From assembly GCA_013265495.1 (NCBI GenBank), contig MU057521.1, positions 1,438,335 through 1,502,334 of the forward strand: a DNA stretch of 64,000 nt, written 5' to 3'. A program made the translations under genes and the position numbers. Under the pieces are notes generated by a model, which searched no databases, was not told the origin of the DNA, and worked only from the letters and a program-made list of their open reading frames with translations. This DNA is from Vicugna vicugna. Its lineage: Eukaryota. This document shows, piece after piece, positions 1 through 64,000 of the stretch (its first letter is position 1; the number at the start of each line of letters is the position of its first letter).

Positions 1-1149
1 AGGGCTGTTCATCCATATGTTGTAAAACAAGTAAAAGACAAAGAGCACAGTACAAACTTTTTGGAAATGGATTAGCATTTATCAAGATCCTTTCAAATGC
101 CTGTGCTCTTTAACCCAGCAATTCTATGTTTAGAACACTAACCAAAGGAAATAATAAAATGTTATCAAATATATATGCCCCCAAATTACAAAACAACCCT
201 AAACAAGGGACAGTTAATAAAATTATAGAAAATCCAAAAAATGTACTATTAAATGGCCATTTAATATGATGCACATAGCAGTGACATGGGGAGATATAAG
301 GGCTCTTTAACTGGAAAAGCAGAATATAATACTGTAATCTGCAATATCCACTCTACAAATTTATCTACCATCTGTCTACACAGATACATAGGACAAAATC
401 AGAAACAAAGTATACAGGACTCTAAGCAGCAGAGATCTCTGAGGAAAAAAAGAGATGATAGCAATTTAAAAATATACTTTTCTGATTTTTTCAAAGTTTT
501 ATACGATGGCTGTGTACTACTTTAAAAATTAGGGGGAAGTTATAAAAAGAAAAGCACATTGGATTAAGAAACAGGTAAACTAGGTGGTCTAGAGAATGCT
601 TTTTCACAGTTCTCTTCTGGGTCTCCGCATCCCAGGCTGTAAGCAGGGACGTTAGTAACCCTTTCTTGCCCTGGTGGGGAAACCTGAACTGTAATTGATG
701 AATTGCTGGAGGCTCCATGTGGGCAACTTTGAGAGTAAAAGCTCCAGAGGTCCAGTCATAGGGAGCGTCCCCACAGTACTGTGAGTTTTACCTCCAAAAG
801 CTTGATCAGCTCCTACAGTAAATATCAGGGGGAAGTTATGGGGAAGGGAACAAGGAACTATTCTGAAATACACCAGAGTGCTCTGTTCTCAGCAGAGCTT
901 CTGCCTTCACGGAAACCAGTTAACCAGAGCCTGACCAACTGACCTGGGGAAGGGAAATACCCGACTCCAGCACATTCTAGTCATCCTATCCCACTTAAGG
1001 GGGAAGGAACACGCATGAAGCTCGCTGTCCAGAAGCACAGGCTCACTTAAAGGCTCAGACTCAATTGTGGGACTACAGACTATAGCTTCCCCTCCCCCCA
1101 CACCTTGCCATCATATTACTTAAGGTCTGTTTACGTCAGTTCTTTTACC

Positions 1150-2008
1150 CAGTACATCACATCTGGCTATCAAAAATTATAAGGTATGCCAAAAGGCAAA
1201 AACCCAATCTGAGAGACAGAACATATATCAGAACCAGACATGATAGGTATGTTGGGATAATCAGACTGGAAATTTTAAATGATTATGATGAATATGCGAA
1301 AGATTCTGACAAACAAGAACCAGTGGGCAAAGTCCAGAGAGATGGAAATCCTAAGAAAGAACCAAAAAGAAATGCTAGAGAGAGAGAAAAAAAATAACAC
1401 TAACAGAAATGAAGAATGCTTTTGGTGATTTTATTAGTAGACTGGACATGTCTGAGGAAGGAATCTCTGAGCTAGGGGATATATCAATAGAATCCTGTAA
1501 AACTGAAAAGAGAACAAAGACTTAAAAAAAATAAAAAACCCAGGATACTGAAGGGCTATGGGACAACTGCAAAAGGCGTACACAAAATGGGAAATCAGAA
1601 GGAGAAGAAAGAAAGGAATAGAAGAAATATTTGAAACAAGAATGACTAAGAATTTCCTCGAATTAGTGTCTGACACCAAACTACAGATTCAGGAAGCTCA
1701 CAGAACACCAAGCAGGATGAATGCCACCCCCAAACTACACCAAGGCATATCATTTTCAATTGACAGGAAGTCAAAAATTAAGAAAAAAAATCCCAACAAA
1801 AAGCAGAGGGGGGAAAAACACCTTACCCACAGAGGAATAAAAATAAGAATTACATCTAACTTCTCAGGATTCATGCAAGCAAGAAGAAAGTGAAGTGAAA
1901 TATTTAAAGCGTCGAGAGAAAAAAAAAACTACCAACCTAGAATTCTGTAACCTGCAAAATCATGCTTCAAAAGTGAAGGAGAAACAAAGACTTTCTCAGA
2001 CAAACAGA
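1150..2008 (+). mobile_element. L1 ORF1 remnant (old L1M)
   Basis: ORF 1558-1893 (IFETRMTKNFLEL...LQIQEAHRTPSR...IRITSNFS..MQARRK), followed by QPRIL/KTFSDKQ-like decayed codons typical of L1 ORF1p. L1 5' sequence may extend further upstream. Confidence 0.85.
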
Positions 2009-2255
2009 TGATTCTGGGACTCCCACTCAAGGGGAGTGTCCCTGCCTACCCACCATCCTTCAGAATCTCAGCCTCCAAGGATGATTTGAATCCAAGGCCA
2101 CACACCCACGTACACTAACCAAGGCAGGGCAGGGGAGGAGGTTCACCTCATGATTTGAACTGAAAAGCCTGACAGGTTTGGCAACTTACCTGCAGCTTCA
2201 GGAAGGACAGTCTAGGGGCTGCAAGGCAAGTATCAGGGAGAGCCACCTGGATGGG

Positions 2256-2653
2256 TGTTATGCAGTGAATTTTGTTTTCCCAAAATTCACCTGTTGACAT
2301 CCTAACCCCTAGAACCTAAGAATGTGATCTTATTTTGTTAAGACAGGGTCCTGCATTAGGGTGGGCCCCCCATCTGACATGGTTAGTGTTCTTATAGAAG
2401 ACATTTGGAGACAGATCTGCACAGAGGGAGCATGCCACGTGAAGATTAAAGTTATGCAGCCACAAACCGAGGAAGTACCAGAAGCTAAACCAGGGCTAGA
2501 TCACACCCTTCCCTAGAGCCTTCAGAGGGAGCGCTGCCCTGCCGACATCTTGATTTCAGACTTCTGGTCCTAACACTGAGGGAATACACTTCTGTTGTTC
2601 TCTGCCACCTACTTTGTGGTAATTTGTTATGGCAGCCCAAGGAGACCAGTACA
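2256..2653 (+). mobile_element. MaLR solo LTR (MLT1B/C-like)
   Basis: TG...CA ends and characteristic motifs (cccaaaattca, attagggtgggccc, agagccttcagagggagc, ttgatttcagacttctgg, tttgttatggcagccc). Confidence 0.85.
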
Positions 2654-5600
2654 GTGAGCCTGTAGGCGATCGGGCTGGTCAGAGGAAGGCTCAGCCAGCC
2701 CCATGCCCCAGAAAAGGTGCAAAACTGACTCCCTGACTGTCTGAAGCCCCACAGACAGTGGCCCCTGGATCCATCCTAGAGCTGGTGGCCTCTGTTCCAG
2801 AAGGGAACCCACTCCCCTAGTCAACAGGAACAGTTAACAGAAACACACCACACACCCTGCCTTCTGCTGTGGCACAGTTTATTTAACTGGTCCATTTTTA
2901 TCACGCATGACATATCATCATACCAGTGACTCATAAACATAGGATATAAAAGGAGCGTGGTATCTCTTTTAATCCCTTTAATGTAATGTAGTGGGAAAAT
3001 TAATCATTTATTACAGCCAACCATTGAATACCGGAGTGTTCGCTCCTTCTTGAAACTTGGCAGCAGAAGTTTTGTTTCCCACAGTTTTCTGAAATCTTTG
3101 CATCTTTTACACCTTTGGCAAAGGAAACATTAGATAATTCAAAGTTTTCTGGTTCTTTTGTCTGTTTTTTTTTGTTTGTTTGTTGTAAAGTTTCTTCATT
3201 AAGATCCTAAGAAACAAACTGAAATCCAAGAATGCAGGTGAGTTGTCATTCTGCAGATGTCAGCATTTGGGGACTTCACTGCAGTTTGAAAAGAGAATAA
3301 ATTACCCACTAGCTACCCAGAAGGGAAGGCGTGAATCTAATTCATTACTCATATTTAACAATTACTCTATTATCTCTACTGAGGACCTCAAAATATTTTG
3401 CAAAGGGAGTTGAAACTTCACAATGACCCAAGGGATAGACACATTTAGCTAAATTTGCAACCAAGTAGGCCAAAGAACATGCGGAGGCAGGGCCAGTGCA
3501 GCCAGTTGGGCCATCCAGATGGGCCCAGGTTCCTGATCCAGTGCCTTCGCATGCCAGCTTGGCCTAAGCAACCACACCATAGTCGCTCAGGGCAAGTCTA
3601 CCAAGTGTTACTGCCCTGGGAACATGCTCGTTCCCAGGCTCAGCCCCGAGAAGCAGCCCAGCAGATGCCCCTGTCAGCAGCCACCACACCGTCTGCAGGA
3701 GCACAGCCAAGGCGCCATTGTGGTAACAGCCCCTGGCTGCTGAGATTGAAGCCACTGGTGTTACTTGGAAAACTCCTGCTGCTATGATGTGTGAGTCGTC
3801 AGCCCTCCAAGTGAGGACACTGGATCTGCTCCAGGCAAACCTAAAACACCCAAAACTAACAAACCAGCAGCAACAAGGGGAGTTGTTAAAGCTACTGGAA
3901 AAAAAAAGTCCCTGGCCTTGCTGGTGTATTACGGATTCAAATGGCAAAGCACAAGAAAGTTTCCAAAGCATTTTTGATTCAAGGATAAATAGCGGTTCCA
4001 AGAGTCTGTCCCTTCAGGATCTGGGCCTGAGAGAGCTTTCAGTAAAGAGCCTATGTAATATGCCGACGTGGGTTACACAAAGCTAGCAGCTCTTTGGCAG
4101 CTTTCATTGGCCGCCATCTCCCACCTTTTGTCAACAGGGTTTGAAAATTGACGAGAAAGCCCCAGAGCATTGCATTTCCCCTCCATCAACGCGGGGGGCG
4201 CTCTTGCTCACATGCGCCTCCTAAAGATTTCCGCGGAGATGGCGTGTGAAGACTTGTGCTCGCCGCAGGGCTCCTTTGCCTGGTCCCATTGTTCTTCCTG
4301 CCTCCCACTTTGAGATGCCTACTGCTCTGGCGGACACGGCCCCTCCTTGGGGGTTTTGGGTGCGTAATACAATTTCTTCTCTGTTTTGCGTCAGCAGTTT
4401 GTTGGGTATCTGCTGTGTGGCCCAGTCCAAAGCAAAAGGAAAGACTTGGGTAGACTCAGTTCTGGAAAAATGTCTCATGTGGTCCGCTTGTTTCAAATAG
4501 AAGCATCCCTCAGTGTTCAAATCTAATCATTTCCTGAGTTTTGGAAAGTGATAGCAAGAAATCAGATAGCAAGGGGTGCTCTTTCTCCAAACAGCTCTAT
4601 TTTAGAAAATTTTATCTAAATGATTCAGTTCCTTAGTATTGAGGAATAAGGGCATATCAGACAAAGAAGGAATATGCTTCCAGAGGAGCTAGCAGACCAA
4701 CATCCTGACACAATATTAGTTATCTGCCTAAGGCTTTATTTCCAATTTTTAAAAACTTTAATTTGATACAGTCTGTCTCCTAGGAATGGGTTTTAGGTAT
4801 TTTTTTATGCTTTATTGTTTCAAATATGAAAACAAAAATAACAGAAATATTAATTCTTTAAAAGTAATGCAAAACTCCCATGCCCTAACAAACCAACCAT
4901 TTCATTTGCCGTATTTCCCACTAGTCTTTTAAAATGCATTTGTATTTTATACATAATTGCACAACATAGATGGAATTTTATTGTCTTCCCCCCATATTTA
5001 TCTTAAATAATAAGCATAAATCACAAAGTTCCCATTTACCTTAAATCATAAGCATCTATATAAATTTCATGCTTGTATTTACTGATTCATGATATTCAAT
5101 CTAGTAAATATGCTGTAATTTACCTACCATTATTTGCTGCTATAAATATCCACAATAAAGATCTTCATGTGGATATCATCCTTTGGTAGAATATTTCCTT
5201 AGGAAAATTCCTAGGATTAGGATTATTGGTACAAAGTTCCTTTCTTTTATTTTATTTTATTATTTTTGGTAAATTGAAATGTGTTCTGTGTGGAAAATTT
5301 CACAACAGCTTTTGAGGTCATGGGAGGGTGAGGATGTTGCAAAACCAAGGCTGGTGAGCCTAGTGCCTGGCATTGAGTCTGCTCAAGCTATATCACTGGC
5401 AAAGGGACATACCAGACTGACCTTTACACACAAAGGAAGGCTTTAAGAGGCAGACAGAAAGGGAGACTTACATCTAAAACAATACAGACATGGCATACAA
5501 ACGACTAGACTAGAAAAATGATCTTTTGCCTTCATTGATTTTTGTTTTCTGCTGTTGTACAGCGTGTTATGAAAATAGAGTTCCCAGCTTTCATTCATCT

Positions 5601-5744
5601 GTGACTCATCAGAAAATCTTTTCAACTACATTCAGGGCCAGCAGTGGGCCTTACAATAACGGGCACTCAACAATTATTTGTGGACTTGAATAGAAGGGAA
5701 CTGAATTTTTATAATTTTTAAAATTTCCCACTTTTACAGTGGAC

Positions 5745-5850
5745 ACATAGCATCCAGAGCAAGAAATAAACCACTGCTGTTGTAAGTACAGAGACTTGGT
5801 GGGGAGGGTTTGTTACTGCAGCAGAACCTAGACTCTCTGGGCTGATGTAC
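5745..5850 (+). mobile_element. MLT1-type LTR 3' fragment
   Basis: gaaataaaccactgctgttgtaag...tttgttactgcagcagaaccta resembles the MLT1 3' end. Confidence 0.55.
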
Positions 5851-7263
5851 CACATGTCAGGTGCTTTCTTTGGAAAATGGCTAAATGCACAAAGGTACTT
5901 ACTGCAGCATTATTTATAACGGCAAAAGAAAAGAAACTGGGAATTATTAAATAAAGGATGCAATTCCACTCAATTTATTATACAGTCATTAAAATGAATG
6001 TTTACAAAGACCGTGAAATTATGTGGACAATTCTTACAGTGTAAGATTGATTTTAAAAGGAAGACAATTGTGCGTGTGTGTGTCTGTATATATGTGTGTA
6101 TATATATGTATATATAAATGCATGGTTAACATTACATTAAAAATTGTGCATGTGGAAAAGAAATGCAGTACAACAAAATAACATGATAGCTTTAAATCTG
6201 AGAGAACAGAGTTGATTTTCCTCCTTTCTACTTTTCTTAATTTCTTAGTGTTTTTTAAGAGTATGCATCATTCTTGTAATTAACAAAAATGTTTTGCAAA
6301 AGACCACTTTCCTTGGGGACCAGTTTTTTTCTTATCTCTTTTATAGTCATTCATTCAAGAAACATTTATTACTGAGCACTGTCTGTGTGTTTCTTATAGT
6401 TCTGCATGCCAGGACAGTCATGCCCAGTACAAACAGTAATATTCCTGTTCTCCCAGAGCTTACATTCTAATGGACATTTATAAGCAAAATTTTCCATAAT
6501 AATCATTCACTTAAATTATTTTGAGACTTCTTGGAAGAAAAGGGAGGAGAGAGATAGCTAAATGGGAAATTTGACCTTGTTTGTTTTTTTACTAGACTTT
6601 TAAAGATCTGGGTTATTCATTTTCTGTTTTAATTAAAGTCGTCTGCTAACACTTGTTAAAAATCTGCAATCACTCTTAAGAGTTGTGTCTATGTTTGGCA
6701 GTTTTACTCCACGTTAATAATTGCTGTTAAAATACAGAAAGTAAGTCCCAATCAGGATACTGCTAGATATTAACCAGAGTCCTCATCAAGATGCTGATCG
6801 TGATGTGTACTGTAGGTGACAGGTGTACATTTACTGGAATCTGAGTTTCACAGAAAGTTCAGCTTGATTCTCTGAACTCAAAATCAAAGCCAGACTCGTA
6901 AAATAGCAGCAAGACATTGTCCCACTGGTGCAGGAAATGAGGGAGAGATTTCCTCTGTAGCTCTTAGGGCTGTCTTCCTAATGATCTCCAAAGCCGGCAA
7001 GGAAAATTGCTCTGATCAACAAGGTTTTCGCAGAAAAAAGTATGAAAGGCTTAGAAATTAAAAACTAGAAAGAATTAGTGGGGCTCTCAGTCTGGTTTTT
7101 AATAACCTTTATTGTTTTACCAATTATAAAAATAATGTATGTTCTTTGTAGAAAATATGAATAATGTGGAAAATTAAGAAGGATATAAAACTCATCTGTA
7201 ATCCTGGCACAGAAAGATAACCACTGTTATTATTACAGTAAATCTGTATGCAGCCTTCTAGAG

Positions 7264-7465
7264 CAAGGGTTGGCAAGCTTTTTGGCATTGGGCCAGATGG
7301 TAACTCTTTTAGGCTGTACAGGAAACAGCCTCACCTCTGACACAGTAGGAGAGCAGAGGTCTACAACACCTAAATGAACGGGTGTGACTCTGCTCCCAGA
7401 AAACTGCATTTACAAACATGGGCAACAGGCCTGATTTGGTCCCATCCCTAGTTTGCTGACCCCCT
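7264..7465. mobile_element. hAT-Charlie MITE (MER58A-like)
   Basis: TIRs caagggttggcaagc / tttgctgacccc, internal taaatgaacgggtgtgactctg, and a TTCTAGAG-type target on the left. Confidence 0.8.
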
Positions 7466-8619
7466 ATTCCACAGTGTCCAGTCTGGAGTGGAGCGAGCGC
7501 GGTTTACAAATTTGTATTTCCCCTCCTGCCCTTGTCATTTCCATTGCCAGCATCCTAACAGAAGCATCTCATCACCGTTTACCATGTGTCCATCCGTCAA
7601 TAAGTATGTACTGAAATCCTGTGGCTCTGCATTTGCACCTGGGAAGTGGTGTGGAAGCCCAGCGCATCCCTGCGCTCTTAGGGTTCCAGGCAGTAAGGAA
7701 ATCATTGCAAATATGTGAATGATGACAAGTCTGCCCACGAAAGCTGCAGGGTGCTCTGGGAGCGTGTAACGGGGGTCCTGACCCCACCCAAGGTTCAGAG
7801 ACAGCTTCCGTGGAAGGGACAATGAAGCTGAGAGCTGAATGAGGAGCAGGGTTTGCCTGGGCCACATGCTGGGAGAAAAGCCTCAGGGAGAGGGAACAGC
7901 AGCCGTGGCCAGAGGTGGACTGATACAGAGATACCGCAGGGCCAGCGAGGGGAGCAGGCAGGAGCCAGAATGTGCAGGGCTTTCACACCACCTGAAGGGT
8001 TGGGACTTGATCCCAAACGCAGTGGGAATCCACAAAAGGGTTTTAAGTAGGGGAATCATGAGACCAGCCTTATTTCCATGGATGCTGAAATTGGCACCCC
8101 CTCCCCAGACCACCAGAAAATCTCCCTTTCAGTTCTTTTCATGCTTCACTGCAGAATATTCTTTTAAGTATCCTCATCTTGTCATGGCTCTGTGAAGACA
8201 CCTTACCAACACTCCATGGATGTGAAATAAATCCCAGACTCCTTGCTCTGGATTTAGAACCACAGGATCACCTGATACTCCTCCTTCCTCTTGCTTTTCT
8301 TCAAAGTCATTTGCTTTTCCCTGTATGTCTCCCCTACTTCCCCATCTTCATGCTTCGGTGCAAGCTGTTTTCTCCATTTAGAATATCCTTACCTTAATTC
8401 CTAGGGCCACCTCAAAAGCAGCCCACCATGTCCTTGTTCACATATGTGAACATCTGATCACAAGAGCAGAGGTAGCCCTCTCTCTTCAAACTCCCGTAAC
8501 ATGGTACCTTCCCTCTTTCCACACACGTCATTGTATGTTTTGTATTAGAGTCATTTGTGCACGTATCTTACGTCCTTTCCTTGATGCTAGGAGGAGAAAG
8601 GGCCATGTCTCTCTACTAA

Positions 8620-8830
8620 CAATAACAAGAACTGGAGAACGTTAATATATGGCAGGTGATGTGCTATATATTTTACATATATTATTTTATTTCATGTTTA
8701 CAACAACATGGAAGGCTTGAGATAACAGCGCTTATATTTTAGAGATGAACATTGAGTTACTTGGTCAGTGTCATCAAGCAAATAAAAGATGATGCTACAA
8801 TTTGAATCCAGCTGTACCTGACTCCAAAGA
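8620..8830 (-). mobile_element. MIR SINE (decayed)
   Basis: attttagagatga...tttgaatccagctgtacctgactccaaag matches MIR antisense. Confidence 0.6.
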
Positions 8831-8835
8831 CTGTC

Positions 8836-8990
8836 TAAGGTTGCTAGGTCTAGCAAATAAAAATGCAAGATGCCCAGTTAACTCTGAGGTTCAGATAAAC
8901 AATGAATAATTTTGTCATGTATGTCCCAAATCCATTGCTTACTGAACTTCAACTTTAACTGGGCCTCCTATATTTTATATGGCAACCTTA
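8836..8990. mobile_element. MER53 palindromic hAT MITE
   Basis: Ends taaggttgc / gcaacctta, internal cccagttaa / ttaactggg and ttcagataaacaatgaataa, as in MER53. Confidence 0.85.
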
Positions 8991-9499
8991 GTGAACAACT
9001 CAAGGAAAAGTAAGAAAAATCTCGTTATGATGTCCCCTAGCACCAAAGAGGAAAAACAGAACTGGTTAAAAATTGGATTTTTTCAGAAAGATTTAATGTC
9101 CAAAACTTTAAAAATTTAAAGCCTGAAAGAATAACAGATAGGCAATTTGTTACTTATATTTTAATGAAGATAATATTTACAAAAGAATGAAGAAATTTTT
9201 AAACACAGAAATATAGATATGAAATATATATATATATGGAAAATAAAAATTACCTATCATCTTGCCACCCAGAAGCGATCATTGTTAATATATGGGGCAT
9301 TCTCTCATGATTTGTATTTTAGCAGCATTCAATTTGAAATGTTAAAATGGGAACCACCTGAATGCCACTGTGCTTTTTAGGGAAAATGAGTACTTTCAAT
9401 TTACTGGTTTTAATCAGAAAAATAAAGGATATCAAATGATCTGCAAGGAAAGCAGCAGACTTCCTCCCCTGCCCTGCACCTGCCTCATCCGTGAAGACG

Positions 9500-9700
9500 G
9501 TGAAGCGGAGAGGAGCAATGGGGAGCAGTGGCGGGAGAGGAGAGAAAGGAAGAGGGGCAGGGATGGGGAGGCAGGAAGGAAGGGGAGAGCAGGGCATAAG
9601 CAGAGGAACAGGAAGTGGAGAGGGCAGGGCGAAGAGGGAGACAGAGAAGCAGGTAGAGAGTTTAGAGAAGAGAAGAGAAAGAGACAGAAAGACACAGGGG
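9500..9700 (+). repeat. Purine-rich (GA-rich) low-complexity tract
   Basis: Strongly G/A-biased on the + strand. Confidence 0.7.
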
Positions 9701-9884
9701 CTGAGAAGCTTCCATACATTCTGAAGTGAGGGCTTGATTACTTGTCATCTGCTCAGGACAAAAGGAAAATAAAATGGAAACAGATGAAAAGAGATTCAAG
9801 TTAGAAAACAGCTGATTTGGGGAGAACTCAGGTCCTGGGAGCCCAGGTACAGAGGGCTAAAGTGAGGTTTTGTTTGTTCATTTA

Positions 9885-10860
9885 TTTTAATAATTTTTTA
9901 ATGGAAGCCTAGCATATGGAAAAGTGTACAAATCGTAAACTTGATGGATTTCCGCCAAGTAAACACATTAGTGGAACTGCTACCTGGGACAGGAAATAGG
10001 GCATTCTCAGGACTTCCAGATCTCCTAATTCATTCCCTGCCCTCCACCCAGTAATGACCCTTCAAAAAGAAATTACTCTCCTGACTTGTACAGAATGGAT
10101 TAGTTTTGTCTGTGTGTTTTTGAACCTTGTATTTGCATACAGATTAAATGAGATGATACCCTTTATACTTTCCTGGGATCTGGCTTCTTTGGCTCAGTAT
10201 TATGCTTGTGAGATATGCCAGTGTTTCTGTGGAGGCAGTAGTTCATGGCCATTGGCATTACAGTGTTCCTTTGCATGGGTATTACAACAATCCACTTATC
10301 CCTCTTACTGCTGATGGATATTTGGGATTGATTCCAATTTATGGTGATTATGAATAATGCTACTGTGACCATTCTGGAACACGTCCTTTAGTGCACATAT
10401 ATTATCTTAGAACTGTAGTATCTTTCTTCAGTCTGTAAGATCTTCAGCGATGTCCCCTTTTCAGCCCTGATGTTAGTGATTTGTGCATTTCCCTTTTTTC
10501 TTTTTCAGTCTTATTAGGGATTTATTCTGTTTATTAGTCTTGTCAAAGAGCTAACTTTTGACTTTGTTAATTTTTTCTATTGTACGTTTGTTTTGCCTTT
10601 TCTTAATTCATGCTCTTTTCTTTAGTTTTTCTTCCCTTCTACTCTCTTAATTTGCTGTTCTTTTTGAACTTCTTGAGATGGTTAGTTGGGTCATTGATTT
10701 TCAGCCTTTCTTTTTTTTTTCTAATGTTATGCATTTAAGCCTATACATTTCTTTCTAGATACATGTTGAACTACATCTCATAAGTTTTGATTTGCCATAT
10801 TTTTGTTTTCATTCAATTCAAACCTTTTATTCACTTTTATTAAGATTCCTTCTTTTTGTA
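9885..10860 (-). mobile_element. Old L1 fragments (antisense)
   Basis: L1 3'-region motifs (gatggatatttgggattgattccaa) and a T-rich antisense ORF2 block at ~10420-10860. Confidence 0.7.
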
Positions 10861-10949
10861 ATTCTCAAAAATTTTATCTGTGTTGAGGCAGAAGTGCTTA
10901 GGGGCATAGGAGAAATAAGACAGACCATGAGTTAATGATTTTTGATAAT

Positions 10950-12268
10950 TTTGGCAATGCTGAAAAGGAAAAGACTCTCAACAAAGAATTTTACATCTGT
11001 CAAAACTCTTCTTTCATAAGGGAAAGAGAATTAAGATAATACCAGATAAAAACTGAGAAAATGTATTGTTAGTAGACCTGCCTTCCAAGAAATGCTAAAG
11101 AGAGTCTTTAAGGGTGTAATGAAAAGACACTAGAGAGTGCCTCAAAGCCATATGAGAAAACAAAAAATACTAGTAAAGGTAACTACATAGATATTATATT
11201 ATTGTATTTTTAGTTTGTAATGCCTCATTTCTGCATAAGAATAAACATATAGGCCACTAAAATAAAATTGAGACTACAGAAATAAACCGATACATCTGTG
11301 ATCAATTAATTTTTGACAAGGGTGCCAAGACCATTCAATGGGGAAAGAATAGTCTTTGCACCAAATGGTGCTGGGACCACTGGATATTAACCTGAAAAAG
11401 AATAAAATTGGACCTTACTTCACACCATGGAAAAAAATAAAATGAGTCAAAGTACCTAAATGTAAGAACTAAAACTATAAAAATCTTAGAAGAAAACAGA
11501 AACAAATCTTCCTGACCTCAGATTTGTCAATGGATTTTTAGAAATGACACCAAAAGTGCAAGCAACAATTAGACTTCATCAACATTAAAAATTTTGTGCT
11601 CTAAAGGATACCATCAAAAAAATGAAAAGGAATCTGTAGAATGGAAAAAGAAATTTGTAAACAATCATTTGATAAGGATCTAGAATCCAGAATATTTAAA
11701 GAGCTCTAACAACTAAAAGACAAACAACCCAATCTAAAAATGGCCTAAAGACTTGAGTAGACATTTCTCCAAAGAAGAAATTTAAATGGCCAACAGGCCC
11801 ATGAAAAGATGCTCAACATCATTATAAAAATGCAAATCAAAACCACAATGAGATACCACTTCATACCAACTAGGATGGCTATTATAAATAAAACAAAACA
11901 AAAACATAAAATAACAGGTGTTGGTTAGAATACAAGAACAATTGGAATCCTTGTACATTGCTGGTGGAAATGTAAAATGATGCAGCCACTGTGAAAAACA
12001 GTTTGGCAGTGCCTCCAAAATGTAAACATAATTCTCATGGTATCGACTTTTAGGTATACTCAAAAGAACTGAAAACAAGTATTTGTACAAGAATATTCAT
12101 AGCAGCAACATTCACCATAGGCAGTAAGAATCCAAATGTCTGCCAGTGAGTGAACGGTTAAACAAAATGTGGTATAGCTATACTGTGAAATATTATTCAC
12201 CCATAAAAATAGTTTGGTTGCACAAATCTGTGAATGTACAAAACCACTGAATTATACACTTAAAAAAC
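10950..12268 (+). mobile_element. L1 (L1MB-like) ORF1 end plus ORF2 3' portion, internally deleted
   Basis: agacctgccttccaagaaatgctaaag; tttgacaagggtgccaagaccattcaatggggaaag; atgcaaatcaaaaccacaatgagataccac; 3' end aaaaccactgaattatacacttaaaa. Confidence 0.88.
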
Positions 12269-13879
12269 TTCTACTCAGGACCAAAACTGAGGCTCTAAGT
12301 GATTCACTAACCTCCAAGTGATCAGTCTACTGCTTATTTTGTACTAATCTCTGGGAGGATGTGAATAAAAAATGGTAATATAGGAAGAGTGTGTTTTCAC
12401 AGAGAGTAGAATCTTAAAGTACTGAAGCTCTGGGTTAATTTCCTGCATTAAACTGTGAGTCTGAAGTGAGGTTTGGGGTCTCCTGGAATAGCGTCTGCTG
12501 TTCCTAAAAGAAAGGCTCACTAGCTTTGCTTAAAGCCATTGTGATTTGCTTTCAAACCTGTTTGACTTCAGTTAGGGAAGTCTTGCAGTTAACAAGCCTT
12601 ACTGTGAAATATTTATAAACCCTAATATAGCATTTGCACTGCTGTTAAAATATGTTGACAGCGTTGAAGCTGGCTCAGGGCAACCCTGCGTCATAAGAAT
12701 CATGACAGATTTAATACATATAAGGTTTTACTCATCTCACCCTCGAATCTTCCTTCCGCCTTTTAAAGGAAACATCCCTCCCGTGGCATTCTTGTACGCT
12801 CTTCCCTTCCTTACATTCCAAAGCTTCTGCACTTCATCCTGTTTCTGCTCCACCAGCTCAAGATCATTCCAGTGCATCTGACGAGAGCTCAGACTTTTAG
12901 AAAAGCAATTTTGGAATGCCATCTGGGCAAAACCATTAGATGTGTCCAGGCAGACACATTGCAGATTATCTCCAGGAAGGAAGAAAATGGAAGACAGCCT
13001 CAAAACTATTTATACAATTACACTGCAGGCTTTGGCCTGGAAAATAAGAAACTAGGACTTTAAGGTTTTTTTTTTTTATTGTGTTTCTTCTTTCCTGTAT
13101 TTCATGAAGTTTAAATTATAACCATCTGTTTCAGAAGATATAAAAATCCTGAATTCCATCTTCTTCCATATTAACAGGATACTAACCCGTTGGGGGATCT
13201 TACATCAATGGAGGGTCTCAGTAATGACCCTCCTAAAATCACGGCGTAAAACAAGCACTAAGCTACGTCTCATTACCTGTCTACCTCATTTGCCTCTTGA
13301 ATCTGGTGATGAAAGGGGCGTCTGTCTCTGAAATGCATCTCCTAATGAGGATGTTTGCCCGTGTACTGACAGTGACATTGTTTTCTGCTCGTTTAAGGAT
13401 GGTGTTGAGGAGGAGGAGGGTGATAATGATGCTAAAAGCTTTCTTTCCTCCAGTCCTTATTAAAGACCATTCAACTACCCTACTCTTTGGACTTATTCTT
13501 TTGCTCATCTTTACTTCTCAAAATATCTTCAGATCATTCCTGGTGAATTCAAAGGTATTTTGCACTTGGTGATTAATTTAATTTGTTTTCGGTTCATATA
13601 GCCTATAAGACATTGTGGGTGTGAAAAACAGCACTCTGAAATTCACCAACTGCAATGCGTCTGTCCCATTACCCACTCTGCCACCCCTCCCCTCTTAACT
13701 CAGTAGCTAATCCTCAGTGCCTTTCCAATAAGCTGGAGGGGAAACATGGCATTATAGCTGCACAAAATAACCTTTTCTATGGTGTAGAGAATCATTGAGT
13801 TTCTTTCTTTTAGTTAATATGCTAGATGCCAATTTTCTCTCTCCATAGGCTTTCTCCATTTTTTCAGAAACACTTTCTT

Positions 13880-13990
13880 TTCTTTTTCTCATTAATAAAC
13901 CTTTATTGCGCACCCACTGTTTTCTAAGCACCGTGCTGGGTACTGGAGATACTGAGATAAACAAAATCTGGTTTTTATCCCAGAGTAACC
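13880..13990 (-). mobile_element. L2 3' end fragment
   Basis: tttattgcgcacccactg...gcaccgtgctgggtactggagatac matches the L2 tail antisense. Confidence 0.6.
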
Positions 13991-15793
13991 AAAATCAAAT
14001 GTAGAACAATCCATGTAAGTAAATACCTACCAATGAAACAAGAGCTTCATGAGAAAAGAATTTAGTGTTGTACAGGAGGAATGATTCATGAGCTAGAAGA
14101 TATTATTATTTTTTCCTGCCATGTATGAGTTTCTAGTATTTGATGGTGAATTTTTATTTCACTATTTCATATACGTTCAAAAATCTGTGTTTCCAAGGCT
14201 TATGTTTTTCATCTTTTCTTATAACACTGTACCTTTTGTGGGTCTTCCATATAAACATAACCTTTTATTTCATCAGTTGGATTTTTGTTTGGGATCTAGA
14301 ATCAGGTAAAGAATATGCAACTGTGTCCTGCACCCTCTAGTAAATATGCCTCAGGCTCCCGGGAGAACACAACAAAATGTCAGGATGCCTGAGAAGGACA
14401 CCTCCCCTCCAGACCTAAAGAGGAAAGAGAAAGGGAAAGCCTGGAAGCCTAGAGAGGTTTCTTCAGGTGTCTTTCAGGAGAGCAACAGAGCACAGTCCCG
14501 TATAGTTTAACAATTCACTGTCCAAGTGAAGTATTTTTAAGAACTAAAACGAAAAGCAAGTCAAATCTACTCAATACACTGTTCCTTCCTAACAGGTCCC
14601 TAAACCCATGGGGAGTCTAAACCCAGGAGCTTAGAACTAGATGTAAACAAATGTTAAAAGCAGTCGTCTGGGGTCTGGGGTCTGGGGGTGGAGCCAGGGA
14701 AGAAACCCAGAAGTGTATTACCTGAGAGAGATCAGAGAACAGACGCTCTCTTCTTACCTTGAAAAGGCATCAGATTGTTACATAACAGGAGTTGTTAACA
14801 GCTCATTGTGAGGGAAATGGAATGAAATGAAGACTAGAAAGAATTTTCTGGAAAGCATTTAAGGCCTCGACTGACTACCCACATCGTCCACCTTCAGGGG
14901 GAAATGTGGAATTCTAGTCACCCCACTGTACCTGAGGGGGTTTCGGCTTGAGAAGGACTCATCGCACGGACTGGTGTTTCAGGCAAGCTGGTGACAATTT
15001 GTTGGGAAAGAGCCAGCAAGTTCACGAATTTTTTAAAGTCATTGTCAGAGGCGATGGGTGAGTCTGAACACAGCAAGCTGTCTGTCCCTCGGGGCCCACA
15101 GCCAGAGTGTTGTTGTGAGTACCTGAGGTGAAAACCCAAAAGTTGTGTTTCCCTGCAACCAAGAGGCCTAAACTGCGGGCTGGAGATTGGGAAGAACACA
15201 GGTGCAGCTGGAGGGCTGCTGGGCCTCAGCGGTGTGGTCAGCCCTGGGGCGCTCTGCAGTCTCACCCCCAAACCCCAGAGGCACTTGCGGGGATGAGGCC
15301 CTGTGAGACAGGAGGACACAAAAGCCAGCGGGCTGTGGGCGGCCTTTGTTCTATGACTGAAACTGGATGCCAAGGCCAGGGGAAGGATGCTGCTGCCTTA
15401 GTACCAGGCCCAGTGGGGCTGGGGTTGGAAGGTGGGGAGGGCAGCAAGTTCAAGCAGCATCCAAGCGGGGGAAACCGCAGGGCAGGGACATTCCCGCAGG
15501 CTGTAGTGACTTCAGGTGGACATTACAGGGAAGCGCCAGGAAGTCCTTCAGTGGGACAGACAGTCCAGGAGACCTGACAGCATCCTTCCTGAGGAGGGAC
15601 TTTCCATAATTGCACACCAGAGAGAGCACAGGCCCTGAGGAGTAGTTGGCAACATTTTCCCACTACACCATCTACTTCTCACTCTTCAGGGGCAGGAAAG
15701 GCCAGGGGGTCCTCTGCTTACGTTCTGGCATCCACAGGATTTTCTCCATCCTGTTTCAATGAGGTGTTTCCACCCCAGCTGTTCAGAACAGTA

Positions 15794-16051
15794 TCCTCAA
15801 AATTTTTTGATTGCCTGCTCAACCAATGAAAAATCTGAGCATGCACCCCAAAGTAAATTTATTTACTTACAAATAAAGCATACACATAAGCTCCTGTGTG
15901 GTATATATATTATAAAGCATACACAAAGATAGAACTGACAAATGATGAGATAAAAAATGTATATAAATAGAAGTTCTATTGTTTCCTTCCAGTACCCCAG
16001 AGGAGTTTCCTGTGCATCCTTTGGGGTACACAGGCCCTCTTGGAAGGTCAC
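15794..16051. mobile_element. hAT-Charlie non-autonomous element (Charlie15-like)
   Basis: Charlie-like ends plus internal gagcatgcacccc, aatagaagttcta, gtaccccag, ggggtacac. The subfamily name is tentative. Confidence 0.5.
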
Positions 16052-16999
16052 AGGAGATGCTGAATTCATCCAGTAGAGACCAGTTGGACAGTCCATTTTC
16101 AAATCACTCTTCTGCCTTCAACACGTGGAATGTCAGGAGCTTTGGTGTTATGGGTTCAATTTTCGTCCAGAAGCATCATGGGAAAGCCACCAATTGCCAA
16201 GGGAGTGAGCATGGTGGGTCTTACTTCAGTGGTATGAGTTGAACACACCCCCATGCCCAGAGGATTAACTGTTTATCACATAAAAATAGGCCACATTCTG
16301 GTCTACAGACAAAAGAGAGAAATGGAAAAATTAGGGTAATAGTTGTGAACTTGCTAGAAAAAATAAGGTGAGTCATTATGTAAAATTTCTCAGGTTCTTC
16401 TTTTTCTTTCCATTACTCCTAAAAGGCACTTTAATGACACTGGTCTCTCTATAAGGTGCTTTATCTGGTCTTCTATAATTAAATTGTGATTATTAGGGAC
16501 AGATAAGAAGGCAGCGTTTCCTCTGGTAGTTATTTTCATAAGTGCTTGCTCAGTTTAAAAATCACTCCGTTTAAAATTACTGTGCCTAGTTTTGGAGTGT
16601 CCCCTTGAATAGAAACGTTGACGTCTTTTGAGACAACCGCAAATCATTATGAAGTCATCCTTGGTTATTAGAATTGAGTTCCGGAGAATCATGCGTAATC
16701 ACACGTGAACTTTGCCAACAATGCCTAGTTCATTATTTCTAAAGTGTAGTGGTATTATAGAATGATTAAATTACTATTAGGCTGTTGCCTCTGATGTTTT
16801 TCTTACAGGCACAATGAATAATGGTTAAGTTCATGGCACTTATATAAGATGGTACCAGAATGTTTTTTTGTGCAATAACATACTTGCTGCTAAATATTCA
16901 GGGAGAAGTTTTCAGAATCAAGAGGCATAATCAAGTTTTTTATAATCATGTACTTTTGAATTTTATACCAAATTAGTTTGATAAATCACAATTTGTTCA

Positions 17000-17118
17000 C
17001 TAGACTGTAAGATCCATGGGGTACTGGTTTTGTTTAGTTCGTTGCTATAACCCTAGCACTTAAAACTGTCCGCATCACAGAGCAGGCACTGAGTGAATAT
17101 TTGTGGAATTAATGAGTA
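17000..17118 (+). mobile_element. L2 3' end
   Basis: ctagactgtaagatccatg...cctagcac...gcaggcactgagtgaatatttgtggaattaatga. Confidence 0.7.
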
Positions 17119-17828
17119 AACTTTTAGAAGACAAAAAGCCAAAATATTACCACTGATACGGAATTATAAATTTGCCTAAAGAACAAAGAAAATCTATTTT
17201 CAGGGAGGGGTGGGGAATGTGAGATCTGCCGCAATTCTAAGAAAAGAGCGAACAACCGAAACACAAGTGTTAACGAGGAGTGAAATTTTTTGTTTTCTTT
17301 CAAACTATGCCCAAGGAAAGCTTAACTGTGGCTTGATTCATAATATATACTTTGGGAAGACTGATGTATTCTTATCCTGTGACCATTTGAAAAAAAAACT
17401 GCTAAAATGGCATCCTACCTAACAGTCTTCGTGAGCTGGGACATCCTGGAAGACAAATCTATCACAGACGAATGTGATTTGCCTCTGAGAGCTGCTGAAC
17501 ACAAGGAAAGGGTATATGACAGCCACTCATTTTACAGATAAACACTGAGCCCTACACTGGGCACTGAGGATATGGAGAAGAAATTGAATTGGTCCACAAA
17601 CCCAAAGATCTCATGACACAGCAAAGAAGGTTGTGAGTGGGGGAAATGCCTGGACTGCAGCTGTGAGGGAAATATGGACAGAATGCAACATAAGCTCCAG
17701 GGAGAGCTGGCTGGCCCTGTCTGGAGGCCCGTGGGACCCATACACACAGGCAGTGGCGCTGACTTGCTGGAGAAGAAGGGGAACCGTTACAGTGGCCACC
17801 TGACGCCCAAGATGCGCACAGGAAAGAC

Positions 17829-18228
17829 TCCATTAGTCTGCTAGGGTTCCCACAACAGAATAGCACAGACTAGGTGGCTTAAACAACAGAAACTTATGAC
17901 TTGCTCACGATCTTGGAGACTGGGACTCCAAGATCAGGGTGCCGACAGGATTGATGTCCTTTGAGACCTCTCTCCTTGACTTGCAGGTGGTCACCCTCTT
18001 GCTGCCTCTTCCTAGGATTGTCCCTGGTGTCTCTCTGTGTGTCATGATCTTCTCTTATAAGGACACTAATCAGGTTGGATTAGGGCCTCCTCTAACTGGC
18101 TCATTTTAACGAAATCATCTCTGTAGAGGCCCTATCTTCGAATACTATCACATTCTGAGGTCCTGGGAGTTAGTTCATATGTTAATTAAACATATGAGTG
18201 TTGGGGGCACACAATTCAACCCATAACT
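17829..18228 (-). mobile_element. MaLR solo LTR (MLT1B-like)
   Basis: gtggcttaaacaacagaaac, tccaagatcagggtgccg, ttataaggacact, ggattagggcc, cacattctgagg, cacaattcaacccataac. Confidence 0.85.
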
Positions 18229-18274
18229 GACTCTAAAGGAGCAGTTGTCAATGTGTGATGACAGAGACACTTTC

Positions 18275-18593
18275 TTTTTTTTTTAACGTTTTTTATTGAT
18301 TTATAATCATTTTACAATGTTGTGTCAAATTCCAGTGTTCAGCACAATCTTTCAGTCATTCATGGACATATACACACTCATTGTCAAATTTTTTTCTCTG
18401 TGAGTTATCATAACATTTTGTGTATATTTCCCTGTGCTATACAGTGTAATCTTGTTTATCTGTTCTACAATTTTGAAATCCCAGTCTATCCCTTCCCACC
18501 CTCCACCCCCCTGGTAACCACAAGTCTGTATTCTCTGTCTGTGAGTCTATTTCTGTCCTGTATTTATGCTTTGTTTTTGTTTGTTTGTTTTTG
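18275..18593 (-). mobile_element. Young 5'-truncated L1 3' end with perfect 16-bp TSD
   Basis: TGACAGAGACACTTTC at 18259-18274 and 18594-18609, poly(T) at the left end, and L1 3'-UTR motifs (ttccctgtgctatacag, ggtaaccacaagtctgtattctctgtctgtgagtc). Confidence 0.88.
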
Positions 18594-18644
18594 TGACAGA
18601 GACACTTTCAAAGTCTCCAAGGTCCTTTCCAGAGGTCTGCAAAG

Positions 18645-18716
18645 TCAAAATAATAATAATAATAATAGTAATAATAATAATAATTATTATTATTATTATT
18701 ACTATTATTATTTTGA
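18645..18716. repeat. Palindromic (TAA)n/(TTA)n microsatellite
   Basis: TCAAAA(TAA)5TAG(TAA)5(TTA)6CTA(TTA)2TTTTGA read directly. Confidence 0.95.
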
Positions 18717-19571
18717 TTAATGTCATTTGCCTGTTGCACTGTGTTGCCATTTGCACAGATGCTGCAAACACAATGGGAGCTAAAACCATTGATGCCTGCT
18801 GAGTCATGGCCGTAGTACCAAGCTGCACTGGTAGTCATGGTGTTCTTCTCTGCCGGCCACAATGGGTTTTTTAAAACAGCCAGTTTTACCGAAGAATGTC
18901 CTTGATGAAGCAACTTAAATTATGAATTAATTAAACTATCAAATTCTTAATTGTATCAAATTATGTCTTCACACTATGTCTTTTGAATATTCTGTGTGAT
19001 GAAATAGAAAGTACACACAAAGCACTTCTACTGTGTATCCAACCACCATGCTTATCTCCAGAAAAAGTACTCGTACCATCACTTGAGTGGTGAGCTGACC
19101 CACAGAACACCTTTTTACCTGAAAGAATAACTGACAGCTGGGGTTGTTCAGACTTGACTGACTGGCAGGCATTTTCTTGAATCATACCAAGGAAAAGCAA
19201 CTGACAGTATTTGTTTCATTGAGCTTTTAAGCAAAAATTAGATTTTTAAAAATCTTGCATGAGGCATCATAGGCTTGACAGCGTCCCAATACTTAAAGAC
19301 TTTTCAGATAAGATTGATGCTGATATTAATGAATGTGGGGTTTGATATTGTGTAATGAAATGGGTCAACATTTGAAAGATGTCCACAACTCAGTGAACCA
19401 ATATTTTCCAAATAGTCGATGCAGGTTGTTACAAAATTATGCAAGAGTATGGACGAAAGATCCATTCAAAGTTCATGATAAACCAAGGAATTAATGCAAC
19501 TGGATAGGGAAATTTCGCTGAAACTGTTTCAGATTCCACACTACAATTAAACTAAGAAACTGCTACTTGTC

Positions 19572-20108
19572 ACTATTTGCAATAGCCAAGGCATGGAAGC
19601 AACCAAAATGTCCACTGACAGATGATTGGATAAAAAAGTTGTGGTATATATATATACAATGGAATATTACCCAGCCACAAACAAGAATGAAATAATGTCA
19701 TTTGAAGCAACATGGGTGGACCTAGAGATTATCATACTAAGTGAAGTAGTATGTCAGACAGAGAAAGACAAATACCATATGATATCACTTATATGTGGAA
19801 TCTTAAAAAGTGACACAGGTGAACTTATTTACAAAATAGAAACTGAATCACAGACATAGAAAACAAGCTTATGGTTACCAGAGGGGAAAGAGGGGAAGGG
19901 ATAAATTAGGAGTTTGGGATTAGCAGATATAACAACTATGTACAAAATTGATAAACAACAATGCCCTCCTGCATCTCACAGAGAACTATATTCAATAGCT
20001 TGTAATGGCCTATAATGAAAAAGAATATATATAAATATGTATAACTGAATCACTAACCTGTATGCCAAAAACATAACACAACATTGTACATCAACTATAA
20101 AAAAAAAA
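19572..20108 (+). mobile_element. 5'-truncated L1 3' end with TSD
   Basis: ORF2 tail (YTMEYY...NEIMSFEATWVDLEIIILSE...KDKYHMISLICG), 3' UTR and poly(A). TSD AAACTGCTACTTGTC at 19557-19571 and 20109-20123. Confidence 0.92.
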
Positions 20109-21100
20109 AAACTGCTACTTGTCTACTTTTGGTGAGGTTTCAAAAAGGAGTACCTACTATTATATGAAAAGGCTATGAAAATTCTCTTCTCTTTTCCAAA
20201 CACATATCTGTATGAGGCCAGATTTTTTTTTCACATACTTAAACTAAAACAACATATCACAACAGAGTAAATGCAGAAGTAGACGTGAGAATCCAGCTTT
20301 TTGGTATTAAAGAGATATTAAGCTTGATGTTAAAGAGGTTTGCAAAAATGGAAAACAAGGCCACTTTCTCACTAAATGTTTTTGGTTTGGAAAGCTATAG
20401 CTGTTCTTCACAGAAATATGTCATTTATGTTAACATAGAATGAATTTATTATTGTTTTGAAGTGATTTAGTAAGTATTAAAATTTTACAATAGAGTGAAT
20501 GACTGTTAAGCTGTAACTCACATAAACCAAAGCCCTTTGGAGTTCCAGTCATTTTAAGAGTAGAAAGAGGTCTTAAGACCAAAAGATACGAAGACCACTG
20601 CCATAAAGATACAACTTCTGCCAACAAGGCATGCGTGGAAGTGATAACAGAAGACGAACGGAAATTGCAGTAGCTGTAATTGAGCAAAGCTGCCCACTGC
20701 GATGGGCCCCAGGAGCTGTCCCGTCTGCCGCACCTTGCTGCGTGGGCCTGCTCAGATGTGTTTGCACAGTTTTAAAGCAACGACAGTCTTAATATATAGA
20801 CTCAATAGAGTGTATTGCAAAGCCTAGGAACACTTTTCATTACTGGCACCAAGAGGACAATAGTAAGTGATCCTGAACATGCGTGCCAAGCAGGCAGGAG
20901 ACCAGGTGTTTCCTGGTTACTGAAGTCCCCTGTCCCCATGACAATGCCTGCCTAGGTTTTCTCAAATAGACATTAGTTGAATAAACAAGTGAGCAAGTAT
21001 CACGCTAACTTTTATACAATATGATTAACGATTAACCATCCAGTATTTATTATGTGGCTCTTACGTGATCAACACTGGGCTGGAAACTATAAAACACATG

Positions 21101-21446
21101 TGTCACTGACGAAATGTTTGTGTCCCCCTAAAATTCAAATGTTGAAGCCTAGTCCCTGATGTGATGGTATCAGGAGGAGACCTGTGGGAAGTGATCCTGC
21201 CCTCATGAATTAGATTAGTGCTCTGATGAGAGAGACCCCGGAGGGTTCCCTTCCACCTTCTGTCTCGTGAGGACGCAATGAAATGTCTGTCTGTGAACCA
21301 GGAAGTGGACTGTCAACAAACACTGAATCTGCTGGTGCCATGAACTTGGACTTCCCACCTTTCAGAACTGTGAGAAAGAAATTTCTGTTGTTGATAAGCC
21401 ACCCAGTCAATGGTATTTTTGTCACAGCAGCTTAGCTATAATGAGA
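21101..21446 (+). mobile_element. MaLR solo LTR (MLT1A-like)
   Basis: aatgtttgtgtccccctaaaattca, gccctcatgaat, gaatctgctggtgcc, cagaactgtgagaaagaaatttctgttg. Confidence 0.85.
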
Positions 21447-22277
21447 TGATTGCACCTCGTTTAGCAACTGGTTATAATTCATAATAAAGCTTCAACTTTT
21501 TTTTTCGGTTTAATACCACAAAAATATATTCACTTTACTGTGTTCTTCCTCCTTTTTCACTTTTCTCTGAATTTGCTTCCTATTCTTTGACGTACAGTAA
21601 TATCTATATCACTAAGAAAGGCCGTGGGACAGTTATACGTCAGTAAGATGAAGAATTAAGATAAATCCCCATTTAGTTTAAAGGAGAACACTTGCATGAA
21701 TGTTTTATGAAGGCGTCTGAGGAGGGCAGAGGGGTGGCTCTTCCGAATGGTGACCTTAGTTCTCCATTCACTTAGTTCCTCAATGCTGTTACCTGCTTTG
21801 GAAATAACAAGAGGATATTTAAGGGAAAATAAAGAAACAAAAAACCTTTCTTTATAACTAACATTACTAAAGCAGCATTGCACAACTGATAAAAGGAGGC
21901 TCTTTTGAATAAAAATAAGACTTTCCATGCAGATTGCACTTTTCATTCTAATGTTGACAGTATGCATCACACAGATCATTGCTTTGGATTTTGTAACTCT
22001 TATAAATCCTGTTTTGGACACAAATAAATCTGTGGAATGTCCAGAGGGTAATGCGACTACTGGAGATTAGGAAGGCCGTTTGGTAAAGAAATTTTTTAAA
22101 TCTATGAAAAATACTCTACTGTCAGGCATCCTGGTTTCCTGGGTTTATTTCCGTCCTCTTCTCTCAGTACAGGATCCAACCTAGATTGCAGTGATGGTTT
22201 CGTTTATACACAGTGTCTCGGTAAACATGTAGTATTTACCTTGTAACGTACACGAGAATGAGAAGTTTGATCTTGAT

Positions 22278-22491
22278 CTGTACTGTCCAATATAGTAGCT
22301 ACCACTCATATGTGGTTATTCAAATTTGAATGTAAATTAATTAGAATTAAATAAAATTTAAAATTCCAATCCTCGTTCCCAAACAGCCACATTTTAAGTG
22401 CTCGATACATCATATGGTTAATGGCTACCAAATTGGAGAACGCAGATATAGAATATTTCATGTGTCACAGAAACTTCCATTGAACAGTGAT
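22278..22491. mobile_element. MER3-like hAT-Charlie MITE
   Basis: ctgtactgtccaatatagtagc...tggctaccaaattggagaacgcagatatagaatatttc...attgaacagtg. Confidence 0.75.
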
Positions 22492-25345
22492 TCTCTAGAA
22501 CACAATCTGTAGTTCTCATTTTTTTTCATGTGTGGCTGTATGAAGATCATACCTGATTTTTAAAGAATGTTAGTCATTTGAAAAATTAATTACCTAAAAG
22601 AACAATGAGTTTTATTTTGGAATTGTTTACAAATTCACGTTTTTAAAGTAATTTAAATGAACACAGCAAAGGCACGTATTTGCAAAGCAGCTTTCAAGTT
22701 GCTTATTTTACTCTGCCAAGATTCATTTATTCATTCAAAAGATATTTACTGAGTGCCTTCTGTGTGCCAGGTATTCTGGGCTCTGAAACAAAACAAATAA
22801 AATTCCTGGCCTCATGGAGCTTACGGTGTACCCTGTGGGATCAGAGGCAAATATTATTTCTGTTTCCAGGTCCAGATACAAGTATCTGTAAATGTTTTAT
22901 GTGCCAAAGCAGGGAATGGAATGAGACGATTTTAATTCTTATGTTGTTGCTCTTTAAGTCACAGAAAGAGGCAGATACTAAGAATATAACTTCTGGTTTT
23001 AAAAGACATTCTTGTCATCAAAAACAAAAAAAGCCTTGCAAAAAAATTTTTTAAATATTAGTTCTGAAAACCACATCTGCCTGACAAAGTGTGCAAAGAG
23101 CTTATGCACATTTTCCAGTGTCACCATCTTCCTTCATGGAATCAGAGTATTGGCAGCTGGAAGTGGTTTCAGCCTCTTCTGTTCCAGCTTTCCTCCCATA
23201 ACATCCAGCCAGGTAACTGTTTCAGCCCTAGCTTGGCACCTTGCATAGTAGAATGCTCACCAGAACAGCAAGGGCACATTTTCATCAGTCCTAACTTTAT
23301 TATTATTACTCCTACTGTAGTATTACATATCCATAGTTAGAAGTTTAGAAATAACAGATAAAAATAAAAATGCTAAATTTAATAGCTGCGTAATATTACA
23401 TGCAGTGACTATATTCAGTGATTTATTTGAGCCCTGATTGTTGAAAATTTAAGTTATTCTAAATGTTTCACTATTATAACCAATACTGTGTTGTACATCC
23501 TTGAGCATACATCTTTGTGAAGCTGATTAAATTTCAGCAGTCAAAATCTAGAAGTAAAATTCCTGGGTCAAATGTTCTGCACATATTTAAGACTTTACAT
23601 ACATATTACCAGATTCTGTCCCAGAAAAACTGAACATCTACCCTTATTCCAGCAGTTATGAGAATGCCCCTTTCCCCAAGACTTACCCATGATTCTCTTC
23701 TTGGGAGTACCTTACCTTTTCTCTGTGTTTCACTCACTGGTACCCAGTTTGCCCCTGGGATAGCCTTTCTAGTGTTTCAACAAAACTGCCATGTCCCAGG
23801 CATGTCTCCTCCTTTTTAGAACTCACCTCCCTCCAGTATGGAGTAATAAATTATTGTCAGCCTGGCACCTGGAGGATCAGTGGTTCTGCCCATAATCTTT
23901 TACTGCTCAACATTCTAATAGATGACTTGAAGGAGGCGATAAAAAGCATGCTTGCAAGTTCTGCTCAACATTTACTTAGTGTCTACCAGATGCCAGGCGT
24001 GGTGCCTTGTTCTTAGGATGCAAATACAAGCGAGCTCTCTTTCCTGCCGTGGAGGAGCTCTAGGTACTATCAGAGCGAGAAGAGTGTGATGGGGCTGGAT
24101 TTGGTGATTTCCATCACGGCTCATGTAGAAAATGGTACTATTTTAGGCAGAGGGCACCAGCCACCCGATCCCTTTCGCAGGCTCCAGCACACTGACGGGG
24201 AGACTGCCCTATTCAACAGACGTTTACTGAGCACTGTCTGTGTGTCAGGCCCTATTGTCCTGCTAGAGATGGTTTTTTAAAGCATGATGTCCTTTCCCCC
24301 AGTACAGTCGCAGCAGAAACATGTTTCCGGTACACTCGGACCCAAGAGTCCCCTAGTTTAACTGTGCCTTTCCTTGCTCGGTTATTTATTTTCTCTGACA
24401 ATTTCCCAAGAGAAATTTTGTCTGGCTAATATAAAACCAAATGTATTTTGTAGAGTTCTAGGACCCAAACACATTAACCTTAAAGGGAGATAAACTGTTT
24501 CCAATCCTTTTGGGAGGGGAAGGAGGCAGTGCATAAATACCTAAGATGGTAATCCACTGTGAAGTATGAATTAGTCTGGACTAGAAAAAGAAATGCTCAC
24601 AACTCTAAAACATCCAGCACTTGGTGACTGACCGACGATTCCGTTACTAATATTAAACATCCAGAGACTTCTCAACTGTACTCTGAGATCAGCTCACCCC
24701 TATGTCCTATTTCCTTCTGTACCGTGACAGCTAGGTCTCAGATCTGCATCTTCCTCAGAGAATGGGGTTGCTGTACGGACCAGGAAACCCTCATGTCTGA
24801 CAGGACTTGACACAGGAAACAGCTCTCTGATGTGGGCCGCCTGTTCCGATGTTCTGGCTGGACCAGAAGGACCTAGAAAAGGTTACTGTACTTTGAACTC
24901 TTGGGTGTTGGATGCCAAATTCAATGACCCTTCTTTCCAGGGGAGTACAGTCAGCTTGTGATTTGAAGAGTGAAATCGTGAAGCATCCCTTGTTCCATTT
25001 CCGGTTTAGATGTTTTACTCTTTGCATTTGATGCCTGACATTTTGTTGGATGTCACAATCATTCGTGGTTGATTGGAACAGAACAGTTGATCTTTGTCTC
25101 TGGTGTGTTTTAGGAACCTTGTCCCACACACTGGAGGTCAGGGAGTGTGTCAAAGGCTGGCTCTGCCTTCTTCTCACTTTCCTTTCCAGAATCTCACGGC
25201 TAAAAGGGAAAGAAACTGGGTGCCTGGCTTCCCTTCCCCCACTGGTCCTGGCCATGAGTGGTTACCAGCACTCCGAGACTTCATTTTCCTAATCAACTTT
25301 TCATGGTCTCCACAAACAGCCACCCTGGGGGCTACCCTAGAGCCT

Positions 25346-25350
25346 ACACA

Positions 25351-25384
<34 letters not shown>

Positions 25385-25389
25385 CACAC
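25346..25389 (+). repeat. (CA)n microsatellite, imperfect
   Basis: acacacac run with interruptions. Confidence 0.9.
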
Positions 25390-27158
25390 TCTCCTTTTTT
25401 AATTAAAAATTTTATTGAGATAACTGTAGATTCAAATGCAGTTGTAAGACATAATACAGAACTTGGACATGTTGGCTGGATGGCTGGAGTGTCCACCCAC
25501 ATACCCGAAAGGTCCTCCCTGGAGTGAGACGAGAAGAGGGATAGGGTAGCCCCGGCAGAGGCAGGGAATTCTAAATTGGAACGTGCTTTCTGTGTCATTG
25601 TGATGTTACGTTTGTCAAGGAAGGAGGATATGAACTCCATTGAACAGTTTGTTAGCTTGACTTACTAGCTGATTTCTAGATGTGTGGCAGGCGGGCCTCC
25701 CTTTGTACCTTCGCCCCGCACCCCTAGAATAGGTTAGAGGTGAACCTAGGGCTGCACAGGGGTTTATTCCTAAGTTAATTACCCCTAGAGAGTCTGAAGT
25801 CTCTGAAACCTGTCTAGAATGACTGCTAGGTCCCAGAAAACGTCCTCTCCTTCCCTGGGAGAGCCTTCTAATAGTCTGGCAGCCAAAGCAAGGTGTTTGC
25901 TAGGAGTACGGGGGATGGTGTGTGGAAAACTGGGGTTTGGGGAAAGACTCTCTCCGGAAGACTGAAATGAAGAATTCTTGTTCCTTTGAGATAAATGAGG
26001 GATAAATGATCCATCTTCAGTAAATCTATTTCTCTGCTTTGGTGTTTTCTTCTTTGTTCTTGTTCTTTTGGGGTTTCCCTTAGCATCCTAATAAGATTCC
26101 ATATGAAAAATTCCTTTGTGTCTTGGCCAAGCTGAGAAGCTAAAGGAGATGTGCACTTGTGGGCTGGAGTAGGTGGTCATGGGGACTCCAGGAGGCCAGA
26201 GCCCCAGGACGAGGACAGAGCCAGTAGAACCAGGGCAGGGGGAGCCCTGGAAACATTTTTGCGACCTCTGCCACCTTGCCCTTTACAGCAGCTTTGGGAA
26301 AGCGGGGCCTGTCCCTGTCCCACCCCCGTGCTCAGGCCACATGTGTGCTCAATGTTTGTTGAATGAATGAACAAACGTCCTCATCTAGCATGTTATACCA
26401 AGTAAACATATAATACGTTATTGAGTTAAAGAATTATTTTTAAGCATTTTAATGAATTAAGGATTACTAATAATTATGATCAATGATACATATAAGTTAC
26501 CTATAAATATAAATAATATATTAATTATATACATAATATGCATACATGGTAATAAAATATAATTGATAATAAATTACTGTTTAGGTAAAATTTAAATAGT
26601 AAACAATAAATTATTTAGACCATTTCACTGAATTTATTTGAACTAAATTTACTCCTAGGAAGTTTCACCACTTTGTCTAAAGAGAGAGAAAAGCAGATTG
26701 TTACGTTACCAAACTGAAAATTGGAGGATGATTTTCAATAGCTGTGAGCAAATGCATCATCATTTCTTCCTGGTTTAAGCGTGTGGAGCACCATGTTCTG
26801 AATTGTTTGCAGTGTCCTGGATGCATGTGCCCTTCCATAAGGTGTTTACTTGTATTTGTAGAACAAGTTCATCCACCAAGATAAGCACTGTTGTTGCTTC
26901 CAGGATGGGCCTGTCAAGTGAGGCTGCTCAGGTTGTCTCTGTACATTTATTTCAAGTTCTTGCAAAGGCCCCTAGATTGCTATCTCAGCATATGTGTTCG
27001 CAGCATTTATGCTTAATGTGAACAGCTCTACTCTTTTATTAGATTTACCAAGTGCTGTGTATCTGATCTTTGGCCAGAATTTATTGGTACATTACCATGA
27101 CTCAGCGCAATGCAATCTTACACATTCTTATTCACATCAATTAAAAATGGTATGATTC

Positions 27159-27276
27159 ACACTCATGTTTTTTCTTCATGTTTGTGTGAAATTTTCTCTT
27201 ACTAAATGGTAGTTCCAGAGGTCATGGAAGCTTGAGTGACTGCAAAATTTTTGGAGGCCTTACAGTCAGTAAGGCT
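27159..27276 (+). pseudogene. Degenerate U5 snRNA copy (RNU5-like pseudogene)
   Basis: 118 nt colinear with recalled U5: 5' ACACTCATGTTTTTTCTTCA, central TTACTAAA, TGAGT able to pair with the 5' ACTCA, Sm site AATTTTTGG (27246-27254), 3' hairpin GCCTTAC/GTAAGGC, followed by A10. Confidence 0.7.
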
Positions 27277-27297
27277 GAAAAAAAAAATGATATTTCA

Positions 27298-28475
27298 GAG
27301 AGATCAATGGAATAGAAGTGAGAGTCCAGAAATAAACCCATACATTTATGGCTAATTGACAAGGATGCCAAGACAATAAAATGGGGAAAGAATAGTCTGA
27401 ACGAATGGTATTGGGACAACTGGAAATCCCCAAGCAAAAGAATGAGCTGAACCTCTATTTTACAGACTATACAAAAATTAACTAAAAATGGATCAAAGAC
27501 CTAAACTTAGAAGCTAAAACTATAACAGTCTTGGAAGAAAATATAGGAGTAAATCTATGAGATCTGAGACATGGCAATGGATTCTTAGAAATTATATAAA
27601 AGTACAAGCAACAAAAGGAAAAACAAATTGGACTTCATAAAAATTAAAAACTCCTGTGTATCAAAGGGTTATCAAGAAAGCGAAAAGACAACGTACACAA
27701 TGGGAGAAAATATTTGAAAAACATGTATTGGATAAGAGACTTGTATCCAGAACATATAAAGAACTCTTAGATGTGCAGGATTGCTGCACTTCTAAAGTCC
27801 ACACGAAATGCCAGCTGTACTCTCTGAGAAAACGAACAAAGTCCTATGTCTTAACAGTTACGCTCTTTTTGAAAGCTCTTTTGCTGTAAATATAAATAAC
27901 ACCATTTGAGAAATGAAAAACCTTTTATCTTACAAAATACACTTTGAATGATGGAAGGTTTCCTTTGTATTTTAAAACATTTTTATGGTTGATTGTTCAA
28001 ATATTGGCTTTCTGTAAAAACATCGTGTTAAATTTAGATTGTTTATAGTGCAATAAATAAATTCTGCTGCTTGGGCAGTTTTAATTACTACCTTTAAAAA
28101 AAAAAAAGAACCCTTAGAACTCAGCAACAGAACGGCAAACAACTGAATTTTAAAATGGGTGAAGAGTTTGAATAGACATTTCTCCAAAGATATAAAGGAC
28201 CAACACATGAAAAGATGCTCAACATCATTAGTCATTAAGGAAATGCAAATCAAAACCATAATGAGATATACTTCATACCCAGGAGGTTGGCTACAATTAG
28301 AAAATAAAATAGACAAAAATAACAAGTGTTGGTAAAGATGTGGAGAAATTCGAACCCTCATTCATTGCTGGTGGGAATGTAAAACGTTGCAGCCACTGTG
28401 GAAAACAGTTTGTCAGTTCCTCAAAAAGTGACACATAGAATTACCATATGATCAGCATCCTAGAACTGAAAATAG
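27298..28475 (+). mobile_element. L1 ORF2 3' portion (L1MB-like), interrupted by the retrocopy
   Basis: agatcaatggaatagaagtgagagtccagaaataaacc; aaaatggatcaaagacctaaac; ggaaatgcaaatcaaaacc; gcagccactgtggaaaacagttt. Confidence 0.9.
27772..28104 (+). pseudogene. Retroposed AT-rich 3'-UTR-like fragment inserted in L1
   Basis: Non-L1 sequence ending in AATAAATAAA (28052-28061) and poly(A). It is flanked by AAAGAACTCTTAGA (27758-27771) and AAAGAACCCTTAGA (28105-28118), and L1 sequence resumes after it. Confidence 0.75.
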
Positions 28476-29334
28476 GGACACCAATGACAACAGCCAGGCA
28501 CTCTCTTGCCTCTCTCCCAGTCACCTCTGTGGGGCTGCCTCCATGGGAAGGAGCTGCAGGCCCCACAAACCCAGATTAGTCCTTCAGATGCTAAGCCCGT
28601 CCTTGGGGGCCAGGAAACACAGGGCAGGGCTGACCTACCATTTACTAGAGCTTAGGCACAAGACACACGCCAGGGCACTTCCTGACCTCCCTGAGTCCCG
28701 CTCCTTGTGTTCCCCCAGACTTCCCCTGAGCAAGTCGTGGACATCATATCAGGACTGGCTACGTAATTCGTGGAGCCCAGTACCAAGTGAAATTGCCAGG
28801 ACCTCTGGGAAAAGATTAAGAATTTCAGGATTGGGATAGCAGGGCATCCTAACGAGTCTAGGGCTCCTCCTTTCTGAGCATGGTGTTCTGTCTGCACAGG
28901 TCATGTGCTCTGGTGGTACCCCATCCCTGCTCCTGTTTTCGGCTCCATTGTCCCTTACAGCACTACATAGACTCCCTCTCTGACAAAGGTGAATGCTTGT
29001 ATCCGGTCTGAGCTGCCTCGGGCCACTCAGCTGTCCCTGCAGAGCCATTTTCTGAAGCCAGATCAATTCAACGTCCTTCCAGCCTTTCCCCTCAGACCCA
29101 CTTCCTCACATTGCTTGGCACTCAGTTTGCCTGAGCCTTCAGTGGGCCCAGCAGAAACCTTGGCTGCCTCAAGAGCTCCTAGCAATGGGAGAGATGGGCC
29201 CTGGATGTGAGGTGACTAGGGAGAAGCATGCAAGACTGAGACCCTGAGGCAGTAGAGGGGGTCAGGCTGGGTGGTCTCTAAGTCCCCTTCAAGTTCTGGG
29301 AGTCTGTATTCAATCTAGGCTGACACGTAGTGTA

Positions 29335-29406
29335 CTTCTATTTTCACAGATGAGTAAACTGAGACTCAGAGAGGTTAAGTAACTTCAGCAAGGACACACA
29401 GCTGGT
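29335..29406 (-). mobile_element. MIR core
   Basis: ttttcacagatgagtaaactgagactcagagaggttaagtaac. Confidence 0.8.
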
Positions 29407-29548
29407 TTCCTGTTTCATTTCAAATATAAAGGGAACTTAGGAAAACTTAAGGCACATTTCTTTTACTTTTGATAACACTGGCTCATATCTTGTTACCTGC
29501 TAGGACTCTGTTAAGATCAGGACTTTTTGTAAATAGCTGTGCCGGCTA

Positions 29549-29591
29549 AGTTTCAGTTTCATTTCATTTCCTTTCTATCATTTAAGTTTCA
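29549..29591. promoter_or_regulatory. ISRE / IRF-binding motif cluster
   Basis: AGTTTCAGTTTC (29549-29560) fits the ISRE consensus AGTTTCNNTTTC. It is followed by ATTTCATTTCCTTTC and a second AGTTTCAG at 29585. Motif evidence only. Confidence 0.45.
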
Positions 29592-30749
29592 GTTCTGTTC
29601 TCAGGATATTCTCTTTCCCTTTTTAGTGGTATTATCTGATCCTGTTTATTGTAATTGTTCCTTTGTGCCCTTGAACCTGATTAAAATACACCAGTTATTC
29701 TACGGCAGATATTTCTAAACAAGAAGTTGAAACAGATTTAGAGCTTAGTGCCATGCACATTTATTCTAGCATTAAGTAAAATGCATTTACTTTATGGGTA
29801 CCATAAATTTGCCCAATAGCTGCTTCAGTATTTATGCATCCACAGCTTCGCTTACCCCATCTGTACATCCCTTGATATGGAAAGGCCACCAAGAGTCTCC
29901 AGCACCCTGACTGGCCCATCGTGAATGAACCACATCCAATATTTCTGCCTTTTCCAGAAGAAGGACTGATTGGGAACTTCCTATACAAGCTGGTATTCTG
30001 GCCACAAAGTGGAGGAGAGGAACCCGTGAATCTCTTCATTCACAGCTTATTCTCAACTGTATTGAAGCCAAACAGCCCAAGGGCTTCAAGGGACGACATG
30101 AACTGGAAAGTTTGAGGAAAGGACTCAAAATAGTGACCATGTGGTTAGAACACTCTTCAGACTTGACAGCACTTAGGGAAAAGGAAAGACTGAACTTCTG
30201 TTTAGACAACCACACATACTTCAGACACTAAATCACTAAGATAGCTAACCTCTAAAAAATTCCGGCTTGAAACTTAAAACCTTGATGCCCCCATATTTGA
30301 AAGTACATTGTTTTCCTTTCCAAAATTAATATCTGCTCTATTCTGACAATTTGGAAAACAGAAAAATGTTGAAAGAGAAAGAAAAAAATTCAAATTGCAA
30401 CTTTGCCATTGAAAGAAAACTCCTCTTAACATCTTCTAGTATTCTCCATTTCTTTTTTCTACTCATATTTTTGCATGTTGTTTTGATCATGCTATATGTA
30501 AAATTTTATATCCTGCTTTTTTCACTTACCATTATATTATAGCATTTCCCTGTGTGGATACAAATTTTACCAACAACATTTTTAATGGTTACATAATATT
30601 CTCTCATATGTATATAATGCATTTGTCCATTCACTTATATTTTGGAGATTGATATTACAAATTATCCTATTGTGAACATGTTTTTATATAAAAATTTTTT
30701 TCTTTATTTAGAATTATTTCCTTAGGCGTCCTTCCCAAAAATAGATATA

Positions 30750-31039
30750 CTGTTGGGCCTTCCCTGTCTGGGGTTCTGCATGTACAATTCAGCCAAACTC
30801 AGATCAAAAATATTTGGAAAAAAGAAATTCTAGAACGTTCCAAAAAACAGAACTTGAATTTGCTGTAGGCTGGCAATTATTTACATAGTATTTACACTTT
30901 ATTAGGCATTATAAGTAATCTAGACACGATTTAAAGTATATAGGAGGATGTGCACAGGTTAAAAGCAAACACTATGCCACTTTATATAAGGGACTTAAGC
31001 ATCCTCTGATTTTAGTATCTGAGGGGGTCCTGGAATCTG
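30750..31039. mobile_element. MER2-type Tigger (Tc1/mariner) MITE
   Basis: ttataagtaatctagacacgatttaaagtatataggaggatgtg...tatataagggacttaagcatcc...ggggtcctggaa. Confidence 0.85.
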
Positions 31040-33319
31040 TACTAATAGTACAAAAAATTTTAAGATTCTTGACACATTTTGTCAAGTTGTTTTACAAAAC
31101 AGTTGTAGCAGTTGACACTCTAAAATAGCCTATTCAATGTAAATGTTCATAGCAAAATCAGCTATTTCAAGTTGTGTGAAGCAAAAATCCCCTTAAAAGA
31201 AGTTTTCCACACATCTCATTTATGCAAAAATATCTTTTATGTTACCTATGTCTCTGAAAGGTTTTTAGCAGTTTGCTAATGTGACCATATTTGAATTTAA
31301 AAATCAAGCTTTCATCAGTTTATTTATGTGACATAGAGGCATAAAGAGAAGTATAAATTGTGGTCTACGTCCCAGACGATAGACAAGAATTATGTACAGA
31401 AACAACTGGGGGAGAGACAAGGTTGGTGGACTGGCTGGTAAAGGCTCCCACAGTTCAAAGGGAGTGAGACTCACAGGCACTAGAATGGGGAGACAGGTGA
31501 ATTATTTACCTCTGGAAGTGCTGGAATCTGGCACTGAAGCATGGTGAGGCCTAGATAAATACAGATGAGGTGAGGAGGGCTTTGTACACTGGGAAAACAG
31601 GATTTACAAAGATGGCTCGTCATAAATGTAAGAAAATGAGGAGACAGTAGGCTAAAATTTACAAGTGATGTCAGCTATTTTGTACAGTAAATTCTGGTGT
31701 TCCATTTCCTGATCTGTATTCAGAGAAGTCAATCCACATAAGCCCATCTGATGTTAGAGCTGGAAGGGATCTTAGCCCATCCCAGTATCTCCCATATTCT
31801 GCATTTTTTTTTGTAGAGGCTGAAACATATACTACATTTTTCAAAGGAGGAAGTGGACATTAGTGAAGAATTAGAAACTTTATGTCCTAATTCCAAGGAC
31901 AGTGCTATTTCTATGGGGTCCTATACTCAGGTACACCAGATGGGAATCTGACGGAGACCAGGTTTATTTAATGCCTTATGTTTATATGTTTACATGCACA
32001 CAGCATTCTTACAGAGCATGGAACAATAATGGGGGAGGGGGAGTAGCTGCCCGGTAGGAGGGATTATATAGATATGAAGAGGGGACTAAATTTCGAATAG
32101 CTTTACAGTTTAGTTCCATAGTTGTATTAGAATATTTTGTGTGGACTGAGTAAATGGTATAACTAACTATTGGAACTATTTGCATATTTAAGTATATTCA
32201 AAGAAAATCTCCACTATAATCATCATACAAATTAAACATTTTCTTTAACTCTTAATAGATGTCACTCTGCTAAATTTTATGAGGAATGCAATAAATAATA
32301 AGATGGAGGATGTAGCCCCAAGCAGCTCACAATTTAACTGAGAAAATGAGATGTAGAAATATATATCTACAAGTGTGCAAAATTAGTTGATACAGATAAC
32401 TTTTATCTGACTTCTATTGCTTATTCAGTGTCTTACAAAGAGTGGGTACTCAATATATATTTGCTAAATGAATAAATGAAGGAATGGAGAAAAGACCATT
32501 TCCAGGTGGGATAGTCAGGGGAGAGCTAAAAGAGTAAAGATTTGAGTTCAGTCCTTGAGAGTGGTTAAGATTTAGAAGAATGAGGAGATAAGGAACATTA
32601 CAGACAAGGAATGAAAGAGAATTCTAAAGTACCTATTCTTGACAAGTTAGATAAACATGCTCTCTGATGGCTAAAAATTGACTTTCCAAAATAGATAAAT
32701 ATGGTATAAGCAGGCATGTGAACATACATATAGCATAAAATCAACAGTCTACCCTCATCAAGAGGTCATTTTTAGGGCTAAGAGAAAATATATTCTAAAA
32801 GATTGCACTGAAAAATACATAAACTCTTTCCTCCAAAAAATAAACCCAGTGAAACAAAAAATACACCTTAAAAACTTTCCCCAGTTATATTACTATAAAC
32901 TAGAACAACCTGGAATGGAAAATATACTGTTTCCTGAAAGGTCTAAGGGATATTAATGATTAGTGATCACACATAGTCACAAAATACTGGTGGATGCTGA
33001 TTCTCTCCTGGTGTAAAAGGTATGTAAGTTCAGTTCTGGGTGATTGCATGGGGGCAAAGGTATTACAAATACACACAGCTCCCTCACTCTGCACACAAAA
33101 CCTTTGCTCCAAATAACCTTCTGCACCTTTTATACAGTAAAAGAATTATAGCTATTATTCTAGGCACTAGTCCCTAAAATATAAAGGCGTTCTTTTCTCT
33201 TTGATGAATTTTAAACTATGAGAAAGGACATGTACTATTCATATAAAGAGTTTTTGTTATATTTTTTCTTTGTTAAAAGCATTTATGGTTTTTTTTTTAG
33301 TGAAAGGGGCTTAATTATT

Positions 33320-34510
33320 ATTTAACCTAAACCCTAAAAGTTGTTTGCAGATATATGTAGATATATGATAGCATAGCGTAAAGGACAGGAGGTGGTGGGA
33401 GTGTTCACACTCCCTGTAAATGGTAAATGAACCTGTGTATGAACCTAAGAAGTGATAAATCAACCTATATATAACAAGGTTTCCACATTTTACATGAAGT
33501 GGAAACATTAACTAAAGTAGACTGAAAAGTTAAGGATGTATATTGTATCCTTATATAAATCACTGGGACAGGGGGAAAGGCAGGGACAGGATTGCCAGCA
33601 TGACCAAGGGAGAAGCATAGCAAATCTTCCTCCCCCCCCACAAAAAATGATAAAATTGGACAAAATTATTTTTGAAAAACCATTTCAGCACTTTGTAAGT
33701 TGACCAAAATCATACAACAAATTGAGAAGAAGTTATTCAAGATAAACTACTGACCTCAGTAAGATCAGAGAAGTCTGTGGCATTTTAACCTGGGGCTTCT
33801 CCCATCCACACCTAATGCCAGCTCCATGGAGAGGTTGTTCTGCCCAGGTAGAGTAGGTGATGGGAGGCAGCTGCCAGAGGGGGCTGAATCCAGCAACATA
33901 TAAAAAAATGACACTTTACAACCAAATGGGATTTATCCCAGGAGTGCAAGGTTGGTTCAACATCTAAATATCAATATAATATACTATATAATAGAATAAA
34001 GTATATAAACCACATGATCACCTCAAAAGACCCTGAAAAAGCACAGGACAATATCCAGTATCTATTCATGATTGAAAAAGAAAAACTCTCTGCAAACTAG
34101 GAATAGAAAGGAACTTCTACAATCTAATATAGGGCATCTATGAAAAATGTATAGCTTACATCAGACTCAACGATGAAATTCTGAATTTTTTCACTACTAA
34201 GATTGGGAATAAGGTAAGGATGTCTACTCTCATCATTTCTGTTCAACATTGTGCTAGATTTTCTAGCCAGTGCAAATGGGGAAGAAAAAAAAGGCATACT
34301 AATTAGAAAGGAAAAAGTAAAACTTGTCTTTATTCATAGACTCATGATCCTATATGTAGAAAACCTTAAAGAACACACTTACACACTCACACACACACAA
34401 CTACTAGAATGAGTAAGTCAGCAAGGTGAGGGATATAAGATTAACATACAAAAATCAATTGTATTTTTATATACCAGCAATGAACAATCAAAATATAAAT
34501 TTAAGAAATC
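33320..34510 (+). mobile_element. Composite old L1 fragments (inter-ORF, 5' and ORF2 RT pieces)
   Basis: gggatttatcccaggagtgcaaggttggttcaacatc; aaactaggaatagaaaggaactt; atacaaaaatcaattgtatttttatataccagcaatgaaca. Confidence 0.8.
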
Positions 34511-34827
34511 AATTTAGTCTTAAGTTAAAAAGTAGCACTCCCAAAACTACAGTGTAAAATATATACACTCTGGACAAATATACACACATATATATGTGCT
34601 CACTCACACAGCTACAATCCCCAGAGAATATTGGAAATGTATTATATAATAGTTACTGTAGGCAGTGGAATATGGCTCACTTAAAATTTTTAATTTTAAT
34701 CAAAATTTTTTAATTAATCAAATTTTTAGTAGTGAACATGTGTGGCTTTTATAGTCAGGAGACAAACAGCAAATTATTTTAAATTCTTTCAGTTCCTGAT
34801 TGAAAGTATTTCACATTATCTAGATGG

Positions 34828-35050
34828 TACAGTGGTTGAAAACAGTTTTGAGTGGCCAGCCAGGCTTTGTATCATGTCTCAGTCACCTTCTGGTATGAGA
34901 CCTGGGGGAAATGGCTTAACCTTTTAGTCTCATTTTGCTCATCTATAAAATGGCATATATCTGAAGAATGTTATGAAGATTAATAGAAGTTGTATAAATT
35001 GGCTAGTACAACAGCACACCATTCAGTACTTGGTAAATGTTCTTTATTAC
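34828..35050 (+). mobile_element. MIR SINE (decayed)
   Basis: ggcttaaccttttagtctcattttgctcatctataaaatgg core. Confidence 0.6.
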
Positions 35051-37439
35051 TGTTGCTGTAGCTCAGTTTAGAGAGACTTATGCTTTGCTGGGGAAAATGA
35101 TTCTTTTCCCCTGGCTGTTCTTTCTTTGCTCTGCCTGCTTTTTTCAAGTCATTAGCACAGGGAACACACTGGCCAATAAGATTAGGTGTAGCTGGAGATC
35201 ATCGTGGCAACTCTGCATTATTACTGCAGCTCTGTGTTTGAGTCATTCAGCCCTTAGGTCACTGCTCCAGTTCGTAGGCAGGATGTGCTAGAGGTGAGCT
35301 GTGATGCATACGTTGCCAGAGCTGTCCCAAATGAGGAGCAGCAGCTAGGATGAATCCACAGTATGGTTTCCTTCACTGCCATTGGATATCTAATGGTTGT
35401 GAGATCTTGCAGCCACAGGACTAGGTGTGGAAGCAGAAAGTGTGCTGGGGAGCGATGCTGAGAACTGATAGTGTGTATATGAGTGTTAACTTAGCACCAT
35501 ATAGTTATCTCCTCTAATGTGGCTGACTGCCTGAGTCACCAATTGTAGCCTAAGACTCCTCAGACATTAGAAGTCGGGAAATGACAATATAGTCAGAGTT
35601 CTTCTATTATTTCTAACCCTTCTACCTTCATCATCCAATGTCTTCTGATAGAACTGATAAACCTGAAATGGTTCTGTAGGTAATCCAGATTTCAGTAGCA
35701 CTAATGGCACACACCATGTGCTTGCTAACCTTACACAAGCACAGTTAAATCTGAAAAACTGTAGACCTGTGTAGATAGAATTTTAATGTCTGGACTTAGC
35801 TTACATTTCTGTAAAATAAAACTGTTCTCATGCCTTTTTCAATAGTGAGATATTTGAGACTTATGATGAAAAACTGTAAAGTAGTAGATGTTGACAGCAC
35901 ATTTTAAATACAAATATGGCATGCAGGAAAAATAAACTTTGACTTGAGGTTTAATAGCAAAATAAACATTTTTGAATAATTTCAAGTAGTCAGACCATAA
36001 ACCCAGTGTTCTGAAGTACAGATATGCTCTAAGATAAATGGGCAAGAGTACTGGTTATTTTAGGTTATATTTGCTTAACTGGTATCCACATGGTTCCATC
36101 ACAATCAGTTGATAAATAAAACAAGTATTTTTCTACATCATAAACAAACTGGATGCTTTAATTGGATAGTTTTAAAACAAACCAAAGAATTCCACCATTT
36201 ATTTTAGCATAATTTAAACTTAATTTTTGGTTTTAAATTTTTAAAAAATTAGTTAATATACATCAGTTGTTTATGGAGTTTAAGTAAAAGTCATTTAGTA
36301 TGTATTTTCCCCTTTACATAAAGGCTTGTAACCAGCCCTCTAAAGTTAGTAACATTTTATAGAGTTAAAAAATTTCTTCCAAATAGTTTCTTCCACCCTC
36401 AAGAAAGAATAGTATTCTTAAACTGGTTTGTTTGACTCTAAATGATTATTTAAGTTTACACAGTATGTAAATTAAAATTACAGAACCAGAACAGCAGGCT
36501 GTTCAAGGCACCATATATAGGCCAGGATCCAAGAAAGTGATCTTATTTGTTTACCCAAAGTTGATGAGATTCAGGGGGAGTGACCCTTCTAACTAAACTT
36601 ACAAGGGAGTGGTAAATCCGAATATCATTAGAGTTACTTCAATGTGGGCTATCCCTTTCTTGGGAGTGGGTTACGTATCTCCCATCTCCAGGGTATCCTG
36701 TTCTCAGCATTAAGTCCATGGGAAACTGAATTGTTAATCAAAAGGTTGTTGTATTCTTATCAGGATCACAGTGTGGAAATTGCATGGTCTCAGAGATTTT
36801 TCATGAGGGTGAGGGAAAAGCCCAAAGAACTAAGTCTTCTCCAGGAAGGAGTATGTCTTTCTATTGATGGAAAAATCATAGTTACCAGATACGATGGCTG
36901 TTTACACTGAAAGTCCTGCAACAACATCAACAAATAAATAGACTGCCCGTTTTCCCTACTTTAGATTACAGGCAGTCTCCTTAAATCACTTTTGAAAGGA
37001 GACTAGTACTTCACCGTGACTTCATGTAGTTAGGTTCCAGTGTAGTTATTGTGCACTCTTGTTCAGGAACAAGGTCTGAGGATGATCTTGCTTACATCTG
37101 GCTGTGTCCTTCAGAACACAGTGACAAACTCACTCTTAGGACACCTCATGACTCTGCAAGCCATTACAAGTTGATTCTAACCAGCTTCACTGTCTAATTT
37201 TTTGAAAGGTCAATATATTGAGGTAACAAATTTAGAAAACCCATTCTCCATTAAGCTTCTGTGTTCCTTTTACAAACGTTATTATTCTATTTTATATATA
37301 GTTTTAAGGGGACTTTGATTAATGTTTTGTCCCATTGACAAAACTGGTTAACTTTAAATGTACTCAACACCATCTACAAATTTAACATATTTTATTTTCT
37401 TACTCATCCTGTGGATGTGTATTTGTAGTCTCCATTTTT

Positions 37440-38450
37440 CCACTTCATTTGGAAAAAAAAAATTGCACCTACAAGAAAGGTGAAGAAGTACAATGTTCGC
37501 CCATATACCCTACATCTAGATTTGTCTGTTGTTAATATTTCATCAAATTTGCTTTATTTCTCTCTATATAATTTTAAGTTAAAAAATTAAGTTGTTGGTA
37601 TCATGACATTTCAGCCTTCAGTGCTTCAGCATGAACCAACTGAAACATCTTTCTATAAAATCACAACGTCATTACCTCACCGGAGAAATTTAGCACTGAT
37701 ACAGTAACCATATCTAATAGGAAGTCCATATTCAAATTTACCTAATTATTCCCAAAATGTCTTTTCGAGTTTTGTAAACCCAGAATCCAATCATAATTGA
37801 TTTCGTTGTCCAGTCTCTTTAGTTTTCTTTAAGCTAGAACAGTCCTCTGACTGTGTTTGCTTTCACGACATTGATAATTTTGATGATTCAGGCCAGTGTC
37901 TTCTATAATGTCCCCTGATCCAGATTTGTCCTATTTCCTCCGGATTAGACTCAGTGTAAATATTTTGGCAAGGATACTGCAAATAGTGTGTACTTCCAAT
38001 GACATCCATGACATATGGAGGAATATTAGGCTGTCTCATTATTGGTGATTGTTAAGGTGGAATCCATCAGATTTATCCGTGTTAAAGTACCATCCCCCTT
38101 TTAATTAAGCAAGGTGTTATTTAGAGGACCTGTGAATGTTTTGCTTCCCAACAATTTGCACCCAGTGGTGAAAATACCTGGATCGATGATTACATTTGGT
38201 GGTTGCAAAATGATACTTTCCTTCTAAAATTTTCAGCTGGCATTTTTCTATCCAGAAGAGTTTTCCCTGCACCCTCCTCCACCCTTTTCTTTGAGCATAC
38301 ATATGGACTTGGATTCTTTTTTATTCACTGGCTCTATCTTATTCTTTTTGATATTCAAATTCTGCTAGATTTGGCCAGGGGGAGCCCCTTCATGTTTTAT
38401 AGAATTTGGCTCATGTGTTCTTTTGACATAAACCAATCATTCTGGATTTC
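37440..38450 (-). mobile_element. Old L1 (L1MC/ME-like) 3' region
   Basis: gtccatattcaaattt, gctagaacagtcc, ggattagactcag, ttttggcaaggatac, agatttggccagggggagccccttca. Confidence 0.6.
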
Positions 38451-39504
38451 TGAATCAATTGGCAGGAAGTATGGGCGTTACTGGTTGGGTCACTGCTCAA
38501 GATCTATCCACAGAGCTGGCAAAGGTATCCCCCAAGCCACACATGGTCTTTGGGAAAGGGCTGAATACTTGAAAAAAACTCATGCTGCTTTTATGAAGGT
38601 GAAAGGATAAGAGATGGTGGGTTTAAGATGGGTTGACAATCAACAGCTCACCAGTAATTTGATGCTACCATATATTTAAAGAAGTACATGAATTCAGCAA
38701 ATTCCATTGCAGAGAACACTGCTGGAGCAGTGGTAATTTTTCCATCTAGCAAGCCAACCTTCCACAGGTCCTAGAAGGCAGTGTTGTCTTTTGGGGGAGA
38801 TAGCCCTTGCCTTTTTGAGCAGTGGGGCAAAGGTCTATTTCCAGAGGTACCAAAGAACCACACAAGTGCCCCAGGTCATCCAGTTCCTTAATTTCTAACA
38901 CAAACCAGTAGCCTGAGGATTTTCCAAACCAAACCACTTTAGAATCAAGTTAATTTCTGGACAGGCTTCAAAGATTGGTGAATTTCAGGGTTTCTCCAAA
39001 AGTTTTGATACACAAGTGGGAGAACTTGGGCAGCTTGGTCAATCTAAGTCCCTAAGAACCTTTCTAACAAGTGAACCACAACTCTAGGGAGACTGGGAAT
39101 TTTACCCAATGCTAGGCTTCCAGAAAAGGTGCCAAACACTAGAGTCGGGCATGGATTTCCTGCTGACCAATGAGCATACTGTCACAGTGTCAATACTGAG
39201 GATTTCTTTTTATATCAAATTTGTCATATTGGGTGTTTTTGTAAACCTTACAAAAATTTATTCTTTTAATTTTAAACATGCAATTATTTTTTCCTTGTTT
39301 ATCAATGAATAATTTACCTGTGTTTACAAGACCTTTAGACCAGCTTTTACTACAATCTCTAAAGACAATTTAATATTTAATTTCTCTTAAATGCATGATC
39401 TAACTAAAGGAAAATACGTGATCTAACTAAACAAAACTTTTTTCTGAGGTACCTTAAACTCATGACAATTTAAGTAATCAAAACTATAGACTGTAAGTGC
39501 AGTG

Positions 39505-39760
39505 ACACTGGACACATATTGGCTTCTTTCCCAGTATCCTTCCTCCTTTCCAACAGCCCAGGTTTCTTTGAGGGGATCCACTTGGTTCTGATTCCACCTC
39601 TTTGGCTCTAAGATTGATCAGAGATGGGCATGTGATCTAAGCCAATTCAGTTAGAATAAATGTCAGGACTAGCCTGCCAGTAATGGGATGCCTATGTTCT
39701 CTCTTCCCTGCTAGATGGGAAAAGGATTCAGGTGACCCCAGGAGCTGCTGACTGTTACTT
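39505..39760 (+). mobile_element. Old ERVL-type LTR fragment (LTR16/LTR33-like)
   Basis: gattgatcagagatgggcatgtgatctaagcc motif. The family assignment is tentative. Confidence 0.45.
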
Positions 39761-39781
39761 TTGGTTCCTGGTTCCTGGAGC

Positions 39782-39900
39782 ATTATTCATTCGTTTATTC
39801 AACAAACATTCAGTAACATCTACTGTGTCCCAGATGTAAAAACATAAAATTGAATAAGACACGGTCATTGATGTTAAGATATTTATATTCCAACAGAGGA
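39782..39900 (-). mobile_element. L2 3' end fragment
   Basis: attcattcgtttattcaacaaacatt...tactgtgtcccag. Confidence 0.65.
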
Positions 39901-40784
39901 AACAGGGAGGTGTAATGAGAGAGGGAGCAAATGTGTCAAGATTCACAAAAACTGGAACAACAAATTCTTGGTAAGGACCAGGTTAGCTGCTGCAGGATAT
40001 CATCTGAGGTAGAAGTGGCTGTATCTGGGCATCCTTTATGTGGACTTGATATCATTATCAGCCTGCCCTGAACCATCCAATTAACTGTGGTTTTAGTGAA
40101 ATTTCTTGCACTTAACTGAATTGCAAAAGGGTTGCGAAGTCTCCTCAATCCTCAACCACTGGCTGGTGTCTTAATCCAAAGTATAACCTTAATTTTAAAC
40201 CCAGTCTGATGGGTCCACATAAATATCTGGACAGTAATGTCAGTAATACCGTCTTGCATTGTAAAGAGGCAAATAAAATGAAGTATATTGAATATGCATT
40301 ATCTATCATCTAGCACTTTGTGTCCTTAAAGATGCCTTTTACAAGATATATCCATCTGAAAGATCTGGATACAAACACACACCTACGATTGCCACAGTAA
40401 TACTATTTGGCCCATTTGATTATACAGGGAATATATAAATACCAGCGAATCTAGAGCAGGTGTTCCCAAAAGGTGGAGCTGGAGGGAGGAATACTTTCTC
40501 TTATTAGACGTCTTATTGGAAGCATCTGGGTAGTTTTCCCAATAAACAAACCTATATCTCATCCTGGGATTTCCATCTGGGCCCTTCCCTGTTGTAGTAT
40601 ATCACTCTTACTGAAGGTTTTCTCTCTCTCACTTATGATAGGGTGGAAAAAACATTGAGGATGGTCTAGTGAGTTGCACTAAGGAAAAAGAGGGCTCTGA
40701 AACAATACGCTACAGCATAAATAGCAAATTGTCCAGCTGATGGAAAATAACCAGTCATTAAATCACCATGTATGTCATATATGT

Positions 40785-40887
40785 GTGGAACCCCCGAGGA
40801 TCAGGTTGCCTCGACACCCCAGGGGCGCATGGTGCAGCCTGCACTCTGCGTGGGCTCGTCCGGGATCGAGGTGTCCGGGCCCCCTAA
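40785..40887 (+). repeat. Copy A of a ~100-bp local direct duplication (copy B at 42040-42143)
   Basis: aacccccgagg...ggggcgca..gcactc...ctcgtcc.ggatcgagg.gtccgggccccctaa is shared by both copies. Confidence 0.93.
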
Positions 40888-43066
40888 TGCTCTGATCACT
40901 GCATTTTCTAACATGAGCCAAAGATAGAAGGACAAAAATAATCATCACTGATTACAAATCTGAATTCTGACCTAAAACTTATGGATCAAGTATTGTGGCG
41001 AATTGATACTAAATAGTTTCTCATTGCCAAGCAAAATATAAAGATCAAGTTGCCTGGATCACATGGAAAAATCACCTGGAAGGAACACACGATATCCTGA
41101 TCTAGGCATTAGACTCATTATGGACCTGTGAATATCTAGCAAGATTAATATTACTATTGATTGCCTAAAGTATTTCACCTTATACTTCAGAAATGTGGGA
41201 ATGGGTGACACAGGGTAGAAGATTCCAGGGCAGTTGAGGCTGACAGCAAAAAGGGGCAAGGGCTGTAATAATAAAAGTCCTTACGAGGTTTTCTCCTGAT
41301 TGTAGTGATTTCTACATTGCACCCGAAGAATGCAAGGATATAGCAAATTACACAAAAGAATGGCTTTCATATATTTTGCCAATCTCAAGCGTGTTGAAAA
41401 CAATTGTCTGTCTCCTCGATTTACTCCTGAAACTGATTTAGGCTTCAGTTCAGCCTTTTACTGAATTACAAATTAGCTTCTTAGGGCATGAAGTTGTGAG
41501 GTAAAGAGGGCTCAGCATACACTCTTCCAACAGATGTCCAAATACTTTCAGTATGAGTTTTGGAACGAGCGTTTGTTTGTTTTTACTTAAATCCACTACA
41601 TAGCTGTAATAGGACTTCCTAATTTAAAACATCAAGGATTTTTTTTAAAACGTACCTTTTAAAAAATTAACCCTCAAAAGATCCAGCTGGGTTTTTAAAA
41701 TTTGGACTAAAATTAAAAAAAAAAAGCAACAAACAGATATTTTGGAGGTCTTCAAACCTTAACAATGTAACAAAACTTTGTTTAAATAGTTGAAAGCCTG
41801 TCAAGGTAGCAGCTTCAGTTCCTCGAGCCACAGAAAATTCGCACCGGCACAGGAATTCAAAATGTTAGCAACTGACACAGAAATGTTATGTAGCAAATAA
41901 AATAATTCCCCAGAGATGGTGGCTTTCGGGGGCTTTTGCTAACCGTCATGGAAATAATTTCCAAAGAGCGTTACAGACCAGAGGAAACCGTTGGGCTAGG
42001 GACGTCCACACCAGCGCGTCCCCCTTCGGCCCAGAGGCCGTGAAACCCCCGAGGGTCGGGTCGCCTCCGCGCCCCGGGGCGCACGGTACAGCCCGCACTC
42101 CGTGTGGGCACTCGTCCAGGATCGAGGCGTCCGGGCCCCCTAACCACAGTCACATCCCAGCCTCCCGACCCAGCTCGCGGATGCCCAGCAGAGCGAATCG
42201 ACACAACTGATCCCAGTAAGGTTGTGGTGGGAATTATCCTGTTACTGACTTCCCAGATAGCCGACTGGGCTGTGGAGTGAAGGAGCTCGGGTGAGCGCCC
42301 TCCCTCCAGAGGAAGCCCTGTTCCTGGAACGCGCACCATGCGGCCGCGAAGGGAACCTGGCGGCGCGGTGGGGCGACGGCCCACGCGAGGAGTTGTCAAA
42401 AGCCGGGCTCGGGCCCTTGGGAAAGGTTCAGTTCCCCGCTTCCCTCCTCACACGCGGGTCTCGCACGCTCCTCGCCGCGCTCTGGTGCACCTAGCCTCCG
42501 CCGCACAGTCCCACCAAGTCCTCCACCCCACCACCCCAACCCTCAAGGGACCACCACACATTAGGACCGAGCGGAAGCCGCAGAGAGGGAAGGCAGCTGG
42601 ATAGCAGTTGGGCGTGGCTTCTTGGAGAGAGGCGGGTCCCGGGGGCGGGGAGTTCTACGTAATCATCGGCTGGGGCTGCTGATTGGCTGAAGTGCCTGCT
42701 TGGAGCCCGCAAGTGTCTCCGCCCGGCCCAGCCGCTCCTCCTCCTAGTCGCTCGGTCCGCACCGGCTCGCGGGGGAACCGCTCAGACGCAGCCGCTTCAA
42801 CCCAGTGCGGACGACAGGAGAGAGGGAGGTGGAAGGAGGACACGCTTGGTCGCTTGCTCCCACCAGCACCTGGGCTACCAGAGCCGGCGCTGAGCCCAGG
42901 GGGAGGAGCCGCCGCTGGCACGCCCCGCCTCCGGCCCGGGAAGACGACGCCAGCTACCCCGCCGACCGGCCGCCGCCCCCCTCGCCGGCCGAGACCCGCC
43001 CCTGGCCCGGGCCCTCCCCCAGCGGCAGGCAGGGGCCCTGCTCCTGACGGCCGCGCCGCCACTCCG

Positions 43067-43256
43067 NNNNNNNNNNNNNNNNNNNNNNNNNNNNNNNNNN
43101 NNNNNNNNNNNNNNNNNNNNNNNNNNNNNNNNNNNNNNNNNNNNNNNNNNNNNNNNNNNNNNNNNNNNNNNNNNNNNNNNNNNNNNNNNNNNNNNNNNNN
43201 NNNNNNNNNNNNNNNNNNNNNNNNNNNNNNNNNNNNNNNNNNNNNNNNNNNNNNNN
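43067..43256. other. Assembly gap (190 N) in GC-rich exon 1
   Basis: Run of N seen directly. Confidence 1.
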
Positions 43257-44404
<1,148 letters not shown>

Positions 44405-46169
44405 TAAGCGCTGGGGGAGCCTGTGTGTTGGCGCCGGGCTGAACCCTCCCTGTCTTGCCGTCTGGCGCGCTGGTCACACGTTTTATAGCTCTGTGTTACC
44501 CTGGGTGAGATGTCCTAAAGGTGCGCTCCCGGCGTGTTGCCCTGTCTTTGACACAAAGGGACGCTTTTTGCTCAGTGTACGCCCGAGTTAAAAGGGGTCG
44601 TAGAGTTTTCTGATTCCTGCTAAGAGAACTTCATGTTCTCAGAAAAAAATCAGATGTGAAGAGCCGCGAAATGACTCACTAGAGAAGTAGTAGCGCAGGT
44701 TGTCTGGGTAAAGAAAGCTCTCCTAGGGCCGGTTGGGTATGCCCTTTACCTCTGACATGTCCTGCTTTCTACGGGCTTGAGTCGTGCCTACAGATTTGGG
44801 TCCAGAGATGTTTGTTGGGCCACTACTGTAAGCATAAATGTTTTCTAAAAAATTAAGCACCAAAATGTAGACGAGAATTCAGATGAGTTACTTGTCGCAA
44901 GCATTAAAGAAAGATTTTATATAGCCACGAAAGCAATTTGATAATAACCGAGGCCAAATATAAAGTCTTTGAGTGTGGTAGTTTAATGGAGTAGTAGCTT
45001 TCATTTAGAGTTAAAACTACAGTTTTTTCGTGGCTCACGATTACTTAAGAGGTATTAATTAATTTGAATGCTATGCTTTTTCAGTTTAGGTGATCTTCAC
45101 CATGATATATTGGAAAGCGGGATTTTTTTCACTCCTTGCCTGAGAGTTAATTAATCTTATATAACTTCTATCATTCAATACCTTGGAACTGAAACTGGGC
45201 ATTGCATTTCTCTAATGGTGGTGTGGACTCAGTACCCATAGAATCAAAGGACTTTGGGGGCTGGAAGGGATTTAGGGATAATCTAGGCTGAGCTCCTCCT
45301 TCTGAAAATGAATCTTCGGTGAAATGACTAACTCACGTTTTAGGACATATTTTATCACATGTAGTAAGGCTAGAACCTAGAGTTTTCTTCGTGAGTTTGA
45401 AATATTATCTTCCAGTATCTATTTACTACTAGCATGCAACTGTATGGTAAAACTGATGGTAAAAAACCCTTGCCACTCTTCAGCCTACTCACTAAAATAA
45501 TTCCAAAAAATCTGATGTGCCACTGCTATTAGAGAAGAAAGCCTGAACTCGGGAGAAATACGTATTTCTTTTTAATTTCTTGTATATATTGTAAAGATAA
45601 CCTTAGATTGTAGATGAAAATATTCCACAGTGGAGCAGTTTATGTAATTTCTATTATTAATTAATAGGTTGGAATACCTATTCCTACAGGGATAACCGAT
45701 TTCTGATTTTAACTGCTAGGAGTCTTTTTTTTTTCCTTTAAATTTTGCTTGTAATGCGAGTGTTGGAAGGTGACTAGACGAAGGGGAGAGGTGCATGCAA
45801 ACCACAGTAACGAGATTTTTATCTTGACCGCAGTGTGTGGCCTTGTCTGGCAGCCGGTGAGTGCTGAGAAGAGTGGACAGAGTGAGACTGGGCATCCTGC
45901 CATTAATTTCAGCACATCATTACTTCTCAGGCAGTGTGCCCTGTGCTGTGGCCCATCAGCTGAAGTGGGAGAATAAATCTTAGGGGATACACGTACTACT
46001 GGGGATGCTGAAGGCTATTTCTAGACACTTGTGGGTGTGATGAACTTTTTTCTCCAGGAGTTGTTTGGGGTTACCGTAACACATCATTTACGTTTCATTG
46101 AACTGTTAGTACCCCGCACTTTCTTCTTGTTAGCGTGCAATCCAGGGCCCTCAGCTGTGGCTTGTTCTG

Positions 46170-46650
46170 GCCTTGACGTTTCCGCGGATGTTGCTGCTCC
46201 CAGGCTGTCACTCTCGAGGCGGCTGGTGGGCTGGATTGATTTTAATCCCAGTTCGCTGCCCTCCAGCGCAACTGTCCCGCGAGGGAGCGCCCACCTCGGA
46301 GTTTGCAGGGAGGCGCCGGAGCGCGTGGGAGGGCCCCGCGGTGACGCGCCGCGGCGGACCCGCACCGCGCGGACCGGCAGACGGCGATTTGGGGGCCCGG
46401 CCTGCGGGGCTCCTCCCCTCCCCCGCCCCGCAAGATGGCGGCGGCGCGCTGCCCACGTGACTGGCGCGTTGGTCCCGCCCCCGGGAGGGCGGTCTGAGTT
46501 CCGGCCGCGCCGCGCTGGGGGTTCCCCTCGGCCTCTGGGCGAGGCGGGCGCGCGGCACCCGCGTGGAGAGCCTTGCGGGCGGCGTACTCTGGGGATGGCA
46601 AAAGGAAATTCGTGCGGCAGCCTTTTATTGCACCGGAAGTGACCTTTTAG
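46170..46650. promoter_or_regulatory. Second, intronic CpG island with promoter-type motifs
   Basis: CpG-dense. YY1 CAAGATGGCGGC (46431-46442), E-box CACGTGAC (46454-46461), CCCGCCCC GC boxes, ETS ACCGGAAGTG (46632-46641). Confidence 0.75.
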
Positions 46651-48839
46651 ACACATACATGTAACTTTTTAATTGCTTGAAAATACTTCTATTTCTTAAC
46701 TGCTGTCTATAAGTGGATGGAGCAGAACTAGTAATTGTGTTTTAATTTACTCTTACAATAAAAGTATACTAATACTAACCCAGAATAGTGTTCCTGGCTT
46801 TTTCAAGACTTGTACTCAATACATAATATGTAGCAGCTTCTCTGTAAACAAAAATTTTTTAAAACTAACAAAGTTTACAGGTAGAACTTGTGCTTTAAAG
46901 TGAATTTTATACCGATTATAAGCTTTCAAACTGCCTAGGCCCAGCAACTGTTTACAGACAGCGTGGTTACAGTGTTAATAGTTGAAGTGACAAGTCCTCG
47001 GATTTACCACTAGAGTATAGTAACTAGGTCATTTTAGAAAAATGGAGACGATTTTAAAAGTGGCATTCTTTTAGTTTTCCTACATGAGTTGAATGATCTT
47101 AGAGTAAATGTTACATTGAATTACAACTGAAATGTCGGCATTGCTTTTAGACTTGTGCATAAAGTTCATGTGCTTCACAGCTGCAGTGGACTGCCGGTCA
47201 CCTTGGCAAAATTCAGCAAACAGCCCAGTGGGCAGCAGTGAAAATACACATTAACAGTGTCCTAGGACCTTTGTGATTCTGTGTTAATAAAGTTGTGGAC
47301 TGCGTATATATCATAGCTGGAAAAAGTTTTTAAAAATGGGGGCCCCATATTATTAGGAATACAAACTGTGAATGATGTATTAACAGTAGCAACAAAAAAC
47401 TAATGTATTAGTTTTCAGTTAAATATTTAATGATTTACTATTTTTAAAAGATGCTAGTTTTGTGGCTGTTACATTGAAAAGATGAAAAAGACAGCTAAGC
47501 TTCCTATCTTTGCATACTTAGAGACACTTTATGAAAATGGATATTCTGGTTTTGGAGATTTAGCCCCCAGTTAGCAACACAAAGGTAAAAAAAAGGCATA
47601 AAACGGATGTCCTGTGGTAATAGTGGTTAGTGGTTAATGTCGTTGGTATGGCCACATTTCTTTGGAGATTGTTTTCAGTATCCTCAAAACTTAGTTGCTT
47701 GGCAGATAGTACTAATGTTTGAATTAAAAACAGCAACTGGGAAGTTTTGATAGTATTAGTATAGTAGATAGTACTTATTTAGTGTTATTTGGACTCACAA
47801 AAATTAAGTGACCATGGGCCCTTTACTTAAAAAAAAATGAAGGTACTAAAGAAGACAACTTTGCAAAATTGTTACTTTCTCATAGAATAGGTTAATTAAC
47901 TATATTGTGTTTGACAGACCAAGTATCTCAACTCATTTTAATAAAACAGATCATGTATTGGTAGTGTTGGGGCCTAAAGAAGCAAACTCTTTTCAGAAGT
48001 CTTAGCATAAATGCTCTTATTATAAGATAATGTGTATGTGGCAACTGGAATCCTAGTGAGAGCCGTGACTTGAAAATGAGAGAGAAGGTTAGTGATCAGG
48101 ATTTCAGTTGTTAGTGTATTAGGCACTAAAAAGATGCTTTCTGAAAATGACTTTTAAAAAGAACAACTGTAATACTCACAGTAATAAATATCTTTATTTA
48201 ATTTGTTGTCCACTGCTGGGAGATTTTATAGTTAATAGTATCCCTGGAGCAGTGGGCGCTGTCTGAGGCTTTCCTCACTCCTACTGGAGGAATAATAGCA
48301 GTACTTATGTTAGGTTGTGAGGATTAAATGAACGAGTACTTGTAGAACGATGTCTGATACATGATCTTCGATAAATGTTAGCAGTTTTCCATACAGGTGA
48401 AGCCTTGTTTGAAAGGTGGTAGAGGAGTGGATATAGCATCTCACAAATTGAGAGCAGGGAGCAGAACTAGCCATGATCTTTATGGGAAATTTTAAGTTGG
48501 TTTGGCTACAGCAAAAATATAAGCAGTTCAGTTAATAAATGCCTTTTAGAAGAGGCTTTTAGAAGATCACAGTTAAGCAATGATTATTTTAGTAGCAATG
48601 GGAGCTATTGGGCATCATCCCCCAGTTACTTACATTTTTTCTGTGCAGTGGTTTTCTCAGGTAAGAACTCAGGGGGAGTCTCACTTATACCATAAGCTAA
48701 TATACTATTAACTACTTTTCTGCAAATTAACTAATGTAATATGTATCCCCTTTAAAAAAAATTACTTTTTGTGGTTGTTTTGTGGGATAGGGGACAGGAA
48801 CTGTGCTATAAAGGCTTTCAAAGACTTTGAAGAATTTAG

Positions 48840-48995
48840 CAGAGCCCTAGACTTGAAGGCTTAAATTCCAGCTCTGCCACTTGCTTTGTGATATTAACCA
48901 GGCCACTTAAATCCCTGAGCCTCAGTCTTATCTGTAAAATGGGGATAACTTCTTTTTAAGGTAATGATGATTTAGTTAATGAGATAAGATGCAAA
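48840..48995 (+). mobile_element. MIR SINE
   Basis: ccagctctgccactt...cacttaaatccctgagcctcagtcttatctgtaaaatggggataa. Confidence 0.8.
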
Positions 48996-51900
48996 ATAAT
49001 TTATATAGTGTTTTGAGCACAAATTCTCTGTTGAGAGTGTTCAGTGCATTTTTATTCTCCACTAAGATGCAACCATTCACATTGTTAGATCAATTGTTTT
49101 CAAGACTAGGTTTTCTTTTTTAACTTAATAAAAGTCCATATGGTATATAGTATTTTCTATATTGTTCTCTACTGCCATACTTGTAAATTGATTGGTATTT
49201 AGGAAGGACAGATAATTAAGCTGGTGTTTGAGACACATTTATTTGGGGCAATTTTTTTGTTCTTGCACTGTAAAGATCTGATATGCTACAGATGAAATAA
49301 GCCCAAAGAAAGCATTTCTCTGGGTTACATATCATTAAAATATATATTTTCCTATATTGGATTTGGGAATGGGAATGGAGAAAATATTTCGAATTTTGGT
49401 TATCCTGAACTCCCACACAACCATAATGTACTTAAAATCTTCGTCACAGTTAGCTAGGAAACTAGTCTGTAATTTAAAGATATTTTGTTAAGTTACGTAG
49501 TTTTTCATTAGTTCAGCGCACAAACTGGAATCCATGGATAATTAAAACATTTTTATACCTTTTTATAGAAGCTTTTAAATTGGCTGACTTTGAAGTTATT
49601 TAATATTTTTGTTCTTCCTTGAGAAATATTAAGCTTAAAATTTTTTTTAATAAGAGAAGCAAAGTAAAAAGCCTGCACTACCCTTTAAGCAGACTGAGCT
49701 TCACTTGTATCAACTCTACTTTGCATTATGGAGGACGGTGTTGTAACAGGGCTCCTTTTCCTCACGGAGAATGCTTTGTCACGTGGGCTCCTTCATCCAG
49801 TCTGCGTAAACAGCCACTCTGGAAGGGATGTGCCTAATCGGGTGTTTATGTTACAGGTGACAGAGCTGCTGGGCGCTTAGTAGTCCGTTTCCTTCTGTTC
49901 CTTTGCTCCAGAGAACATTTGGCTTTAATTCTCTTCTCAATGTCTTAGCTCATTAGACGTGTTTAATGCTCATTCAAGAAATAATTTATTTGAGGTCAGA
50001 TGTAGGTTTTGAAGAGGTCACTTTGGCAAGTCACTTCGTCTTTTCAAGTATCAGACTGCTCAGTGTAGAATAAGGATGTCATCACCATTTATTACGTAGA
50101 ACTGCTGTGAAGATGAACCTGATCATGTACGTGAAAATGCTTGGTAAACATAAGTGAGGTAGGTCAACCGCTCTGTCTGTTGATCCAGGAGTGGATGGAT
50201 AGCACAATTCGGTTGCAGTGGATGAAGAGAAATACAGAAGTCTGAAGAGATAATAGGGGTTGGGTTACAGAGGGTCTTGAAGGTCAGATGAAAGAAACAG
50301 GTTGCAGACAGATTGCAGTGGCAACCAGTGAAAATTTGTGTATGGTCTTCCTGTCATGTTCACTGTCATTTAAATTAATATCTGAAAAGAATGTATCACT
50401 GATCACACACACACAAAATCTTCCAGACTCATCCAGTTCTCTCAGTGGTACCATTACATTTCTAGTCACTCTGATTTGCTTGATAACCTTAATCCTCTCC
50501 TCCCCTCATATCCTAAATTCACCTTTCCTCATCCTTGCTGACACCATTCTCTTCTGGGACTTGATTTCTGTTTGCCGTGCTTTAAGCCCTCCCTTGGACA
50601 CCACTGCCAGATACATCTTCCTAAAGCAGTACTTAATTGTATCAATCATATTTTCTTGCAGTGACTGATGGAAGCTCGTCTCTAATAGGTCTTTAGACTT
50701 ATTCTCTTTCCTCTGGTCTGTCTTCTCACATCCTGTCATTCATTCATGGCTGGTTCATGCCCTCACCTCTTGCATGATTTTCTTTGAAATTGTCCCTGTG
50801 GTGGTCTTCTCCCAAGATTCTTTGCTGCCTCTGCATTCGAGTAGTGTGTATATTCTGTGTAACAGTTTTGGAACTTAAGCTATAATTCTTTTTTCTGTTT
50901 TTTTTTTAAATTTTTATTTTGAATTGTTTTTAACTTATACAGTTGACCTTCTCTCCTGGATTTTAAGTTCCCCAAAGGCTCGGGGATCATATCTCATTTT
51001 TTTTTTGTCTGTGTTGCATATATCATAATTGCGCAGTCAAAATTTCCTATGCTTAGGGTATTTCAAATATAGCTCTGAAGAATACCATTTTGATGAGCTG
51101 CTGTAAGGCAAAGTACATCAGGCAGTGATTTTTTTTTTGGTCTTGTGTGAATTATCAGCTACTTTATAAGGATATTTGCAGCCATGTAGTATAGGCACAA
51201 TTGTTTTGGAAATAATAGACAGAGTTGTTTCTTTAGGTAAAAAGCATGGAACGGTATGGATTTGAACTGAAGCCTCAGTGAGTGAATGATGACTGGTTAT
51301 GCATACTAATTATTCTTTCAAAATCAGACCGTGTGTACTCTACTCTGTAAATTAAGCTTTGGTGTGTGTCGGGGTACACGTTGCTGCAAACCTATGGGTG
51401 ATGTTTTGATGGGATGGAAAAGTCACAAACCACAAACTGCCTTCTTTTGTTTGGGTAGTTGTAGTTATTGTTGTCTAGTGTAGATCTCCAGTCTGTGATT
51501 TGCTTGAGGGGTGGCAGGAGTCAGGTGCACAACTGAGACGGTACCTTGCTTAGGGTCAGAAAGTTAAAAACTTTGGTCACTGAAATGAGCAGTTTATAAT
51601 CTAAAAGAGTTGCAGAGTTTTTATGTTTCTTGTTTGGAATGTCTAAATTGGGATAGTTAAGAAACGTAATGTTCCTGCAGTACAATTGATTTTTGTTTTG
51701 GATATCAGATGATTGAAATTCACTAGTGTTCCTGGAAGGAACAACATGGTCGCATGTGAACCAAAATGCTGTGGTGTTTGGAGAAGACTTCCTCAAGAAA
51801 GAGTTCCTTACAGAGAAGCTGCCCGATGGGAGGGTGATGTTAAGTGGTCTTGTTAGTTTGGGGAAGGTGCCTTTTCTACTAGATGACATTAAACACAAGT

Positions 51901-53549
51901 CCTAATGCAATGTTTCCCAGCACTAATACTTACAACCTATAAATCACTTGCTGTCAAGGATCCTTCATAAGCTATAGTTTCTATGTGGTTCTAGGAACAT
52001 TTCTGCGCTGGGGGTGAAGGCTGTGGGCCTGCTGCAGGAGCCAGAAGTCCCTGCAGTGCTGTTGCCTGTCGGGCTCACCTGTGACCAAGACCTTTGGTGT
52101 CCCCTGCTCTCATCTCCTGTGGGGTGGGCTGTGTAGGAGAGGGCAGTTCGATCATATGTGGGCTGAGGAAGAGAGACACCACCTCGCTAGATCCTCCTAT
52201 ATTCATGCTCGTGGGTGTGTTCTCCCCTCACCCAGAAACATTCTGGCAAAGTGGGGATTTAAAAATCTAGAGGCTGCTGGCCCAGGGATGCAGCAGTCAG
52301 GGTAAGAGAAGAGATCTTTTCCCTTCTATGAGAGGAGAGCCGAAGGTTCATAATGGAAACACAGATGCTGGTGCTAAGGAGGGGTCCCAGCTTTGGTCTA
52401 GTCTGGGAGGCCATTATCACTCCCTCTCCCCGCATTCTATACTGTAGTTTTGTGCTCCAGTACACTTATATTTTTTTACCAGTCCATCTGTCAACTACAC
52501 ATGGCGCTACTGAGGTTCAAAGAGCAGAAACACAAAGGGAGTTTCATGGGGAAAAAACATCCCATCCAGTTCTTGGGTAAAAACTGCTGCCCTCACTTCT
52601 CTTTCATCTTCTACCTCCCCTCTACCCCCCCCACCCCGTCCCCTCGTCCCCTCGTCCCAGTAGGCTTTCATTTCAGCATTCTTCTGCTAGGTCTTCCCTG
52701 ATTGTGCATCCAATGACATCAACAATTTTAATTTTTTTATTTGTAATAAATCCAGTGTTCCCTAAAATACACTAAATATTATAGTCAATCAAGTCTTTGA
52801 CTCCCATCTTGTCCTGTCTGCTCAGTTCCAGCCTACCCCTGCTCTGCACAGATAACCACAGTTCACAGATGTCATGTTAAGAGGAACTTGGCAGAGCCAG
52901 CTCTGGTCTGTGGGCTGGGATGGCAGAGTGTGTACACGGATTCAGTAAATTGTTTAGCCCCCCACCCCATTCAATAGCTAGAGTGCATTTACCAACGCTT
53001 TAAGATAGGATTTCCCTGACTCGCCTTACCGAATCACCTTATACAGTACACATTTCTAGTTAAACTAAGCAGTAAATTACACAGGAAGTGAGTTCATCAC
53101 GGTCAGAGCAGAAATCCATGGCATGCTGTTTCTGAGCTGCTGATGTGTTGGTCTCCCTCCTTTCTGCACTGTTGGGTCAGTTTTGTTGTTTGCAGCATAG
53201 CTTTAATACATTTACCATCTATGTTTCTTCTCACACTAGAACTTGCCTTAATCAGATGCTATAGGTAGATTCAAGGCTTTTGCTTTCAGTTATGTTATGC
53301 TTTTCATTGAGTAAAGATGAGATAAATGCCTGCCTTTCTACCACATCCTCTCAAAGAGACAGTTAATTCTTAAGCTCTCAGCTTCTTCCCTCCTCTTCCA
53401 CCAAATTAGATGAAATTTGACATCTCAGTAATGTTTCTAATAATGAATCGTTTTCTGACATTCAAAAGCAAGACTTTCTATGAATCTTTCTTAAATAGTA
53501 GCGTATGCCTTAGGTGCAACCCTGGTTATTTAAAGAAGATAATTTAAAA

Positions 53550-53945
53550 TCTTTAACTGTAATAAGTTACCCACAAATTTAGTAGCTTAAAGCAGCAACC
53601 ATTTATTGTTATTTCTCATAGTTCTGTGGGCGAGGAATTTAGATGGGTAACTAACAGTGAGGGCGACTTGTCTCTGCTCCAGTATGTCTGGAGGCATGGC
53701 TGGGGACTAGAGGCCCTCTCTCCCTCCTCCTCTCTTTGTATGGTCTGTCTCTCTCAGCAGCCTTAGGGGATTGCACTTTTGTGCTGGCTCAGAACTCCAG
53801 GGTTTCTTATGACCTACCCTGCAGCAGTCCCAGAACATCCCTTCCATCCCATTCTTCTGGTCAGGCAAGTCTCTAAAGCCAGCCCAGATCCATTGGTTGG
53901 GGGATTAGATTCACCTTTCATCGCAGTATTTTGGCTATCTTTAAC
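53550..53945 (-). mobile_element. MLT1-type MaLR LTR (old)
   Basis: aaatttagtagcttaaagcagcaaccatttattg...tctcatagttctgtggg...aagccagcccagatcc. Confidence 0.7.
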
Positions 53946-55056
53946 GCAAAACCTTAATAGGATGTTGTTGTTATATTCTAATGTTGAATTGTAAGTCTCA
54001 TTTGATGAATGTAAAAACTCCTGAGGAAGTTAGTAAATTTAGTTTAAAAAAAAACCCTATAACTCTTAATTTTCACTTTTTTTTTAAGAGGGAATGTCTT
54101 GGTATTTTAAAATTTACAATCTGCCTCAAAGGACTAGAGGAAACATGTGGAACATTGGTAGATGAGCTAAAATAAACTCCATCTACAAGTTGACCCTTGT
54201 TAAGGTAAAATGAAGCCACTGTGATCTTTGTTCTCATGATACGTTTTCAGAGAAGAGTCTTTTTCGGATTGTCCAGCCACTTGACTATTTCATGAACTTG
54301 CCCCACATTTAAGAGATCTACATATGTCAAAGTAAAGTCTGAGCAGTCTCTAGAATGGATGAGGTATATTACATGACACATGGATCTGAGCTAACCAGGA
54401 GCATGCCATACATAGGTCAGAAAAGGCTTGACGTACTCACGTGAGTTACCGAAAGGAGAAGGGCGCACACATACTAGTGTTTTTTGTTCTTGTGCACATT
54501 TTTGCCGGCTTAGAATTTTTAAACTTCATCTTCTTAATCCAAGCAGAGAAGAATTTGCCACTTTTCATTTAGTCTTCACACTTTCATCTAACTAGTCTTT
54601 GTAAAATGAATTCCGGCATGTCATCTGTATTGCATTTGCATGGAAATCTGAACTTCATAGAGCAAGTGGGCATAATTCCTTCCTGTACGATTCCGTTAAA
54701 CCACTTTTCAGATTTTATGGCACGTTCCCCTACGCAGAGTAAAGCACACGTGACAGGTAGAGGGAGATGACCGGGCTGACTGCCGTTCACTGTTGGGACT
54801 GGTAAACACTGTGATCCTGATCGAAAGTTCAGTAGGCATTAGGTTAAATTTTTGTTAAATTAATAAATTAAAATTTTATAGTTTCTAAACTTAAATGATT
54901 TTAGCACATTGATTCACGGGGAGAAAACTTAATTAGTAGTTATTTCATGGGTTAATGAACTTAGGTCCTTGAATAGAAACTTAAATTACATTTTTCTGCC
55001 TACAATATTAAACCAGGAGGCTTTTTACTTGACAGTTAAATTGTGTTCTTAAACTG

Positions 55057-55193
55057 TTTTTTTCTTTTTTTTTTTTTTTGAGGCGGGGGTAAACAAATTT
55101 TATTTTTTTATTTTTAGAGGAGGTACTGGGGGGTTGAACCCAGGACCTTGTGCATGCTAAGCGTGTGCTCTACCACTTGAGCGATACCCTCCC
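55057..55193 (-). mobile_element. tRNA-derived camelid SINE (Vic-1 type)
   Basis: Reverse complement reads GGGAGGGTATCGCTCAAGTGGTAGAGCACACGCTTAGCATGCACAAGGTCCTGGGTTCAACCCCCCAGTACCTCC, with A and B boxes, followed by an A-rich tail. Confidence 0.85.
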
Positions 55194-55284
55194 ACCTCAG
55201 ACATTAAAAATGTGATTTTGATTGGAAAGCAAACGACTTTTTCACAGTTGCTTCAATATAATTTTATGGAGACAGCATGATAAA

Positions 55285-56355
55285 ATTATTTTTATTTATT
55301 TTTTTATTGTGATAAAATATATGTAACAAAATTTGCCATTTTAACCTTTTTTGAGCATACAGTTTAGTGGCATTAAATACATTCACATTGTTGTACCACC
55401 ATCCATTTCCAGAACTTTTCTTTCATCCCAGACTGAACCTGTGTATCCATTAACATGTTGATCACCCACATGGATCAGGTGTGTTTTCTGTGGGGCCCAA
55501 ACTCACACTTCACCACAGTGCAACACACTAATGATATAGGTGCTTATAATTCATCTGTTTTTCCAGTATAAGTGGATTTTTTTTTAATTTCTTATTTTCA
55601 GTTTTCATTTACATCATCAGTTTCTTCACAGCTTTATTTCTTCTTGGAATGTCATTCTGTACAATAAATTCTGCATAATTGGATGAAGGAAGCCCATAGA
55701 CCAGACCACCCATATGTGGGTGACGGGGCCCTTGAGGAAACACAACTATCACCCAGATTTGGGTGATGTAGTGATTAATGTGTTAAGCACCTACTCCTCA
55801 TTCCCCCGTCTGTCCAGCCCCTGGTAGCCACCATTCTGCTGTCTATCAGTGTGCCTGCTCTAGGACCTCATGTAAGTGTAATCATACAGTATTTGTCCTT
55901 TTGTGCCTGGTTTATTTCACTTAGCGTAATGCCCTCAAGATTCATGCATGTGTCAATTTTATTCCTTTTTAAGGCTGAATAATACCCAGTTATATATATA
56001 TACCACATTTTGTTTATCTGTCCATCAGCGGACATTTGACTTGTTTCCACTTTTTGGCTATTGTGAATAATGCTGCTATGAACACTGGAGTACTGATTAT
56101 CTGTTTGAGTCCCTGCTTTCAATTCTTCTGGGTTTATACCTAGGAATAGAATTGCTGGATCATGTAATGATTTTATTTTTTTAAGGACTGTCTTCCACGG
56201 TGGCTCCAGTGTTTTACATTCCCACCAACAATGCACAGGGGTTCCAGGTTCTCCACATCCTCACCAGTATTCGCTGTCTGTTTTTTTGAAAAATAGCCAT
56301 CCTAATGGGTGTGACGTGGTATCTCATTGTAGTTTTGATTTGCATTTCTCTAATG
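55285..56355 (-). mobile_element. L1 (L1MB-like) 3' end, interrupted by the MITE
   Basis: Minus-strand ORF2 C-terminal remnant (HCWWECK...PPWKTV, KDKYCMI) plus typical L1 3' UTR and a T-rich tail. Confidence 0.88.
55454..55782. mobile_element. Non-autonomous TIR element (piggyBac-like MITE) flanked by TTAA
   Basis: TTAA at 55450-55453 and 55783-55786. The termini CATGTTGATCAC and (reverse complement) CACATTAATCAC are inverted repeats, with further imperfect sub-terminal inverted similarity. It interrupts an L1 3' UTR cleanly. Confidence 0.7.
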
Positions 56356-57820
56356 AAAACTTGTTTATCTGCATATTTTGCATTCATTTATATTTGAAGG
56401 TGTGTGTTACTTTTAATTTATGAACCGCATATGAACAATGTGGAAAATATTCTGTAAGAAATGGTTGACTTATTCAACTACACTTCCAATTAACACAGAT
56501 ATTTGAGAGGATTACAAGTGCTTTATTTATATTGATTTTTGGAGTACTTAAACAACAGTTTTAGGCCAATGTGGTTGTATTACTTTGCAGTAAATGATTA
56601 TATGGTCCAGGTTAGGAAATACATGATTCTGTTAATTGTTAGAAGAATTCCTATGTCCACCTGTTTAAAATCAGTAATACTGAAAATTGGTGAATGCCAT
56701 TCAAAAGTTGGATGTTGACTTCAGAGGTCAGTACTCTCCTTCTTGTTAAGTATTTCTGTGTAGACAGTCTTTACTTCCTTGGGTTTCTAGAAGAAGACAC
56801 ACTAGAAGGCTGAAGCTTAGTTCCCAAGAGTATCTATCTAATACGATACCTTATTCCCAGAAATAGAGCCATCAACTGGCGGGCCATACTCACTGTTAGG
56901 CCAGGATGCGTGTTAAACTACAGAACAAAATATTGTAAATTTAGGATTCTTGGGAAGTTTAGGGTCTTCTGTTTACTTCATTTCTTTATACAATTTAAAA
57001 ATGTGTATTATCTATTGCAATTTGTAAAATCGTTGTTGGTTCCTGAAATTGAGATAATTTTGGTCTGAGTAGTGTTTTGAGATTCTGAACATGAAGTGGG
57101 GGACAAGGTGTAAGGCTGTTTTATTTTTCGACTTACCCTGTGGGTTATGGTAACGATACATACACGACAGTGCTTGAATTCCGAGAGGTGTGTGTGAGAT
57201 TACTCGTCATTACTCGAAACAGCAGTTACAGGGGTAAAACTTACTCCAGTTTACTAATGGTAATGATTGGCTGAGCAAACTCCAATTTAGAGCACCCAGT
57301 CCACACACATTCTTGTCTAGAAAGATTTAGCACGTATTCATGATAATACCTTTTAAAAAACTTTTTCCTAACAAAATATCTTTGTTAGACTGCCACTGAA
57401 ACCAAGTAATGAGTAAAAACTACATCATAATATTAAAAATACAAATGCTCTTACATATGGGGAATGGCATAAAGGGTACCATCTTCTTTATGTGTGTTTC
57501 TCTGTTCCTGGTTCACTGTTACAGAGTTTGACATCATTGGCAGTTCTGCATAGCAGTTTGCAGTATGTCCCAAGAAAACTGGGATAGAAAATAATTGATG
57601 GTATATTACCATTAAATAAAGATAAATATTAACACGACTTTCCTTACTGCTCTGACACTGCACCTTTCTGCTCTTAATGTGTCACCACCTATTTGATCTC
57701 TAAAAATTGCTATTAAAATAACTGCTAGTAAAAGTATGACTTTAATCTGGTTTGTTTTTGTGGCATTCACTACTCTTAGTCTATGGTATAAATTAACATG
57801 TGCCTCTCTTTCTCATCTAG

Positions 57821-57994
<174 letters not shown>

Positions 57995-60468
57995 TGAACA
58001 TTGGTTACCTCACTCCTTTTTCTCCTTTTTTGGAGTAGAGAAATTCTGCTGGTCTTAGGTTTGACTCAAATGCTGGTCCTCCCACTCTGGGCCCTGGCTC
58101 CCACGGTACCTGGCCTGTCTCAGCCCATGCTTATGTGGTTCTACCTTGTGGTCACTTGTCCTAAATCTGGTTGCACACTTCTGGAGGGCAGAGACCTTTA
58201 CCTACTCCCAAAGTATTACTAGTATAGTGCTTTTTTATCTTAGGATATGCTCAGTGTCTACTGAGGAAAATAATTTTACAAAAGTTCACTGCAAGAGAGT
58301 GAAGAAATTTCTTACAAGTCCATGCTTTCTGCATTAACGCAGTTTTCAGGAGGACTGGGTGTGGGGTGGGGGGAGTGAAACGACATTGCTACCTGAAAAG
58401 AAGTGAGTTCAGGTATTCCCTTCTCTTCACATCTGGGGAGTCCACTAACCTGTGTTGAGGGGAAAATTCAAATGGAAAATGTAGACTGCAGCCTGGGCAG
58501 CCTTGGAAGGGTGGAGGATACTTGGTAAGCATCACACTCAATTATAACTGCTTTGAATTGGTGTCACTTTGTCTCCTTTTAGTTCCAGTAATAATCCTTT
58601 TTGTGTAACATATTTTTCTTCACAGAGGAAAAATAGGTGTGAATGTTTAATGTTTAAAAAAAAGTTTACATAATTACCACTTCTATTTAAAGACTATTAA
58701 AACTATTTGAATCATAGATGACTTCAACGAAGCTACTAACATACCAGTAACCTAAAGCAGATTTGGTTTTATAATGAAGGTCCTTTAAAAAAAAAAAAAA
58801 GAAACTTAAAAAAAAATAAAGATCTTATCAAAATGGTAACTGAACTAACTGTAAGGTGGTACTTTAGATGGTTTTTCTTAAATTCTTAATTTTTAAACAA
58901 ATGTACATAGTTCATGCTTTTCCATTTTAATTTATGAAGGTTGGAATATCTCTCGTCAGCCATTCCCCACCACATACTTCGTCTTTCTCATCTTGATTCT
59001 GATAGATCACAGCAGGAATAACTTGAAGTCAAGACTGAAACCATAGCCGTGTTCCCATACCCCGACTGCCCCAGTGGTCCCTATCCTCAGCCCGTTGATT
59101 TTCAGAAGTAGCGCTGCTTCGTATTTCTGAACGTTGATTAGTTCAGATGGTTTTTATTTAATAGCATCATCCTTTACATAATTTACTAGAACGGTTTTTG
59201 GAAACAGCAGACCCTCCCTTCCCCGCTGTGGCCTTTATCATACTGCAGCAGTTTAGAACAGTTACAGGCTTCTCACCTGGCTTTTGAGATTTTCTTTTGT
59301 CTCCATCCTCAACATTTCTCACCCACCAGGGGGAACTGGCCCAGTCGCAGGCCACCAAACACTACATATTTGGAAAGTTGGCACAAAATACTGGTAGTGG
59401 TATCCCCTTAGTTTATTATGAATGTCTGTTTACCAGCAAATTTCTGTAATCTTAGGTTTCCTGCTTTCTCATTGCCCACCTTCTGTGATCTATAGCAATC
59501 TTAATTCTTCCTGTATACTTTTGTTACTTTGTATATTCTGCTTCACCTACTTAACTTCTTCCTCTAAGGGAAAATGAGTCCTTCCCTTTTCTTCCCCATC
59601 TCCTGTCCCCTGAATCCAGCAGTGACCCTGATCTGTTGAGTCACTTTTCTAACTTCTTTCCTGTGACCTTTATCATCTTCATTACTGTTTCTTCTTATAT
59701 TCTGAGCAACAATCTTTTTTTTTCCCCTTAAGTCCTTATATCATGCTTAGTAGACAGGCTCTTTCAATTTGTAAATAGATTTACTTCCTAAGGTAATAAC
59801 ATTTATTGAAGGATATGTGTAGTTCGGGGATTTGCACATTTGCTTACCTCATGAATAAGCTGACCATCTTATCTAGTTCAATTCAGGGTAATTGTTCTTA
59901 AGCCACTAATGTAATTTATGATCACTATTTTATCTGTATGATAATTGTGGAAAATTTTGCTACAGTGAATCTTCATAGTTCATTATAATGTTAAGTTTGT
60001 ATTACCATTATATGATGTTAAGGGTCACATTTGAGAAAAACAATTTTAAAATTCTCAATTGGAAAGACATTTTTATCAGTATTATATATTACTTTTGAAA
60101 GGTTTTTTTCTAATTTGAAAAAAATTTTTTTCTAGTTTACACCTACTATGCATAAATAATTGAATGACTCTGAAGTGTTGTTTGTGATGATCTGAATTAA
60201 ACAGTTTGGAAGATGATCATCTAGAAAAATAAATCTTCACTGCAGGCACCTTTTATTATTTATCTTTGGTGCTTTAGCAGAGTGCTTGAAACAACTTCAG
60301 GCACTCACCATCCTGAATGGCTAAAGAAAAAAATTACTTCATGGACGGACAGCACATTGCTGTGCTTCTGGGGTTTTTTTGTTTTGTTTTGTTTTATTTC
60401 ATGACTTAAGGCTAGTAGTGAAGATGAAGATAAATAGCTTAATCATTTAGCTTTGTCAAATTGGGTAA

Positions 60469-60639
<171 letters not shown>

Positions 60640-61559
60640 TAAATGATCTTTTGGAAGGAGTGAAAATTGATCTTTGGAAAAACTTATGGCAGGTTTGCTA
60701 ATTTAAGAAAAGCTATACATATATATACACATATATATGTCTGTCTTAATTAAGGGAATGTACCATTTTCAGTATAGTGCATGGTTTGCCAAGTTTTAAA
60801 AATTATATCACATTAAAATTACTCTGACAGTTTTATTAAAAAGAAGTAAGAGCCTTAGATTTAAGGTGTAAGCTATATCTTTGAAAAGTAAACATTCATC
60901 AGTATTTTTAAAGTCAAGATCACAGGCATTGTCTCTTCCTGGCATTGTTTTCCCTGATATTTTTCTCCTTTCTCCGAGGCTTTTACTCCCTGGCCTTCAT
61001 TGCCTTGCCTTCTTATTTCTGATTGCTCTGCTGTCATTCTGTCCTTCACACAGCTGTCCAATTACCCGAGAGGCCCAGCTCTGGTTCTCGTTCTCCTTTT
61101 TGCCTGTTGATTGTGATGTGGATTCCGCGTCCACGTCTTCCTTCCTCCCTGCTCCGGCTTCAGGGTCACTCCCACTCTAAGGTGGGACTGCACACGCCTT
61201 GAAGCCTCATGGAAGAATGCTGTGTTTCTGCACATCCTCACTTCACTTCCTCCCCAAAGGTGTTGCTTGCCAAACTTTAGCTGTACTTTTCTCCTGAAGT
61301 CATTTCTGATCCTCCAAAAGAATGTTTTTCCATTCATCCAAGGTATACTACCTTCATACCTTTCCCAGATTCTTTTACTTGTTTTTTTCTTTCCAGAAGG
61401 TTATCAACTCAGAGCAGAATCTTCATCCTCTACATTTCACCATATCTGATTTGCTTAGTACATTTGTTGAATGAGTTTCAGGACTCTAACTTCTGCCTTG
61501 TGGGAGAAATAGCCTCAGTCTGTACATTTCAAGTCCTTATTTCCACGTTTCACTTACGT

Positions 61560-61995
61560 TTTGTAACACATGGCACAAGCACACTCTGCTCTCTTCATTC
61601 AGTTACACCAGCTCTCCTTTTGTCACTGCAGCTCTTAGCTTGTTCCTTCCTCAAGGCCTTCATTGACCTCTGGCTCTGGAATGATCTCCCCCTAGACCAC
61701 AGCACAGCTGATGTCCCTTCCACTTAAAGACCAGCTCAAATGCTCCCTCCTCCAGGGTCTTTCTTGGCCTCCCGCCTAGTGTGCTTCTCCCACCTCCTGC
61801 ACTGTGCATGGTTCATTTTCTTTGGAGGACTGATCACTGATGGAGTTCCTTGCGTGTTCATTTGCTCTCATCTGTCTCCCGCCCTAGACTCTGATCTCAG
61901 CCAGTGGAAACTGCAGCTCTCTTGTTCACTCCTGTATCCTTTTCACTAAGAACAGTGTCTGATGCAAGTAGCTGCTCAATGAACATTTGAGTAAT
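61560..61995 (+). mobile_element. L2 3' end
   Basis: cagctcaaatgctccctcctccaggg...tctgtctcccgccctagactc...aacagtgtctgatgcaagtagctgctcaatgaacatttga. Confidence 0.75.
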
Positions 61996-62209
61996 TTAAA
62001 TCATTTAAAAGATGTGCTGGTTAATAAGGATATTTGCTCTAAGAGTGGCTAGATAAAATTTTGTATGTATTTTTAAGTTTCTGGTTAATTATGGTGTGAT
62101 TAGTTGGTAAGGCTTAGATTAGCATAGTCAAGTATTTACTCAGCTCAGATAACTGTAGAGTAGAAATTACTAGTGGGCCACCATCGAGTCCACTGAATTA
62201 AAAGTATCC

Positions 62210-62400
62210 AAGAAGTAGGCAGAAATGGATTTCAGTTCTGGCTCTTTCTGCTTACTTAGGGTTGAATCTAAGTAAGCTAAGCTTTTTGAGTTTTAGTTTC
62301 TCCATCTGAAAATGGAGATAGTCGTATCTGCCCCATCTACCTTAATAGGGTTTTAAAACATTGAGATAAATCAGATGAAATCTCTTCATAAACCATAAAT
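62210..62400 (+). mobile_element. MIR SINE (decayed)
   Basis: gagttttagtttctccatctgaaaatggagata...tctaccttaatagggtt. Confidence 0.6.
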
Positions 62401-62840
62401 CTCCATAAAAATACAGTATGGTACTACCAAAGAGGGGCAATAAACTCATTATTTCTCTTTATGAATGTATATTTAATATGTTCCAGGAGATAGAATTCTT
62501 AGCTTTCTTGGGGCACAGATCTGTACTGTCAAAGTGTCTAAATTTTAGAGTCCTACAGCTTCACAAAGAGGAATGTAAGACATTTCCCTTTCTGAAAAAT
62601 TACTGAAATACAGTCACATTTTTTAAGACTGCTTGTTTTGAAAAAAGATTTGAAAGGAGTTATTAAAAAAGTTTTTAAGGAACAGTATGTCAGTCTATAG
62701 TTAATTTTAATAATTTTGAGTAAATTATGACAATAAACATTATATTTCTAATTGTTAATCTTGATAAAGTTTAAGTAAGACCCTTTGTTTTACACATAAC
62801 TTTGTTCCAGTTGGTTCCTGCCTAAGAAATAACTATATAA

Positions 62841-62951
<111 letters not shown>

Positions 62952-64000
62952 TAGATTTTGTTGTTAAAATGATTTTTACATAATATACGTAATCCAAAAA
63001 CCTTAGTACCAAAACAAACACCAGGAAAATTTAAGCAGATATATAGAGGTTGGCTTTGAACTCTCTGTGAACATTAGCTATAGAAGATGTCAGTTTTTGT
63101 TGGCTTGCATTACCAGTATAAGGAAATGATGGTTTTCCACATGAAAAAAAAAAGTGGACCCTTTTTCCTGGTTCCTTGCTGAGATGTGTATTGCTAGTGG
63201 CTGTGTGCAAGAGGACTTCCTGTGAGAGGGTCATCTGCAAAATAGGATGGGGCTTGTTTGCATTCAGTAGTGGTCATTCTACTCCTTCTGTGGCCTTCCT
63301 TAAATATATCTCCACTTGTTCCTTGAGTTCCAGCTCCTCCCCTTACTCCTCCCAATGATAGAATCCCAGAGGATTGAGAAATAAGGGATAGTGGAAATCC
63401 CTTATTGGACATGCAGAGGTGAAAGGTATCTTAGATCATTTTGTTCAGACTCTTGCTTATTTCTTCTATGCTAATTTTATTTTATTGAAAATTTTGTGGG
63501 TAGAGATAAGTATTAAAAGGAGAGAATAAGTTTAAATGGTTAATAACCAATAAATTACAATTTCTCAATAAGCAAATTATTTTTAAAATTTAAGAGGGAC
63601 ATAAAGCAGAATGTCCAGAAACAGACAACATTCCCAACCCAGTTACCAGCTTGTGGGCAGAGGTGTGACATAGTTATTGAACCATAGCGTGTGCAGTTGT
63701 CAGGACAGTGTTGGTTTTTGAGTTGTCAGCTTTGACATCACCATAAATAGATTCTTTTTAGATCTCATGTGTCTGTGTTCATTCTTAATGCTCAGAGAGA
63801 CTTTGTCACCAGCTTGCAGCGCTTTGAGCAGCACGGGAGACGTGGGCTCTGAGGGACACATGGTTGGGTGTGCTGTCAGTGTTAGCTCTGCTGGGTAAAA
63901 ACACCCAGCGATGACTTGAATATTTCAGTTTTTCTGTGGCTTAAACTAGGCTTTCTCAGTTAAGGGCTGAGAACTCCTTCATCCACTTCAAACTAGTGAC

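Follow-up and report, generated by a model that had tools for sequence, protein, structure and literature searches.

A TTAA-flanked insert in ZCCHC2 intron 1 of Vicugna vicugna, probably a fossil MITE of the piggyBac type with ends of textbook geometry

piggyBac ends and their relatives in mammals

The termini of piggyBac elements follow a rule, C[C/A/T][C/A/T][T/G/A][T/A/G][T/G/A], and form short terminal inverted repeats (TIRs) of 12–19 bp, in the account given by PMC5381638. Sub-terminal inverted or palindromic repeats, counted in 94 of 157 piggyBac elements, are typical of the group, not obligatory. The left end of Trichoplusia ni piggyBac (LE1-35) is described as opening with a TIR of 13 bp; after a spacer of 3 bp comes a palindromic repeat of 19 bp, to which the transposase binds with its cysteine-rich domain (PMC5861402). 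In piggyBat of Myotis lucifugus, as laid out in the main description of its ends, motifs at 11–16, 55–60 and 99–104 make a 44-bp repeat, each motif being followed after 3 bp by a palindrome, and the other end is without a palindrome (PMC11707139).

Several mammalian relatives are shorter. The mouse lemur elements npiggy1_Mm, npiggy2_Mm and npiggy3_Mm are 240, 348 and 276 bp long (PMC2997546); camelids are missing from the genome panel of that paper. For the human genome, the piggyBac repeats given from Repbase are Looper, MER75, MER75A, MER75B and MER85 (PMC5753468). For camelids, Table 8 of PMC8605555 gives four "piggyBac" MITE entries per genome in four genomes, assigned by Repbase homology. 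Finally, piggyBac and PGBD3 are reported to carry a splice acceptor and a poly(A) signal around their open reading frame and to act as exon traps (PMC2268245).

The insert and its host L1

By tblastn, ZCCHC2 exon 1 runs up to position 44032 of the window (the whole 64-kb stretch of DNA analysed here), and later exons start at 57821, 60523 and 62868; the translation of 43259–44032 is 99% identical to ZCCHC2 of Camelus dromedarius. With exon 1 ending at 44032 and exon 2 starting at 57821, the insert at 55454–55782 lies within ZCCHC2 intron 1, where the sequence-only reading had put it. It is 329 bp long and stands between two copies of TTAA. Its letters and coordinates, its termini, its two sub-terminal palindromes and the extended inverted similarity of its two ends all proved to be as that reading had given them (Table 1). 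The left terminus is CATGTTGATCAC and the right terminus, in reverse complement, is CACATTAATCAC. Elsewhere in the gene region, a run of N (43068–43256), an assembly gap, covers the start of the coding region in exon 1, and a direct repeat of 105 bp with 84% identity (40785–40887 and 42040–42143) lies upstream of the ZCCHC2 CpG island.

Table 1. Features of the insert and of the surrounding L1 3' end, with positions in the window
Feature	Positions	Strand	Remarks
Host L1 3' end, left part	55290–55449	-	55347–55408 matches 12267–12207 of another L1 copy
Left TTAA, putative target-site duplication	55450–55453		
Left 12-bp TIR	55454–55465	+	five final bases shared with a solitary palindrome half-site, 55461–55468
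Left sub-terminal inverted block, GGGCCC at its end	55477–55498	+	17/22 complementary to 55726–55747
AT-rich non-coding interior	55499–55704		no transposase similarity
Inner palindrome	55705–55724		perfect 6-bp arms at 55707–55722; nt 59–78 from right tip; 43 bp inside outer palindrome
Right sub-terminal inverted block	55726–55747	-	
Outer palindrome	55748–55767		perfect 8-bp arms, 4-bp spacer; nt 16–35 from right tip; 3 bp inside TIR
Right 12-bp TIR	55771–55782	-	internal TTAA at 55775–55778
Right TTAA, putative target-site duplication	55783–55786		
Host L1 3' end, right part	55787–56360	-	distal portion has 67–74% identity with three further L1 copies of the window

In the L1 copy at 11819–12267 (minus strand), the homologue of the left flank stands directly before the match to the right flank; the two flanks therefore belong to one L1 3' end. 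The left-flank match scores 45; among 882 control segments, only one that overlaps the same L1 copy reaches that score, and the next best control scores 40. The proposal that removal of the insert and one TTAA leaves a continuous L1 is thus borne out as far as the order of the flanks; the site itself is missing from this copy. Compared with the host L1, the copy has lost roughly 225 bp from its interior, among them the part homologous to the insertion site, so that it shows no empty TTAA. Base-exact continuity across the TTAA is our assumption, based on the usual sequence of L1MB-type 3' ends, and we likewise take the host L1 to be antisense and of the L1MB type. Since the insert is nested inside the host L1, it is the younger of the two. 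A motif from the L1 flanks, meant to find L1 copies spanning the insertion site, had no match in the viral collection and had 7 matches in records titled as bacteria. Just upstream of the host L1, at 55117–55197, there is a short tRNA-derived SINE with a T-rich tail and a weak Rfam tRNA match (23.5 bits), which we take to resemble the camelid SINE Vic-1.

The insert is not a product of assembly. Of 24 data sets listed, 20 (about 2.0–2.1 Gb; 9 studies; 5 organism labels) contain 0.86–1.00 of 44 words sampled from 55400–55840, a stretch of which the insert makes up about three quarters, and 6 of these 20 may be the window's own source. The remaining four data sets are small runs and hold next to none of the words. 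The presence of the words in 20 data sets shows that the insert is real and widely shared.

End geometry and rival explanations

Read inward from 55782, the insert has a 12-bp TIR, a 3-bp spacer, a 20-bp palindrome, a block of 22–23 bp with GGGCCC and a second palindrome. This TIR-spacer-palindrome geometry is newly recognised here and goes beyond the earlier reading. At the 55454 end, the TIR overlaps a single half-site, after which comes the same TGTGTTT..GGGCCC block; to align the two ends, gaps of about 8 bp and about 5 bp have to be allowed, which may reflect either bases lost later or an asymmetry present from the outset. In the TIRs, 9 of 12 positions are inverted matches; each of the other three differs by a transition, and two of these transitions (C>T and G>A) fall in a single dinucleotide. 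Only one CpG is left in the insert against 12.4 expected. It had been proposed that the CATG and CACA ends are products of CpG decay from an ancestral CACGTT terminus; the substitutions and the CpG deficit are consistent with this, and the ancestral terminus itself stays conjectural. Farther in, 55668–55687 may be a third palindrome, much decayed, 37 bp inside the second and 70% complementary to 55550–55569; it may be due to chance.

How do these ends compare with those of described elements? Against T. ni piggyBac (LE1-35 and RE1-63, as described), the 12 + 3 + 20 arrangement is almost the 13 + 3 + 19 of that element, TTAA flanks both, and in both the two ends differ in layout. The palindrome cores differ, CACCCA in the insert and TGCGT in T. 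ni piggyBac, which is described with a full palindrome at both ends, whereas one end of the insert has a half-site only. The insert also lacks the transposase gene that T. ni piggyBac carries. With piggyBat, in a comparison by motif layout, the insert shares palindromes that repeat at about 43–44 bp and at one end only. The insert has two clear palindromes where three are reported for piggyBat, and the GCGGGA motif described for piggyBat is missing from it; piggyBat is autonomous and active, whereas the insert, in the reading that we propose, would be non-autonomous and dead. By analogy with these systems, the outer palindrome is a candidate binding site for the C-terminal domain of a transposase.

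In size the insert belongs with the mouse lemur npiggy elements, which are reported to be likewise non-autonomous and TTAA-flanked, at 240–348 bp, npiggy2_Mm being nearest in length. The 13-bp TIR given in PMC2997546 for npiggy1_Mm and piggyBac1_Mm, which in npiggy1_Mm (240 bp) begins CCCTTT, does not match the insert. The human piggyBac repeats are described as including MITEs that arose by internal deletion, as is proposed for the insert, and are likened to it by description only. MER85, at the 140 nt given in PMC2268245, is told apart from the 329-bp insert by length alone. The camelid "piggyBac" MITE entries have the same hosts and superfamily label as the insert and, as tabulated, can be compared by label only. 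Ends of the Looper/MER75/MER85 group are taken to begin with CCC.

Both ends of the insert begin with C and fit the piggyBac terminal rule. Sub-terminal inverted and palindromic repeats are present and unequal at the two ends, and the 329 bp are short, bounded by TIRs and non-coding, as expected of a MITE. The insert has every feature of piggyBac membership that one copy can show. In our view it is likely to be a non-autonomous piggyBac that is now dead, a MITE comparable to npiggy and MER85 that arose by internal deletion. On this account, the transposase of an autonomous partner, acting in trans, would bind the 12-bp tips and, by analogy, the CACCCA-N4-TGGGTG palindromes. It would excise the element elsewhere and insert it at a TTAA in the old antisense L1 3' end of ZCCHC2 intron 1, and insertion would duplicate the TTAA by the established mechanism of piggyBac (presumably a duplication of 4 bp rather than 2 bp). 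Neutral decay would have followed, by transitions, CpG loss and perhaps deletions of 8 and 5 bp at the 55454 end, and the copy would now be fixed and immobile. Mobilisation in trans and the existence of a family are what we infer from the anatomy of this one copy.

The features are modest singly and distinctive together. The 12-bp TIR alone is weak, chance-level evidence: its 9/12 level is reached by 4 of the 3806 TTAA pairs that lie 100–1000 bp apart in the window, and a degenerate TIR with one mismatch is expected 2.4 times in shuffles. The sub-terminal alignment score is matched in 26 of 2000 shuffles. When the alignment is anchored at the ends, three AT-rich pairs out of 3574 score higher, which puts this pair in 4th place; two others tie with it, one of which uses the TTAA inside the right TIR. 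The hexamer rule is loose, since 18 of the 3806 pairs pass it at both ends; together with at least 8/12 inverted matches it leaves this pair only (1/3806), in a combined test that was defined after the element had been seen. The strand of the insert folds end to end (z = -2.77), and none of 100 shuffles is as stable. The window has 42 perfect 6-N4-6 palindromes, and CACCCA, which occurs twice, is the only arm that recurs in them without being AT-rich. As to the end geometry, a search for perfect palindromes with 8-bp arms lying 13–20 nt in from a TTAA returned 10 rows for 8 different TTAA ends out of 1038, nearly all AT-rich; the geometry alone is therefore suggestive, not decisive.

The sequence-only reading had called the insert a piggyBac-like MITE in an L1, and that claim gains support from the terminal rule at both ends and from a geometry like that of T. 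ni piggyBac and piggyBat. What counts against it is that a single TTAA-flanked site fits a TTAA and a TA duplication alike. The insert could thus be a MITE that targets TA (Tc1/mariner or pogo/Tigger) and reaches one base further out at either end, with a 13-bp TIR starting from A, in a TA within the TTAA. The empty site would be identical in the two cases. Ends of mammalian Tc1/mariner/pogo elements generally begin with C, not A, which would count against a TIR starting from A; a TA duplication also needs the outer T and A to be there by luck, whereas with a 4-bp duplication both ends begin with C and obey the piggyBac rule. Tigger elements are described as having TA duplications and TIRs of 8–33 bp and as widespread in mammals (PMC9219625), and TcMar-Tigger makes up about 0.55–0.6% of camelid genomes (PMC8605555, Table 1). 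The TIR-spacer-palindrome layout matches piggyBac and is the best independent support for it over a TA-targeting MITE, not proof of it. We regard the TA-targeting MITE, the main rival, as unlikely.

Membership of another superfamily (Kolobok or Sola3, both with TTAA sites, or the CAC-ended Chapaev, Transib and EnSpm), or of some unclassified group of DNA elements, seems to us very unlikely. We know of no target-site rule in the groups other than Kolobok that gives TTAA with ends such as these. Kolobok likewise duplicates TTAA, but its termini are given as 5'-RR..YY-3' (PMC9587614), and those of the insert are CA..TG. A trace of Kolobok, UCON29, is reported from the human genome (PMC5753468).

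It is also conceivable that no transposon is involved, and that a single-copy insertion or a rearranged patch came to have TTAA flanks and inverted similarity by coincidence or local duplication. The single statistics, at 26 of 2000 shuffles and rank 4 of 3574, are modest enough to allow this, and no paralogue of the insert was found in the window, which holds one copy, or in the collections searched, which contain little mammalian DNA. In viral contigs, the terminal motif had four matches with no similarity to the insert outside the motif, and the motif made of the two palindromes had none. In metagenomes, the two-palindrome motif had 14 matches, none aligning beyond 33 nt; their CpG ratios of 0.8–1.27 show that they are not mammalian. 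The terminal motifs gave no match in prokaryote genomes or in a further viral scan, and BLASTN against phages and plasmids gave none. These nulls carry almost no weight, since the collections are not mammalian genomes and exact motif matching misses most old copies. Against a non-transposon origin stand the recurrent CACCCA arm, the end-to-end fold and the coincidence, at a break in an L1, of a TTAA pair, the terminal rule, a TIR, a sub-terminal block and two palindromes of the same core. We hold such an origin to be quite unlikely.

Other classes were set aside on inspection: the insert has no TG..CA ends, as a solo LTR would, no 8-bp duplication, as a hAT element would, and no A tail, as a SINE would. 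A right boundary at the TTAA inside the right TIR ties in anchored score and loses the terminal repeat, and was rejected.

The searches of the interior found no transposase remnant that would tie the insert to the piggyBac superfamily. The longest stop-free stretch is 57 codons; in Pfam, none of the four open stretches compared matched a transposase family, and a protein search with the longest gave no candidate. The 32% match of that stretch to a repetitive (tandem-repeat) protein was taken as chance, and a putative start of an acidic transposase on the minus strand had no profile support. No Rfam family was found within the insert, and a terminator-like match is merely the outer palindrome.

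On the plus strand, in the sense of ZCCHC2, there is an acceptor-like site at 55577–55601 with AATAAA downstream at 55663–55668. By a crude score the acceptor has 17 of 20 pyrimidines, against 16 for the real exon-2 acceptor, and it is tied second among 121 YAG sites without an AG just upstream (intron 1 has 466 YAG sites). Intron 1 contains 12 AATAAA, and AT-rich DNA gives such sites by chance. The two sites resemble the splice acceptor and poly(A) signal described for PGBD3 (PMC2268245), and a possible exon-trap relic is a lead only. The clues to orientation conflict, the acceptor and AATAAA pointing to the plus strand and the left-end-like geometry to the minus strand. That the two sites in this copy still form a short cryptic terminal exon of ZCCHC2 strikes us as highly improbable.

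Age and lineage

Two internal estimates of age are available. Over 40 positions, the five palindrome half-sites depart from their consensus twice (5%, 95% interval 0.6–17%), and at the camel neutral rate of 1.28e-9 reported in PMC10162687 this is 39 My, with a range of 5–133 My; the estimate is biased young, because it was their intactness that drew attention to the half-sites. Between the two ends, 3/12 + 5/22 positions differ, or about 12% per end, which gives 94 My; here CpG decay and original asymmetry bias the estimate towards too great an age. The dating, about 40–95 My with wide error, straddles the camel–pig split, given as 64 My in PMC10162687 (camel branch length 0.082–0.083), so that a camelid-specific, an artiodactyl-wide and an older origin are all compatible with it.

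One could go further and propose a horizontal transfer into the camel stem once it had parted from pigs and ruminants (about 40–60 My ago). The incoming piggyBac, its ends of the CACGTT type and its palindromes built on CACCCA, would have left an undescribed MITE family and added a herbivorous artiodactyl to the few non-bat mammals invaded. We find this doubtful; the poorly described camelid or artiodactyl piggyBac wave suggested by the sequence-only reading is likewise conjectural, and a camelid-specific wave is unproven. The Zoonomia account gives only 11 transfers outside bats (10.1101/2023.03.09.531574), a study of horizontal transfer in bats lists, in the portion available, no shared element from an artiodactyl (PMC10162687), and non-cetacean artiodactyls are reported to show about 20 times less recent DNA-transposon accumulation than cetaceans (10.1101/2022.12.28.522108). 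DNA transposons make up roughly 4.4–4.7% of the camel genome according to PMC10162687.

In the literature searched, outside of which lie most subscription papers and Repbase Reports, no account came up of a piggyBac family in camelids or other artiodactyls. A text search with variants of the 12-mer end returned no transposon paper, by title, among the matches listed, and the motif had no match in the supplementary material obtainable for PMC13461360 (four files), PMC10162687 (part) and PMC4971623. The Zoonomia models are stated to be deposited in Dfam (10.1101/2022.12.28.522108), and we put the chances that a Dfam or Repbase model of the element already exists at about even.

What would follow depends on the distribution of the family. 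If it is camelid-specific, it puts a date on a horizontal transfer into animals that are reported to be poor in young DNA transposons. Its insertions would then serve camelid phylogeny as clean markers, either present or absent, and piggyBac end recognition would gain a new palindrome code from its ends. Should the family instead be common to artiodactyls or Laurasiatheria and already in Dfam, the insert is one ordinary fossil among the DNA transposons of camels. Either way, the insert itself is real and, with its textbook end geometry, probably a fossil MITE of the piggyBac type.

Palindromes of the same kind were seen in other settings. Four phage contigs (L001–L004, at about 1501–1528) carry a similar CACCCA-N4-TGGGTG palindrome beside a run of T or A, which looks like an operator or terminator and is unrelated to the insert. 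Three metagenome contigs (L006, L007 and L010) contain tandem arrays of the same palindrome, CACCCAACGTTGGGTG, again unrelated to the insert.
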